Part shown: piece by piece, positions 1 to 64,000 of the stretch | Layout: every line of letters begins with the position of its first letter | Position numbering within the stretch: the first letter of the stretch is position 1 | From: Trichosphaerium sp. ATCC 40318 | Taxonomy: Eukaryota > Protista > Tubulinea | Length of the DNA: 64,000 nt | Direction: 5' to 3' | NCBI GenBank assembly: GCA_038496445.1 | Contig: JALMLS010000343.1 | Coordinates: 1 to 64,000, forward strand | Program-made: the position numbers and the translations under genes | Notes under the pieces: generated by a model | Database searches by the model: none | What the model was told of the DNA's origin: nothing | Seen by the model: only the letters and a program-made list of their open reading frames with translations

Positions 1-79
1 TACATAATACTATATGTATAAGTATCGGCAATGTACATTGCCTACATGCTGTTTAGCAACAGCATAGATCCCTAACCCA

Positions 80-460
80 AACCTTACAAAAAAAAAAAGC
101 CAATTAAAACTCAAAATCGCTTACATCTATATAACTCATCACTATGGATACTAACAAATCAATTATTGCTTGTACCATGTTTATATGGCCTAATAATATA
201 TATGTACATACATAAAGTAATTAAAAATACATTTGTAAATGCAGCCTCCAAATGCAACTGCATAGTAAAAATATTTCAAAATTTGCAAAAAAAAAAAAGT
301 TCGCATGTCGCTCACAGGCCATGTAGTGTATGAATATCATTTTTGATGCTGCATATCATAATAATACATGCTTGTGCCTAACAACACAGCCATGAAAGTA
401 GCAAAATCTAATAAAATCGAAAAAGTAGAGATTTAGGTAACCTTAACCTTAAAAAAATAC
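80..460. repeat. Direct repeat copy A1 (diverged copy at ~2040-2405)
   Basis: aaaaagccaatta..ctcaaaat(c/t)gcttacatctatataactcatcactatg..gcagcctccaaa..aaaagtagag..ggtaaccttaacc is present in both places with scattered substitutions. Confidence 0.9.
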
Positions 461-2039
461 ACAATGTCAACACAACCCTAACATAATTTTATGCACGTAT
501 TTAATGCAACATAGCATAAAATGAAGCGCCATATTAATTCAGGCACAAAAATGCCTTCGGCATTTCCGCACCTACCCGCGATGGTTCGTACGGGGCGATA
601 TTCGGTGAATGAAAATCACATAGTCCCTAACTCTCATACTTCATAAATAATAAAACAAGACATATTAGTACTTGATACAGCAAGCGCTATATATATGATG
701 ATATACATGGTGAGTAATCAAGGCAACCCTAATGGGTAGACCATAAAATAACAAAAATATTTAATTTCTATCACTATGCTGAATCACATTGTGGATTTAT
801 CACCATGTAAATATGGTAATAATCATGTGGTAATATAACAAGGCATATAGGGTATAGAGGAGCAAGGGGGGGTTGGAGAACAAGGGGGGAAAAATCAACA
901 TTTGGAAAATTGGCATTGCTTTAAGTATCAATGCCTATCAATGCCAAATTATTTTGCTGAACAACATATATTTTATATTTTAGAAATCACACAAAGATTT
1001 GTGATTAGCTTGCAAAATTGGCCTAAATTAGGGCTAGCCATACAGCTACGCATAAGTAAAGGCATAAGCCATATTCAGGCCAATATCCCAAAAAAGTCCA
1101 AAAATCTATTATGGCATGTAGGTAAAAAATTCTATATCATCATCTTACTTGCCATACTTTCATGCATAAATCTAAATTGGCCAATATGCATTTGGGGACA
1201 AAAGTATCTTGAGGTATGGTGGTGAGCCATTCAAAATCAAAAAAAAAATATTTTCAATTTTCACAATTCGTCAGTTTTGAATCGCATATATGCCACCCAC
1301 CAAAATACATGTTTGTACCATGATATACGCTAAATATTACGACCACACGCAAAATTAGCGCCTTTTTCATAATGCACATGGTTGTGACTACATGCAAAAA
1401 TGTGTTGTAGAAAAAGATGAAAGCAACATATGTATTAATAACTTTACATGGTGAGCACATATGGCAATATCGTTGGTTGCATCATAATCTATGACTAAAA
1501 TTACATACAAGTACATATTTAAGGTTGACATAGGCATTATTGTAATCAAGGCCTCCATACAAACTTCTATTGAATGAAAATAAGCTGGATTTTGGCTGCC
1601 AAAAGCAAAAAAAAAAGCCCCAAAAATGGCTATCTCAGCATGTATGCCACCAACACAAATCTAGTTGCTTTTACCAACATCGCGGCGGTGTTTTACATAA
1701 GAAAAAAGTATTCTATTTTTTGAAGGGTTATTCTCAAGGGTCAGAATCTGCTAAAACATTTGGCACCTCTGTAGTAGTACCTTAACCCTTTACAACAAGC
1801 TTTAAAAAGAAATGTTGTGGTAGATAGTTTCTTAAAAACTATTTTACCAAAAGAATAAAAAATTATCTTAGTTACCAATAAAAGATTATCTTATTCTCAT
1901 AGTCATTAATAGATATGAAAATAAATAATATCACATTATGTTGCCATGCATGTATAAATATGAATTTAAATTACAATTTAGCTACACATGATATACTAAA
2001 AACTTTGTGTATATGAGAAATGTGCATACATATTTTTTA

Positions 2040-2405
2040 CCAAAAAAAAAAGCCAATTACAAACTCAAAATTGCTTACATCTATATAACTCATCACTATG
2101 AATACCTACAAATGAATTATTGCTTGTACCACGTTTATATGGCCTAATAACATATATGTACATACATAAAGTAATTAAAAATACATTTGTAAATGCAGCC
2201 TCCAAACGCAACTGCATGGTAAAAATATTTCAAAATTTGCAAAAAAAAAAAGTTCACATGTTGCTCACGGGCCATGTAGTGCACGAATATCATTTTCGAT
2301 GCTGCATACCATAATAATACATGCCTGTGCCTAGCAGCACAGCTATGAAAATAGCAAAATCTAATAAAATCGAAAAAGTAGAGGTTTAGGTAACCTTAAC
2401 CCTAA
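2040..2405. repeat. Direct repeat copy A2 (of ~80-460)
   Basis: Visual alignment with 80-460. Further homologous blocks: ~632-790 with ~3455-3600, and ~1210-1570 with ~4530-4890. Confidence 0.9.
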
Positions 2406-2483
2406 AACCAACTACCAAAAAAGGCAAGTCTTGCTCATTAAGCGAAAATATACACTAAATATTAAAAAACTTAGTACTTCTAC

Positions 2484-3411
2484 CAGGGCTGAAACTAAAC
2501 AAGGCTTTGCCTTAAATATGAAGGCATTTTTTTAAAATCAGGCATTGATGGCAAAAATCAGGCATGCAAAAATGGCAATGCCTGATTTTGTAAAGGCAAT
2601 GGCAGAAAAGGCAAAAATCAGGCATTGAAATAAGGCTTTGTTGGGCAATGCCTTAATTGTTGCAATGCCTTGTTTTTTTTAGGCAATGCCTGCCCTAGTT
2701 TTTTTATGCATTGCCAGCCTTAAATTTACAGGCACCAATTAGGCATTGGTTGTGTACACATTGTACATTAAGGATACATTGGTTTAAGGTAAGTTTCCAC
2801 CACACCAACACTTCCTAAACATTTTTTTTCATTTACTACTGACGTTTTATATAGACGACGTCACCAAGCGCTTAGTATTTTATGGATTCTAACGAAACTA
2901 CCGCCATTCGAACCGCAGCACCCAAATGCACCTACTACAGGAGTATAGGTACTTTAAACCATTTTTCCAGTCCACGAAAATTATACCAATAATTTGTTAA
3001 TTTTTTTTTCTAGCTAAAGGTTTTTTTTCACATGGAGGACATTGAAGTTTTTTGTGTTTTGTGTACTGTACTTTAATAAATGAATCACAATTGTATGCCT
3101 ATATAAAGCCTTGTTTTATGAGTATATGGTGCCTGGGTTATGCCCAAAAATTGAGGGCAAAAATGCCTTATTGTTGCCCAAAAAATGAGGCATTATTGGA
3201 CCAACAATGCAGGCTATTTTAAGGCTAATTAGTGACCAGTTGCTTGCTATTTGGCCCAAATATGAGGCTTCAAAGCCCAAAATTACAAGGCAATGCCTCA
3301 TATTTGTCCATTTTTTTTGGCAAAAACAAGGCAATTTGGTGAAAAATAAGGCTGTATTTGGTGGCAAAAAAAAGGCTTTTGCAAAAAAAGCCTTATTTAG
3401 TTTCAGCCCTG
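2484..3411. mobile_element. Non-autonomous TIR DNA transposon (MITE-like), ~930 bp
   Basis: 22-bp terminal inverted repeats: CAGGGCTGAAACTAAACAAGGC (2484-2505) and GCCTTATTTAGTTTCAGCCCTG (3390-3411), 1 mismatch. Dense AGGC(A/T)/TGCC subterminal motif arrays; TAC flanks both ends (possible 3-bp TSD); no transposase ORF. Confidence 0.7.
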
Positions 3412-5093
3412 TACAAAAACACCTCATAACTATACACCAAGGTAATATATATAGCTCATACTTTATACACAATAAATTAAGGCATATTGACATAAGATAC
3501 ATCAAGCGCTACATGTATGATGATATACATGGCGAATAATCAAGGCAACCCTAATGGATAAAGTTATAAAATGAAAAAAAATATATATTTGCTATCACTA
3601 CTGAATGCCATGATCATTTAGGACCAAATCATTGTTATTTCTATGTAGCTACAATATAATACTTTATAAAAATATATTGTATGATAACATGGATGATATT
3701 TTAACTGTTATTTACACCATTTTTTTATACAAATCAAAAATCAATAGCATTTTTGCATGTTGACATTGCAAAAAAATCCTCATTTTAATACTAAGATGGT
3801 ATATTCTTTTATAAAAGGTATGGTATAACTCTAATAATCAAATATAAAAGCAATTATGTATGTTATTTTAACATAAGTGGCCTTGATAAGCATAAAAACC
3901 ACGAAGAAAAATAAAAAAGCTATAATTCTCAATAAAACATCTGTGTCGCTGCATTAAAAACATCTATTGTATTCATGTTTTACAAATCATCAAGCACCAT
4001 GCTTGAGATCATGTATGTGCAATAAAATGCAAATATATGATATAAGTCCAACAAAATAAATGAATTGCATAAACACACACAAAAAAATTATTGGCACTAT
4101 AAAAAGCTCTATGCCAATATAATTTTACACCCATGATAACATCTCCAAATAAATAAAAAATAGCCATATAACAAAGATATATGGCATCAAGAGGTACCAT
4201 GGAGGCAAAGCTGTTTTTGGCAAAAATGGCATTTTTTTGGTTTTTTTACCATAAAGTATGATTGTAGGTAGCTTCATCAAGATCATCTATGTATATATAG
4301 TAAATTACAAGATGATGCCATGATGTTTGTTAATAGGAAAATGAAGAATCGCACACCATAGATAATATATGGGGGGGTTGGTGCATCAACAAACAATGTC
4401 ATCATTTTTGGCCAAAAAGGGCACGAACTCAAAATGCTTCTAAGCCTTCAAATCCAACCATTATTTTTGTTTTTATATAAACTTATATAAAGTATACTAA
4501 GATGGCATAACAATTAAAGTAAATATTCATAGGGGGTATGGTGAACGACCACTAAAAAATGAAAAAATGGAGGAAATTTCTACATTTTCCTGATTTTGGA
4601 TCACATATATGCCACCCCACCAAATAAACTGTATATCTCTTATTATTACTATGTCAAGTACTATATATCCTCAGTCGCCATCGATCCATCATGTTGTTGG
4701 CCATGACCATTTTCGAAAACATATGCTATAAAAGGTAAAACATATAAATTAATTAATAACTATTCATGATGGATAGGTATGACAAAATAGATGAATGCAT
4801 TGGATTCCTTGAGCAAAATTACATACATGTATATGTATAAGTGAAACATAGATGATCATGTAACTGCAGCCTCCAAGCAAAGATGTATCCAATTTTTTGT
4901 TAAAAAAATCCCATTGGAAAAATCAAAAAAAATCCAAAAATCAAAGAATGGCTCACCAAATCGACGTATACTGCTATAAAATCCTACAAACCACCAACAA
5001 TCGGGTAATTTATATCAATGTATAAGGTACAAAAAACGAAATTGGCTTAAGCGATATGATAAGGTATGTGGTAATGCATGGTTCAAATTAAAT

Positions 5094-5455
5094 CCCTAAC
5101 CCTAATTGTTGTTGTAGTCTATTAGGGCTAGGGTTTTGGCTGGTAATTACAATCTGTGGTTTAGGGCTAGGGTTAGGGTTACAACCCTAATGGCACATAC
5201 ATGATTTACGCTTTTAATCATTGACTGGAGTTAGGGTTTAGGGTTTGCTTCTCCTATGCTAGGGCTTAGCTTAGGGTTAGGGCTAAACCCTACTTAGTAT
5301 TATGGTTTGTGCCTTGGTTTTAGTGACTTCCCTCTTATTGTTAGGTATGTTTGTTTTGTAGCAATACTGTTCAATGCAGTAACAGCATTTTTTATAGCTG
5401 GTCTTGAAAACACATGTTTACTGTTAGGGTTAGGTATTATTGTTTGGATTAGGGT
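5094..5455. repeat. Degenerate telomere-like TTAGGG/CCCTAA repeats
   Basis: ccctaaccctaa, ttagggctagggttagggtta, ttagggtttagggttt, ttagggttagggctaaacccta and ttagggttagg are clustered here. Confidence 0.75.
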
Positions 5456-5544
5456 AATGTATTAATATGGTTTATATTGCCTACGACTTTGCTTACTACA
5501 GACCTTTTATGGTAAAGTCAACAAATGTATTGCATCTTTATACA

Positions 5545-6054
5545 ATGTCTGAGGATAACGTTAACGATCAAGGTCTAAGAACTGATGGTAACATCACCGC
5601 AGAAGAAGCCCGTATGGCCAGAATAATGGCCAAAAAACAAAAAGAAATTAATATTAGAAACCAAACAGTGGTACCTGTAGCCCCAAAGGAGTCTGTACGT
5701 ACACCGCTATTAAAAAAAAGCTAAAAAAAACTCGCTAAAACTTACGTCACACATCAGGACTGGGTTATTAGCCTTGTAGACCTACCGTCTGCGCCAAACC
5801 AGCAAGTTGAAGTGCTCGTAGCTGGCAAATCTGTATTTATTAGCCCAAACCCGTCAGGTGACGCAAAAGTCACTGCAAAGGTTAACGCTAACTTAGCGGG
5901 CTTTAGCCAAGCAAATGAGATAACTGTACGCCTACGTCCACGCTACTCAGCGCTTGCTAACGAATTTTTTAAGCTCAAAATACCTGTAATGGGTTTTCAA
6001 GGCGGTAAAAAGTTCTCTTTGAACGACGGAGGTACGCACAAACAATCTCGTTGA
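5545..6054 (+). pseudogene. Intronless ORF of unknown function interrupted by one in-frame TAA (5722-5724)
   Basis: ORFs 5467-5724 and 5812-6054 share a frame and the intervening sequence is open (KKLAKTYVTHQDWVISLVDLPSAPNQQVE); the stop lies between two A-runs. Confidence 0.4.
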
Positions 6055-6282
6055 AAGAAAAACCGAAAAAAAATTATGCTTGGCATTCGTAATGTCAAAA
6101 AACAAAGCTGTTGCAACACTAAATTTCACAATAGGTTACATCATGTTCAAGTTTACGCCTCAAGGTTTAGCTATGCAACAACGAAACACACCTTTCTAAG
6201 CTTTTTTTTTTGCATAAATACTTTTATTTTATTCATGTCAAAAAAAAAAACTAAATAAAGCCGAAAAAAAAAATGTGACTGT

Positions 6283-9181
6283 TCACTGTTTGTGTCCTGC
6301 GTTTCTGGTATCTCTAGAATCCCCTCGTGCAGAGTTCCGTCTGTTCTTGTTACCACTGCGCTTTGAGTGACGTTGTGGGACACCTCCACGAGCTTTCTGA
6401 ATTTCAAATACTTCACGCTTCAACAAGTGAATGTATTTGCACTACAATGCGATCGTCAGCAAACAAGTAGGTATTGGTGGTACTAAATGTTGCTTGGAAA
6501 GAAAAATAATAAAAATGGAATGTGCCAAAGTGGATTGAAAAGCAGTCATTAACGTAGACAAACTCTCCACCTAACCTGGCTTTATTTTGCTATTCGAAGT
6601 CTAGTTGCAAGTGTTTACACATATGGGATCAATGTACGCTCGTACGCAATCAAGAGTAAACAGCTGAACCGTCTCGGAAAAATGCCAATAGGGTTTTCAA
6701 CAAAAAAAAAAGCAAAGGTGCCAAAAAAGAAAATGCCGCTGAAAGTTGTGCGTACCTCAACTTTTTTACAAACGCCTTGGTGAGCGAAATCGTAGCAGTA
6801 TGTAAAGTTTGCGTTGTTGCCTTGTGGTTGAGGAATAAACGTATGAGGAATTGCATTACGCCTAGATCGCCACTGTAGAGGGACATAAGGAAGAGTCACT
6901 TTATCAACTGTCGGTAAATCACGCTGATAGGCATGCAAATCAAATGTATTTGAGGCATCACCAGAGTCATCTTGCACATCAGGCATTTCCTCGTCTTCTT
7001 TGGAGCCTTCGTCATCGATCTCGTCATCAATGGACAATGTCAGAGCTGAGGTGTCAGTACTCTGTTTGTGGGTTTTTTGTTCGATAATGCTTTTGTACAA
7101 GGTAACGGTATCTTTCTTGGAAGGTTTGTGCAGCAAGTATACACCCGGACTAGACAACTTGACTTGTGTGAGTACAGCTGATATCGCTTTAATCATGCGC
7201 ATATCCCTTGATAGCAACGTCAGGTCAGAACAAAAAAAAAACGGGGAAAAAAAAAAGGGGTACCTAAACTGGGTATTATACGCAAGTACTTCACTCTCAT
7301 CCTCGGTGACATCCACGGATACAACTGTTCCTTCGTGTGCACTCAATCGCACAAACAAACCTCCCACTGATGCAGTCTTTTCGAGATAAGCTGAAATCCA
7401 ACGCTCTCCCAACTCAAAAGTTGTTTGTTCTTCCAGGCCAAGATCGCTACGATACTCCAGCTTCACAAATGCGTGTTTGGGCTGCCCCCGAATTGTACAA
7501 TCATGTCGCGTGCGAATAAGAACGTTTGCATAGCCTGTTGGTGAAGAGGCACGCCACAAGTCGTACTTGGCATGCAACTCACTCGGCATTTTATTTCCTC
7601 TACCAAACGATAACAAGGTGGATATGGTTGTGTTATAAAACTCTTGTTGTATTTCCCTTGGTGTAAGGGTTTGGGGAAGAAGGGGAGCGTCCACATATGC
7701 GACAAATCGCCGTTTACCTTGCGGTTGTGTAACTACATGCACAGGCAATGTCCATTCCTAAACACATGTGAGTTGGGACAACAACAAATAAAAACACTGT
7801 TAAGAGGGTTTTTTTTTTTTTCCGTACCTCTTCAAAGATGGGAGGGTAGTTATTAGCTATTGTTTTAAGTGCCTCAATAGAGATGACAATGTCAATTGGG
7901 TGCGAGGATAGCATGGTACCTGAGTTTGGTTAGAAAACAAAACAAACAACTTTTTTCGAAAAAAGCGTTCTTACCAATTTCCTTGTCAGCAGCAATTGAA
8001 ACATTCTTGCTCTGGTGATCGTTGAACAACGTTGTGGCCTGTATCTCTTCGTACTTCTTTATAACATTTCCAAAGTCTATAGGTGCAACATCAGCGGGCA
8101 CACCCTAAAGGAACAGAGTTTTAGCGAAAACTGTCAATAGCGAAAAATGGTGGAATCAAAAACAAAATTCTCTACTATTTTCAGTCTCGGGAGTGATCAC
8201 ATTTAATTCAATCCTACACTGCTTTTTTGCATCACATAGGCAGATTGCTTTCGGAAATTTGTAAAAAGAGGTTGCAAAAAAATACGTACAACGGAGCTAA
8301 TGCTCTTCTGAAATTCGAACTTGTAGTCTTCTCCAGGCTGAGTTGTAAGGGTTATCTTAGCCATCTCCTTGTACCTACCGCGAGCTAAATTTATTAACAA
8401 GTTCAAGAGTAGCCAAGAAAAAAAAAAAAAAAAAAAAAAAAAAGGACAAAGCCAAAAAAGTACGTACTTGCGTGGCAACGAAGTACCGCATTCACTTTTA
8501 GCGGCATAAAACTTGTTCATAAAGCCACCCACTACTGGTGGTAGTTGAACATAGCGGTGCATCAACTTTCGTGCGTTCTCACTGTCAAGCCTTCTAAAGG
8601 AAGCGCACTCTCGTTGAACAATGACAGACAAGTCCATAAACTCTTTACTGCGCCTACCACTGGCGTCGTTCATCAGAGCGAGAAAGCGGGTGTGTTGTGT
8701 ATGTGTCAACGCCGACAAACGCAAGCTTCCAGCATAAGTCGGTAGAGAACGTTGTGGAATAGAGGCAGTAGTCGGAGGGTTGGTTCGAGACGGCGGCCGC
8801 TGGCTAGGAGGTGCCTGTGGCAGCGCAGTGACTGAGTCTTCCGTGCCTTTCTTCTTCGACACTAGTTGCTTCTCGCGTTGTTTTGAAGTTGTAGTTGTGC
8901 CGCTCGCATTGGTGTATACAAACGCCGCATTGTTGAATGGTTGCGCCGTTACCTCGTTATATTTTTCATAGGTATCCTCGTCCAAAAATGATTCTGAAGA
9001 AGGCGTAGGGATTATGGCATCTGATATTAGAAACTCAGGGACGTCTATCAATACGTGCTGTGGCAGCTCCTTTAGTTTCTCAAATCTACAACAAACATTT
9101 TTGGTTAGCTATTACCTCTTTTTGTTGTTAAAAGAACATGCTAGTTCCTAAATCAAACGCGTACGAAAATTTTTCTTCCAT
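6283..9181 (-). CDS. ICE2/NARG2-like protein (NARG2_C domain) with C-terminal CCCH zinc finger, multi-exon
   Basis: YDLW..NVLIR..VKLEYRSDLGLEEQTTFELGERWISAYL resembles NARG2_C. Splicing 6755->6442 joins CYDFAHQGVCKKVE|CKYIH (CCCH). Confidence 0.65.
6518..6680 (-). ncRNA. Intronic box H/ACA snoRNA, predicted guide for the LSU rRNA A-loop pseudouridine (snR10/SNORA21-like target)
   Basis: Hairpin, H box ATAGCA (6593-6588), second hairpin GCCAGG..TTTGGC, then ACA (6523-6521). Pocket strands GGTG and CAATCCA pair with conserved LSU UGGAUUG-U-U-CACC, 14 nt from the ACA box. It lies in an unusually long 314-nt intron. Confidence 0.8.
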
Positions 9182-9473
9182 TTTGCTCACTCAGCGTCTC
9201 TAAATGTTCCCAATGCCACTCGCAATACACTAGATGGGCGTTGCAGACTATACACAGGCAAGCGTTGCGGGATGGAGAAAGCCAAGAACATGCTGATACA
9301 ATTTTTTGGTTTGTTTTTTTTGGTCTTCCAAAAAAATAGCAAAAAAAAAGTCCACCAGTTTCTATTAATTGCTGTGTCAGCTTAATTTTTACGCTACATA
9401 CAAAACCAAAAGAAGCACTTTACGAGTAGCTCCGCACTTTAGTACTTTTTTTTTTTGGTTCAAACTATTCGTT

Positions 9474-11163
9474 ATGGCTGCTACCAATCCTAAATGGGCG
9501 CCTTTCGATCCTGTTTCGCGTGGGCTCTCCCCTACGTTCCGTTTAACTGACTTCTCACGCCTTAAGGGCTGAGGTACGTAGTTAGAGCTACAATACTGTT
9601 CTAAAAATCACGAAAAGGATGTAAGATCCCACAAGAAGAGTTGAAGGAGCTTCTTGCGGGTACGTTTTTTTTTCTTTTGCTGCTTTTCGTCATCATGCGA
9701 AAAGTGAGCCTGTCGGTGCAGCAATCTTATTGCACGAAATCACTGACGTGCTGGTAGGCGTTGCGGATTCCCATGTGTCAAAAGATTGCTCAGTGATGCC
9801 AACCAAGATCCCCAACGTCTACCAAGTCTCCACTACCGACGTGCGTTTGCATTTTTTTTTGAACGAAAAAAAAGTTATGTACTGTAACTTCTTAATAAAT
9901 TGCTCTCTTAGTTCTTCTATCCTCTTGTGGAAGACCCCTACCTACAAGGGCGCATCGCTTGCGCGAATGTGCTAAGTGACTTGTATAGTATGGGTATTTA
10001 TGACTGCGACTCAAATGTACGTAATTTATCTTTTTTGCCAATTGTGTAATATTAATCCAAACTTTTTTGCCATTTTTACTTTATTTACTGTAATTCATTT
10101 TGAAACTAGCTGATGATACTCGCTGCATCTGATCAAATGACGGACTCCGATAGAAAAATATGTACTCGCTTGATGATTGAAGGTTACACTGGTATGTTAA
10201 ATAGTTTTTTTGTTTTGCTTGGACGCACTTGTTTAATTTTACCTAGCTTGCTCTAGAGAAGCAGGAATTGACGTTACCGGCGGACAAACAGTTATAAATC
10301 CTTGGCCAATTATTGGCGGCGTAGCGATGGCTGTATGCACAATGGAAGATATTATAATGTATGTTACTTTTCGCCTTTTTTTTTTCTTGCCATTCTCAGG
10401 GATACTCACTCGTTAACAGGCCAGAAAATGCAGAAGAAGGTGATGTTCTCGTATTGACTAAACCAATTGGTACACAATTAGCGGTCAATGCTTTCCAATG
10501 GATGAATCAAAATAATGCAAATGCTGCTAAAGTCAAACAAAAGTTAACGGATGAGCAAGGTAAACCACCCTCTCATCATTTGTACAATAACTCAATTTAT
10601 TTTTTAAGTAACGCAGGCTTTTGCCGCCGCACAGAACTCAATGGTTAGACTCAGCAGGACCGCAGCAAAACTCATGCACAAGCACCACGCCCGTGCTTCA
10701 ACTGATGTCACAGGTGCGGCCTATTCTTTGTATTTTTAATCCTGTACTCTTCACGTGTTATGTCCTGAGATTATCATTTTTAGGTTTTGGAATTTTAGGG
10801 CACACAACGAACTTAGCTGAAAATTCTAAAGCCGCTGTCGATATGGAATTGACGGCGCTTCCAATAATAAAAAATATGGCTCTCATCGATGAGATGTTCT
10901 CATTCTTTCATTTACTTGAAGGCAAATCTGCTGAAACTTCAGGTACTTGTAATTGATGGGGTATTACTTATTTGTTACTTACTAAACATTTCGCAAAAGG
11001 TGGTTTGTTGATTGCATTCAAGCCTGCTGATGCAATCGCATTTTGTAAAGATATTGAAGAAGAAGAGGGTTATCCAGCATGGCAAGTAGGTCGTGTCGTC
11101 AAACGTAAAGGAAAAGCGAATACTGCGCGTATTGTGGAGAATGTGCGCGTTATAGAAGTGTAA
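9474..11163 (+). CDS. SEPHS2: Selenophosphate synthetase (SelD/SPS2), selenoprotein with in-frame UGA at 9570-9572, multi-exon
   Basis: [14 protein letters not shown]|CKIP; STTD|[28 protein letters not shown]; [16 protein letters not shown]; [13 protein letters not shown]; TDVTGFGILGH; ETSGGLL. Confidence 0.95.
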
Positions 11164-11199
11164 CTGGTGATGAAATAGAAAACTGAGCGAGGTAATTTA

Positions 11200-11273
11200 G
11201 TAGTGTTTTACAATGAACTCTTAGCCGCCAAGCTGTATGGCCCGGTTTGGAGTGACACACAAATAAATACTAC
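11200..11273 (+). promoter_or_regulatory. Eukaryotic SECIS element in the SPS 3' UTR
   Basis: GTAGTGTTT..ATGAA-CTCTTAGCCG-CCAA-GCTGTATGGC-C-CGGTTTGGAG-TGAC..AAATACTAC: helix I, AUGA/GA core, helix II, apical AA with mini-stem; starts ~37 nt after the stop. Confidence 0.85.
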
Positions 11274-11458
11274 CAGATTCTGTAAATTAACAAGCGTTGC
11301 TTACTAAAGCCCTATTATTTGATTAAAATTTGTTGTAGCCCTCTTTTCACATTGTGGCGTATGGATCTAAGCAGTCACTTGTACTTTTTTACCTTACAAA
11401 AAAAAAAGCAAAACATTAAAGTAACCTCAGAGACGAGTTATACAAATTGACAATTTTA

Positions 11459-12631
11459 TTAATACATGGAACACTCGAGGGAAGTTAACGGAGATAATTG
11501 GCAAGATAATTGTTTGTTAAGCTCTTTGAGAGATTCACTTTTAATGCTAATTTTGATTTCAGCTTCAAAGGAAGCGCCTTCTTGTTGAACAACGTCAACT
11601 ACTCGTTGCAGTGCTTGGTCCAACTCGCTTCCATTGTTACCGTATATTGTTAGAATAGTGGAAGACATCTCAGTGTTGTGTATGGAAGGCATCGTGTGAT
11701 CGCTAGTGCAGCGTTCTAGTTTTAGCATTTGTCCGAAAAACATTAGCTCCTCAACAGCCAAAAGACGGTCTTGGAGCTCGTCAGTTCTAAGAGAGACGAT
11801 CCCATAGTTTTCGTGAATATCTACAGCTGTAACGGGGTTTTCTTCGTTTGGTAAGGCTTCCTCTACAAGCTGTTGTAGTTGGTCGCTGTCAACGCCAGAC
11901 ATGAGTTTAGAGACTTTTACCAGATATTGTGGCATTGGTGTAGGTGGTAGGCTGCCCGAATTACTGAACCTCGCAGGACTTCTGCTTATGCTTATGCTTC
12001 TACTCCTACTTCGCCTCCTTGATATGCTCCTGCTTCTACTTCTCCACCGTTGGTAACGAACTGGGCTTCTACTCACTCGACGGATTGGGCTTCGACTCAC
12101 TCGGCGGATTGGGCTTCTGCTCACTCGGCGGATTGGGCTTCTACTCGCTCGGCGGATTGGGCTTCTACTCACTCGGCGGATTGGGCTTCTACCTGCTCGG
12201 CGGACTGGGCTTCTGCTCGTTCGGCGGGCTGGGACGGTATTGTAATTTCTGTACGCTACGCGTTGAGCGATATTGCGGCTTGGAGAAGCTGATCGAGACT
12301 GTGAAGAATAGCTTCTACTGGAGCTTCTAGAGCTACTGTAACGGCTTTTGCGGTATACTCGGCGACGTTTGGCGTCTGGACTTCGTGAGCGGCTAGGAGA
12401 GCGCGCTCGTTTCTTTTCTCGTGTGAATTCGACATTTAGTTCTCTCCCATAAAAGTTTGTGCCGTTTAATGATTCAAGAGCTTTGGAGGCGTTGTCTTTA
12501 CTCTCGTAAGTGACAAACGCGAAGCAGTTCTTTAAATCAAAACGTTTTAACGGCCCAAATGGTGTGAATAGGTCGCGTAGTTCGTCCTTATATTTAGACG
12601 CGTTATTAGGCAATTGGCCGACGAATAACAT
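11459..12631 (-). CDS. RRM + RS-rich (SR-like) RNA-binding protein with a probable second degenerate RRM
   Basis: LFVGQL..FAFVTYE..ALESLNGTNFYGRELNVEF (RNP2/RNP1), then RSPSRSRS tracts. Confidence 0.85.
   Translation of the reverse strand: MLFVGQLPNNASKYKDELRDLFTPFGPLKRFDLKNCFAFVTYESKDNASKALESLNGTNFYGRELNVEFTREKKRARSPSRSRSPDAKRRRVYRKSRYSSSRSSSRSYSSQSRSASPSRNIAQRVAYRNYNTVPARRTSRSPVRRAGRSPIRRVSRSPIRRASRSPIRRVSRSPIRRVSRSPIRRVSRSPVRYQRWRSRSRSISRRRSRSRSISISRSPARFSNSGSLPPTPMPQYLVKVSKLMSGVDSDQLQQLVEEALPNEENPVTAVDIHENYGIVSLRTDELQDRLLAVEELMFFGQMLKLERCTSDHTMPSIHNTEMSSTILTIYGNNGSELDQALQRVVDVVQQEGASFEAEIKISIKSESLKELNKQLSCQLSPLTSLECSMY
12056..12232 (-). repeat. 24-bp coding tandem repeat (RRxSRSPI/V, ~7 copies)
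   Basis: Repeated ggattgggcttctactcactcggc units within the RS domain. Confidence 0.9.
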
Positions 12632-13294
12632 GCTTTCCAACTGGTGGTTGCGAGCTAGCTGTGTTTTTATTCGTGAAATATGTTTGTTGACTTAAGTGGA
12701 TGACTATTCTTTTCGCATTCGGTGTTGCTTTGATAAGGCTCACTTTTCTCATCCCTAAAGCAACTCTTAGAACAATGAATGATACGGTAGATTTAAGTTG
12801 ACAAAACAACAGAAAACTCAAGCAGTTTTCTCTATTATGTGAATTTACGCAGTTTCTGACAAATAAAACATCAATTATTCTGTTCGATTCTGTTACGGTA
12901 AGACGCAATGTTTAGTTAGTTTATGCAGCCACATGATCTCCCAAGAAATACTTACCAATCCTACTCTGAGAGGGTTTGACTGGCTATGTGTAAAACGTTT
13001 GTGGTGAAAGTATTATTGTTTGAAATGCTACAAGTAGGGTTTGTCGGTAAATTTTCCGAGAGCGAAAGCGAGATTTGGTTGGTTTGGTAGTATGTTAACC
13101 AGCCTCAGCACTTGTACAGCCATTCAAGCAAAGATTTTACAATGGTTTTTCACTATTTATTTTTTGTTTAGCACTTTTCTGCATGGTGCGTTGTTATTAA
13201 AAAATCGCTTGTAGAAAATTTGGCAAGTCCACAGTTCATTATTTTAGGTCGAATTAATCTAAAACAGTGTTAGCTTGTTAAACAATATTTTGTG

Positions 13295-15850
13295 TTAAGG
13301 TACTCTTTCATAGCCGTCTGATTTGCCGCCGAAGAAGCAACAACAGTATACTAACAACATCACAATAACAATCGCAAAAATTATACCGAGGACAATACCG
13401 GCAATAGCGCCAGCACTTAGAGATTTGGCTAACAAAAGTAGTTAAAAAGGATAATCACTTTCAAAAATTGTGTAAGCAAGCGTACATGTAGGTGCTGTAG
13501 TTGGCACCTCGGTGGTAGGTGCCAGAGTAGGTGGATGTATGGGTGCGATTGGCGGTTGAACTGTTGGAGCAACTGGTTGTATTGGCGCTACAGGTTCGGT
13601 TGTAGGTGTTGTTGGAGCAACTGGCAATGTCGGAGTAGTTGGTTCAACTGGTGTTTCTGTTGGAGCAACTGGTTGTATTGGAGCTACAGGTTCGGTTGGT
13701 GTTGTTGGTGCGATTGGTGGTTGAGCTGTTGGGGAGGAAGGTGCGGTTGGTGCGATTGGGGGTTGAGCTGTTGGGGAGGAAGGTGCTGTTGGTGCGATTG
13801 GGGGTTGAGTTGTTGGGGCAACTGGTTGTGTTGGAGCTACAGGTTCGGTTGGTACTTCTGTAGGTGTTGTTGGAGCAACTGGTGATTGTGTAGTTGGAGC
13901 AATTGGCAATGTCGGAGTAGTTGGTTCAACTGGTGTTTCTGTTGGAGCAACTGGTTGTATTGGAGCTACAGGTTCGGTTGGTACTTCTGTAGGTGTTGTT
14001 GGAGCAACTGGTGATTGTGTAGTTGGAGCAATTGGCAATGTCGGAGTAGTTGGTTCGACTGGTGTTTCTGTTGGAGCAACTGGCTGTGTTGGAGTGGTTG
14101 GTTGAGCTGGTACTGATGTTGGAGAGACCGGGGATACAGGTTCAACTGGAGTTGGTGAGGTTGGTACCGATGGTGAAGTTGGTGTGGATGGAGCGACCGG
14201 AGCAATAGGAGAAGCACTTGGAGCAGTTGGAGATGTTGGAGTACTTGGGGCAATTGGTTCTGCTGGTGATACCGGTACTATTGATGGTGACGTAGGTGTT
14301 CCAGGGGATATTGGTGCACTAGGGGACGATGGTACTATAGGAATAGGCGCAGTGGGGGATGCTGGGATGGCGGTTGGTGAAATGGGTGCCACGGGTGTTG
14401 AAGATGGTGCTGTTGGGGTTGCAGGTGCAGATGGACCAACGGGCTCTTGAGTAGGTGCGACAGGTGCTACTGGTGCGCTGGTTGGAGCAACAGGAGCCAT
14501 AGGAACAGCAGTTGGAGCCACGGGAGCTACAGGAGCCACAGGGGTAGCTGGAGCGTTAGGTGCGGTTGGTGCGGTTGGTGCAACGGGTATCAGAGTGGGT
14601 GCAACAGGAGCTACAGGAGCCACAGGAACGGCAGTTGGAGCTACAGGGGCCACAGGAGCAGCGGTCGGTGCGACAGGAGCCACAGGCATCTGAGTAGGGG
14701 TGACAGGTGCCACTGGCACGCTAGTAGGCGCAACAGGAGCCACGGGAACATCAGTTGGCGCGACTGGAATAACGGTTGGCGCCACGGGCATCTGAGTAGG
14801 AGCGACAGGTGCTACAGGAATCTGAGTAGGTGCAACAGGAGCTACTGGTGCGTTGGATGGAGCAACAGGCGCCACAGGAACAGCAGTTGGGGCCACAGGA
14901 GCCACAGGGGCACTGGTTGGAGCCACAGGAGCCACAGGAATCTGAGTAGGTGCAACAGGTGCTACAGGAATACCAGTTGGAGCCACAGGAGCCACAGGAA
15001 CGGCAGTTGGAGCCACAGGAGCCACAGGGGTAGCGGTTGGAGCAATAGGCGCCTGGGTAGGAGCTACAGGAGCACTAGTTGGCGCAACAGGTGCTACAGG
15101 GACGGCAGTTGGAGCCACAGGAATCATGGTAGGCGCTACAGGAATCGCAGTTGGAGCCACAGGAACCATAGTTGGTGAGACTGGGGTAGCAGTAGGAGCT
15201 ACAGGAGCCACAGGAACGGCAGTTGGAGCTACAGGAGCTACTGGTGCAGTAGTAGGTGCAACAGGAGCCACAGGAACGGCAGTTGGAGCTACAGGAGCCA
15301 CAGGGGCAGCGGTTGGAGCCACAGGGGCAGCAGTTGGAGCAATAGGTGCCTGGGTAGGAGCCACAGGAGCCACAGGAGCAGCGGTTGGAGCTACAGGAGC
15401 CACAGGTGTAGCAGTTGGAGCTACAGGAGCCACAGGGGCAGCGGTTGGAGCTACAGGAGCTACTGGTGCAGTAGTAGGTGCGACAGGAGCCACAGGAACA
15501 TCAGTTGGCGCGACTGGAATGACGGTTGGCGCCACGGGCATCTGAGTAGGAGTGACAGGTGCGACAGGTGCAGTAGTAGGTGCGACAGGTGCGACAGGCG
15601 CCACAGGGACAGCGGTTGGAGCCACAGGGGCAGCAGTTGGAGCAATAGGCGCCTGGGTAGGAGCTACAGGAGCGCTAGTTGGCGCAACAGGAGAAGTTGG
15701 CGCAACCGTAGTTGGGGAAACTGTGGGTACTGTGTCGTTAGCACCTAGGAGACAGTTAACTAAATGACAAGACCAAAAAAAAAGAGGCCATACCACCACA
15801 CCAAAATTCTGGGTTTGGAATGCAAAAACTACAATGAATCTCTCCTAATT
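13295..15850 (-). CDS. Mucin-like Pro/Thr/Val/Ala-rich type I membrane protein (5' exons unresolved)
   Basis: About 750 aa of PVAPT repeats; spliced last exon [42 protein letters not shown] (TM, Cys cluster, YxxV); upstream Cys-containing exon [14 protein letters not shown]. Confidence 0.8.
13500..15725 (-). repeat. Coding repeats ([13 protein letters not shown] units plus larger duplicated [25 protein letters not shown] blocks)
   Basis: Periodic ggagccacag/ggagctacag motifs. Confidence 0.9.
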
Positions 15851-16912
15851 GATTACAATCTGTGTGGACTACGCAAGGGTATCCGCACTCGAGACCTGAA
15901 GATACAATTAGAGCGGAGAAACGTAATTTAAGCTAAATTCCGTTTACGTGGTGACTTTGATACGAAAAACGTGATAAAAAAAGAGAAACAACATAGAAAC
16001 GCTCGCTGGCGAACACGAGCACGTGATAAAGTTTCGTACCGAGAGAGCAAACATTTTCAAAGCACCTACTACACTTTTTGTCTGCGCAATCACCATTATT
16101 TTGACACGGGCCTCTTTTATACGTTAGGCGTTAGTGTTGAGAACGCAGATAGAGGTTTAGGTTTTTAAAGAAAAACTATTGGGGCGCGTACCCACATCCA
16201 GATTGACCTAATGTGTTATAAACCAGGCATAGGGCGAGAAAAAGAAGTATTGACGCGGATCTTATTGCCATTTTCGAAATGTCGTGATGCCTAACCGACT
16301 TTTCCGCAAGTATAATAGTTTTTTTTTCTGTGGCTTAGCTGTGAGTCTTTTTTGGAATAAGGAGCGCATATTTTGTGTTGAACAAATAGGGCGACTTTAA
16401 ACTGTGCCGAGTTGGTTACCGCCCGCAACTTGTACATGTTCATGCTTGCTTCATCGTAATGTTTTGTGTGAACTCGCCCAAAATGCGAAGACTCATAGCA
16501 CTCACTGGTATGCGCATTCCTCTCGGAGTCGATCTTTTTGACACTTATCACGAAAAGTCTTCATGTTTATAAACCGCATTTTTGAGTGTATAATGATGCT
16601 CGCAACGTTTTAAGCAAAGGTTACGCGATAACCTTACGTCGATTGGGCGAAGTTAACACGTGGCATCCTTTTATAGCGTATTTGTTTGTTACGCACAACC
16701 AGAACTTATTTTATGCATATAATTACTGCCTAAAAGCTCGAAAAAGGGTTTAAACACTTGCTAGCACAAAACGTGTAGAAATAGGTCATTATTCAGACAT
16801 TCGACTATTTTCTTGGGCAGAGGCGTGTTAAAGTGCGCGTTATAACAAACAAGATCCCAAATATATGGTTTGTGTTGCAAGTTAATTCCACTGCGCATAA
16901 TGTTTGTTATGA

Positions 16913-19900
16913 CATGTCCATGGACGAACGAGCCAGTGTGCTGCTACTCCTGTATTCATTTAACGTCAAAACAGGATCGTTGGCTTTGCTATGCAAAAGC
17001 CTACAGAAAATTTGTACAAGTAGTGAAAAGCAAATATTGTTTATTTGAAACTCGACGTAAGCTCTAAATAGGTGTCATAGACTCTTTTTCGAAGTGGTTC
17101 TACGCGATTAAGGTAGAATTTGAGTGCTAATCTGACATTTTACAACCAGTACGAAGTATTTGAGCAATTTCTATCGCAATGGGTACCGCATAAATTTGTA
17201 CGAAGCTACGTGATTAACGCCGTTAAAAAGCCAGCCACAAAAGTAAAAAAAATAGTAGACTGCGTAACAAGCATCCACAGTACGAATTTGGCGTCGTCAC
17301 ACAATTTTAACTCAACAAAAAACAGGTTGAGTGGCAGACAAGTTTTGTGGGTAAACGCAAAGCCTCTACCACTAGAAGTACGTCCTAGGCCAAAATTTGT
17401 TACTTTGTAACGTTGACAACCTCCTGCCAAAATGCTAATTTCCATCAAAGTGCCTTCTATGTCCTTTCATTCCTGCGTACACTTGCCCAAAACAGTACGT
17501 GTAGTTACATATCGTGTACCTAACACGAATAGGGAGCAATGCCCGTTTTCTCACACTCCAGAAGACCGAGAGGAGGTGTTTAAGGGATGGTTGCAAAAGC
17601 AAAAATTTAAAGATTTGAAAAAGCAAACACCACCAACCGCCAATGTTTCAGAACTGAACAATGCTGTGTCAAAGCTACAAATAAACAATATTCAATCGAC
17701 ACCTACAGCATATGCGCCTCCAAATTCTACGGCAGCACCACAACAAGCTGATTCTAATGGAAGCCGAGAGATGGACTCATTTATTCAAAAGGTATAAAGT
17801 CAGAGTTACATGGAACACTCTACCCAGACGTTAACTACCCTTTTTTTTGTAGCTTGCACATTTGATTGTCAATAAACCAAAGGCCCTTCAAGAAAACTTT
17901 CCAAGCATTAAAATACACCGTGCTGATTTTGGCACCGTACAGCCTTCCCGATCTGAAGACAAGAAAGTTCATTCAAGGTTATATACAGAGTTTACAGTCT
18001 ATACAAGCGTTAACATCCATTCACTAGGTTCATTAAGATTTCTAATACTGACAATAAGCATCACAATTTGTCACAAATTATAATGGTACGTATACACTTT
18101 ATTTTCCATGTTGTAAATAACCTCGTGTCGTAGTTTCCCTTCACACGAGAGTTTGTATTTTACAAAGGTGGCACAATCCTTACAAAATCAAAAATAACGA
18201 ACTTGTCTGCTACTAATCAAGTAGTATTATATGCTGGCACAGAAAACACAGAATTAGAACTGAAATTCATGGCAGGTGAGTCAGCACTGATAGTTAGTAA
18301 TTTACTAATAAATACGAAGGAACTGAATTTGGCATTTCAAGTTGCTGGATAATTTTTGTATTTGACAACCGAAATATATGTATTGGCAAGCGCTTTGAAG
18401 CTGTTGTTGCTCCTATTGATGGAATGAAAGTTCTAAATCCATTTGTACAACCATTTTTTCCAAAACATATGCGCCACTGCTTCGAACAGGCACGTTATAT
18501 CTGCTTCACCACATTTCCCTCATAAATAGTTAAGCGTCCAATGAATCAATATCATGGACTTCCACCTCAAGGACCCACAGCGCGCCTAAAGCGACCACTG
18601 GCATTCTACAACGTGTCTGGAAATAGCCACGAAGTAATTCTATATCTAGCATTTACTTTCTAATTTGCTCGTAAGGTTATTAAAGATATAATGACACGGA
18701 CATTATCACAGCCGCAGTTAAACATAAAACAAGATGATATTCATGCCCTTGGCATGCCCAAAACATTGTCTTCTTGGATGGACTACAGGTAGTTAGTTGA
18801 TGGTACCTATACCCTTATTTATGTTAACATAGACGTGTGTTTTCTACACTTCTGTACGTTGAAGAAGTACAAATGCAGGAGGATATCAGAATGTACGATT
18901 TGTACAATATAACGCTGCAACGACCGAGAGAAAAGAGCGTCCTGGATGGACTAGACAACAACATAATCAAACATTTATTCTACATTGTTGTACCAGGGTT
19001 ACCACAAAAGAGACCAGAACTGATGTACAGGGATCATGTTGTTCTGCGTCCTGCAGCGGCACCAAGTGGATTCGAATTCATTGGCTTTATATACTACGTT
19101 AGTTTGCTACACATAATATACACTGACCACTGCCGTAGACAAAACAAAATCGCGTATTGGTGCACCTGCCAATTTCGCAACAATTTTTAAATACTTACCA
19201 ACGCTTTCACGTGCGTTTTACATTCAACCGCGATAAACTGAGGTAATATCTACCCACGAAGAACTCTACACATTAACTTACTAAATAGGTGGATGCATCA
19301 AGCTTTGGATAGCTCCACTTGGTCGCCAATGCAAGTTGAAGAGATGCTTCAAAGATTATTTCCAAAGTATGCTCATTGTTGGCCTAAGTATTTCTAAGTA
19401 TTGTAGTCCAGCAGATGTTGCACCGAGCCCTCGCGCAGCTGTTACATTCCAGTCTCTACAGCCGTTTAACAAGGATCTAAACAGCGATCAAAAACAGGCA
19501 GTGTTGAACATACTAAACAAAACGTCTGGAATAGTACCATACATAATCTTTGGACCGCCTGGTACTGGCAAAACGTATGGCTAGTTTCAAGGTTTGCCTC
19601 TTACTATTTACAAGGTTGACAATAATAGAAGCCATCTTGCAAATTATTAAGCGTAATGCACGACCTAAAATTTTAGCATGTGGTCCTTCAAATGGTAACG
19701 TAGGTTATTGTACCAAAAACTTACTTCTCCTGTTTAGGCTCTGCAGATATAATTGCTTCCCGTTTAGCTGAAGTGGGGCTAAAAGCTGGCGCATTGCTGA
19801 GGCTTAACTCATTCCAACGCACCACAGCAGAACTAATGACACCTAAGCTACTAAATCTCTGGTATGGTCTGTTCTTAAAAAACTTGTACTAACAGTGAAA

Positions 19901-21453
19901 CGCAGCCATTACCACCCAGGCGGTAGCTTCTTTGATATACCTCCAGAAGAGGTGTTGAATTCGAAGCAGGTTATTGTGACAACATGTGCAAGCGCCGGTC
20001 TACTGGTCAATCTTCCTATCCTGAGAGGACAATTCACACATATTTTTATTGATGAGTCCGTGCAAGCTCTCGAACCAGAGTGTATAATCCCATTGGAGTT
20101 AGCTGGCCCAAATACACAAGTACGCAGCATTAATACACGTAATATATTGTTTTGACGGTAATTGGTAGGTTGTGTTAGCTGGAGATCACATGCAACTCGG
20201 TCCAATAGTGCGCTCGCCAATAGCGATAGAACTAGGATTGGAAGTTAGTCTACAAGAGCGCCTCATTAAAACTGCAGCCTATCAACAAGTACAATATTAT
20301 TTGTTACTTTAGCGCTAATATTAGCAACTAGGACAGCACAAAGCGCCATTGTATAACTAAATTACGGAGTACGTTAGCCATGATTCCAGAGCTTTTTACT
20401 AATTTAATATTTTCCAGGAAACTACAGATCACATCCCGTCATTGCACAAGTTCCCTCAGCACTATTCTATAATGTACACAATTATCGATCATATATTATC
20501 TAAGTACTAACATGTAATGTTTCAGAATGAACTCATCAATGTGGGTAACCCTAATACATCTGAAGCACTGAGAGACTGGGAAGAACTCAAGGATTCTAAT
20601 GGCTACCCTATTTTGTTTTATGGTGTAAAAGGTGTAGATAAGCGAGATGATGACAGTCCCTCATTTTACAACCCTCTCGAGTGTATTAAGATAGCGGATG
20701 TTGTAGAGCGTCTGCTACAGAGCAAAACAATCGATGTCAAAACAAGCGATATTGGAGTAGGCTTTTTTTCTTTTTCGATCGTGGTTCCTTACTTCTATTG
20801 CACTAGATCATTGCACCTTTCTATAAACAAGTTAGAAAGATACGTGAACTTCTACGCCAACATCAACTTGGTGCTGTCCGAGTTGGTAGCGTGGAGGACT
20901 ACCAAGGTACTGGCGCTAGTTTTTTGAAAACTTTTTTGTAAAGAATTGTTTTTTTAGGTCAAGAAGAAAAAGTGATTATCATATCAACAGTTAGGTCTAA
21001 TGATAGATGGCTTCCTCTCGATTTTAAACAAAAACTTGGATTGATTAATAACCCAAAAAGATTTAACGTAGCCATAACGCGTGCGAAGAACTTGTTGATT
21101 GTTATTGGCAATCCGGCAATCCTTGAAAACGTATACAGATTTTTATTCTATTTTATGACTTGCGTATTTGGCTAACTTATCGCCCAGGATATGTGCTGGC
21201 GACAGTTCCTTCAGTCATGTATTCAAAACAACGCCTACAAAGGTCCTGAGTTTACGTTCTCAAATATGAATGCAGAAGGTCCACCATATTTAACTCGTCT
21301 TTATTCATAGCGCTAACCTTTGGAATAGAAGTCACCATTGAAGAAATTGACCAAAAGGCGAATTGGGGAACACTTGGCGCAGGGTTAGATATGACAGAGG
21401 AATACTATGGCGGTATTAATTGGGCTGAGAAAGAGTGGCGCATAGATGTGTAA
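16913..21453 (+). CDS. MOV10/SDE3/Armitage-like SF1B RNA helicase, multi-exon (start uncertain)
   Basis: [15 protein letters not shown]; VPGLPQKRP; [13 protein letters not shown]; HIFIDES.QALEPE; [10 protein letters not shown]; NYRSHP; SPSFYNPLE; VEDYQGQE; [10 protein letters not shown]; ends EKEWRIDV*. Confidence 0.9.
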
Positions 21454-21979
21454 ATGACTAATTGGACTAAGACTTATTTATTGATCAATTTAAGTTCTAT
21501 GAGCGTACAGGTGGCTGTTGTGAATAGAATAAAAGCATTAACTGCTTGAAACTTGAGTTGTATTCCTCATGGATTTATTGTGCAAGACTGAAAGAAAAAT
21601 AGGTGCTGAGTTGCTAAAAAAACGCTAAAGGAATAGGTTTAGTTGGACGTGCCTCACGCTAATGATTTAGGTCACTTGCCGTATAGTTCAGACAGATCTC
21701 TAGCGCCGAGCTCACAATGAGAATAGCAACAGTTGACTATGTTGGTAGAGAAGTCTAGTCCTGTCTAGTTTTCAAGCAACATAAAATCTGCATTCTAGAT
21801 GAATTGTTATATTTTGCTTACTTCCACTCATACCTGTAATGTAAACTTGCACATCTTCGAGGACTTGTCAAGTTCCTGTGTAAGGGTGCTTCAGTGAATG
21901 GTGGTGGCCTGATAAAATTCAACACAAACTGCAGTTACAGCGTGTCCATTTTTTTTAATTTTTTTGTCAAAACTCAACC

Positions 21980-22760
21980 ATGGCTTATATTAATCCAGGT
22001 AAACGAAATTTAACAAGTAATTTTCTTCTTATGTTTGTTTTAAGCTGAAACCCGCTTTACGACACCAAGCAATCTGCCTATGTATGAATCAATCGAAGAA
22101 AGAGTGATACACTCGAACGTTCGTTTGTAAAAAGAACGCACGTGTTTATGTGGTATAGCTTACGAACGGTTTATTTTAGCGTGCGTTGGAGGCGAATCTT
22201 GACAACCATTACGAAAAAGATGAAAAAGAATTCTCGCTTGACAAAATTGACTTGGACGCAGTGGGTGTAATTGGCTCACCGGTGCAGCGCATCGTGTACC
22301 ATCAAGAACAAGATGACTGGTCAAGCAACATGTCTTCCGATGATATATTAACCAAACGTGCGCTTGAGTGTTGCTACTCTCTATACTAATGACTAATTGA
22401 TAGCCGACCTTGCAAACTTGATAGAGAAGTGCAAGCAAGACAAAACTTTCGCTCCCAAAAATTTCGTTCCCAATAGAGAAAAGATCAAGCAATCGAGGGC
22501 AGTAAGTGTGCGCGGAAGGCAAAAAGCAGTCGAAAGTGCTAAATATATCCAAATACCTGCTCCAGAAGAAGACAGACAAGTCCTTGCCGACAAGCTAGTA
22601 GTCCTCTTGACTTGTCACAGAGACAATAGAACGTATGCCACCAAGTTAAATGACATTCTGTATAACCTACACGGCTAGCCCAAAATCAAAAAAAAAGAAG
22701 AAGAAAGATACAAAGAAGGAGAAGAAGCATGACGAAAGCGTTGATGTAGCTCCCATGTAA
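21980..22760 (+). CDS. Hypothetical protein with Lys-rich C-terminus, multi-exon
   Basis: ATG at 21980 then GT-AG-bounded open exons (ORF pieces 22186-22389, 22397-22678) ending PKSKKKKKKDTKKEKKHDESVDVAPM*. Confidence 0.5.
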
Positions 22761-22897
22761 GGTTTTTGAATGATCACATTTAAAAAAATTAAAATCAATT
22801 CGCGAAAATTACCAAAAAATCACGTGATTTTTCTTTGAGTTTTTTTTTTTTCCACTAACGTGCCCAAAGCGTTGCAGTATTCGATACACAAAAATTA

Positions 22898-23503
22898 ATG
22901 GATGGAAAGGCTGTGCTGATAGATAGTGGGAATAAGGGTGACGACGTAGCAAGTTTCAAGATTTCTCCGTATGACAAATATTGGATGATTCAAGCACGAT
23001 TTTTTGGATTGGCACACAACAAGTACGTTTTTACAATCAATTTTCTTAGAATTGTACTAAGTTAGATTCCCAGTAATTCGGAGTATGCATTACATATTGT
23101 TCGGTGCACACAACGGTCTGATGGTGTCCACTGTAGATATGTGTTTCGCCAGATTTATCAAGTAGTAACGCACAGGGTCAAACGCAACAATAATTCATCG
23201 AAGAAAAGAAAGTGTACCTCTTCTACCACTCAAAATACCCAGCCGTCCAAAAAGCGTAGGCAAGATTGCAAGGTTACTGAGTTACCTCCTACAACTTCCA
23301 TCAGCTTTCCTGGAGTTATCCCACTTCCACCTCGCACTATAGATCTAGATTTGAGTTTAGATTATTCAGAGCTAGATCTGGATCCTTTCGGCTCTTGTCC
23401 GACAAGCCCAGTAAGCTCAGAAGGGAGTTTGTCGGACTCACTATCGTACAGCGAGGACATAGAGTACTTTGTCGATAATGCATTCAAGGTAGATCTAAGT
23501 TAA
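22898..23503 (+). CDS. Hypothetical protein with NLS-like basic motifs and an acidic Ser-rich tail
   Basis: MDGKAVLIDSGNKG.. exon, intron, then KKRKC..KKRRQ..DLDLSLDYSELD. Confidence 0.5.
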
Positions 23504-24459
23504 GGCGATGTCCTCAATGTACCACTATCAAATATATAGATATTCTTTTTCAGTCTTTACTCACTGGACGATTGTAAGTCCTACACAAGAATATCACTGC
23601 ACCTAATACAACATGATCGAGTACACTCGATGTTGAATTATTGTACACCAAGTTGAAGCGTTATAGGTTTTTAACAAAGTTGGAAAGGAGTTTCTTATTC
23701 TACATTTTTTTTTACAGTATGTACAAGTTTTTTTGTTTTGTAGTGCAGGGTTTTTGAATCAAAAGTTATTCTGTACAACGCTGCTAAAGCTCTTATATTG
23801 CTTTTGTAAAAAATCACCTGTTCCCTTAGCAACGCGTCCTACAACACCAGCTCCAAAGTTAGGCCTTGCTCCAACAACAGCACCACTGAAACCTAAGGAA
23901 AGAATAAACCAACAAATTCCAACTTTAGGCTTTTGTGTAAACCATACCCGAAACAAGCATTTCCCTCAAGACACCTTTGTACTTGTAATTTGCCATAAAA
24001 ACCGGTAGTAACACAAGATACGATTCAACGGCAGTACATTCAGTACCAATCTCTATACCAGAAACTGCACTACAAGAGTGCAACTTACGAATTTGAGAAC
24101 CAACATCACGCTTCTCAATGAGAGAAATCAACCTCTTTTTAAAGTCAAAAGCAGCAGACTCTGTGACTTCAACATCTTGTAATAGAATACATTAGATAAC
24201 AACACAAAATAAAAGAGCGTAAATAATAGCATACCAAGTAATTCATCGTTCTCGTGATCATGTAAACTGAAATGTTGTACTGCGCTTGGTAGTATCCTAG
24301 TGCTAATTTCATAATGAAAGGCATTTTTTGCTAAACTCGTGTTTAACAAAAGGTGTTTATTATCAAAACAGTTTGTTTTCTATCGCAACTTTCTTTTACC
24401 AGCTAGTTAGAAAAAACGTACTGAGTATAAGGTTTTGAAGGTGTAGCAGATTTATTGAT

Positions 24460-25574
24460 TTATTGGCGCATGCCAGAGCTTCATCGTGAACTCTTGAATA
24501 ATCACCACTAACATCCTCTTTGCGTTCACCTTGAGCATCTAATTATTAACATGAACACCACATACAATCACAACACGTTACCTTTCACGGTTATTGTAGC
24601 CACGTATTGATTGGTTGATCTTATTTTAAATCTCCAAAAAGGTACATAAACACGACGCAAGTCCTACAAAGTGATGATAAACAACACGTGTTTTACAAAA
24701 AAAATTGAAGTAATTGCACGCTACTCCAAGCTCTTGTAGGATAATAGAAAAATTCCAAAAAATACTAATATAAATCTATACTGATACGTGTAGCGTACTT
24801 GAACCGTCACTTGCTCGTTAAAGTCAATAGGCGTGAACCAATGAGATTTTAACCATTTTTCGATATTAATTTTACAACGTGCTTCAGCGACTGCGAATGG
24901 CACTACATTATCTGGCAGAATATCCACCTAATACTGTTAATAACAACGCCAATAAAAGATTCGAAACTGAGGCACATTGTCGAGAGAATTTAGCATTTTT
25001 TTTTCTTTTAGTTGAAAAATGGTTTAACTAACCTTCACATTTGCTACAACAGCCCATTCGCCATCAGATTCTGATAGAAATGTCTCTGTGCTGTCGCCAT
25101 CAAGTGGAACTTGATCAAAGTTAATAAACAACATGACAATACTATGAGTGCGGTGATGTGTTGGTGGAGTATTGGTTTAGCATAGTTTCGGTTTAAAAAC
25201 GTTTTGTTGCTTTTCACTGATGCGAACATTTGTTACCTTGTAAGAACGATGGACTGAGGCTGTCAACGTACTCCTACTCTTTATCAGTACATACAAATTA
25301 CAAAGGCGGTTTTTTCAATTAGAAACATGAAAATCGGTTCAAATAGCATTGCATAGCGTACTCGCTCAGCATTTGGGCTCTTTGGTGGGTTTGGAGGAAG
25401 TCCTTCATCTATATCCTTAAAACTTACTAGATGCATTGATTTAGTTCTTTTTAACGCGCTACAGACAAACGCAAAACGGAATTTGCGAAACTAACCTGGT
25501 TCGTCTGTATCATTGCTAGGTTGGCCCGCAATGTATGTACCAACCGAACTGAGGGCAGAAGTCCAGTATTCCAT
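24460..25574 (-). CDS. Hypothetical protein, multi-exon
   Basis: MEYWTSALSSVGTYIAGQPSNDTDEP|..DIDEGLPPNPPKSPNAE|..DILPDNVVPFAVAEARCKINIEKWLKSHWF.. with canonical introns. Confidence 0.45.
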
Positions 25575-25786
25575 GAGAATAAGTGCGTTTAAACGCCAAA
25601 CGAAATAAAAACAAAAATAATAGCATTGACCAAGTAAAGTCGACGTGAGCTAGCGCTATAAAATGAATTTCACACCAACAGAGCGCGACAAAACCTACTT
25701 TACAAATTGAGGTACGACTCGCAATTTTTTACGAAAGAGGCATTCAACAAAAAGAAGAGAATGAAAAACAACATTATTTTTATTTT

Positions 25787-28700
25787 CTAATTCAGTTTAG
25801 CTTCTACAGAGTCTTCTCCTTTAAGTTTGTAGAGCGCCCCATTAGGGAATGCTTGCAATGAGTCAACGAGCAACATAGACTTTTGTACGTTGGTAACGAG
25901 TGGTACACCAAAATCAATAGCCAAACGCCTTACTTTGTAGCCTTGAGAAAAAATGTTAGAGGGAAAATATAAAATCTTACTACTCACCTTTGGTGTCGTA
26001 TTTATGAGACCTGTGGTGCTTGTATTTGGATGGATACACCAACGCCAATCCAAACTTTCCTGATGAAATGAGGTGGTCAACAGATGAGGTAGGTGCAGCT
26101 CCTTCTTCTGGCCACATCAACGCGGTGATATTGACTTCATTAGAAGACAAAAAGTCTGCTGTGCCTGGAGTTCCATAGAGGCGATATCCGAGTTTTTGGA
26201 GTTTCTTTGGAGGAGTTAGTTCCTCTGCTTCCTTCATTATCATCATAGTAGACATACCTTTGCGTAAGGGAGAAATGCCATCTTATTTCCGTATGACCCA
26301 AGAGAGAGCAATACATTGCAGCCAGCGTCTGGTTTGCGGAATCCAGTCGCTACCAAGGCCTTCAAAAAGGCGCCATGTATACATGTGCCAAAGCAAGCTA
26401 CTTCGCCTGTTGAGTGCATTTCGACTCCAAGCCTTGGATCGGATCTACAAAAGAGTGAGCAATATGTACATGGTGTAAGTTGCTAAATTACTACTCACCC
26501 TTGTAGCCTAGAAAAGCTAAATTGCGAAGCCTTGACACCAATTCTATTGTTGTTTTTAAGAGAACTTTGCCAGGCATCGATGTCGTCTTGGAAAGGTAAT
26601 CCTAGTATGGCCTGAAAGTAATATGAGCCAAGATAAGTAGTGCAAGCAGGGAACTTTACCTTTGTAGCTACGGAAATAAAGTTTATGCCAAGAGTCTTCG
26701 ATACGAATGGGAAGCTCCTGGATGACCTCAAGTTACATTCAATGACCTTTATATCGTTCCCTTTGACAATATACTGAATATTAACAGGCCCTGTGACATT
26801 AAGGTTCTTTGCAATCTGGCTGGTGATGGTCCTGAAGTAAAATTAATAACAAACGTCATAAAAGTAAAGGCAACTTACGTGATCCTGTCGATGATATCTT
26901 TTCCTACAGATTGTGGTGGAAGCACCAATGTAGCATCACCTGAGTGAACGCCAGCGTTTTCTACGTGCTCAGATATAGCCTTGACGACTATTTTGCCATC
27001 AACAGCAACTGCATCAACATCAATCTCTTTCGCTATAAAAGAGCTTAATTAACAATCCTTCAATTACTCAAAAGGGGTACCTCCAACAATGAACTTTGAA
27101 ATCACAACGGGGTGATCGCTATTAATTGCACTAGCACGTTCGAGATACTTCTTTACACCAGCTTCGGAGTGCGCTACGCTCATACCACTGCCTGATAAGA
27201 CGAAAGAAGGACGGACCTGCAAGGTATTAGAAACGACAATTTTAAACACAATGACATACCAAGCAGGGATATGAAACCTTGTTACAAAAAGATAGAGTAT
27301 CTGGAATACTTAAACACTCTTTCCATTCGGGTTGGTCTATTGCTAATCCATCGAGCATCTTTGAGAAGACGAACCTGTTTTCAGCGCGCTCTATTTGAGG
27401 TACTGGTGTGCCGAGAATCTACACCGCTTTAGTATTGACTCAAACTGTTGTTTTAAATAACACTCACCTTGACTTTGTAGTCATGGAGCTTAGGTGCCAG
27501 ACAATTAGGGATTTGTCCTCCAAACGAAATGATTACACCTTCTGGTGATTCACGTTCATAGATATCACAGACAGTCTCAAAAGTGAGCTCCTCAAAATAA
27601 AGGCTATCACATTCATCGTAATCTGTGCTCACCTATTCAAGCATGAGAATACAATTACTTTGGCAAAAATTTTACAACTTACCGTTTCGGGATTGTAGTT
27701 AATCATGATGGAGAGTTTACCACTAGCCTTAAGAGTTCTTGCAGCAACGACGGCTCCCCAATCAAACTCAACACTACTTCCAATACAGTAAGCTCCGCTA
27801 CCAAGCACGATAACTCCTCCTATTGTTTATCAATTCAAGTATCAAAATAAAAGCAAGTTATACCTTTGTCTTTATCAACGTCATCTTGAGATCCATGATA
27901 CGTGAGATACAAGTAGTTGTTTATTGCAGGGTACTCAGCTGCAACGGTGTCTATTTGCTTGACGCTTGGCGTCACGTTAAACGACTTTCGAAGTGCTCTA
28001 AGAGTAGAATTAGATGTGGCTTTGTAATGCCTTTATAATAACGTACCGCACTTGAAGTTCTTCTGTACCAAGGCACTGAGCTATGTGCTTGTCTGAGAAT
28101 CCAAGTTTCTTGGCTTTTATCATTGATGGCTTTGTAAGGTCTTTCAATGAGCCAACATCTTTCGTAATAAAAGTCTCAAAAGAAGAAATGCGCTTCAGTT
28201 GTAGCAAGAACCACTTATCAATTTTAGAAAGCTCGTGTATTTTATCAACAGTGTAACCTTCGTTGAGAGCTTGGGCTCTAAAAAGATAGTCAGTAAGTGG
28301 GAAAACGTAACCAAAGATGGAAACATACAAAGCAAGAATGCGATCATCTGAGGGTTGAGCGACACGTTCGTCATTAACTTCAATGCCGTATCCGCTCTGG
28401 AATCCAGTTGTGCCAGGGTATGCCATGCGTACAGCCTTCTGGATGGTTTCTGTAAAAGTGCGACCAATAGCCATCACTTCGCCAACACTTTTCATAGCAG
28501 TACCAACTTGGGAATAAAATAAGAAAATTATTGTGAGGTAACAAAAGGGGTACCATCGCTTGACACTTTCTCGAACTTGTTGAGGTCCCATCGTGGTATT
28601 TTTATAACGACGTAGTCCATAGAAGGTTCGAAACATGCTGATGTAATACCTGTGACAGAGTTTCGCAGCTCATGTAGCGTGTAACCAAGAGCTAACCAAA

Positions 28701-31610
28701 ACGTTAGAAATAGCCAGAGGGTATAATTTAAATACCTAGCTTTGCTGAGACAGCAGCTAATGGGTATCCTGTTGCTTTACTGGCAAGCGCAGATGACCTG
28801 GAAAGCCTAGCGTTTACTTCTATTATGTAATACGTTCTGGAGTGAGGATCCAAGGCGATCTGTATGTTACCTACTCGAAAGGTAAGTGAACAATAAAACC
28901 AAAAAGTTGACGCACATTCACCAATAACTCCTAAATGGCGCACTACGCGTAGAGCTACCATACGAAGCATGTGATACTCGGCATCATCTAACGTTTGACT
29001 AGGCGCTACCTAGAAACACAGTGAGCTTATTGTAACGAGGCAGGGTTATAAAGAACACGTACTACTATGCTTTCTCCAGTATGAATGCCCAAAGGATCAA
29101 AATTCTCCATATTGCAGACAGTGATGCAATTATCTTCACAATCACGTACTACCTCGTACTCTACCTCTTTCCAACCGTATAATGAACGTTCGACCAAGAT
29201 CTAAGCAAAATCTTAGATGATATTGTGAACAATCTAGTACGCACCTGAGAAGATTTGGCGAAAGCAAGAACGGCCAAGTTCGTTAGTTCGTCTTTGTTGT
29301 TGGCAAACCCAGAACCAAGGCCACCCAAAGCAAACCCAGCACGAACGATTACAGGATATCCTATACGTTCTGCTGCATCCAAAGCTGCTTGTATACTGAG
29401 ACAAGGTACTGAAGGTGCGATAGATTCTCCAATCTCCTCCAATTTTTGTGCGAAAATGCCTCGATCTTCAGTGTTATTGATTGCTTCTATTGGCGTTCCG
29501 AGTACATTGACATTGTACTTTTTAAATATGCCTTCTTTCCACAATTCAATACCGGTGTTGAGCGCCGTTTGACCACCTACACACGAATTAGTCACTCAGT
29601 CGAAGAGAGATTAAAGTACCAAAGGTAAGAAGAATGCCATCTGGTTTTTCCTCTTCGAGTATTTGTATTACAAATTTTGCTGTTACAGGAAGGAAATACA
29701 CTTTATCAGCCATGCCACGCATGGTTTGTACGGTAGCAATATTAGGGTTAAGTAGTATTGTGTATATGCCCTCTTCCTTTAGTGCTTTAATTGCTTGACT
29801 ACCAGAATAGTCGAACTCTCCAGCTAAGTAGGGTCAGTTATTGAATCTCAACGTGTCCGAAAGCAAACTTAAAAACCGAACTCACCTTGTCCAATTGACA
29901 AGCCACCAGATCCTAGAATGAGGACCTTCTTTGGTTTGTATGGTTTTGCATTCCCAAACGTGTGGGCAAGAGGCACTTGAGCGTTTGTTTCGCCGTTAAT
30001 TTGGTTCAAGAACATATCAAACAAGTACTCGGTTTCTTTAGGTCCAGCATTTGCTTCAGGATGAAACTGAACTGTAGAGTACGGTTTGCTGACGTGTCGA
30101 ATGCCTAGAATCCACTGGTTAACACGTGATATAGCAAAATGTGGGAAAGTCGTACCTGCATTAGTGCCGTCGTTTGCGTTTATAAAGTATGGTTCCCACT
30201 CCTTTGGGAGGCTCTTTACGTCAACTTGATATCCATGGTTTTGCATGGTCAAGTGACATCTACCAGTTGTTTGGTCAATACAAGGCTGGTTTTGGCTTCT
30301 ATGTCCAAATTTCATTTTTTTTGTCGTTGCTCCTGCCGCCTTGGCTATGAGTTGATGCCCTAGGCATATACCTTCTGGAAGTGAGCAAAATGATAAAAAC
30401 AACAGAAAAAAACATGTGAATCTTACCAAACACTGGTACGATTTTGTGTGGTGTTTCTCTGGTAAGTACTGTACGTATGTGTTTCACAGTTAGATCACAC
30501 ATATCCGGATTACCTGGTCCGTTGCTATTGGGGAGGATTAGCACTTCGGAAAGCGCGCCATTTTTTGTACCTCACGAATATAGCATCGTAGTCATCGTCC
30601 ATTGTAAAGTCATAATCGTAAGGTACCCGTTTTATTCTAAGGAGAAGAAAATTTAATGCGGAGAAATTTTTACGAAGCTAATTCTTACTTTAATCCCCGC
30701 TTCAATAAGCATCTCATTTGATTATACTTTACACCACAGTCTACCACTAACACTGTTTTTTCTCCTTCACCATAATACTGGATCTTGTCCGTAGTCACTT
30801 GTGCTACAAGACGTCCAGTATCTGGATCAATTACGGGACATTCTTTGTTATCTTCATCAATAATAATTTTTCCTTTTAGTACACCATTGTCTCTGTGAAC
30901 GATAAATAAGTACAAGATTTATGGTAAGATCAAAAGTCCCTCGGTACCGTATTTTCTGAATAAGTGCGCGTGTGTCAATGTCATAAAGCGCAGGTATTTC
31001 GTGCTCTTTCAGCCATTCTGAAAGTGATTTTTTTGCCGCCCAGTGGCTGTGTCCAATAGCAGAATACTCCGCGACTAGTGTTCTCGTAAGCGATCGTGTC
31101 TAAACAAGCGTAAAATAACGCACCTATAAGGCCGGCTACATGAATTTTATTCGATTCAAAGTATTTTTTAAGACCATACACGTCCTTCTCATCACCAGGT
31201 ACGCCATAGTTACCTAAATTGGTTTAAGCGTGTCAATAAACCATGCATGAATTTTCCAAGATTGTTTAAGAAGGCATCTTACCGATGAGAGGAAATGATA
31301 GAATCAGGATTTGGCCCTAAACGCGAATAAGAATAGGCTAATAAGGCAAAAGTTGGTGCCAGCGTTATATTTTTCATACAAAAAAACTCCTAACACCACG
31401 TACCTTGTAACTTGGATCTGTTAAGCTCTCGCAGTAGCCTACCATTCCTATCCGTGTGTAAAAATATTTACAGTACGTTCCCGCTTTTAAAAAACATCCA
31501 TAACCAACCGTACCAGTTTGAAATACCACTTCACCTCCTTTGTTATTGTTGGCACCAAAAGAAATCCCATCAAGGGTTGTGCCATCTTCAAGTATAAGTT
31601 TCCCAGACAT
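25787..31610 (-). CDS. Glutamine-dependent carbamoyl-phosphate synthetase, fused small+large subunits, no DHOase/ATCase, multi-exon
   Basis: [20 protein letters not shown]; SNGPGNP; GICLGHQ (catalytic Cys); QFHPE; [22 protein letters not shown]; [24 protein letters not shown]; [12 protein letters not shown]; VRPSFVLSG; [13 protein letters not shown]; MGS domain [14 protein letters not shown], then stop. Confidence 0.97.
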
Positions 31611-31617
31611 TTTTCGT

Positions 31618-31669
31618 CTAAAAAGCTATTTAGCGACTCTGAAACACTCGGTAATCGTTTATGGCGTAC
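31618..31669 (-). other. Predicted 52-nt intron in the CPS 5' UTR, between the uORF and the main ATG
   Basis: aaaa|GTACGCC...GCTAAATAGCTTTTTAG|acgaaaaATG matches the donor, branch and acceptor pattern of other introns in the window. Confidence 0.7.
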
Positions 31670-31711
31670 TTTTGATTTAATTTTTTGCCTTTAATTGTTA
31701 AATGTTTGTTT

Positions 31712-31798
31712 TCAATGTTTCTGTGCTTTCCAGATGTTATCACACAAGTAGTCGAGTTCAATGCGTATGTTAATTTGTCGACCTTCACTACAGCCCAT
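31712..31798 (-). promoter_or_regulatory. uORF encoding an arginine attenuator peptide (AAP)-like peptide, MGCSEGRQINIRIELDYLCDNIWKAQKH
   Basis: ATG at 31798 to TGA at 31714-31712. DYLCDNIWKA aligns with N. crassa arg-2 DYLSDHLWRA and yeast CPA1 DYISDHIWKT; it lies directly 5' of a CPS small-subunit domain. Confidence 0.88.
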
Positions 31799-33838
31799 CA
31801 AGTTTCACTTTGAGGATTATGAAGAATTCGTGTTGACAATTTTGGGCGTAACTTTGAAATATTGTTAACTCACCTCACAAAATTTGTCAGTTACGAGAAA
31901 TTTCTCAACTACCCGCTACTGTTTAACTTTATGCGTGCGAAAGCGGTGACAAGCACTTCTCCAACATGGTGTCGTTATACTGCAACATGCGATAAGCGGC
32001 TACTATTACGTCTTGTGCAGAAAAAAAGGATCTTGGATCAAGATTCAGTGTTTGTTATTTGTTTACACAGTGCTCCACACTAAAACGTAGTCGGTGCTAT
32101 GCCGTGATTGCCAACCGCGTTGCGCGTATACAGGTTTCAACAGGATATTTCGTTGTACAACAAACATGAGCACAATTCCTGTCACGTGTGTTTCTATCTC
32201 CATCGACGCACGTGACAAATTTGTAGCTTCACTTGTGGCATTTTTTTAACGATCGTTCATTTCATTGCACTTGAATTTGTACCCGAAAGCGATGCTGTAA
32301 CAAAACCCAACGTAGCACGTGATAAACATAAACAACAACAATTTTAGTACTTATTTGACAAATTCAAACAATACGAAAGTGTTTCGTGGCGTAGTTTTTT
32401 TATCCGCCATAGCTACCTCAAAAATGTTGTCTAAACCTAGCAGTACTCTAAAGATATATGTACAAAGCCAACGTTTTTTTATAACAGTCAAAAAAAAAAG
32501 GTGTACCAACCGTGCTTAGTGCTATTAATATCAAGGTGCACATGTGAACCTTCTACTCCTTTTATATTTGTCCGAACAGACTAATAGTTTAGTGGTTGGA
32601 TTTCAACCTAAAATTATGGCCGAGATTTATAGATTTCTTCATACAGCGATTAAACTACGCACCTAAAAGAATACTAGTTTAACATTATAAGCCGCTCCGA
32701 ACCATCTCATATTCAATACAAGAGCACAGGAGATTTCCGAAATTCCTAGCGACCACGGAGCTCAACGGGCGCTGTATGAGTGCCTTCCGAATGTTCTCAA
32801 GTTGAAAAGATCAGGTTCAGATACAAAATAGCTGTTGCTATTATTTCGCACAAACTCGCAAAATACGCAAATACACTACGCGTATACAATGTAAATATAA
32901 TAAATTGCGGAGGAGAACTACATAAAAAAATACGGCGTAGTTTCTTTTGTTTTTTGAACTAAAAAAAATCACTTCCGTAAAGGTACAGAGGCCTCCAAAA
33001 ATTGCAATTCACGTGTTCGCTGTAGTCCCCCACATGTTTTCCGTAAATTATACGCTTTTGAACATTAAAGCAAATGCATCAAAATAAAGGAGAAACTTGT
33101 TTTGTTCAATTTTATTCGCAATCGTCTTACAAGTGACAAAGGGGCATTTTGGGTGAGGACGTTTTATTCCGTAGATTTATTTCTACGTATACGTCTCGTT
33201 TTAGTGATAATCTGAGTGAATCAGCCGAGAACAAAAAACTGGATTATTACCCATATCTTTGTTTCGCTTTGTAATACATTGCTTGGCAGTTTTGACTGTA
33301 TTTTTCGAAGTTCTAGGTAAAAACCGCGCAACAGCGATTTTTTCCGTTCTACCTGCTTGAGTTTGTCCGCCCTCAGCCCTGAGGTTCACACGCTCACCAT
33401 CTCCGCGCTCTCTGACTCGGTAGAAAACAAAAACGTATCTGCGTATCTAAACAATCACGTGCGCAATTAAAACGAGTGTCGGTACTTTTGCGAAAAAAAA
33501 CTTCACCAAACTAGTTTTTTGGTTATTATATTCATTTTTAAGAACAAACACAACAAACGCAACAACACTAGATGATAACAACAGAGCATACAAATAATGT
33601 GGTTCTATACCCACCTTTTAAAAGCCCATGCGATGCAGCAGCAACAGCGCTGGTGAACATGTGGGGAAGAAAGAACCATTGCAGTTCATACAAAGCTGTA
33701 CCTTTCTCTAAACCCAAAATATCGTGGTACGAAAAATGAAACGTTTTACAAGTTTTTTTTTTGTTTTACCCTTTTGTAAAAAAAGCAGTGTGAATTAGCC
33801 CGCCAAATAAACTATTCTTTGGGATGTAAGTTTAGCGG

Positions 33839-34381
33839 TTGCCAACTACACCCGAAGAAACACCCATATCCCATTTTGCCGGTACTTCAACGGAGAAACT
33901 AACTTTGAAATGTAGTAGTACACATAAGATTATAAAAAAAAACTCACACCCAAACTTCTTCCCGAAGCGCCTTTCGCTGAAGTTGAACGGTCGTCGAAAC
34001 CACATAGCGCAATACCCACAGTATTACGACGGCAAAACTATTTCTCCACCCAAATGGATTAGCAGGCAACTTGTCAAAAGAAGACGAAGGAGGAAAAATA
34101 CAATTAGGCTGAAATATCAAGAAACTCACAGTCTTGCCACAACGGTACCCATTGGTTCACCTGCAGTTATACGAACACAGCACTACCACAAGGATCCTTG
34201 GACTAAACTCCAGTTGCTAAAGCGACACTGGCAGTCATTCTCCGCATACAAAGGCAGGCGTATGCCTACCAAAAACAAAGTTGTTGGTGATATTTGCCAA
34301 AATCCTTTACCAAGTAAATCACGTGGTGACCCTTCTATTTTTTACAAAACTGATTGTTGGATAAAATTTTCTTCGAGCTAA
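33839..34381 (+). CDS. Hypothetical basic protein (probable upstream exon at ~33572-33726)
   Basis: 180-codon open frame, K/R-rich, no recognisable domain. Confidence 0.35.
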   Translation: MPTTPEETPISHFAGTSTEKLTLKCSSTHKIIKKNSHPNFFPKRLSLKLNGRRNHIAQYPQYYDGKTISPPKWISRQLVKRRRRRKNTIRLKYQETHSLATTVPIGSPAVIRTQHYHKDPWTKLQLLKRHWQSFSAYKGRRMPTKNKVVGDICQNPLPSKSRGDPSIFYKTDCWIKFSSS

Positions 34382-34460
34382 TAATAATGTAATTGCTAAA
34401 AATAAATAATAAAAAAGTGTACAATACAATAGTCGCAATTCCTCCGCTGCCCGCTGATAG

Positions 34461-34934
34461 TTATGCATAGAAATGTGTATCGTATAGTAATAGTGATTTT
34501 TTTTCGGGTTTGTACCTTGGATAGTGATTGTAAATTTTGAATGAGGATGCGTAACATTTGAAGCATTTGGTTGGCGCAAACAAGACTGACAACACAACGT
34601 CAAACAATAGGTTGAATAATGGCGAGTAGCGACGAACCAAACCTTTTTTTTTTGAAAAAAATTCTATTTCTCTTGCAACAACATTGCATGTCACATAAAT
34701 GTAGAATAATACTCTAAGACAAGCCAATAGTAAAATAAGTAAAGGTACAACTAGTGGCAATAAGTACTTATTAAGTACGTTCTGACTGTCGTCAATGTCA
34801 GTCAATGATGAAATACTCCCAGCTATTCTGACATATCTCAAACCACGAAGGAATAAAATAGAAATCACAAGAAAAGCTGAACAGGTGACAAAATGAAATC
34901 CGACAAGAAAACAACATAACGGATATTGTACCAA
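34461..34934 (-). CDS. Hypothetical membrane protein (possibly 3' exons of the UBL gene)
   Basis: Hydrophobic segments FVTCSAFLVISILFL and LLPLVVPLLILLLACLRVLFYIYV. Confidence 0.35.
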   Translation of the reverse strand: MVQYPLCCFLVGFHFVTCSAFLVISILFLRGLRYVRIAGSISSLTDIDDSQNVLNKYLLPLVVPLLILLLACLRVLFYIYVTCNVVAREIEFFSKKKGLVRRYSPLFNLLFDVVLSVLFAPTKCFKCYASSFKIYNHYPRYKPEKKSLLLYDTHFYA

Positions 34935-35178
34935 ATACTGTCCAGTTCCTTTGTTTCACGTATCCAAAGGGACTCAGTACAGAGAATTACCCATGTGCCG
35001 AAGAAAGAACTTGGCTTTAGGATGTGGGTATCAACTGCTAGCGTCTCCTAAAATAACATTCAAATTGTTTTTGCCAGTGTCTCTGAGAGCACATTGCTTA
35101 AAAGGAAGCTAGAGAGCCACGCCACCAAACATAACCTACTTTTATTGAATACAGAACTAAATTGGAATTGAGGAGCAT

Positions 35179-35472
35179 TCAAATCACTGCGTGTGACCTC
35201 CTGGAACCTGCACGTATTAAAAGGTTATCAATGAGTGTGTCGCGTACCTTAGGAACTATAACTATTTGCTCTTGTTCAGAACAATTCTTTAACGCGAGCG
35301 TTTCGTTATCTCCCAGATCAGTGTTTAGATCCGAGAGCACAATGCTTTCCACTTCTTTATTCCACCATGCGTAAACCATCCTCTTGAGGTCTTTACCAGT
35401 TACCGAAGCTTGAAGACGTACAACCTTCGATTTATCTAGGCATATGATACTGGCGTGGACGTGCATTGCCAT
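35179..35472 (-). CDS. Ubiquitin-like (beta-grasp) domain protein
   Basis: VVRLQASVTGKDLKRMV..IVLSDLNTDLGDNETLALKNCSEQEQIVIVPK fits the UBL pattern T..DLK / L.D..TL / I..V. Confidence 0.55.
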   Translation of the reverse strand: MAMHVHASIICLDKSKVVRLQASVTGKDLKRMVYAWWNKEVESIVLSDLNTDLGDNETLALKNCSEQEQIVIVPKVRDTLIDNLLIRAGSRRSHAVI

Positions 35473-35545
35473 TGTCGTTGGAATAGGATTTTAGTTCCTA
35501 CGCTAGTCAATAATGGTAAAAAAAAACCCTCCAGTTCCTTACAGC

Positions 35546-37607
35546 ATGTCTTGGGAAACAAGAGACCACAAATATTCTAACATAGGTACTTCACAATATA
35601 ACCTATACACATAACGAATCTTAGGCCTTACATGTTATGTTAATGCTGCTCTTCGAGCTCTAGAACCGTTTTTGTTCAACAAGAATCCAGAAAAATCGCA
35701 TTGCAGTCGTATTCTATCAGATTTTTTCAGCTCTAGGAACCCAGTCCGCGCACGTGCGTTTTTTCCGTTGCAAATGTTAAGATGATTGTAGTACTACAAA
35801 CAAGAACTGGAGAAAGCACTGAACATCAAAGAGCTTAACAAAGCGTCAGATGTGTCTGTACGAGATGTTGGCGCCGAGGTTCTAGCTAACCTGGTTACCT
35901 TTGTCTAGACATTTTTGCAAAAGCTACTACTCACTGGTGGTCCCTACTTTTCAGATTTCCAAATTCGCAACTTCCAAACAACGCGAACCTGTAGCAGATG
36001 CTTGAGAAGTTCTACAAGGAAAGCTAGGGAAGCCAATTACAGAATAGTGGTGCCTATTGAGAAAGAAAGAACTATAGATGAGGCATTGCGGAGGTTTCAG
36101 TTTTCAGAGCAAAAATATTTTTGTAGCTACTGTTGTTCTACCACTATTCATCGAACAAAACGAGAGTTTGAATCAACAAATCTTGTCATTGTACGCTGCT
36201 CATGCTACCTACAATTGTGACTAAAGATAGGTGTTGCCACAATCCACAAACGAAATACAGAGCAGACCCGAATTGGGTCCGAAGATTAATGTGAGTTTTG
36301 GGAGTGCATCACTACAGTACAACCTGGTTTCCACTATTCTATATACTTCCTTTCATTTTATCACACGCACGTACAATGTAGAAACAGGGGTAAGGAAGGA
36401 TCTTTTTTAATCGTTGAACCTTTTCGTAGATGTGTATGGAACATGATGATAGCCGCAGTTCAAACTCAGCGTATAACTACACTGGAGCTCCTGTGGTTGT
36501 GATATATCAACAGCTATCAAAAAGTGTAGTTATTGACACTCGAAGTTTATCGCAGCCTGCTGGACTTGAAGCCGCACAACCTAACCTTATTGAAGAAAGG
36601 GGGCACGCCTCGCATCAGAAATATCCTATACCGCATCTTCGAAAAGGCGTTAAACAAAAAGAGAACTCATTTTCAGGTGCCGCCAAAGTTGTGCTTACGA
36701 ACTTTGAGCACGACTCAGGTATTCATATTAATTGCTCAGTCTTTTTAACCAACCTAGACTTTTTTCAAAGCTTGAAAGAATTATTTCTCGGATACGCTCA
36801 TAGGATTCATGACAGCACTGACACAAAAGCAATTTTGGATTTTATGGAATCTCGACGCAAAAATTACAAAAGGAGGTACAAGTATCACGTTTTATCTTTG
36901 TTTTTTCTAAACAATTTTCTAAAAATAGAAACAACCACTTTGTGTATTTCTGGGTAAAGTGTCTTCTTGATAACAAGTGTGACTGTGACCAAGCACTCGG
37001 CATGATCAACAAGAAGTTTCAAAATGATATGGATTTCTCTCTATACAATCTTATCGAACTTCATAGCACAAACGCGTTTTACTATACTTCTAATGATCCA
37101 AGTAAATATTTGACTGTTATTGCTCACAAGGCACTTAGATCGTTAAATGATTCAGATCTGGCTTTAGTGAGGGTACTACTTCTAAACATACTTTGCGCTG
37201 ATTCGAAATGTAGGATGGGGGAAACAAAGACTGTTTAACCTGTCTTAGGGATACTTTCAAAGATTTGGAGTCTGTTCTCACATACCGTGACAAACGGAGT
37301 CTAGCAAAGGAGTTTCTACGCTATAAAAATTATTTACATGCCAAGTTCGTTTTACAGAGCCTGCAAAGTGACGCAGTACGCATCTCCACTTGTCAAAGTT
37401 AATTTTTTTCTATCAGTCAAATAATAGGGAACTTGAAGAACTTGCAAGTCTCATAAACAGATGTGACATACCAGTCTGTCACTTGGTAAGCCCCTTTTGT
37501 TATTAATTATCTCACCAATTTAGTTACCACCGAGTATACCCACTATTGCCTCTATAGTTCATAAAGAGAACACATACCAAGAGCGGCAAGGCTATTTACA
37601 ACAGTAG
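35546..37607 (+). CDS. Divergent ubiquitin-specific protease (C19) with C-terminal extension, multi-exon
   Basis: Cys box NIG|LTCYVNAALRAL; zinc ribbon CSRC..CSYC; YNLVSTILYTSFHF..EHDD (His/Asp box). Confidence 0.7.
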
Positions 37608-37793
37608 AAAACTAACAACGATGGTAGATCAAGATCAGTAGCAGCCGTCTTAAGACTCCAAAAAGTGTACTACCACTTTGGCACGTATGATGATGGAAAT
37701 ACGTTTAACTATTGATAATTGTGTGTTGCAAAATAAAGGTTTTTTTCAAAAAATTGTTGTTACTGCCGTTTGGTATTCAAAAGGAAGATGTAT

Positions 37794-39618
37794 TTAGCTA
37801 AGAAAAGTTTGCTCTCGTTGTACATAAGTGAGCATTACAGGAACCCCTTGAGTCGGAGGAGTTGCTCTTACAACAGATCTATCATTACATTCATACCAGA
37901 CATTGTCATCTTTCGTGTATGCTATGTAGTGACCGCAGTAATTATTACCAAAGTGAATAACTACAGACACAAGATCGTAGATTATACTGTGAGTATCACT
38001 GAGCTTGGTGATTTGGTGTGAAAGAGTAAAGGGAACTGACGTATCACCTTTTGGAATGATTAGTATAAGTACTTTGCAATCGAAATCCCTGCGCGTAATG
38101 TGAAGTGTGAATTCTGGATCTGGACTTAGATTAGGAGCTGGCAAAGGCGGATGAATTTCAGGGATTCCTCTGGTATTACGCTTTCGCTTTTTCGATTTTT
38201 TTGATTGTTTTCGTTTCCTTTTCTTTGGTTTTATCTCCATCTTTCTCTTTTGGTTTGCTAATTCATACTCGCTCATCTTTTTCTCGTGACAAGCAAAACA
38301 TATTCTTTTTGTATCACTACACATAAACGAAAGAAGTTTTTCGTCTACCGATAGTCCTTCACAGTCAGTTAGTCATGGCGCCAAGTTTGTCGACTATGAG
38401 TTTTTGTACCTTTGTTGCTTACTACCAAGAAGTTATTAGCTTGTGGTGCTACTCTCACAGTCTCTTTATTACAAGTAGTACACGTGTGCGTAGTTTGGAA
38501 GTTCTTGATTCTGAGCATATCCAAAAAACGCGGGTCTTTGCTATCAATGTATTTAAACAGCCTTTTGAGAAAAGACTGCAAAGCTGTTAAGCATTGGAGG
38601 TTATGTATTAAATTGCACTTACACTGGCATCACTCTGCTTTCGAAGGTTCACATTGAAAACTCGCTCCAAAGCAGAAACAAAGCCCTAAGAAATACGACT
38701 AGGTTAACGACAGTGCAAGTAGCTATCAGTACGTACACGTATTCCAGACGGATTACTGTACAAATCAAGCATACGTTGAATGATGCTATCAGCGTGGTAT
38801 GTTCTATCACAGAAAATAGGTCTTGTTGCTTGGATTGCTGACGCCAAATAGCATGTATTGCCCTGGTTAGAAAATCCTTCATGTAAACCAGTGTTCACTG
38901 TACTTCTGTGTCCTGAACAATCGTTAGTTTCGCAAGCATTTTAGTGTTTACTCTTTGGTTGTTTATCAATAGTTGGTTTTCGACAATTGCCTTCAGGAGT
39001 GTAGTAGGGAAGGAACAGCTCTTGCCAATACGCAGCGTCTAAAAAGGTAAAACAAGTTGACTTTGTTGGCCCTTCTTCAACTTTCGCATCAATAGTAAAC
39101 GTCTGAGCATCATGAGCAACTGTAGTTGATGAAGGTTCGGTTGAAAGTTGAATCACGAGCGGTTCTAAGCAAAGATGTATAGTATGTTGGTTATTTTTTT
39201 CATGTTTAATACACGTGATTAAGCTTAGAGATTGAGCCGTTGGTGTTGTTTCAATGTGTTGTGTAGGTGATACTACTTCTACTGGTGCTGGTTGCGATAT
39301 TATTGTCACTGGCGCTACTGGTTCCTCAAGTGATACTACTGGTTCCTCAAGTGATACAGGTGCTGCTAGGTTCACTGGCTCTGAGAGCTGTACCAGTTGC
39401 TTATTGGTTCCTGAGTTGCTGTACGTATTGGGTTTGTATTTATGCTAAATTTCGTTAGATTGATGGTACATTGCGTCTACGTCTACTACCAAGAGCTTGG
39501 GATTGCTATCACAACTTTCTGATGTTTTCAGTTCCTGTCTGTTACGACAAGTTTCGCGTATTCCTACTCCTCCAGCCGGTTTAAAACTGTCACCAACTTT
39601 AACGTGAGCCTCAGTCAT
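37794..39618 (-). CDS. Divergent ubiquitin-specific protease (C19), paralog of 35546-37607, multi-exon
   Basis: GFSNQGNTCYLASAIQA; YDLVSVVIHFGNNYCGHYIAY..WYECNDRSV; shared I(K/R)NFQTT.TC..C motif. Confidence 0.85.
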
Positions 39619-39714
39619 TTAGTTGTAGACGCTTGGTCAGTTTTTAGTGGTGGCTATTTTGTTTTATTGATTTGCGACTTAAGCTCAGCCACGTGTGGTG
39701 GTAGCATGTAATGT

Positions 39715-42700
39715 TTAACTAGGCTGGGAACTCAACTTTACTGAAATTGGAATAGCAGGCAACGGTAGTACTAATTTGTATTAATGTCGTAGCTAATAGC
39801 TTGTTTGAACTCTATTTCGTAGTCGTTTGTTAGCTCTGCAGATATCTAAAGTTGTTAGAGATTAAACAAATCACGTTTTCTATGTCTACTCACTTTTACC
39901 CACTTTACATTTTCTAACCCCAAAGGCGCTTTACGTCCAACTATGGCATCTAACAACCTTAAAAAAAGTCACAAAAAAATATTGATTCTAGATAGCGTGC
40001 GTTTTATTCTCATCACTATCTTTGCTCCAAACAAGTTTGTTGTCATAATATATCCGGTCCACTTCTACGCTGTGATTTTCTTGTATAGATTTTGCTATCT
40101 CCTTAAGTGTTGACCCGGGTGAAGCTCTGGTTTCGAATACGTGTCCATCTGAAATTGATTCTGGATTTTCAAGCGAAGGCTTTTCAATAGTACGTGGCTC
40201 TATTAGCAAGAAAATTAGTGCGTTATGCTTAAAGGATTTGTAGTACTGCGCTTGTTTAGCATCCTTACTGAAAGATCAAATGTTATTGCTTCTAAGCCTT
40301 CTACACCTCCGAGAAGCTTGTTCACTCGTTAGTACGCAGTAGTGTTTGTAAGTAGTACCTTGAAGATTTCTATGCATGTGAATCCTGCCGTTATCGCAGT
40401 AGTTGATATCAACGCTTGCTGTACTTTACCAGCCACAAGGTAACAAAAAAAAAATTAGCAAGGTTTATACTTTGTCAACTCACGTGTCTATTAATGTGCT
40501 GAGTTTTGGTAAATCAAAGCACGAAATGCGCATATTACTTAATGAATGAATAAATTTTAAATGAGTGTGGTTGTTCTATTGACCGTTAACCAACATTTAC
40601 AAAAAACTGATTTACCTTATCAAATTCTACGGGCTTCTTGGTAGCGATACAATTTATCATGATTGCTGAGCATGCATTGATAAACTAAAACATACGTCAA
40701 AGGAATAAAGCAACGCATTAAAGGGTGTACCATTTTGTAGTCTGGATGTACAAGTGCATCAACGATATGAGGCATAACACGTATGCCAGTCCAAAAAGGT
40801 ACTTTTTATAGATTAGTACGGAGTCAACACATCGAACTATACCTTGAGGATTTTCCGGATCTTTCTTATCAGGTGGAAATTCTGATAACATTTGTTCGAT
40901 ATCTCCCTTCGTGTACTTCTCAGCCATCTGTTTAGCCCATTCTGGCACTTGACGGCACTCTTCAGATTCGAAATCTTGGTATAGCTAAAAAGGATTTATT
41001 GAATGCTGAGGCATACTCACTTACTTTAATAATTTTCGCTGCTTCTTCGCCAGCCATCTTATCGTTGTTACAGTAGACATCCACGTGTAACATGAATAGC
41101 GTTTCAAATTGGTGCACAGCCCACTCAACTATATGACTACTCAAATACGGGAACCTTTTGTCTATACAACCAAAAAGCATCTCAGAGCCACCTGACACGA
41201 AAGGTTCTGTCTTGTAAGGTAGGACTGTCGAAAATTAGTTACAGCGGGTTATTCTTTGGTCTCGTACTTGGACTTGAGGTCCCAACAAGTCCTGCTGTAC
41301 CGCTATTTATAGCAGGGATGTTGTAGAAATGGCACATTTCGTTCAAAAAAGCACGTGCTTTAAAGTTATCAACTGCGAAAATAACGAGATCAAGATTTTC
41401 CCAAAACTCGCACGGAAACAAAGGCCATCCTAAAATACTTTAAAAAAAGACTGTAATACTTATCCTACGTACTAGTAGTTTCTGATACTTCTGAATTAAA
41501 TATTTCCATGTTTATACTACTGTTTATAGAACGCACCGCTGCAGCTGCTGCAGTACTTTTGTATTTGCCAACATCTCCTTTTTTGAATAAAAATTGGCGA
41601 TGCAGATTTGAATCCTCAATGATGTCGGGGTCTGCAAGGAAGATCTTACCATTTTCACCACAACCAATACCTAAATATCATCATCAAACTGAACGTAAAG
41701 AGATAATCTGTACCTTCTAGAGCAAACAGTTTTAAAAACTCACACCCAAGAGCACCAGCACCAACAACGAATACTTTGGCATTCATTACTCGCTCTTGTA
41801 TTGCGTCTCCATACACAAGTCGTTGGCTGTAGTATCTATCCTAAGCTAATTATAAGCCACTAAAAACCGTAGCAAGTTTCGCACGTTCTGGACGTTTTGA
41901 TGTTCAGGAATTGTGAAAGAGTTATTAAAAAACTGCCACTGGTGTATAGGCGCATAAACTCCAGAGCATCCTTTCAGAACTTCCGTTGAAGCAAATCCTG
42001 CAATTATAGAAATCTAGACTTGTGAGAAAAACAAAAAAAAACCTCAGGCGCACGTGTGATGCCAAGGAACCAACACAGATTAGAGAATTCATCCAGGCTT
42101 CGTCGATTTCTTCTGAAGGTACTGAAAATATGTTTTTCGCAATTTGAACAGCTTCTGCTGATAAATCTGAGGTCGAAGCTGCTCCAAGCTTTTCACAAGC
42201 TAGAAGCAAACTACAAATCAAAACGTTATGCCACTTTGTAGGACCTCTCCTAGACGATGTAAATCATGTATTTTCTCGAAATATTCCTTGTACCTGGCGC
42301 CTCTGGGTCTTTGTTGATTTAAACATGCAAGATTTTCCGTTAGAGAGTTCTTCAAACAGAGTTAGAAATAAAATTCTTCGTAGTCTCTAAACGCACGAAT
42401 TTGATAGTATTGAATATTGGTAATTGTTGATAAACACCTCCACCAGTGTACTTTTCAAACGTGGACGTATCAATACACAGGTTGAGTGTCTTCGAATCCT
42501 CAACTTCAACAGATTGTATAACCCGCCCATTGAGTTCCACCATACCTTTTACGCCGCTAATTCGTATGGGACCACCATCAATTTCCAAAGAAGGTGCAGC
42601 GACGGTTAACTTTGAGGAACTATCCTAAATCTTACTTTAATTTACGTTACGCATAAGTTCAACGTACGTTTGTGATATTGGCAATTGGTTGAGTAACGTA

Positions 42701-43439
42701 AGATGCAGTTCCTGTTTTTTGCTCGTATTTGTATTCATCACCAAAATCAACAAATACGCATCCAACAAGACCACGACTTTCTGCGCATACGAACTTTACG
42801 TTACACTCTCTGCATTTTTCATTCAGTAAAGATACTTCTCTCAATCCTTTGTTCGCACATATAACAACCTAATAAAGTCAAATACGAGAAGGAATACTTG
42901 TTATCACATCGTAATCGCGTATTTCAGATGGTTTCACAGCTTTCAAATCCAGTTCAGTGCACGTGGTTATTGTTTGCTTAGTATGTTGTACCATTGCTTG
43001 TAACTTTGATATACAAGCGATACGCGGCGCTCCTAGTGCTTCAAAGCCAAACTAGTAGATTTAGTGAGCTAAGCCAAATAAACGGCAACACATACATTAC
43101 TGGATTGATCATTACGCGTAAACAGTTCCCCATCGTCATGTATGGTCATATGTCCAACGCCACAAAGTAGCAGATTTTTTGCTTCCAGAATCAGCATTCA
43201 CGCCTCATTATACAATAAACGCACCTATTTCAACGCCTAGACCATCTAAACCGCATAGCAGAACCTAGACAGAACTCACCATTACAGGTACTGCAGCAAC
43301 TACGTTACCTTGCATTCTTTGAGAATCTCAACGTTGAAAATACTTCTCCTAGAGAGGTTCACTTGTCAGTTCCTTTTTATTTCAAAACAACGCACTGGCG
43401 AGAGTAGTTTATATCATCAGGAGACAGAGAGACAGACAT
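39715..43439 (-). CDS. Divergent UBA1/UBA6-family ubiquitin-activating enzyme (E1), multi-exon
   Basis: YSRQ; VLLCGLDGLGVEIAKNLLLCGV..TIHD; RGLVGCVFVDFG; DRYYSQ..VFVVGAGALGCEFLK; DPDIIEDSNLHRQFLF; AVDNFKAR; SGTAGLVG; catalytic Cys in FGCIDKRFP..HIVEWA..FETLF; ALISTTAITAG. Confidence 0.9.
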
Positions 43440-43492
43440 GATGTATGCCTGTGCTTCGTTTTAAATAGAGCTGACTTAGCCAACAAAACAAA

Positions 43493-43991
43493 ATGAGTCA
43501 GTTGAGAGCAACAGACAAAGCTGCTGTAAACAAGGTCTTAAAGAACTGTATAGCCTATGTACGTTGTTTTATTACCTTCACTAATTACTAACCTAGTTCC
43601 TAGAGGGTTAACTCGAGCAAAACTTTCCGTGTTCCCAGTATTAGGGCTTGTCCAAAGTGCCATGGGCTAGTACAAATTACAAAAGTCCCTAGTGGCGGCT
43701 CAATGATATACGCTTGGTGAGTACTCTCTATTGCGATTAAAATCCTAAACCAGCTTCTCTAGTAAACATACTGGTACAGGCTGCCCAGGTACTTTGTTCG
43801 ATACACGTGAAAATCCACTAATAGAGTTGGTTTAGGTTGTGGTTCCTACTTTTGCTTCGCTTGTTTAGCGTTGAAGAGCAGTTCGGGTTGGCCTTGCGGA
43901 GGCCCATACGATAATTGTGGGGTAAGAAAAACGACTTTTAACAGGAACTCCACCTAATTTACTGTAGATGAAGCCAAGGCAGGTGTTGTAA
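43493..43991 (+). CDS. Small stand-alone RBR RING2/IBR-like zinc-binding protein (~100 aa), multi-exon
   Basis: Predicted splice gives VPSIRACPKCHGLVQ..YAC..KH..CPGCGSYFCFACL..GWPCG..C..KPRQVL*. Confidence 0.65.
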
Positions 43992-44420
43992 AGTAGTGTC
44001 ATAGTTGTAGAATAACGCTATTAAAAATGTCGAACAAAAAACGTGGTTAACACATTTACCCACTGGTCTTCCATTTTTCACATTATTGCTTACGGTACTC
44101 GGTAGCGAATAGTTATATTAACCGCGGACATTGACCACCTTTCTTCCCTTCATTGATTGCCTAGAGCACGTAGTTTCGAACACATGATTAAAACAGGCCA
44201 CTAGGTCATGGGGAAGTCTTACTTTGAGGAACCACGAGGTACTAGCGAGTTTGCCACGGGTTACAAGGAGAACTTCACTAGTGCATCTATCTGCAACAGC
44301 TTTGTGCTCAGGCCACGCGTGGTTTCAACTTGGTCAAGCGCACTTGCTGTTAGTACCACAAACAAATCTTTGAGTGCAAACATCTATCTTTATTAAAGTG
44401 TTTGTACAATAAGACGATGT

Positions 44421-45667
44421 TTATGGTTTGAAACCTGTTTGCTTGCACCAGTCCTTGAATGATGTCAAAGGCGCTGCTTTTACTGAAATATCAGTCTCAG
44501 GTCTACCAAAGTATTAGATATAATAAATTTGTACCAATAGGCATACCCGTAGTAGGTGTAGTCTTCAAACCATTGAAACATGTTTGCCATTTCTTCACCA
44601 GCGAATGATGCAAACCTGGTTAAATGAATAAGTGAAGTAAATAATGTTTGTCTCTTACACTTTGTTTGGAATAAACTTGCAGCCGTAGTTTTCACCAGTT
44701 ACTTCGTTTAATTGTTTGATATAATCCGAAGGATGCATATGCTCAGCTGCAGTTGGTACAAACTTACCAAGATACTTTTCCTTGTTATTAAGAATCTAAA
44801 AATAGAACGAATATTAAGCTCAAATAAAAAGAAGCTCAGAATAAACTTTTTAAACATACCTCAGCAACGTAAGCACCAGTATTCGTGACATCAAAGGCAG
44901 TGATGTAAGCTTTCTCAGAGAATCCAAAAGTGAAGTACTTTCTACCTATCGACGATTGTCAATGTAATTGTAAGTCAAAAAGAGTTGAACACTTACCATC
45001 TTTTTCATCTAACTGAGGCTTGAAATGTGTCTCGAAGTTTTGAAAGTAGAACGCTGGAGAAAAGTAGGTTGCTTTGAGACTTGTTGTACGTATGTACTCC
45101 TCAACAAGTGCTTTGTTGGTGAAATGAGCAACGTGATACTTTCCTTTTACGAATTTCTCAACATTCGCAAGGCTTGACCAAATATAATGCTCCACACCCT
45201 CTGTAGATATGATGAGAAGACGAAGAACTTGACAAGATTCTTTGCACCTTTAATGGCGATATCTGCTATTGCTTTTCCAATATCTGCTTCTTTCTCAGCC
45301 ACAGAAGGATCCCATGCGTTCAAGTTTGCGAATACTGCGTAGGCACCTTTAAAAGCGGCTTTTAAGGCAACTTCATCGTTTACATCAGCTTTAACCATTT
45401 CGACGCCTACAATAACAATGAGACAGGTGTCACTTGCGTGGATGCGTATAAGCCAACCTTTTGCAATTAGGGCCTTAGATCTATCAGAATCAGGATTTCT
45501 TGTTGTGCCTCGTATTTTCCATTTATTGCCGTCAGCTTGAAGAGCACTAATTACAGAATTTCCTGAGGAGAATATGATTTAGAGTTGGGTTGGTTTTTTT
45601 GGTTAACATTTAGCTACAACAAACCTTGTAATCCAGTGGCGCCGAATACGAGTACGAGTTTTGACAT
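44421..45667 (-). CDS. NmrA-like (NMRAL1/HSCARG-type) NAD(P)-binding protein, multi-exon
   Basis: VLVFGATGLQGNSVI..RGTTRNPDS..GVEMVKADV..AFKGAYAVF; WSSL; HFTNKALVEEYIR; FYFQNF. Confidence 0.9.
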
Positions 45668-46106
45668 GTTGCGATGCTTGTTTTGTAGTTTGATAAATGA
45701 GAATAAAAAAACGAAAGCTATTTGGATTTTGATAGACAAATTCAGCCCGCAAGTTTGTGCGCACTTTCGCCTAAAATCTACTAACTACCTGACGCTGTTA
45801 GACGCATTAAATACAGTGTAGCTTGAACCGGAGAGTAGATCAATAGTTTTAGCGAAAATAAAAAATAATTGTTCCGAGGACCTTGTTTGAGTTTTTTCCG
45901 TTGAACCTAACACTATACAACGACTGCGATCTTTGCACTTCAATAGAAGCGTTACAACGGTCCGTTGTCTACGCTGGGGACAAAACAAACAAGAGACATT
46001 TTTGTAACAAGGGCTACGCAGTACAAAACATGCTTTTTTTTTGTTTATTTACAATACCAACTATATGTGCGCAAGTCCAGAATAATTTACCCATAAAAAG
46101 TGCACG

Positions 46107-49100
46107 CTATGTCAAGTTGTTTTTTTTTCCTGTTTTCCGTTTCTTTTTTGTATGTTCTTCTGATCCGTTGACAGCCTTTCGTTTTTTTGATGGCACATCC
46201 TCAGTTCCTTCACTGTCAATTGACATTGCATCACCTTTATCTTCACTGGGTTTTTTTTTTTTTAGTTGTTCTGTTGTGGCGCTGTCATCGTCAGAGTCAT
46301 AAGCTGTATCTTTTTTCTCTTTTTCCTCCTTTTCTTCAACACCGTTCTCTTGCCCATTAGATTCTTCTTTTGCATCATATCTAAGAGAATTGCATTGCTC
46401 ACACATAGGTAAGAAGATGCTATTCAAGAAACTACAAGCTCCACAACTCCATCGACCCTAACAGTGAGTCAACAACCAAACACAATGACAAGCAATTGTT
46501 TTCAAAAAAAAAAAGACACAAACTTACATCAGAACTTCGTCTATTGCTCTTCTCGTCAGTCTTCATTTTAGGAGGATTGCTCCCTAGAATCTATATCAGT
46601 ACAACGTACTAAACTAAAAACCCTAAAACCGCACCACCATTACTTGAGGATCTTAGTAACCGCGTATTGGCAAAACCAGCATCAGTCTCATTCCTTGTCA
46701 TGTCTAACAAAAATAGGAAAATTAGCAAACTGTCGCAGGATTTCTTTTGTTGTCTTTGTCCGAAGGTTAACCCAAAAGAAAAAATACGCACATATGAATT
46801 GCTCATCCATTGAAGATAAATCTTGTTCTTCAGTCTTCATCAAAGATATAGTAGATGATGTAGTAATACCACATTCGCCAAGAGTCTTATTATTATCCAT
46901 TATCGGTATACTATCAACCAATAACATTTGCTGATTAGGTGGTAGATCAATTATCTCCATTAACCTCATTTTTAGAATATATAAAGTATCTGTATGTGAC
47001 ATGCCAACAACTTCAAACTCTTGTCGTCTGGTTTTTGCTAAAAGAAAAAAAAAGTGAGAAAAATGTTCAACGTTCAGAGATGACAAGAAACATCTTCAAG
47101 TGGTCTTCTACTTACTCCTACGAGATCTAGTTTTTCGACTAGTTTTCCATTCTATAGTAAGTGTATCATCTACAAATTCTACAGGTTGTTTTGTTAATAT
47201 TCAAATGAAACCCTCTTATCTGTTGTGTTTTGTTTTTCGAATGGGAAAAAATCTACTGTACCTGCTTCAGTTTTAGCTTGCTCCTTCCTACGAGCTTTTT
47301 CACAATCTGGACATATCCCAAAGTTCTTAGGATGTGCTTCATTGGTTTTATAATCCAATATAGCACATTTATGACCGCTATCATCAAAATAGTGTCCATC
47401 AACTTTGAATTTAATCTCAAATGCAGGATTTTCACATGGATAAAACTCCTTGAGCGTTCTATACTCTGCAAGAATCATTGTTGTAAATAAACTATTTTCT
47501 GCATTGAAGTACTCTCCAAAGTTATATTTGAGTGATCCATGCTCGCAAAAGTAATCTTCGGTCCAAGGAGAGACTGCAAATAGAAAAAAATCAATACCCA
47601 AGTTTAAGATGACTAAAAATAAAATTGGACTCAAAATAAAAGGTACGTACTATCTACAATCCCACTGGACGGATCATCCAAAAATTTTAACCAAGCAACT
47701 GCAAATTCATAATCCACTATAGCAAATTGGGAGTTTGCTTTCGGGACAGGTACTTGAAACTCATTCCTGTAAATCGATTTAACTTGCTTGAAGTATGCGG
47801 AGAATTCGTTTTTTTCAGCTATTGCACGTTCTTCTAGTTCTTCATTTTGTTGATCTTTCTGTTCTTTCTCGACCATACATTCATTACATCCTTCAACTGT
47901 ACCAGCAAACTCCAAATGGTCTTGTTTACCATAAGAAATATCTCTAATATACGCCCAAGCCTTGAAAAGGAAGTTAATCTCTTAAAAAGATTCTCATTCA
48001 CTTCACGTGCCTCTTGTGGAATAAGCCTTCTTTTCCGCTTGTCTGCAACCAAATTCTCATGTTCACATTGTATATCATGATTCAGAGCAACAAGCTTTTC
48101 CTTATTCGGCCGCTTTTTCTTCCATTCTTTTGAAAAAAGTCAGTTACGTTTCAAAGAATAAAAATATCGTGTTATCTCGTACCATTAAAAAACTTTTTGG
48201 ATATCCAGAACGCTGTATCCTTTTCTATTTTTGCACCACCAGTGAGCTTACATGCCTCTAAAATATCACTCTTAGTGTCAGCACGTTCTTTTCTTGAGTT
48301 TAGTTCGCTAAAATAAGCGCTGACACAGTCTCTACAAAATGACTCCTCGGTGAACACCACAGGCCCTGTATTATATTTTTCAACTAATAAATCCCAAGCA
48401 CTCTAGTACAAATGAGCCTTGGCACTCAAAAGAATAAAATTGGAAATAGAAAAACTTCACAACGTACGCGGCTAATACGTTTTATATCATCGCATTTGAG
48501 AGGGTTTAACTTATGATGTTCACATTCTAGTAGTGTATTGTCAATTGGCCCAACATCCAGACCTTAAATTTAATATTAGATTACTATTGCGACAATAAAC
48601 TATTCACCTCCAATCCACTTCTTGAGCCATGCTACAGAAATAAAATTACATGGTCATCAAGTTTTTGTGGGCCGTCTTGTCGGACTACTAGCTGTGGCCA
48701 TACATCCTAGATGAGAGTAAGTTCGCGAACTATCAAAAGAGGTTAACCTAAAACTATGTACCTTTACAAACTTTTTATGCTCAGCAACTTTGGCTAATAT
48801 GTCCTTTACTCTCTTGTCATATACTTTGCACTCGTTGATTAGAGCTTCATTAGACTCGTCAACAATGTCTTGTATATCTTCAGGTAATACTGGTACTTTT
48901 GCAGCGCGACCAGCTCGCTTTACATACGATAACATATACGCATTTCCAGAAGCCAGATGCCTGGTATAAAGTTTGATAAGTCGATGGTTCTACAGGCTTT
49001 TCACTAGACATACGCATCATCTACTTTACTGGCACTATTCTTTGTGGCTCTGACCTTCTTTGGTCGCTTGTTTTCATTTTCCTCATCCTTGTCAACATCA

Positions 49101-50939
49101 TACAAAGAAGGCTTTTTCTTCTGAGCTTGTGCGTCATCAAACTGCCACCACTCTCCTGTACCACTATCAAAAATGATTAGATACACTAAAAAGATATAAA
49201 AGTACGTACAGTTCTTCCCTCACTTGAGCTTTGTAGTGACCTAGGGTTTTGAGATTAGACTCATCTCAAACAAATAAGTTTTTTCTTTTATCATCTTACC
49301 GCCATACGCATTAGTGCCAATATGCTGTAAAATTGCGACTAGTTCATATATACATTCTTCTTCGTCGTTTTCTACATCATCTTCCATGAATGGGGTCATA
49401 TTAAGTGTCAATGGAAAGTAAAGGACTTTTCTTAGTTTCTTTTTCATATTTTTCTCCATATCGTATTGAAATCGAAGGATTTGTACGTTCAGTACCTACT
49501 TGCATAATTAATACTCAATACCATAGTACCCCAAAAGTATTATAACTCATACTTCTGGTAACTTTGTTATTCTCCTTCGTCTCTTTGCATCAAAGTACCC
49601 ACCACAATGACCACATTTGTACTTGTTATCTCCAACCAAGTCTTCCTCTCCAAAGGTTTGGCCAATACACTCTTCTAAGTTTGTTGCTTGTAACCGGACA
49701 TCAATCTCAGAAAAATCTTCAGCTCGTAAAGACGAGGTATTACAATTTGAACAGACTGTTTCATACTGTGATGTGCCCTATAATTTCGTTGTAAGATTTC
49801 TAGACATACAACTTCAAGTCGTTGAAAGTGCTAACACTGGTAATCGTTTTTTCTTAGTATTTAATCACGTGTTTGATCTTGCACAGAGGCCTTTGGACTT
49901 ACCTGGAATTGATCCTTAATGAGCGTTCTTACAGAATCTTTTGATGATTTCTTTAAAGCCTTCTCAAGGTACTGCATTAACACTTTGTAAAATCTACCAT
50001 TGGTCGATGTTAGACTATGTCGACAGGGCATAAAAAAAAGAAAATCATTTGGTCTCATTTATCACGCACTCTTGAGCATCCTGCTGAGCTCCTGTTTGTA
50101 GTTCTAGTTTGTCAGCGAATGCTTTGGGATCATAATAACTCTTATTATACCCTTGGAGATGCCCAAATAACACTTGTAGCTCACGAACTATTTTATCATT
50201 GTTCTACAAATCAGTATAAAAAAAACATTTACCGCGTTGTACCTCGCTGTTATCCCAATCATAAATGCCCTGGCGAAAGGCAGTATTCGCATACATACTC
50301 TAAAAAGGTGTTAGGGCGATGACACATACTTTTTTTCAGAAACTGTTATCACACCTGTAACAAAGCATTCATGTAGCAAGTTGCACCAAGATTCTGCAAG
50401 AACGTTAAGAACAGTGATAAGGATGAGCAGGTAATGATCCGCACCTTCAAGCCAATGCAACCATTCCCATCCCGCAAGCTTTCGTTTGGATTGGTAGCAG
50501 GGACAGACTTTGCCAATGCCGTGCCTGGCTTTCCATCACCATAACCAACGAACCAGTTAGGATTGTATTTGTATGATCTTCTCTTGCCTAAATAACGGTA
50601 AAAGTCTGCCTAAGAGCTAATTTATGACTACACTATAAAATGCTGAAACAGTTACACGAAAGAAGTGTAAAATACGAGTTTTTAGAGCAAAATAAACGAT
50701 TTTAGTTCGTAGAAAATCTGTTGAGCTGCTTTTTCGCCACAGTACGTTATAGAAAGTGTATTAACGATTTTGCGAGTCTTTAACACGAAAAAGCGCAATA
50801 TTGTACCTCCAGGCACCGCTGGTTCATCAAATATATGATAGAGCTCTCCAATATGCTCGTCGGTTACTTGATCGACCCCTGTAACAACGGCAAGTTCCTT
50901 GCCCTTCATAGGTATCTCAGTAAACGAACGTCGCTTCAT
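46107..50939 (-). CDS. USP48/UBP26-like deubiquitinase (USP, DUSP-like regions, C-terminal UBL), multi-exon
   Basis: NPNWFVG; GLKNLGATCYMNALLQ; QQDAQE; YELVAILQHIGTNAYGGHY; WWQFDD; SGNAYMLSY; CEHHKLNP; CEHGSLKY; UBL TLYILKMRLME..PPNQQML. Confidence 0.88.
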
Positions 50940-51117
50940 AGCGCCTTCTTTGGTCGCGTGATTGTTGTGTGGAGACGTGTACAATACTTTTTACAAAAAA
51001 TAATCTAAGTCAGGAACATACAAGCCAACTGACATGTGGTGTTACAGTATACATGTCTTTACTAACTCATAGTTTTATACAGTGTATATTATCAATGGCG
51101 CGAAATTTTGGAGGCAT

Positions 51118-51871
51118 TCAAAACTCCAACAAGCTAAAGAATTTTGTGTCACCAAGCTTTTTTCTTCCTCCAAGCGCAGGTAGCTCAACACAACAATGAA
51201 GCTCTACTACATCAGCTCCTGTATACCAGTAAGCAATTTTTTGAAAGAAAAAGTTTTTCTCGTACCAACTTTCTTCATTAGCTCCAAAGCTGCCGCAGCG
51301 GTTCCTCCAGTAGCCTGACATGGTAAGCAATAATTTATAAGATTGAATAACGTACCAGCAAGTCATCGATTATTACAACCTTAGTACCCTTTGATATGGC
51401 TTCGTCTTGTACACAAATAGTATCTTTACTGTATTCCGTTCCATAAGACACACTGTGCAATTTGCCAGGCAATTTTTTAGGCTATAAATAAGCACATGCA
51501 TACCACCAACAATTTACGCACCTTACGGAGTGGTACAAACGGAACAGAAAGAGCAAAAGCAAGAGGGATCCCAAAATAGTACCCGCGACTCTCTAGACCA
51601 ACAACAACTTCTGCTTTACCTTTATAAAAGTCATTTCACACAGCGCAAAAGTAAATTTACCTTTGTAACGTTTGATGAGAATATCAAGCATTTCTTGCCT
51701 CACTTCTGGCGACCTCTAGCGTCGGTTAATACATAAAGGAACACGCAAACACAAAAAGCGCACCATCAACGGATGAATATCGTGAAAGGTTACGCCAGCC
51801 TTTGGGAAGTCATTGTAAGATTTAAAAGTAGCGCGAATACGATCTATAGCCTTTTGGTTATCGTCAGACAT
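51118..51871 (-). CDS. APRT: Adenine phosphoribosyltransferase, multi-exon
   Basis: DFPKAGVTFHDI; VVGLESRGYYFG..FVPLRK; YGTEY; VVIIDDLLATGGT. Confidence 0.93.
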
Positions 51872-52029
51872 GTTTACTGGGTGTATTGATGACTATTTTG
51901 AATTTTATTAAGTACAGGTTTTTCAAGGCATTTTCTTTTAGCATTGGTAGAATATATGGCGAATATTTGGCGTGGAGCAGCGTATAAAAGGGTTTGTTTG
52001 ATTTAACTTCAAAAAGCCACAAAACCTGT

Positions 52030-52395
52030 CTATAATGACGCATCTCCCGGGCGAATGTGGTAGCCGTCTTCATATTTGTCTTGAATTGGGTGGTAGCCAT
52101 ATTTTTCTATCTCTCTAGTATTTTCAAGTCTACCAACCAGTCTACCGTACGACATTTTAGTGCCAACGCAAAGGGCGAATATTGTTAAAAAGCCAAAATC
52201 GCGAGTGAAAGCAAATATGTGTCGTGGCCAAGAGCGAAGCCAGTGAAATCCGTATATAGTGAGTGTACTAGCGCCGTACATGCCCCATTCTTCCCAGTGC
52301 ATGTTACGCAAACAAAACATAGTGCTAGGTTCTGGGTGTACGGTCGGAAATCTTTGTCGAGCGTACGGTTTTACATATGTATTGTTACCGGCCAT
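52030..52395 (-). CDS. Mitochondrial complex I accessory subunit, NUXM/20.9-kDa N-terminal-like
   Basis: FPTVHPEP..two TM-like segments..SYGRLVGRLENTREI matches the family pattern YP.ID.DP..S.GRL.G..EN..E. Confidence 0.7.
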   Translation of the reverse strand: MAGNNTYVKPYARQRFPTVHPEPSTMFCLRNMHWEEWGMYGASTLTIYGFHWLRSWPRHIFAFTRDFGFLTIFALCVGTKMSYGRLVGRLENTREIEKYGYHPIQDKYEDGYHIRPGDASL

Positions 52396-52502
52396 TGTGT
52401 GCAAGTGAGTACAGCAATTTGGTGGCTTGTTTAAGGCAACACAAGCTGTGCGCATAAGTCCTAACAAGTTCATATTTTCCCGCTCACCTACCCTAACCTA
52501 AC

Positions 52503-53285
52503 ATGGCCAACGACTTACGGTTCCAAGAGATAGCTAGTTTACTCAGTGATGTAGGGGTTTTCTTGCGCAATGGTGAAGAGGAAGACCGCATTAACGATAT
52601 AAACAGGATGAAGCAATGTATTAAACGCGAGTACGCTGATAGACAGCGAAGAATGGAGCAGCTAGTAACTGGTACATACAAATGACCGTTAAAACGCATA
52701 ACCACTAATACGCGTTGTAGAGCGCAAAATAAGATTAGAGAAGGCCAAAGCAGAGGCTAATAGCTACCGTGATCCTGGTGATTATGAAGAAGAACACAAA
52801 CAACTTAAAACCGAAGAAAGACGCTACGAAAACAGCCTCAGCGCTTTAGAAAAGCAAAAACGGTACATTGCGTCACTTTTGTAACGAATATTTATGCTGG
52901 ATTAGTGATCTTCAAATACAAATTTCTCACCTACAAACTGAATCTGGCGAGCTACAAAAAAAGCAGCACCACCTAGACACATTTAACGCACAAGACCTTC
53001 CGCGTAAACGCTCTGAAATGCAATTGTACCACAACATATCCGGTATTAAATGGGACCACAGTGCTAAACACCCAACAGGCGGTACGCGTTATTGTAGATT
53101 CGAAAACTCTTGCTGTAAAACAAAACGCCTCATTGCTTACTTGTATCGTAGTTGTAATGTTGAAAGACGACATACGCTCGTTTACCTTTGATAATGATGA
53201 AACAGAGGTTGCAAACATAAATAATTTGTGGGACATACTTGCCCAGGACATGCCAAAACTCCCTTTTCTTCGTTCTATTATGTAA
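52503..53285 (+). CDS. SPC24: Kinetochore Ndc80-complex subunit Spc24, multi-exon
   Basis: Coiled coil followed by LYHNISGIKWD..IRSFTFD....ANINNLWD. Confidence 0.75.
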
Positions 53286-53539
53286 TGCATGCGTGCCTTG
53301 TATCATAGTGAAAGTTGTACAATAAACCTTATATTCATAAAAATGCGTACATGTTAGTATTCCAAGTAGCCCAAGATAACTAGATCTTGGACCGACGAAA
53401 AACCTTTCTGAAAATATTCTGGATTTTGGTAGGATTAAAGGGCTTTTAAAATCTTCGTTGGGCGAATTCAAGTTCTCTCAGAGACTTTGCTTAACTTCCG
53501 TCGCTTATACAAGTGTAAATTCGTAACAGCCATAGAAGC

Positions 53540-54141
53540 ATGACTAAAAACAATAAAGTAACCATCAATAATCGAACATTGCGGAACAACAAACTGAAGC
53601 AAGTAGATGCCGCTTCCATTAAACAAATAACCGACCTGATCTTTCTTGGAGCCGAATTGGAGGTCACTTTGTTGAACAAGCTAACAAAAAACATCTGTGT
53701 GCTTGATCACGGACCTGCTCTTGCGCTTACGTTAAAGAATGTCAGGATGCAGTTTCCAAGTATTACATCTAAAGCTAGACAAATTTTATTATTGAAGATT
53801 TGTGAGATCGTAACATCTTCCTGTACAATAATGTATGCGTACTTATAACCTATAGTATACCATAATAAGTGTCTCAAGCACAAGGAAAGAAGGCAAAGTA
53901 CTTGAACAATTTTGCATTTCTTCAGAAGTTATAGAGCTGGTGCCGGTATTGAGAGATCAACTTGAGGTTGACGAAACAAATAAGATAACAAATCCGTAAT
54001 CCTGGGGCTTGGCCACAACGCATCTACTACGGTAAACTCTTCTGGTTTAGGATTCAATTGCATAACAACACAGGAAGTAACTGAAAACCACATAGCTCGG
54101 AAGAATGTGCGCTACTGTAGAACAGATAGAGTTCTAGAATA
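53540..54141 (+). CDS. Hypothetical protein
   Basis: 102-codon ORF with a probable 3' exon; no motif recognised. Confidence 0.3.
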
Positions 54142-54264
54142 AGAAAAAAAGACTGAATTTTAAGTGAAATTAGCAGTATTTATTTGTCGGAATGTTTCAT
54201 GGAGCCTTAAAGGCCGAAGGGATTTTGGAAGTATGCGACATATCTAGTAATACGCTCGTTTAGT

Positions 54265-55596
54265 TTACACTTCTTCCATTTGTGTAATTTCTCCACTACC
54301 AGAATTTGTTGCTGAAGTTGCTCTCTTTTTATATTTTCTACCTTTCCTGATTGTAAAACTTCTGACTATTACTATCCCAAGTAGTGTCAATAATATATAC
54401 ATAAAAAACCATGATAGAGCCCACCCTGAAGTAAACAAGAGAGTGATGTTGAAAAGCATAACACCGGACAATGCTATTATCAATATAATTAGAGCAATAG
54501 TTTGGATAGCACGTTTTTTGATGCTGTTTGCAATTTTCTTTGCTTTTAGTTTTTTTGCCGCTAGTAAGAGTTGTGTAGTGACGCTTATACAGTGTACTAA
54601 CAACATAAAAACAACAAGAAAGTATACCCAATTCTTGATTCTTGAAAACAAGAAAAACTGGCTCGGGATGAATATTGATAAAATATCGAGACTGAATTCC
54701 AAAAACCCAACTACACAACAAAAAATGTTAGATAGTTTTGTAGTGTGTAAGCATATGTTAGACGTACGTAAACCACAGAATATAAAAAATGGAATCTTTA
54801 GTTTACTGAGGAATAGGTGTATCTCTAGAGTAGTAACCAACAGTGCTTCATTCCAGTACAACATGATAAGCACATTTGTAATTGCAGATAGTCCAAAGTT
54901 GATCGATAAGAGCACTCTAGCAACAGAATACAACATCGCCATTGGGTACATTGTAACAAACAATAGAGGGGGTAAACGAAACAAGCAAGCAACAATCTCT
55001 AGGCCAATAGAAACGGTCATAATTTGAAGCTTAAATTGACCAGCCGCGTATACTTTATACATGACATAGAGAAAGTACACCAAGGTAGCCAACTGAATAA
55101 CAAGGTGAATGAAAAAGATGACATAAGGCCATGCAGATTTATAGAATGATCTGTAGTTGTTCTCCTCCGTTAGTATCGATACTGTTACGTTAGAAACCCC
55201 GCTTTCGTAAATGGAAATAATCCAAGAATCTTCGCTAAGAACAGCAAGTATTGCCTTATTTGGATCATCGTCTTCTCGAATAAGCGACGCAAAAGAAACG
55301 AATATTGTCGGTGAGGCCTCAATTATACCCAAAGCGCCCTGTGATAGCCATTTGTTGTATTCCGAGCGCTTTCTCTCACGTACAATTACTATTGAGCCAT
55401 TTTTTTGTTCTGCAGTCGCTGTATCGAGTACCGCTGTTACATTTGTTGCGTTTATTATCTTATAATCTAAGGAACTTCCAGAAAGCAGCGCAATTGCAGA
55501 GTACTCGCCATTAACGCCCTCTGGTGAAGTGACAAGTAATTGAGATTGCGTTACACCCAAAAAGATAACCAGAGTGGCCAAAGAAGACAAGTACAT
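54265..55596 (-). CDS. Signal peptide + PA-like ectodomain + 7TM (GPCR-like) membrane protein
   Basis: N-terminal signal; GSIVIVR..GALGII (PA-like); about 7 hydrophobic helices; one probable short in-frame intron at ~54720-54770. Confidence 0.65.
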   Translation of the reverse strand: MYLSSLATLVIFLGVTQSQLLVTSPEGVNGEYSAIALLSGSSLDYKIINATNVTAVLDTATAEQKNGSIVIVRERKRSEYNKWLSQGALGIIEASPTIFVSFASLIREDDDPNKAILAVLSEDSWIISIYESGVSNVTVSILTEENNYRSFYKSAWPYVIFFIHLVIQLATLVYFLYVMYKVYAAGQFKLQIMTVSIGLEIVACLFRLPPLLFVTMYPMAMLYSVARVLLSINFGLSAITNVLIMLYWNEALLVTTLEIHLFLSKLKIPFFIFCGLRTSNICLHTTKLSNIFCCVVGFLEFSLDILSIFIPSQFFLFSRIKNWVYFLVVFMLLVHCISVTTQLLLAAKKLKAKKIANSIKKRAIQTIALIILIIALSGVMLFNITLLFTSGWALSWFFMYILLTLLGIVIVRSFTIRKGRKYKKRATSATNSGSGEITQMEEV

Positions 55597-55952
55597 GCTG
55601 TTTTAGTCCGTATTAAAAAGTTACGGAATTGCAATGAAATCTTCAATATTTGTACTGTCAGTCAAATGTAAGCAACCTTCTGATCATGTAATGTATTGGA
55701 TCTGACCTATAACGCTGTTGTACTCTACCATTTTTCAAAAGTGCTCGGTAACATTCACGTGCATTTACACAATTAGTGTCGTGCGCAATGCTAGTTTGCC
55801 TGCACTAAGTAGTGTTGATGGCTTATGAGCAATAGATTCTCTGCTAGAGGATACATGATAGCTTGTAGGTGTATTTCAGAATGGATTAAAAGGTCCATTA
55901 CAAGACAGAGGCAAACGATATAAAAAAAGAAGTGGGTGAGAGAATTTGTTCT

Positions 55953-56703
55953 TTATTCTCTGTCGTATGGACTCCATAACCATTTACGTTTTAGTACATA
56001 CGCATTTGATATGATTACAATAAGGCACGTCAGTATTAATAATTTTAGCATCAAGACATCGAAGCTGAGTGATATTCCAATCGCCATGAAGATTGTACAT
56101 GTTGCAGCACAAATTCCATGTAAAATTAAAGTAAGCATATACCAGAATTTAAAGCGTTCATAATACTTAAAGTATGTGAAAACTACGTTGAAAATAATGA
56201 ACATAAGCTGTTCAGAACCGAATATAAAGTAGAACACGTTCCAGTTTAAGACCTCTAAAATCACATTTAGCTTTTTGGTATGTCACAACAATTTCTTTGG
56301 GCCGTACTGTTGTTCTTTAACTTTGTAGCAGTCAGGAGGTAAGCCGACAAAAATGCCCACAGCATAACAAGTACAGGAAGAACTGAAGGGTGTATAATAT
56401 GATAACCCAGTTTCAGTGTCTCTTTACAAGACTCTATTAGTTGGGCTCGTTTTTCTGCATTTCTTTTCTTCTTTTGGTCAGGTACGCTCAATTTGTGCCA
56501 TTTGAGCCATAGAGTTTTGTCCTCCGCTAATCTGGCCCAGTTTTTGCTGACAAGACGTATATTTTGTACATCACTTGCATAAACGTGTGAAAACGCAAAT
56601 ACTAGCAGTTCGTCAGGTAGGTAGTTTACAAACGCTTCAGATGTATTAACAATAATGAAAGAGTCACTGTTAGTGGAGAGGAGGTGTAATCTTTCGCTTG
56701 TCA
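55953..56703 (-). CDS. F-box protein with C-terminal transmembrane segments
   Basis: LPDELLVFAFSHV...DVQNIRLVSKNWARLAEDKTLW; hydrophobic downstream ORF 55953-56264. Confidence 0.7.
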
Positions 56704-57089
56704 TTTGTAAAATACGTTTCACACCCTTGAATTTCTTGGACTTGCCCGCCAAGTTCACTCAAAGGTTGGGTATTTAACTGAACGCCTATAATTTTAGGAA
56801 TTGTCGTGAATAGCGAGTGCTGCATCCTTCCAACTTGCAAAGGAGTCTCTGAATAATCAGACAAAAAGGAAAGACTTCATTAAGAACTGTTGCATTATTG
56901 CAATAAGATTAATAAAAGTTGCTCAATTTTCAAACGAGCACTGAAGAAATAGCAACGATATGAAAGAATAAAAAGTCACGCTATATTTACAAGGCCGATA
57001 AAACTAAACAACGACATACATACGTGTCTCCTTATCCCTAAAGCCGTATTTTTTCTTTTTTCTTTTTATAGTCACGAATGCGCTATGAG

Positions 57090-60000
57090 TCATGTTTTGA
57101 AAGGTGACCCTTTTTTTCTCCATCCGCTCTCGTTCTTGTGTGGCTACGTCTTCTCATTTTGTTCTTTGATTTTGATTCTTTTCTTCTTTTCTTTTTTCTA
57201 GTTTGGCTTGTTCCAGAGCGTCCTGACCCTGAACTACGGCACTCATCAACTAAATACCAATTAAAACAACGTTAAAAACTGATTGTATCATCATACCAGG
57301 CGGACAACGCAGCCCAGAGAACCTAGGAGCGCGAACGTTATCAATGGCAGCCAAATGATCCAATATCTTCAACAGCCGCTCAATTACAGGTCTACATTCG
57401 TGCGTAGCTCCAATAGTGTGGTAGAATTCTATCATATGGTCGATTTGAGACTCCAAGAACTCTATAAGTTCAGCAATATCTGCTACGAGTGTGCTACCAT
57501 CTTGTTTTCCTAACTTCTGGTATGGAACATCATGTGCTGTTGTCTAATGATTGTTGGTTAGCGCCATTGATAAAAAACTCCGTTTCTTTGATCTACGTAC
57601 TGATATAGCATCTATAAACAGTTTAATCAGGAGATCTTGTTTCCTCATAAATCCATGTAGCTCCATCTGGTCAGGAATATCACCAAAGCTACGAATATTT
57701 GATATTTTTTGTACAATTTTCGCAATATGTGTCAAGTTTTGCTTTACAAGCGGTTTTGGCTCTTCCTATTTTATAATAGTGAGAATGATGAGTCTACGCT
57801 TTTGCAACAGCTTACCATAATGTCAAAAGCATCAGGAGCCAAAAGAGCGGCATTTATAAATCTCAAAAAGAGAAAACCACTCACAGACGTGTATTTAACG
57901 ACTGGATTTGATGGAAACTTTCGTTTTGCTTCATGTTGCAAGTGATAGAAAATCTCGCGTAATGGTCTATCAAAAGGCTAATGTTAGTTTCACAGTCTAA
58001 AGATATTGTTAACATACGTAGGACAACTATCAGTCTTGTCATATAAGCTCGTGAGGAACTTATCAAGTATTTCAATTAATGGCCCAGAGCACCCATCTTT
58101 AAGTTCGAAAGGCTTTTTCAGTGCAGCCACTTTCAGGCATACCTCCGTAACCACATTAATCAAGTACTCCTTGGCACCTGTTTTCATGTACTGATTCAAA
58201 GCCCGAGAACCTACAGTACTCCCTCTAATACACGTTTAGAAACTACTACATACAAAAATTACGCTACCTCCACAAAGTCTCTACATCCTCAGCAAATTCT
58301 ACCTCGTGAGAAATCAGAGCTTTTAAAAAGGTTGTAGCGCTATACGAAAAGAATTGGTTAGAGTTCAACATAATTATTTGAACGAATTCCTGACATACTT
58401 ATCTTTCGCTTCATGTATACGCAAGATCATAGAAGCAATACGCTCTTGTTCGGATCGACGAGATAGTTCGTCTAGCACCTGTAAACACGGCACAATCTCC
58501 TCCATAAATAATTGCAGTAGGTCGGCATAAACGTGCAATGGGTACAAATATACTTTTTTAATTTGTAGCAGCGCTTTAACGGAACCATAATCGGCAGAAT
58601 CATCCAGTGCCCCTTTTCTGCAGAGTTTTTGTTAGATCAGTCACCGGAGATAGAAAATTAGGTATTGCCTTGAGCCACTTGGCGTTCGCGATTTAGCGTC
58701 ACCTGACATTGAGTGCGCCTTGAGCACAAACCACTGCTTTCCAGTGCGGTTTTGCTCAATATCAGATGGTTTAAGCAAAATTGCTCCGAGGAAATTCTTT
58801 CTACGCCATAGTGATATCGCCAGTGGCAACGTTAACCCATTATTGATGGCACTACAATTATTAGCAAAGTAGAAAATTAAAAAAAAATACTACAAAAAAA
58901 CGTACAAATCCCACTGAACAGCCCAATCAGAGTCTTTCTTTACAGAAGCTCTGCGTTCTTTTTCTTTACCAAATACGCATTTTATAGTCAACTCCTTATC
59001 CTCTACGTCATTATATCAATAAAGTACACAACGCAATTAAATTAAATAAATAGAATTTAAAAACGCCACGTACTTCCTGGTGGTACTGCAAGGTTTCTTG
59101 CGCCAAGAACAGTTACAAATAATCGAGAATCCTTTAATGAATAACGCCATTGTAACTGACAGCTGCCAGATACATATACATGTGGTGGTGCGTGCAAAGG
59201 CAACCATCGCTGCACAGTATTACCGGCACTACCAATCTCTGCCATTGTAATTTCTAATTGTCCCACTTGTCTATCATAAGTAGCACCTTCCCAAACTGAA
59301 AAACGCATTTGAGATTCCGTTGGGCTCAAAAAATGCAGAATATAAGTCTCAGGAAGGATAGGCAAACCCGAGGATGGTAGGGAGTGTGTTACTATGTGCT
59401 CATGATCTAAATCAACAATGCAATGTGGCCTACAGCGCCTTTTGGCATGAATCATCATATTTTTTGTTTCCATGACTTCGAAGTTGAGTCTATATATTGT
59501 GCGCTTTGTATCGCTTGCACTGCGTTTCTTTCGCATTTTTTCAGGTGGTTTGGATCTTCCTGAGCGCGCTTTAAGTTTAAGACTGCCCGGCGAACTACCA
59601 TTGCCCACCAATGTGTCTGTAACGCCATCTGAATTGCGTGAGCGGCGGAATTTAAAGGTTGTAGCAAGAAATAAAGAAAAGAACGAGATACAGAAAATCA
59701 AAAAACGGCCCATATACCTGGTAGCGCTTTCGTTGCTTCAGACAGGGCGTCAATCCAATCCTTTCTAAAACAATGTTAATCAATACTAAAAAAGCAGAAA
59801 ACTTGACAAGCTAGGATGGTAAAGGCGCTTTGGTATTTCTTAACGTAGGCTATACTGGGATCGTACCTTTCAGTATTAGATGTTGCTTGCAAAAAAACTG
59901 TTAGAACCGAACGTTCGTCGTTTTCAATGTAAAACCAGTACTACAAATGGTCAGGGCGCAAAAAATGATTTTGATAGGTAGGTACTCACACTATTTGGGC

Positions 60001-60298
60001 CATCGTCTTGCTCGACATCAACATAAACGCCGTTGAAGTTGTTGGTGAGTTGCACATACCCACTGCCACTTATAACATCAGCCTACCAATAAATTGAGTA
60101 TTTGTGCTTTACGCTGTAAATGAGCACCTCTTTGTCGCTCTTCGCGTATAGGAGCACCGCGAAAGGCCTTACGTGGTATATAATGCGCAGTGTTACCCAA
60201 TATTTTTTAGCGGTCGATAATTTCTCCTGTTTGCTCTCTCCCTCCTTTACCACGCATAAGGTGAGCCAACCCTCCTTTGAAAAATTGGAAAAGCTCAT
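57090..60298 (-). CDS. PH-C2-C2-RasGAP protein, multi-exon
   Basis: KEGWLT..KKYWVTL (PH); two C2-like segments; RG|..GSRALNQYMK; FLFLRFINAALLAP; LTHIAKIVQKISN. Confidence 0.85.
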
Positions 60299-60659
60299 AA
60301 CGATCTATCAATAACAGTAGTATGTGGTCCTGTCATGTATTGCTAAGCGGTGAGCCTTCTATGGGGTGCTATAAAAGTACAGTCAAAAAAGTTCCGGTAG
60401 CCAAAGATAGCTTTTCGTTTCTGCACAGCGCAACGCTCAGACGTCACGAAATAGAACACTTTTCGAAGCTCCGGTGAAAGCCTGCCCCAATATGGAATAG
60501 TTGTCGTCTTACTTTCGTATTCATGTGTTACGAAGCTCAGTTTCACACTTTAAACTACAACCAACACAAAAACAAATGCATGATCTTACCAAAAAGCTCT
60601 AAAGATCAATACTCAAAATAATAAAAAGGGTACTACTTAGCTACTTTTTTTACGCAAAA

Positions 60660-61673
60660 ATAGACATTCCTTCCTCTTCTTGTTGACTGTTATTGCCATG
60701 TTAGGCGGTCGCGTAGTCGCAATAGTAGAGCGATACACTACAGAAGAAGGGGAACTTATACGACGGAGGTTTAAGAAAATGTACAACAGTCTACAAAGTG
60801 GACGTTAATTAATACCCAATTAGCTTTAACGACTACAAAGAAGGCCGTTTATGTAACGTTTTTGGTAGAATACAGGCTCTAAATGTCATTGATCCTCCAG
60901 AAGTCGCTAACGGCCATGATGACGTTGTGACAGACGAGAATCCACTCATAGACGCCAGTGGCGAATCTGAAGAAAAAGTAGTTACGCCGCCAGCAAAACA
61001 GTTTGACAACTCAATATATGAATACTCAGATGATGAAGGTCTTGATTTCGAACTTATAGCTACTAATACGCTTGGTAAGCGCAAACGTGATGAAACCGCG
61101 CCAAAATCCAAAAAACAAAAGACAGGCAAGGGTGGTCAACCCAATAACGCCAAAACAGCACAACAAATTACAAAACCTACAACTAACAATGAAGCAAAGC
61201 GTCAAACTACCAAAAGTACAGCCTCTGCGCATTCAAAAGACAGTGTAGATTCTATAACAGCAAATAGTGACACGCCTAAACACGCACGGCGCCAGTCAGA
61301 ACGTTCTAAACGCCCCAACACACGCTCTCACGCAAAAACTGCTGCCAAAGATTCTCAAGAAGCGCCTAAAGCCGCACCAGATCTCGCTTGGATGATGGAA
61401 TACAATGAATGGGGTGCTAGCCAAACAGACTCTCAACCAGTTCAAAAACGTACTGGAAATGTAAATTCGCCTTGGATGGCGAATCAACGGTTTTTAGATG
61501 ATGGTGACAGCGAACTTGATTTTACTGAAATTGCCGAAGAGGCAAAATTGCAACCAGTACAAAATGTTCTTACTTCAGCACCAGGAAACAACACAAAACA
61601 ACGAGGAACAGTCCCATTTTTTTTACAGTACTCACAATCAAAAGGAAGTGATAATCCTTTGGCTCAAATGTGA
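60660..61673 (+). CDS. Hypothetical low-complexity protein with a basic NLS-like motif (5' end uncertain)
   Basis: 248-codon open frame with GKRKR..PKSKKQK. Confidence 0.5.
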
Positions 61674-61736
61674 TGAAAAGTTGGCATTTTTTGAACGAAG
61701 GAAAAAGAGAAACACGCTATTGCTTTCTTGATGATT

Positions 61737-62986
61737 TTATGTTTCAAAATTCATAGCCATTTCTCGTGTTACCATTGGTGGATAGTCCAGACCGCTTCCT
61801 TGTGTTGGTGTGGGTGTGAGCCAATGTACAATACCATTGCCAAGAAAGTGGTTAAAGTTATTTAATATGCCCTCGTCATACGGATAAAGAAAATCCTACA
61901 AAAAAAACAGACACGTAAACACTCAAATAAAACAAATTGTCACTTACTTTGCCAAAGTCTTTAACTGCCCAATGACGTTCCCAAAGCTCGACATTAGTCT
62001 TGTTGTTCATAACAATAATCATTTGTTGAATAAACATAACCCCAGCACCCATGAGAATCATTACAGCGAATATGCAATCTAAAAGAATACACATCCAGCT
62101 GGTTATTGGGGTACTTTTCCACTGAAATGAGTCAGCAACAAAACCGAAAATGTCTCAACGAAATCAAAAGAAAATCACAATTACGCACATCTTTAAGATA
62201 AAATACAGCGTTAATAAACTCGTAGCCATATATAATTAGCCCTTCTACACATAATGACGAGCAGTAAAATAAGAACTGCAAGAAATACTTGTGATTGTAA
62301 AAGCCAACGCAATTGTCAACCCATATACCTTTAAAACGGTTTAACAACAAAGTCTAATAATTGCCAAGTTGGGATAGCCCGGCTATGCACGCACAGTGAT
62401 GGTCCATGCGTAATACACACCTACACCGTGTAAGACAGTAATACACGCTTGGCATAAGCAAATAAACGTACACTTTGCAGACTGAACAATGATGGCATCT
62501 TGGAGGTTTCCAAGCCTTGTGACGTTTCGATAAGTGTATATTTTAGCGTAGTAGAGCGTACTTTGCATGTTTTGCACCATCGGGCAGCATCACGGTAGTT
62601 TGATCTGTGTAAGGATGATCTAGATTTCATTGCCTCCAATTCTTCGTCGTCAATGCCTTTTGGCACCTTGTAAAGTGAGAACGCAACGTTGATGTTTTTT
62701 GTAAATTACCCATTCTTTCGGAGGAGTGCCTGGAGGAGTGCCGCACGCCAACTTATACGTCCACGCAACTGCGGAGAACGTTATTAAAAAGGGAGTTAGA
62801 AAAGCCTAAAAACGTACCCATTAGCAACTGCACAGTCCAAACGATGGATATTAAGAGTGTGGTGGTGTTGCCTATCCAATTGCGTGATATACCAATTACC
62901 CACCAATACGTAAAAGCCGAGTACGTGAGTATGGAGTACGTGATTATAATAAATACTGAAAGCTCTTGCTTCTGTTTGGGCTGCAT
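61737..62986 (-). CDS. DHHC palmitoyltransferase, multi-exon
   Basis: RWCKTC..KPPRCHHCSVC..CVLRMDHHC|IWVDNCVGFYNHKYFLQFLFY; NKTNVE; YDEGILNN. Confidence 0.95.
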
Positions 62987-63222
62987 TTTGTAATGTAAAC
63001 GCAATAAAAAGTTTTAGAAACCCAGGTTTTATGTTACAGGTGCTACTATAGCGTCGAAGTTCATTTACCAATCACGTGGTAAAAAAATTGTAACTCTTCA
63101 ATCGCTTTGGGCCTTGCGTTTCAAAAAAAAAAGATTTGACGAAAAAACAAAAAAGTCACCATAGATTCCTTTGAACATTTATTTCCGGAGCTTGGTTTCC
63201 CACAACAACCAAACAGTTTCGC

Positions 63223-64000
63223 ATGTCCGTACCTTCACAAAAAGATTCCCCTGGTCCACCACTAACGTAATTTTTTAAAACTATACCCATTATCACGCGT
63301 TTATGCAAATTTAGTGAACCAACAGACTTACTTGAGGAGCTGTCGGTGTTGGACGGTACGTACTTTGCTTTATTTTAACTACACAAAGTTTTTAATCGAT
63401 CTCTTCCCCTGATTTCCACTACAAAACTACTCGCCAAAAAACACGGCGTTGCCTTTCTCCTCACGGTATTTAATCGCCTATCACACCCTAAACAAAGCAC
63501 AGCCAGCAGAGGGAATACTCCACGCCCTAACAAGGCCACAACCTACTTCTTTGGTGGCATGCAACTTCTAAAGAATGGGAAATTAGATTCAGCGTTAGAC
63601 AAGCTGCGACAATCGGTCGGTCTTGCCCAACAAGTGAAAAATCCAGATGAGCAAGATATTGAAGCGCTTGGTAAGATTTTAAGCCCAACCAAAATACGAA
63701 TTTTTTTTTTACGCCGTTTTTTCATTACTCGTACGCGCCAATGCGAAGAGGGTGCAAAAATAAGGACAAATTTGTTTTACCATTTCAAAAATAAAAGATT
63801 CTATTTTTCTTTAATTTAATTAAAACCTTCCTTACTAAAACTAATCCCTTAGCTACTTGCTATTTGGGATACGGCTATGCCTGCGGCAAAAAAGGCGATT
63901 GGCCAAAATGTGAAACTGCATACTGTAATGCACTTAAAACGTGGTCTAGAATCCACACTGAAGAGCGTTATCGCTTATGTCAGCTACAACTCGAGATTGC
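63223..64000 (+). CDS. TPR-like helical repeat protein, 3' partial
   Basis: GKLDSALDKLRQSVGLA..; ATCYLGYGYAC.KKGDWPKCETAYCNALKTW. Confidence 0.5.

What the first reader, a model, noticed from the sequence alone, without database searches (positions are those of the whole stretch)
31712..31798. Arginine attenuator peptide-like uORF upstream of a fused CPS in an apparently non-fungal eukaryote
Seen: a 28-aa uORF, MGCSEGRQINIRIELDYLCDNIWKAQKH (absent from the ORF track), ends ~100 nt upstream of the CPS ATG on the same strand. Known: fungal arg-2/CPA1 (CPS-A small subunit) mRNAs carry an AAP uORF (N. crassa ..DYLSDHLWRALNA; S. cerevisiae ..DYISDHIWKTSSH) that stalls ribosomes at the uORF stop when arginine is high. 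The critical Asp, Tyr and Trp are present here in the same spacing (DY-x2-D-x2-W), with the same five residues between Trp and the stop. Inference: a nascent-peptide arginine sensor controls a single-chain small+large CPS in a protist, a context different from the textbook fungal system.
Basis: partly seen in the sequence, partly recalled or inferred. Interest (0 to 1): 0.92.

Follow-up and report, generated by a model that had tools for sequence, protein, structure and literature searches.

The report
Arginine-attenuator-like uORF before amoeba CPS
A 28-codon upstream reading frame in the transcribed leader of a single-chain carbamoyl-phosphate synthetase gene, probably of the marine amoeba Trichosphaerium, carries the core of the fungal arginine attenuator peptide, so this arginine-sensing ribosome-stalling switch may exist outside fungi; its function has not been tested.

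Summary
On the minus strand, 31798-31712 encodes MGCSEGRQINIRIELDYLCDNIWKAQKH. It lies 101 nt (49 nt after removal of a 52-nt leader intron) upstream of the ATG of a 1457-aa GATase+CPS gene with 28 short introns.

- **Transcript:** spliced RNA contigs from four runs join the whole uORF to the CPS exons. It is the only upstream AUG.
- **Chance:** DY..D..W occurs once in the six-frame translation of the window. The core motif is expected about 6e-6 times in a 200-nt leader.
- **Family match:** a profile of 16 natural attenuator cores that I retrieved ranks this peptide first of 3,040 window peptides (E 0.0014). Like 31 of 33 natural examples, it has exactly five residues between Trp and the stop.
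- **Differences:** Cys replaces the Ser seen in all 33 and Asn replaces His/Gln. The gene is a CAD-type single-chain CPS, not a fungal small subunit.
- **Organism:** genome statistics and a 1457-aa gene model in the published Trichosphaerium gene table fit. That table also lists a 2132-aa CAD-like protein, ornithine carbamoyltransferase and argininosuccinate synthase.

Arginine-dependent stalling is inferred, not shown. No orthologous leader could be examined. The scan had not noted this elsewhere.

The parts
31712..31798 (-). 28-codon uORF plus stop (MGCSEGRQINIRIELDYLCDNIWKAQKH*), the only upstream AUG of the mature leader
   Evidence: contained in spliced RNA contigs of runs X1, X2, X4
31727..31753 (-). 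Core D16-Y-L-C-D-N-I-W-K24, matching the attenuator core DY[IL]SD[HQ][LIV]WK; D16 corresponds to the critical Asp of the fungal peptide
31712..31714 (-). uORF stop codon UGA, five residues after Trp; predicted stall site (A site)
   Evidence: five residues after Trp in 31 of 33 natural examples
31799..31820 (-). 5' end of the mRNA: contig ends at 31801/31802 (one followed directly by Illumina adapter, depth 43) and 31820; no RNA depth upstream until about 32685
31670..31711 (-). First part of the A-rich intercistronic spacer (42 nt)
31618..31669 (-). 52-nt GT..AG intron in the 5' leader, between the uORF stop and the CPS ATG
   Evidence: (joint 31617/31679 with bridging letters in X2 and X4; loose ends in X1), read
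31611..31617 (-). Last 7 nt of the spacer; the CPS ATG has A at -3 while the uORF ATG has T at -3
25787..31610 (-). Single-chain GATase + carbamoyl-phosphate synthetase gene: 1457 aa, 29 exons, catalytic Cys kept (GICLGHQ), no N-terminal presequence, no DHOase/ATCase
   Evidence: the same length as TRSP30557.t1 in the Trichosphaerium gene table

Best explanation
The uORF encodes an arginine-attenuator-type ribosome arrest peptide that ties translation of this amoeba's non-CAD carbamoyl-phosphate synthetase to arginine supply. Proposed mechanism, inferred from the fungal system: scanning ribosomes meet a single uAUG in weak context (T at -3) close to the cap. At low arginine, many ribosomes skip it, or translate the uORF, terminate and resume, and so reach the CPS AUG (A at -3) 49 unstructured A-rich nucleotides further on. 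At high arginine, the nascent DYLCDNIW segment in the exit tunnel, together with arginine, inhibits the peptidyl-transferase centre. The ribosome then stalls with UGA in the A site, five residues after Trp, blocks following scanners and lowers CPS synthesis. The spliced junction 42 nt downstream of the stop might add mRNA decay. Shown here: the sequence, its significance, its presence on the spliced CPS mRNA, the gene architecture, and the listing of a separate CAD-like protein, OTC and ASS in the published gene table of the probable source genome. Inferred: translation of the uORF, the arginine response and the stall.
For: The peptide and its position are confirmed. Natural attenuator uORFs obtained with tools are Conidiobolus CPA1 MYSHSQEKNSSDYISDQVWKALASD and 33 metagenome loci with DY[IL]SD[HQ][LIV]WK upstream of CPS genes, including yeast-type and Neurospora-like peptides. 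A profile built from these ranks the window uORF first of 3,040 six-frame peptides, E 0.0014. The Trp-to-stop spacing of five is the same as in 31 of 33 of them. Spliced RNA contigs join the uORF to the CPS exons in four runs. The mature leader has one uAUG, a 49-nt spacer and no excess structure, z +1.3. The Trichosphaerium gene table lists a 1457-aa CPS, a 2132-aa CAD-like protein, OTC and ASS. This fits a dedicated arginine-pathway role for this CPS. An AAP-like uORF is already known to act in a non-fungal eukaryote, Toxoplasma (PMC8370653).
Against: There are no functional data. No orthologous leader could be examined, so conservation is untested. Cys replaces Ser and Asn replaces His/Gln at two positions that did not vary that way in the 33 CPS-linked natural examples, although the search pattern allowed both. 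The residues before the core (IEL) do not resemble the fungal TSQ. One abundant RNA 5' end is only 4 nt upstream of the uAUG, which could make the uORF largely skipped. The CPS sits in the CAD/URA2-type clade rather than the arginine-specific clades, although one alternative placement was not rejected.
Confidence: 0.58

Rival explanations
1. The uORF is translated and dampens CPS translation, but not through arginine-dependent arrest. It would be an ordinary constitutive uORF, or a sensor of another ligand, and the changed Ser->Cys and His->Asn positions would have abolished or altered arginine sensing.
For: Two family-uniform positions differ. No functional data exist. The CPS belongs to the CAD-type lineage.
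Against: Seven of nine core positions, the critical Asp, Tyr and Trp, and the exact Trp-to-stop spacing are kept. That is hard to explain without selection on the peptide. Natural family members tolerate Gln for His and Val for Leu.
Confidence: 0.2
2. The uORF is mostly bypassed because the main transcription start is 4 nt upstream of its AUG. The resemblance would then be a relic or of marginal effect, or would be used only on a longer leader isoform.
For: A contig end at 31802 is followed by adapter sequence at depth 43. A second contig ends at 31801. Only one contig reaches 31820.
Against: Contig ends are poor maps of transcription starts, and one run does reach 22 nt upstream. An intact 28-codon frame with the motif would not be kept without use. 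Leaky scanning past the uAUG is part of the fungal mechanism (PMC11550727).
Confidence: 0.12
3. The resemblance is due to chance, in a non-functional short ORF.
For: The similarity is confined to about 10 residues of a single sequence with no comparative support.
Against: The expected number is 6e-6 (core) to 6e-9 (strict) per leader. The motif occurs once in the window, exactly in the leader of a CPS gene. The spacing to the stop is also correct.
Confidence: 0.05

Closest known systems
Fungal arginine attenuator peptide (uORF of N. crassa arg-2 / S. cerevisiae CPA1 and orthologues)
   Same: A short uORF (here 28 codons; 24-25 in the model fungi) in the leader of a CPS mRNA. It has the core D-Y-[LI]-x-D-x-[LIV]-W-K, five residues from Trp to the stop, a weak uAUG context and a short spacer to the main AUG.
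   Different: The host is an amoebozoan, not a fungus. The regulated gene is a single-chain GATase+CPS of the CAD-type lineage, not the arginine-specific small subunit. Cys replaces Ser and Asn replaces His/Gln. The N-terminal flank is unrelated. The arginine response is untested.
Toxoplasma gondii ApiAT1 (arginine transporter) uORF
   Same: It is a non-fungal uORF peptide that resembles the attenuator peptide. It has a critical Asp and mediates arginine-dependent repression. Its authors interpret it as convergent (PMC8370653).
   Different: It controls a transporter, not CPS. It is 33 residues long and restricted to coccidia. It has been tested experimentally, unlike this one.
Other ligand-dependent eukaryotic arrest uORFs (AdoMetDC uORF with polyamines, hCMV gp48 uORF2)
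   Same: The nascent peptide acts in the exit tunnel and stalls the ribosome at termination to block scanning (PMC2075485; PMC7969011).
   Different: They have unrelated sequences and different ligands and target genes.

Membership tests
Arginine attenuator peptide (AAP) uORFs | Short uORF located in the 5' leader of a carbamoyl-phosphate synthetase mRNA | tested here: met
   Spliced RNA contigs join the uORF to the CPS exons. It is the single uAUG of the mature leader.
Arginine attenuator peptide (AAP) uORFs | Conserved core DY[IL]SD[HQ][LIV]W[KR], including the critical Asp (N. crassa D12) | tested here: inconclusive
   Seven of nine positions match; D16, Y17, D20 and W23 are present. Cys replaces Ser and Asn replaces His/Gln, states not seen in 33 natural CPS-linked examples. 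The profile score is 15.6 bits, E 0.0014, rank 1 of 3,040.
Arginine attenuator peptide (AAP) uORFs | Stop codon about five residues after the Trp (stall at termination) | tested here: met
   Five residues (KAQKH) follow Trp here; 31 of 33 natural examples also have five.
Arginine attenuator peptide (AAP) uORFs | Regulated gene is the arginine-specific CPS small subunit of a fungus | tested here: not met
   The gene is a single-chain 1457-aa GATase+CPS in a clade with CAD/URA2-type enzymes. The organism is probably Trichosphaerium. In metagenome contigs the same uORF type also precedes large-subunit genes.
Arginine attenuator peptide (AAP) uORFs | Arginine-dependent ribosome stalling and repression of the main ORF, lost on Asp->Asn | not testable with these tools
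   This needs toeprinting, reporter assays or ribosome profiling.
Arginine attenuator peptide (AAP) uORFs | Conservation of the peptide in orthologous leaders | not testable with these tools
   No protein above 59% identity exists in the searched collections. The Acanthamoeba best hit named in the published table could not be retrieved.
CAD/URA2-type CPS II lineage (downstream gene) | Groups with CAD/URA2 CPS domains in a phylogeny | tested here: inconclusive
   It sits in a 99* (SH-aLRT) clade with Cyanophora, Picozoa, fungal URA2 and animal CAD in a quick LG+G4 tree. The nearest protein is a metagenome CAD at 59% identity. The branch is long, and an AU test on the large part did not reject grouping with CPA2-like genes, p 0.27.
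CAD/URA2-type CPS II lineage (downstream gene) | C-terminal dihydroorotase and aspartate carbamoyltransferase domains | tested here: not met
   The ORF stops after the MGS-like domain at 25789-25787. There was no tblastn hit to residues 1487-2239 of a URA2 anywhere in the window.

The most novel reading that the evidence does not exclude
A working arginine-attenuator peptide exists in Amoebozoa, on a stand-alone CPS that descends from the CAD lineage. There are two ways this could have come about. The peptide switch may predate the fungi and have been inherited, or moved between CPS paralogues, within Amorphea. Alternatively, evolution may have twice found the same roughly nine-residue solution, DY[LI]xDx[LIV]W plus five residues, for sensing arginine in the eukaryotic exit tunnel.
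Probability: 0.35. Interest if true: 0.85.

Novelty: new variant of a known kind. Interest (0 to 1): 0.66.

Why it matters
The arginine attenuator peptide is the best-studied eukaryotic ligand-sensing arrest peptide, but it has been treated as fungal. The one reported non-fungal look-alike, in Toxoplasma, sits on a transporter gene. A second non-fungal case, again on a CPS gene but with a different enzyme architecture and two natural substitutions in the core, would matter in three ways. It would make the origin of the switch (ancient or convergent) testable. It would provide natural variants (Cys for Ser, Asn for His) for structure-function work on how peptide plus arginine silence the peptidyl-transferase centre. 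It would also show how an amoeba that keeps both CAD and a separate CPS controls carbamoyl phosphate for arginine synthesis.

Tried and rejected
1. **Primary AAP papers.** The papers I asked for (PMC3003393, PMC3434499, PMC109333, PMC3568992, PMC384695) are not held, and peptide strings are not in the searchable text. I therefore derived the family from DNA instead.
2. **Close relatives of the CPS.** The representative library, an exon query and proxy full-length queries with Cyanophora and Stereomyxa CPS gave nothing above 59% identity. The Acanthamoeba protein named as best hit in the published table never appeared.
3. **Profile of a proxy plus window exons.** MAFFT scattered the short exon peptides, so I dropped this approach.
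4. **Contigs of near hits.** P0002 is an ordinary CAD with an ATCase part. The fused CPS on L123 (grouped with CPA2-like genes, not) has no such uORF in its 247 upstream nt. The nearest CAD, L124, has none either. P0076 had no DNA available.
5. **Organism.** Notes on G-insertion mitochondrial editing pointed to heterolobosean 'BB2'. I dropped this in favour of Trichosphaerium, based on other agents' notes, the matching genome statistics and the 1457-aa gene model.
6. **Trees.** The small-subunit tree was unresolved.
7. **RNA families and tRNAs.** Rfam and tRNA scans of the window found nothing.
8. **Transfer from a fungus.** Horizontal transfer of a fungal arg-2/CPA1 cassette is rejected, because the CPS is not in the CPA1 or CPA2 clades.

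Full report
**Observation.** The finding's coordinates are right, but the feature is on the minus strand. ATG 31798-31796 opens a 28-codon frame, MGCSEGRQINIRIELDYLCDNIWKAQKH, that closes with TGA at 31714-31712. The next ATG on that strand, at 31610, starts a protein whose first residues align with the N-terminus of CPS small subunits.

**The downstream gene.** I used tblastn against full-length homologues, and for the first half of the gene the splice junctions seen in RNA contigs. This gave a 29-exon model with 28 GT..AG introns (mean 52 nt, three of them in frame). It encodes a 1457-aa single chain: GATase with the catalytic Cys in GICLGHQ, then both CPS halves and the MGS-like domain, with the stop at 25789-25787. 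It has no N-terminal presequence. No dihydroorotase or aspartate carbamoyltransferase part is detectable anywhere in the window.

**Transcript evidence.** Logan contigs of four public runs, from two coded organisms and 99% or more identical to the window, lack the introns, so they are RNA-derived.
- Single contigs run from CPS exons through the ATG into the whole uORF: X2 covers 30454 to 31801 and X4 covers 30948 to 31820.
- They reveal a 52-nt intron (31669-31618) between the uORF stop and the CPS ATG.
- The mature leader therefore has exactly one upstream AUG. A 49-nt A-rich spacer follows it, and the leader has no more structure than shuffled sequence, z +1.3.
- Contig ends lie at 31801/31802, one directly followed by adapter sequence at depth 43, and at 31820. 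No RNA is seen further upstream until about 32685.
However, some transcripts may carry only about 4 nt before the uAUG.

**Is the resemblance more than chance?** The loose pattern DY..D..W occurs once in the six-frame translation of the 64-kb window, at this uORF, against 0.06 expected. The core DY[LIVM]xDx[LIVM]W is expected 6e-6 times in a 200-nt leader, and the stricter family pattern 6e-9 times.

The primary papers on the peptide are not held, so I built the comparison set from DNA.
- The arginine-specific small-subunit gene of Conidiobolus coronatus has the uORF MYSHSQEKNSSDYISDQVWKALASD, ending 15 nt before its ATG.
- One scan of metagenome contigs with a degenerate pattern returned 120 loci. 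In 33 of these the motif ends a short ORF upstream of a CPS gene on the same strand. They include a yeast-type peptide (MFSLSNSQYTCQDYISDHIWKTSSH) and a Neurospora-like one.
- In 31 of the 33, exactly five residues follow Trp, as in the window.
- A profile of the 16 distinct cores ranks the window peptide first among 3,040 six-frame peptides, at 15.6 bits and E 0.0014.

The match is not perfect. All 33 have Ser where the window has Cys, and His or Gln where it has Asn, although my pattern admitted both. The residues before the core are unrelated.

**Organism.** Nearest proteins are never above 59% identical and come from very different eukaryotes.
- Notes from other agents of this scan name the genome as Trichosphaerium, a marine amoebozoan.
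- I could only check this indirectly. The published draft genome has 37.7% GC and short introns (mean intron 75 bp, mean exon 154 bp). It was accompanied by small single-cell transcriptomes, which fits the window, the gene model and the tiny 2023 runs.
- Its gene table lists TRSP30557.t1, 'carbamoylphosphate synthase, large subunit', of exactly 1457 aa.
- The same table lists a 2132-aa protein described as dihydroorotase, with a dictyostelid best hit (a CAD-like protein). It also lists ornithine carbamoyltransferase and argininosuccinate synthase.
- So the organism appears to have CAD for pyrimidines plus this separate CPS, and at least part of the arginine pathway. This makes an arginine-pathway role for this CPS plausible, but it is an inference.

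**Lineage of the CPS.**
- A small-subunit tree was unresolved, but the protein is not inside the fungal CPA1 clade.
- A large-part tree placed it away from CPA2-like genes. An AU test nevertheless did not reject joining them, p 0.27.
- A full-length tree of 51 sequences put it in a 99* clade with Cyanophora, Picozoa, fungal URA2 and animal CAD. That clade is separate from animal CPS I/III and their oomycete relatives.
- The closest single protein is a metagenome CAD.
- Taken together, it looks like a CAD-lineage CPS without the DHOase and ATCase parts. This is held with moderate confidence because the branch is long.
- Transfer of a fungal arg-2/CPA1 cassette is therefore not the explanation.

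**Mechanism proposed.** By analogy with the fungal system (PMC11550727; PMC7969011; PMC8370653), there are two states.
- At low arginine, ribosomes skip the weak-context uAUG (T at -3), or terminate and resume, and so reach the CPS AUG (A at -3).
- At high arginine, the nascent DYLCDNIW segment plus arginine arrests the ribosome with UGA in the A site. This blocks scanners and lowers CPS synthesis.

The exon junction 42 nt downstream of the stop could link stalling to mRNA decay; that is speculation. None of these steps is shown here.

**Comparison and novelty.** In the held literature I found the peptide described only for fungal small-subunit genes, apart from one convergent look-alike on a Toxoplasma transporter gene. 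No paper joins it with Amoebozoa. This case shares the family's core, spacing and location. It fails the 'fungal small subunit' criterion, has two novel core residues and lacks functional proof. I file it as a new variant of a known kind.

**What could not be done.** No orthologous leader was reachable, so conservation, the strongest computational test, remains open.

Noticed in passing
L014:9413-9439, L015:5108-5134, L040:515-541, L074:4178-4204, L101 (about 300 nt before its CPS hit): In five metagenome contigs, an attenuator-type ORF end (DYISDHLWKAQVN* or ...ANVN*) lies 86-303 nt upstream of a CPS large-subunit (CPA2-like) gene rather than the small subunit. L014, L015 and L074 form a 100* clade. 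I found no mention of this in the held literature.
   Followed up: partly
L081, L037, L047, L025: Several metagenome attenuator uORFs read through extra residues between ...TSQ and DY..., as if an intron splits the uORF just before the conserved core.
   Followed up: no
window 31618-31669 (-): A 52-nt intron in the 5' leader puts an exon junction 42 nt downstream of the uORF stop codon.
   Followed up: partly
window 30105-30155, 28278-28328, 26612-26659 (-): Three introns of the CPS gene (51, 51 and 48 nt) are in frame and free of stops, so retaining them would insert 16-17 residues rather than truncate the enzyme. The first is confirmed by RNA contigs; the other two are modelled from homology.
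   Followed up: partly
window 13442-15799 (-): A 785-aa ORF made of Ala/Pro/Thr/Val repeats (mucin-like) lies in a block of 56% GC with strong GC skew.
   Followed up: no
P0325, P0429, P0490 (proteins): Single-chain GATase+CPS proteins of 1424-1448 aa, close to eukaryotic ones, are annotated in the planctomycete Ca. Uabimicrobium amorphum and in Paludibacteraceae genomes from metagenomes.
   Followed up: no
window 6615-7748 (-): A 377-aa ORF carries a NARG2/ICE2 C-terminal domain (Pfam E 1.9e-12).
   Followed up: no
metagenome loci (49 of 121 matches): The same degenerate pattern also picks up a conserved DYLRD[QKH]FWK motif inside long ORFs of an unrelated protein family, which is a caution for motif-only searches.
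   Followed up: no

Follow-up and report, generated by a model that had tools for sequence, protein, structure and literature searches.

An expressed cluster of divergent ubiquitin-system genes in Trichosphaerium sp., a possible lineage-specific conjugation module

Five genes packed within about 9 kb (35184-43991) of contig JALMLS010000343.1 of Trichosphaerium sp. ATCC 40318 were found to code, in this order, for a small orphan protein whose C-terminal Gly-Gly is followed by three further residues (UBL, minus strand), two predicted ubiquitin-type proteases (USP-A, plus; USP-B, minus), a predicted activating enzyme of UBA1 type (E1, minus) and a cysteine-rich micro-protein (plus). We put at about even the chances that this locus represents a lineage-specific ubiquitin-like conjugation module, in which the UBL would be served by a dedicated E1 and dedicated proteases, derived from duplicated ubiquitin machinery. 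A preliminary description of the window (the whole stretch of 64,000 nt that was analysed) had proposed such a parallel system. Four elements of our analysis spoke for this proposal, namely the Gly-Gly-plus-tail end obtained after splicing, the divergent E1 with all its catalytic motifs, the two flanking USP paralogs, and the finding that four of the five genes are transcribed and spliced; the RING2 identity attributed to the micro-protein was not confirmed.

Organization and expression of the locus

The gene order and orientations agreed with the preliminary description, as did the distances between the start codons of the two head-to-head pairs (ATGs at 35472 and 35546 for UBL and USP-A; at 43439 and 43493 for E1 and the micro-protein). 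The gene models of Table 1 were settled manually, guided by RNA joints, open frames and conserved motifs. UBL, USP-A, USP-B and E1 were covered by spliced cDNA contigs, which came from two studies (runs X1 and X2). Introns were 38-53 nt long and resembled those of neighbouring genes; UBL has a single one and the other four genes have between 4 and 22 each, and all those tested by RNA were spliced. The GC content of the cluster equalled that of its flanks. Since base composition and intron length both match those of the neighbours, the genes are regarded as resident. Allelic differences amounted to four synonymous and five non-synonymous changes, which is too few for judging selection.

Table 1. 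Position, strand and supporting data of the genes and intergenic regions
Feature	Position	Strand	Basis
Orphan UBL-like gene	35184..35472 (exons 35472-35248, 35207-35184)	-	RNA splice and genome
Divergent promoter region between UBL and USP-A start codons	35473..35545 (73 nt)	.	cDNA ends
USP-A, 12 exons, 564 aa	35546..37715	+	BLASTP to USP-B, USP46 match, RNA
USP-B, 6 exons, 531 aa	37794..39618	-	Pfam UCH, PDB, X2 cDNA
Divergent UBA1-type E1, 23 exons, 905 aa	39771..43439	-	Pfam, PDB, motifs, partly RNA
Divergent promoter region between E1 and micro-protein start codons	43440..43492 (53 nt)	.	read from sequence
Cys-rich micro-protein, 5 exons, 104 aa	43493..43991	+	open frame over four introns
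USP gene with C-terminal ubiquitin-family domain (USP48-like)	46688..49459	-	Pfam; 5' limit approximate

The UBL contig extended to 35492 and the 5' end of the USP-A cDNA, recognized by SMART-type adapter letters, was located at 35541, leaving at most 48 nt between the mapped transcript ends. Read mapping was carried out over a 6-kb region, outside which the E1/micro-protein intergenic stretch falls. Co-regulation of the genes, considered possible in the preliminary description, is suggested by the shortness of the two divergent promoters; as genes lie close together all over this genome, tight spacing alone means little. A 9-mer, TTGGAATAG, occurs at 35478 in the UBL/USP-A gap, with a second copy at 39747, upstream of USP-B. 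As a shared promoter motif it was not convincing, the observed count being reached in 3 of 100 shuffles.

Two further claims held for the surroundings of the cluster. The E2-type HPN motif was present in no frame of the window, in agreement with the reported absence of an E2, and a USP48-like gene was indeed found about 2.7 kb beyond the cluster, with Pfam matches to ubiquitin (E=3.4e-10, 46688-47086) and UCH (E=1.6e-7, 49241-49459). An NmrA-like gene (Pfam NmrA, 44959-45398) and a Lys/Glu-rich ORF lie between this USP gene and the cluster, to which it belongs only uncertainly.

Relatives or synteny of the cluster were found in none of the collections searched. These included viral contigs, scanned with USP-B and UBL, and two metagenome scans, performed with UBL and with the catalytic-Cys exon of the E1. 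Literature searches brought up no amoeba for which such a cluster has been described.

The candidate modifier

The small ORF reported at the left end of the cluster is present, but its correct product is not the unspliced frame of 97 residues: removal of an RNA-supported intron (35208-35247, 40 nt, GT..AG) leads to a protein of 82 residues ending in IVIVPKVPGG-HTQ and a stop codon. This intron was removed in cDNA contigs of both X1 and X2, where the splice was seen as the loose end GTGACCTCCTGGA at 35246. As only the first 15 nt of exon 2 are covered by the contigs, the last nine coding nucleotides and the stop, and with them the three-residue tail, were read from the genome. Conjugatable modifiers are characterized by a C-terminal Gly-Gly, which is either exposed from the start or freed when a short tail is cut off, and the predicted end of the spliced product (KVPGG followed by HTQ) has this form. 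Upstream of it, a basic and a hydrophobic residue occupy places which we take to be those of ubiquitin Arg72 and Leu73.

No relative of the UBL was detected in Pfam, the PDB or word searches, the unspliced ORF remained without a match in exact look-up and word search, and BLASTP found no similarity between the UBL and the window's own ubiquitin-family domain. The ubiquitin-like fold claimed earlier was not borne out by structure search: a single-sequence AF2 model of exon 1, built without alignment, reached a pLDDT of 50, and its comparison with the PDB by Foldseek returned rows at chance level only. In this low-confidence model, the order of elements (strand-strand-helix...helix-strand) is that of ubiquitin, with which a ubiquitin fold of the small protein would be consistent.

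The activating enzyme

Searches of Pfam and the PDB with individual exons bore out the E1 assignment, and the gene was extended, its 3' limit being 39771 instead of 39988. Its introns are 39-48 nt long. Nine of them, all in the 3' part, were supported by RNA (eight listed joints and a loose end at 40984), including one GC-AG and one GT..TG intron, and the other 13 were modelled from reading frame and motifs only.

Signals for all the expected domains were recovered. One exon matched the Pfam profile E1_FCCH above its cutoff (E=1.1e-11) and three exons matched ThiF (3e-10, 3.6e-7 and 2.3e-7). SCCH matches were weak and below cutoff (0.005 and 0.13), although they lay at consecutive profile positions, and E1_UFD, with E-values of 7e-4 to 1e-3, likewise stayed below its cutoff (20 bits, where 25 are required). 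In the PDB, the adenylation exon matched human UBA1 with E=3e-15, scores decreasing from UBA1 to UBA7 and then UBA6, and the FCCH exon matched UBA1 with E=1e-4. The nucleotide-binding motifs of adenylation domains (GxGxxGCE and DxDxIExSNLxRQFLF types) are present in the model as GAGALGCE at 415 and DPDIIEDSNLHRQFLF at 444, and Cys570 (FGCIDKRFP) aligned with the region of UBA7 residue 599 (Cys599) and with a mouse UBA1 SCCH fragment. Given the signals for FCCH, ThiF, SCCH and UFD, together with the intact motif for ATP binding and the catalytic Cys, the predicted protein appears to be a complete UBA1-type enzyme.

Its SCCH domain is short and very divergent. A HMMER search of the whole library, i.e. 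1.84 billion representative proteins, retrieved no true relative of the catalytic-Cys exon, which sets this E1, with all its catalytic motifs kept, far apart from what a housekeeping UBA1 would show. The only two hits of this exon were rejected as repeat proteins, since their scores add up many weak matches (about 13 in one and about 8 in the other, each of some 6 bits or less). The FCCH and adenylation ORFs, used as queries in word searches, gave no candidates within a scope limited by the length filter.

The two proteases

Both USP identities given in the preliminary description were supported. For USP-B, the Pfam domain UCH was matched by the last exon (E=5e-13) and by the exon carrying the Cys box (E=0.004), and PDB matches to USP47 and USP15 covered the His box. 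The protein comprises a low-complexity N-terminal region of about 210 residues with a VSLEEPV repeat, followed by a canonical USP domain. An X2 cDNA contig (38736-39444) lacked the intron 38913-38951 and showed a 21-nt indel at 39315.

USP-A had no Pfam match when searched exon by exon. BLASTP aligned it with USP-B (33% identity over 149 residues, E=1e-16; E=5e-5 for the His-box segment), and its exon 4 matched the finger region of USP46 (E=0.003). Its previously given extent was corrected, the gene running to 37715, and seven of its introns were supported by RNA, including a GC-AG intron (37586-37627). A divergent USP domain (residues ~10-250) precedes a C-terminal region of about 310 residues that matched nothing.

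The Cys and His boxes that define the USP (C19) family can be recognized in both predicted proteins, as GNTCY and GHY...ND in USP-B, and as GLTCY and FHF in USP-A, where the Asp is kept (HDD). USP-A is aberrant in its altered Cys box, in the absence of the box Asn and in a shortened loop, four residues being missing before the catalytic His; Cys, His and Asp are retained. From these alignments and boxes, USP-A and USP-B are assigned as paralogous USP proteases.

The cysteine-rich micro-protein

The fifth gene has four GT..AG introns, 45-47 nt long, over which its frame stays open. Nine cysteines are arranged as C37-x2-C40-x19-C60(KH)-x6-C67-x2-C70-x4-C75-x2-C78-x10-C89-x6-C96. To the eye, the CPxC ... 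C-x-H ... CxxC-x4-C-x2-C succession and a CGxxFCFxC stretch resemble the IBR/RING2 (Rcat) domains of RBR ligases, and the cysteines would suffice for two zinc sites with one to spare where Rcat domains carry their catalytic Cys. The RING2 assignment made earlier rests on this pattern and found no backing in searches: exons of 37 and 28 residues gave no RBR or IBR match in Pfam or the PDB when searched singly, the domain being split over three exons. What these searches returned at best were CxxC motifs matching at chance level; among them, a match of exon 2 to the DnaJ zinc finger (E=0.0019) was rejected, as it sums four weak matches to a single CxxCxG motif. In contrast with RBR ligases, the micro-protein stands alone, with neither RING1 nor a second zinc domain, and a tripartite RING1-IBR-RING2 module does not fit into the 104-residue model, which has space for a single zinc domain of about 60 residues.

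Proposed pathway

If the locus is a conjugation module, the 82-residue precursor would be trimmed by USP-A and/or USP-B after Gly79, between VPGG and HTQ. The exposed Gly-Gly end would then be adenylated by the divergent E1, which may activate the UBL rather than ubiquitin, and form a thioester at Cys570. Through its UFD, the E1 would hand the tag to an E2 whose gene lies elsewhere or, possibly, to the micro-protein. Lysines of target proteins would receive the tag, and both USPs may also remove it. Expression would probably be coupled by the two short divergent promoters.

In a reduced form of this scheme, which we regard as very unlikely, the cascade would be self-contained, an Rcat-like micro-protein replacing both E2 and E3: its Cys60, followed by x-His as in the catalytic domains of RBR ligases, would accept the tag from the dedicated E1 as a thioester, with no step in between, and transfer it to the targets, the USPs being in charge of its maturation and recycling.

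Alternative explanations

The E1 could also be a fast-evolving second ubiquitin E1, paralogous to UBA1, with the USPs as ordinary deubiquitinases, the genes having been brought together by local duplication and shared regulation; the Gly-Gly-ended protein would then not be a substrate, and might be an unrelated orphan or a partner of USP-A. We consider this explanation rather doubtful, even though the scores of the E1 exons put UBA1 before UBA7 and UBA6, the adenylation exon aligns closely with the human UBA1 enzyme, USP-B resembles a canonical ubiquitin protease, and the UBL model, of low confidence, led to meaningless structural matches. It accounts neither for the presence of a Gly-Gly-plus-tail end on a protein of about 80 residues encoded head-to-head with a USP, nor for the extreme divergence of the SCCH/catalytic-Cys region of the E1. 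A more trivial, and unlikely, possibility is a chance neighbourhood of independent genes in a gene-dense genome, the small ORF having no ubiquitin fold and the micro-protein being a generic zinc ribbon. Tight spacing wherever RNA ends were mapped, the lack of family matches for UBL and micro-protein, and the weakness of the common 9-mer are all compatible with it. However, an E1, two USPs and a Gly-Gly-ended mini-protein are consecutive here, with a further USP at a short distance, and each of the first three of these classes has few members in the genome of a eukaryote (PMC3670738 and our own estimate). Adjacency by chance of a rare E1 with two USPs and a Gly-Gly-ended mini-protein is unlikely; E1s make up less than 1% of ubiquitin-system enzymes (PMC3670738).

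Divergent sequences with no cellular relatives in any search could finally be the mark of a recent acquisition, for instance from a giant virus of amoebae carrying its own ubiquitin-like toolkit. This origin appears extremely improbable in view of the GC content, equal to that of the flanks, the numerous host-type introns, spliced wherever tested by RNA, the apparently full eukaryotic UBA1 architecture of the E1 and the viral contigs, which yielded no relative when scanned with USP-B and UBL.

Significance and comparison with known systems

New ubiquitin-like modifiers with an E1 of their own are rarely found, and ISG15, FAT10 and UFM1 each opened a field. Here, position picks out together a candidate tag, the E1 that probably serves it and two candidate proteases, which makes the proposed conjugation pathway directly testable with few recombinant proteins. 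If the tag is real, modified lysines should carry a VPGG remnant (+310.164 Da) after digestion with trypsin; as this differs from the GG remnant of ubiquitin, proteomics could search for the mark specifically. Should the linkage be coincidental, the locus still documents an expressed and extremely divergent UBA1 paralog.

Compared with housekeeping UBA1, to which its best PDB matches belong, the local E1 shares the order of its domains, the ATP-binding motif, the surroundings of the catalytic Cys and probably the UFD, but it is 905 residues long and has no N-terminal extension. About 137 residues separate its catalytic Cys from the motif at which the adenylation domain resumes, a spacing that is longer in UBA1.

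The nearest eukaryotic parallels are the ISG15/UBA7/USP18 system of vertebrates and the FAT10/UBA6 pair, where a full E1 derived from UBA1 (IAD, FCCH, AAD, SCCH and UFD) is dedicated to, or shared with, a lineage-restricted Gly-Gly-ended tag. The local E1 appears to keep the same domains and motifs as UBA7 and UBA6. The ISG15 system includes a USP-family protease specialized for its tag. Unlike ISG15 and FAT10, the candidate tag is a single orphan domain of about 79 residues with no detectable similarity to ubiquitin, ISG15 or FAT10, and whereas the genes of these vertebrate systems are unlinked, those of Trichosphaerium are adjacent, with no cognate E2 found in the window.

Physical clustering of such genes is unusual in a eukaryote and recalls the operon-like arrangements of archaea and bacteria. 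As in the Caldiarchaeum-type Ub-E1-E2-RING-Rpn11 operons and the bacterial Bil-type UBL-E1-E2-DUB defence operons, tag, E1 and protease would lie side by side. In these operons, the E1s are short and of prokaryotic kind, the proteases are of JAB type and an E2 is included, whereas no E2 was found in the window and the local parts are eukaryotic (UBA1-type E1, USPs), rich in introns and separately transcribed from divergent promoters.

Locus organization and transcript evidence

The five genes named in the preliminary description were all found, in the order and orientation proposed there, and, in line with its remark that no E2 was recognised in the window, the HPN motif of E2 type was absent from every frame. 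The eukaryotic window is rich in introns of about 40–50 nt, and its G+C content (~39%) is equal within the cluster and its flanks. As read from the sequence, start codons are separated by 73 nt between UBL (an orphan small gene, candidate for a ubiquitin-like tag) and the protease gene USP-A, and by 53 nt between E1 (a UBA1-type activating enzyme gene) and the Cys-rich micro-protein gene; 78 nt separate the stop codons of USP-A and its paralogue USP-B, and 152 nt the E1 stop codon from the USP-B start codon.

Features of the cluster and its surroundings
Feature	Position	Strand	Remarks
785-aa open frame	13442-15799	minus	56% G+C, GC skew 0.32 (window ~39% G+C); no Pfam match; possibly a low-complexity or repeat-rich gene
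Unmatched ORFs, carbamoyl-phosphate synthase gene			flank on the UBL side
UBL	35184-35472	minus	first in cluster order
USP-A	35546-37715	plus	second
USP-B	37794-39618	minus	third
E1	39771-43439	minus	fourth
Cys-rich micro-protein	43493-43991	plus	fifth
NmrA-like gene, then Lys/Glu-rich ORF			beyond the cluster, micro-protein side
USP gene, C-terminal ubiquitin-family domain	46688-49459		USP48-like layout; two genes between it and the cluster

Spliced contigs of the locus were present in two small public RNA runs from two studies, with at least 99% identity. The comparison covered 6 kb (35000-40999). Beyond this interval lie the micro-protein gene and the first two-thirds of E1, counted from its 5' end, both modelled on open frames, conserved motifs and GT..AG ends. 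In one run, SMART-type cDNA adapter letters at 35541, 5 nt ahead of the start codon of USP-A, identified the contigs as cDNA. With its 5' end at this position, the USP-A transcript has almost no 5' UTR; since a UBL contig extends to 35492, the mapped ends of the two transcripts are at most 48 nt apart. Seven introns in USP-A, one in USP-B and nine in E1 were borne out by the contigs, those of E1 as eight listed joints and a loose end at 40984 matching the end of exon 14. RNA also extended USP-A to 37715 and carried the E1 frame beyond a stop at 39988, via a GC-AG intron, to 39771. Three RNA-supported introns were non-standard (37586-37627, 39958-40000 and 40444-40483): two were GC-AG, one each in USP-A and E1, and one E1 intron was GT..TG on its own strand, with an unambiguous joint. 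The E1 3' UTR was followed in RNA down to 39678 (39678-39771), at most 59 nt from the start codon of same-strand USP-B, so that either the USP-B promoter overlaps the E1 3' end or both genes are co-transcribed.

The 9-mer TTGGAATAG was common to the UBL/USP-A promoter (35478) and the region upstream of USP-B (39747), with a third copy at 21320; against an expectation of 0.67 the window has three copies, but a count of three was also reached in 3 of 100 shuffles.

Activating enzyme and proteases

The E1 model comprises 23 exons encoding 905 aa, with no internal stops. Profile and PDB searches, made exon by exon as for all spliced models of the cluster, assigned the Pfam domains FCCH (1.1e-11) to one exon and ThiF to three, with weak matches to UFD and to SCCH, the latter divided between two neighbouring exons whose hits follow one another in the profile. 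In the PDB, the adenylation exon matched human UBA1 (3e-15), scores decreasing from UBA1 to UBA7 to UBA6, and the FCCH exon also matched UBA1. The catalytic cysteine, Cys570 (FGCIDKRFP), aligned to the region of UBA7 residue 599, and the nucleotide-binding motifs and the subsequent Lys and Asp-Asn could be read from the model. Because these domain matches, Cys570 and nucleotide-binding motifs are retained, the enzyme looks competent. It is nevertheless very divergent. The equivalent catalytic-Cys exon of a housekeeping UBA1 would match thousands of relatives; a HMMER search with this exon among 1.84 billion representatives returned two repeat proteins and no others. Both were rejected, each score adding up numerous matches that reach roughly 6 bits at most. 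Cys570 and the motif resuming the adenylation domain lie only ~137 residues apart, a stretch presumably shorter than that of UBA1.

USP-B (531 aa) has canonical Cys and His boxes, matched Pfam UCH (5e-13) and corresponded in the PDB to USP47 and USP15. Its low-complexity N-terminal region, upstream of the Cys box, carries a 21-nt repeat polymorphism: a cDNA contig from one run (X2) lacks 21 nt at 39315, inside a VSLEEPV repeat, which is an in-frame length polymorphism of 7 residues. USP-A (564 aa) is homologous to USP-B: their joined translations, when compared, share 33% identity across 149 aa (E=1e-16) and a further His-box segment. Its finger exon matched USP46 (E=0.003). It retains the Cys, His and Asp, with a GLTCY rather than GNTCY Cys box and four residues missing from the loop before the catalytic His; the ~310 residues that follow the USP domain had no Pfam match, exon by exon. 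Intron positions differ between the two genes, hence their duplication is not recent.

Small proteins of the cluster

The preliminary UBL gene model had to be revised, as it had missed a 40-nt intron (35208-35247) spliced out in both runs: the contigs go on from 35246 with GTGACCTCCTGGA, the far side of this intron. The spliced product has 82 aa and ends in ...IVIVPKVPGG-HTQ, a Gly-Gly with a three-residue tail behind it, arranged as in the precursors of ubiquitin-like modifiers. Gly-Gly-His is contained in RNA (the contigs end 15 nt into the last exon), the final two codons and stop being genome sequence. In both runs the contigs end at the identical base, 35193, which suggests that the assembly graph branches there, owing to a variant or alternative form.

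UBL had no family in Pfam at E up to 10 and no match among PDB sequences. Relatives were likewise missing for UBL in a word search of protein collections and on viral and metagenome contigs, for E1-specific exons in protein collections and metagenome contigs, and for USP-B on viral contigs, blank results that carry little weight because the word search filters by length. UBL is thus an orphan protein. A low-confidence single-sequence AlphaFold model (pLDDT 50) places strands at 4-13, 16-25 and 69-74 and helices at 26-37 and 55-62, which correspond in position to beta1, beta2, beta5, alpha1 and the short helix of ubiquitin; Foldseek with this model returned chance-level rows only. A gap-free alignment can be made of the final 32 residues with ubiquitin residues 45-76, a lead and not a test; it retains Leu50, Asp52, Thr55, Leu56, Asn60, Val70 and Gly-Gly, with Lys in place of Arg72 and Val in place of Leu73.

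For the micro-protein, the end point proposed earlier was reproduced, a four-intron model giving a 104-aa product that ends at 43991; as to the RING2 call, its exons (37 and 28 aa) had no RBR or IBR match in Pfam or the PDB. Nine cysteines lie across ~60 residues (C37xxC40, C60-K-H, C67xxC70, C75xxC78, C89 and C96), and the sequence CGSYFCFAC is among them. Judged by eye, the pattern resembles an IBR/Rcat domain, two zinc sites and a spare Cys followed by x-His recalling the Rcat catalytic motif; an IBR/Rcat protein and a generic zinc-ribbon protein are equally allowed. The best PDB match, a DnaJ zinc finger, was discarded, its score summing weak CxxCxG matches.

Possible nature of the cluster

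We give about even chances to a ubiquitin-like tag that is specific to this lineage and has its own UBA1-derived E1, with the two USP proteases serving its maturation and removal. In the boldest reading, the stand-alone Rcat-like micro-protein might substitute for both E2 and E3. A second ubiquitin E1 accompanied by ordinary deubiquitinases is distinctly less probable, at perhaps half the weight of the tag system. Chance neighbourhood is less probable still. Tight gene spacing is not special here, the genome being compact wherever RNA ends were mapped; on the other side, E1s make up <1% and USPs about 6% of ubiquitin-system enzymes (PMC3670738), and by our own rough estimate, counting the USP pair once, adjacency of a UBA1-type E1, two USPs and a GG-ended mini-protein would be expected by chance well below 1/1000 per genome. 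Foreign origin of the cluster is very improbable, given the host-type introns of its genes and a base composition matching the flanks.

A dedicated tag system of this kind would be analogous to ISG15/UBA7/USP18, likewise composed of a tag, a UBA1-derived E1 and a USP, but the genes at this locus differ in being physically clustered, with two very short divergent promoters.
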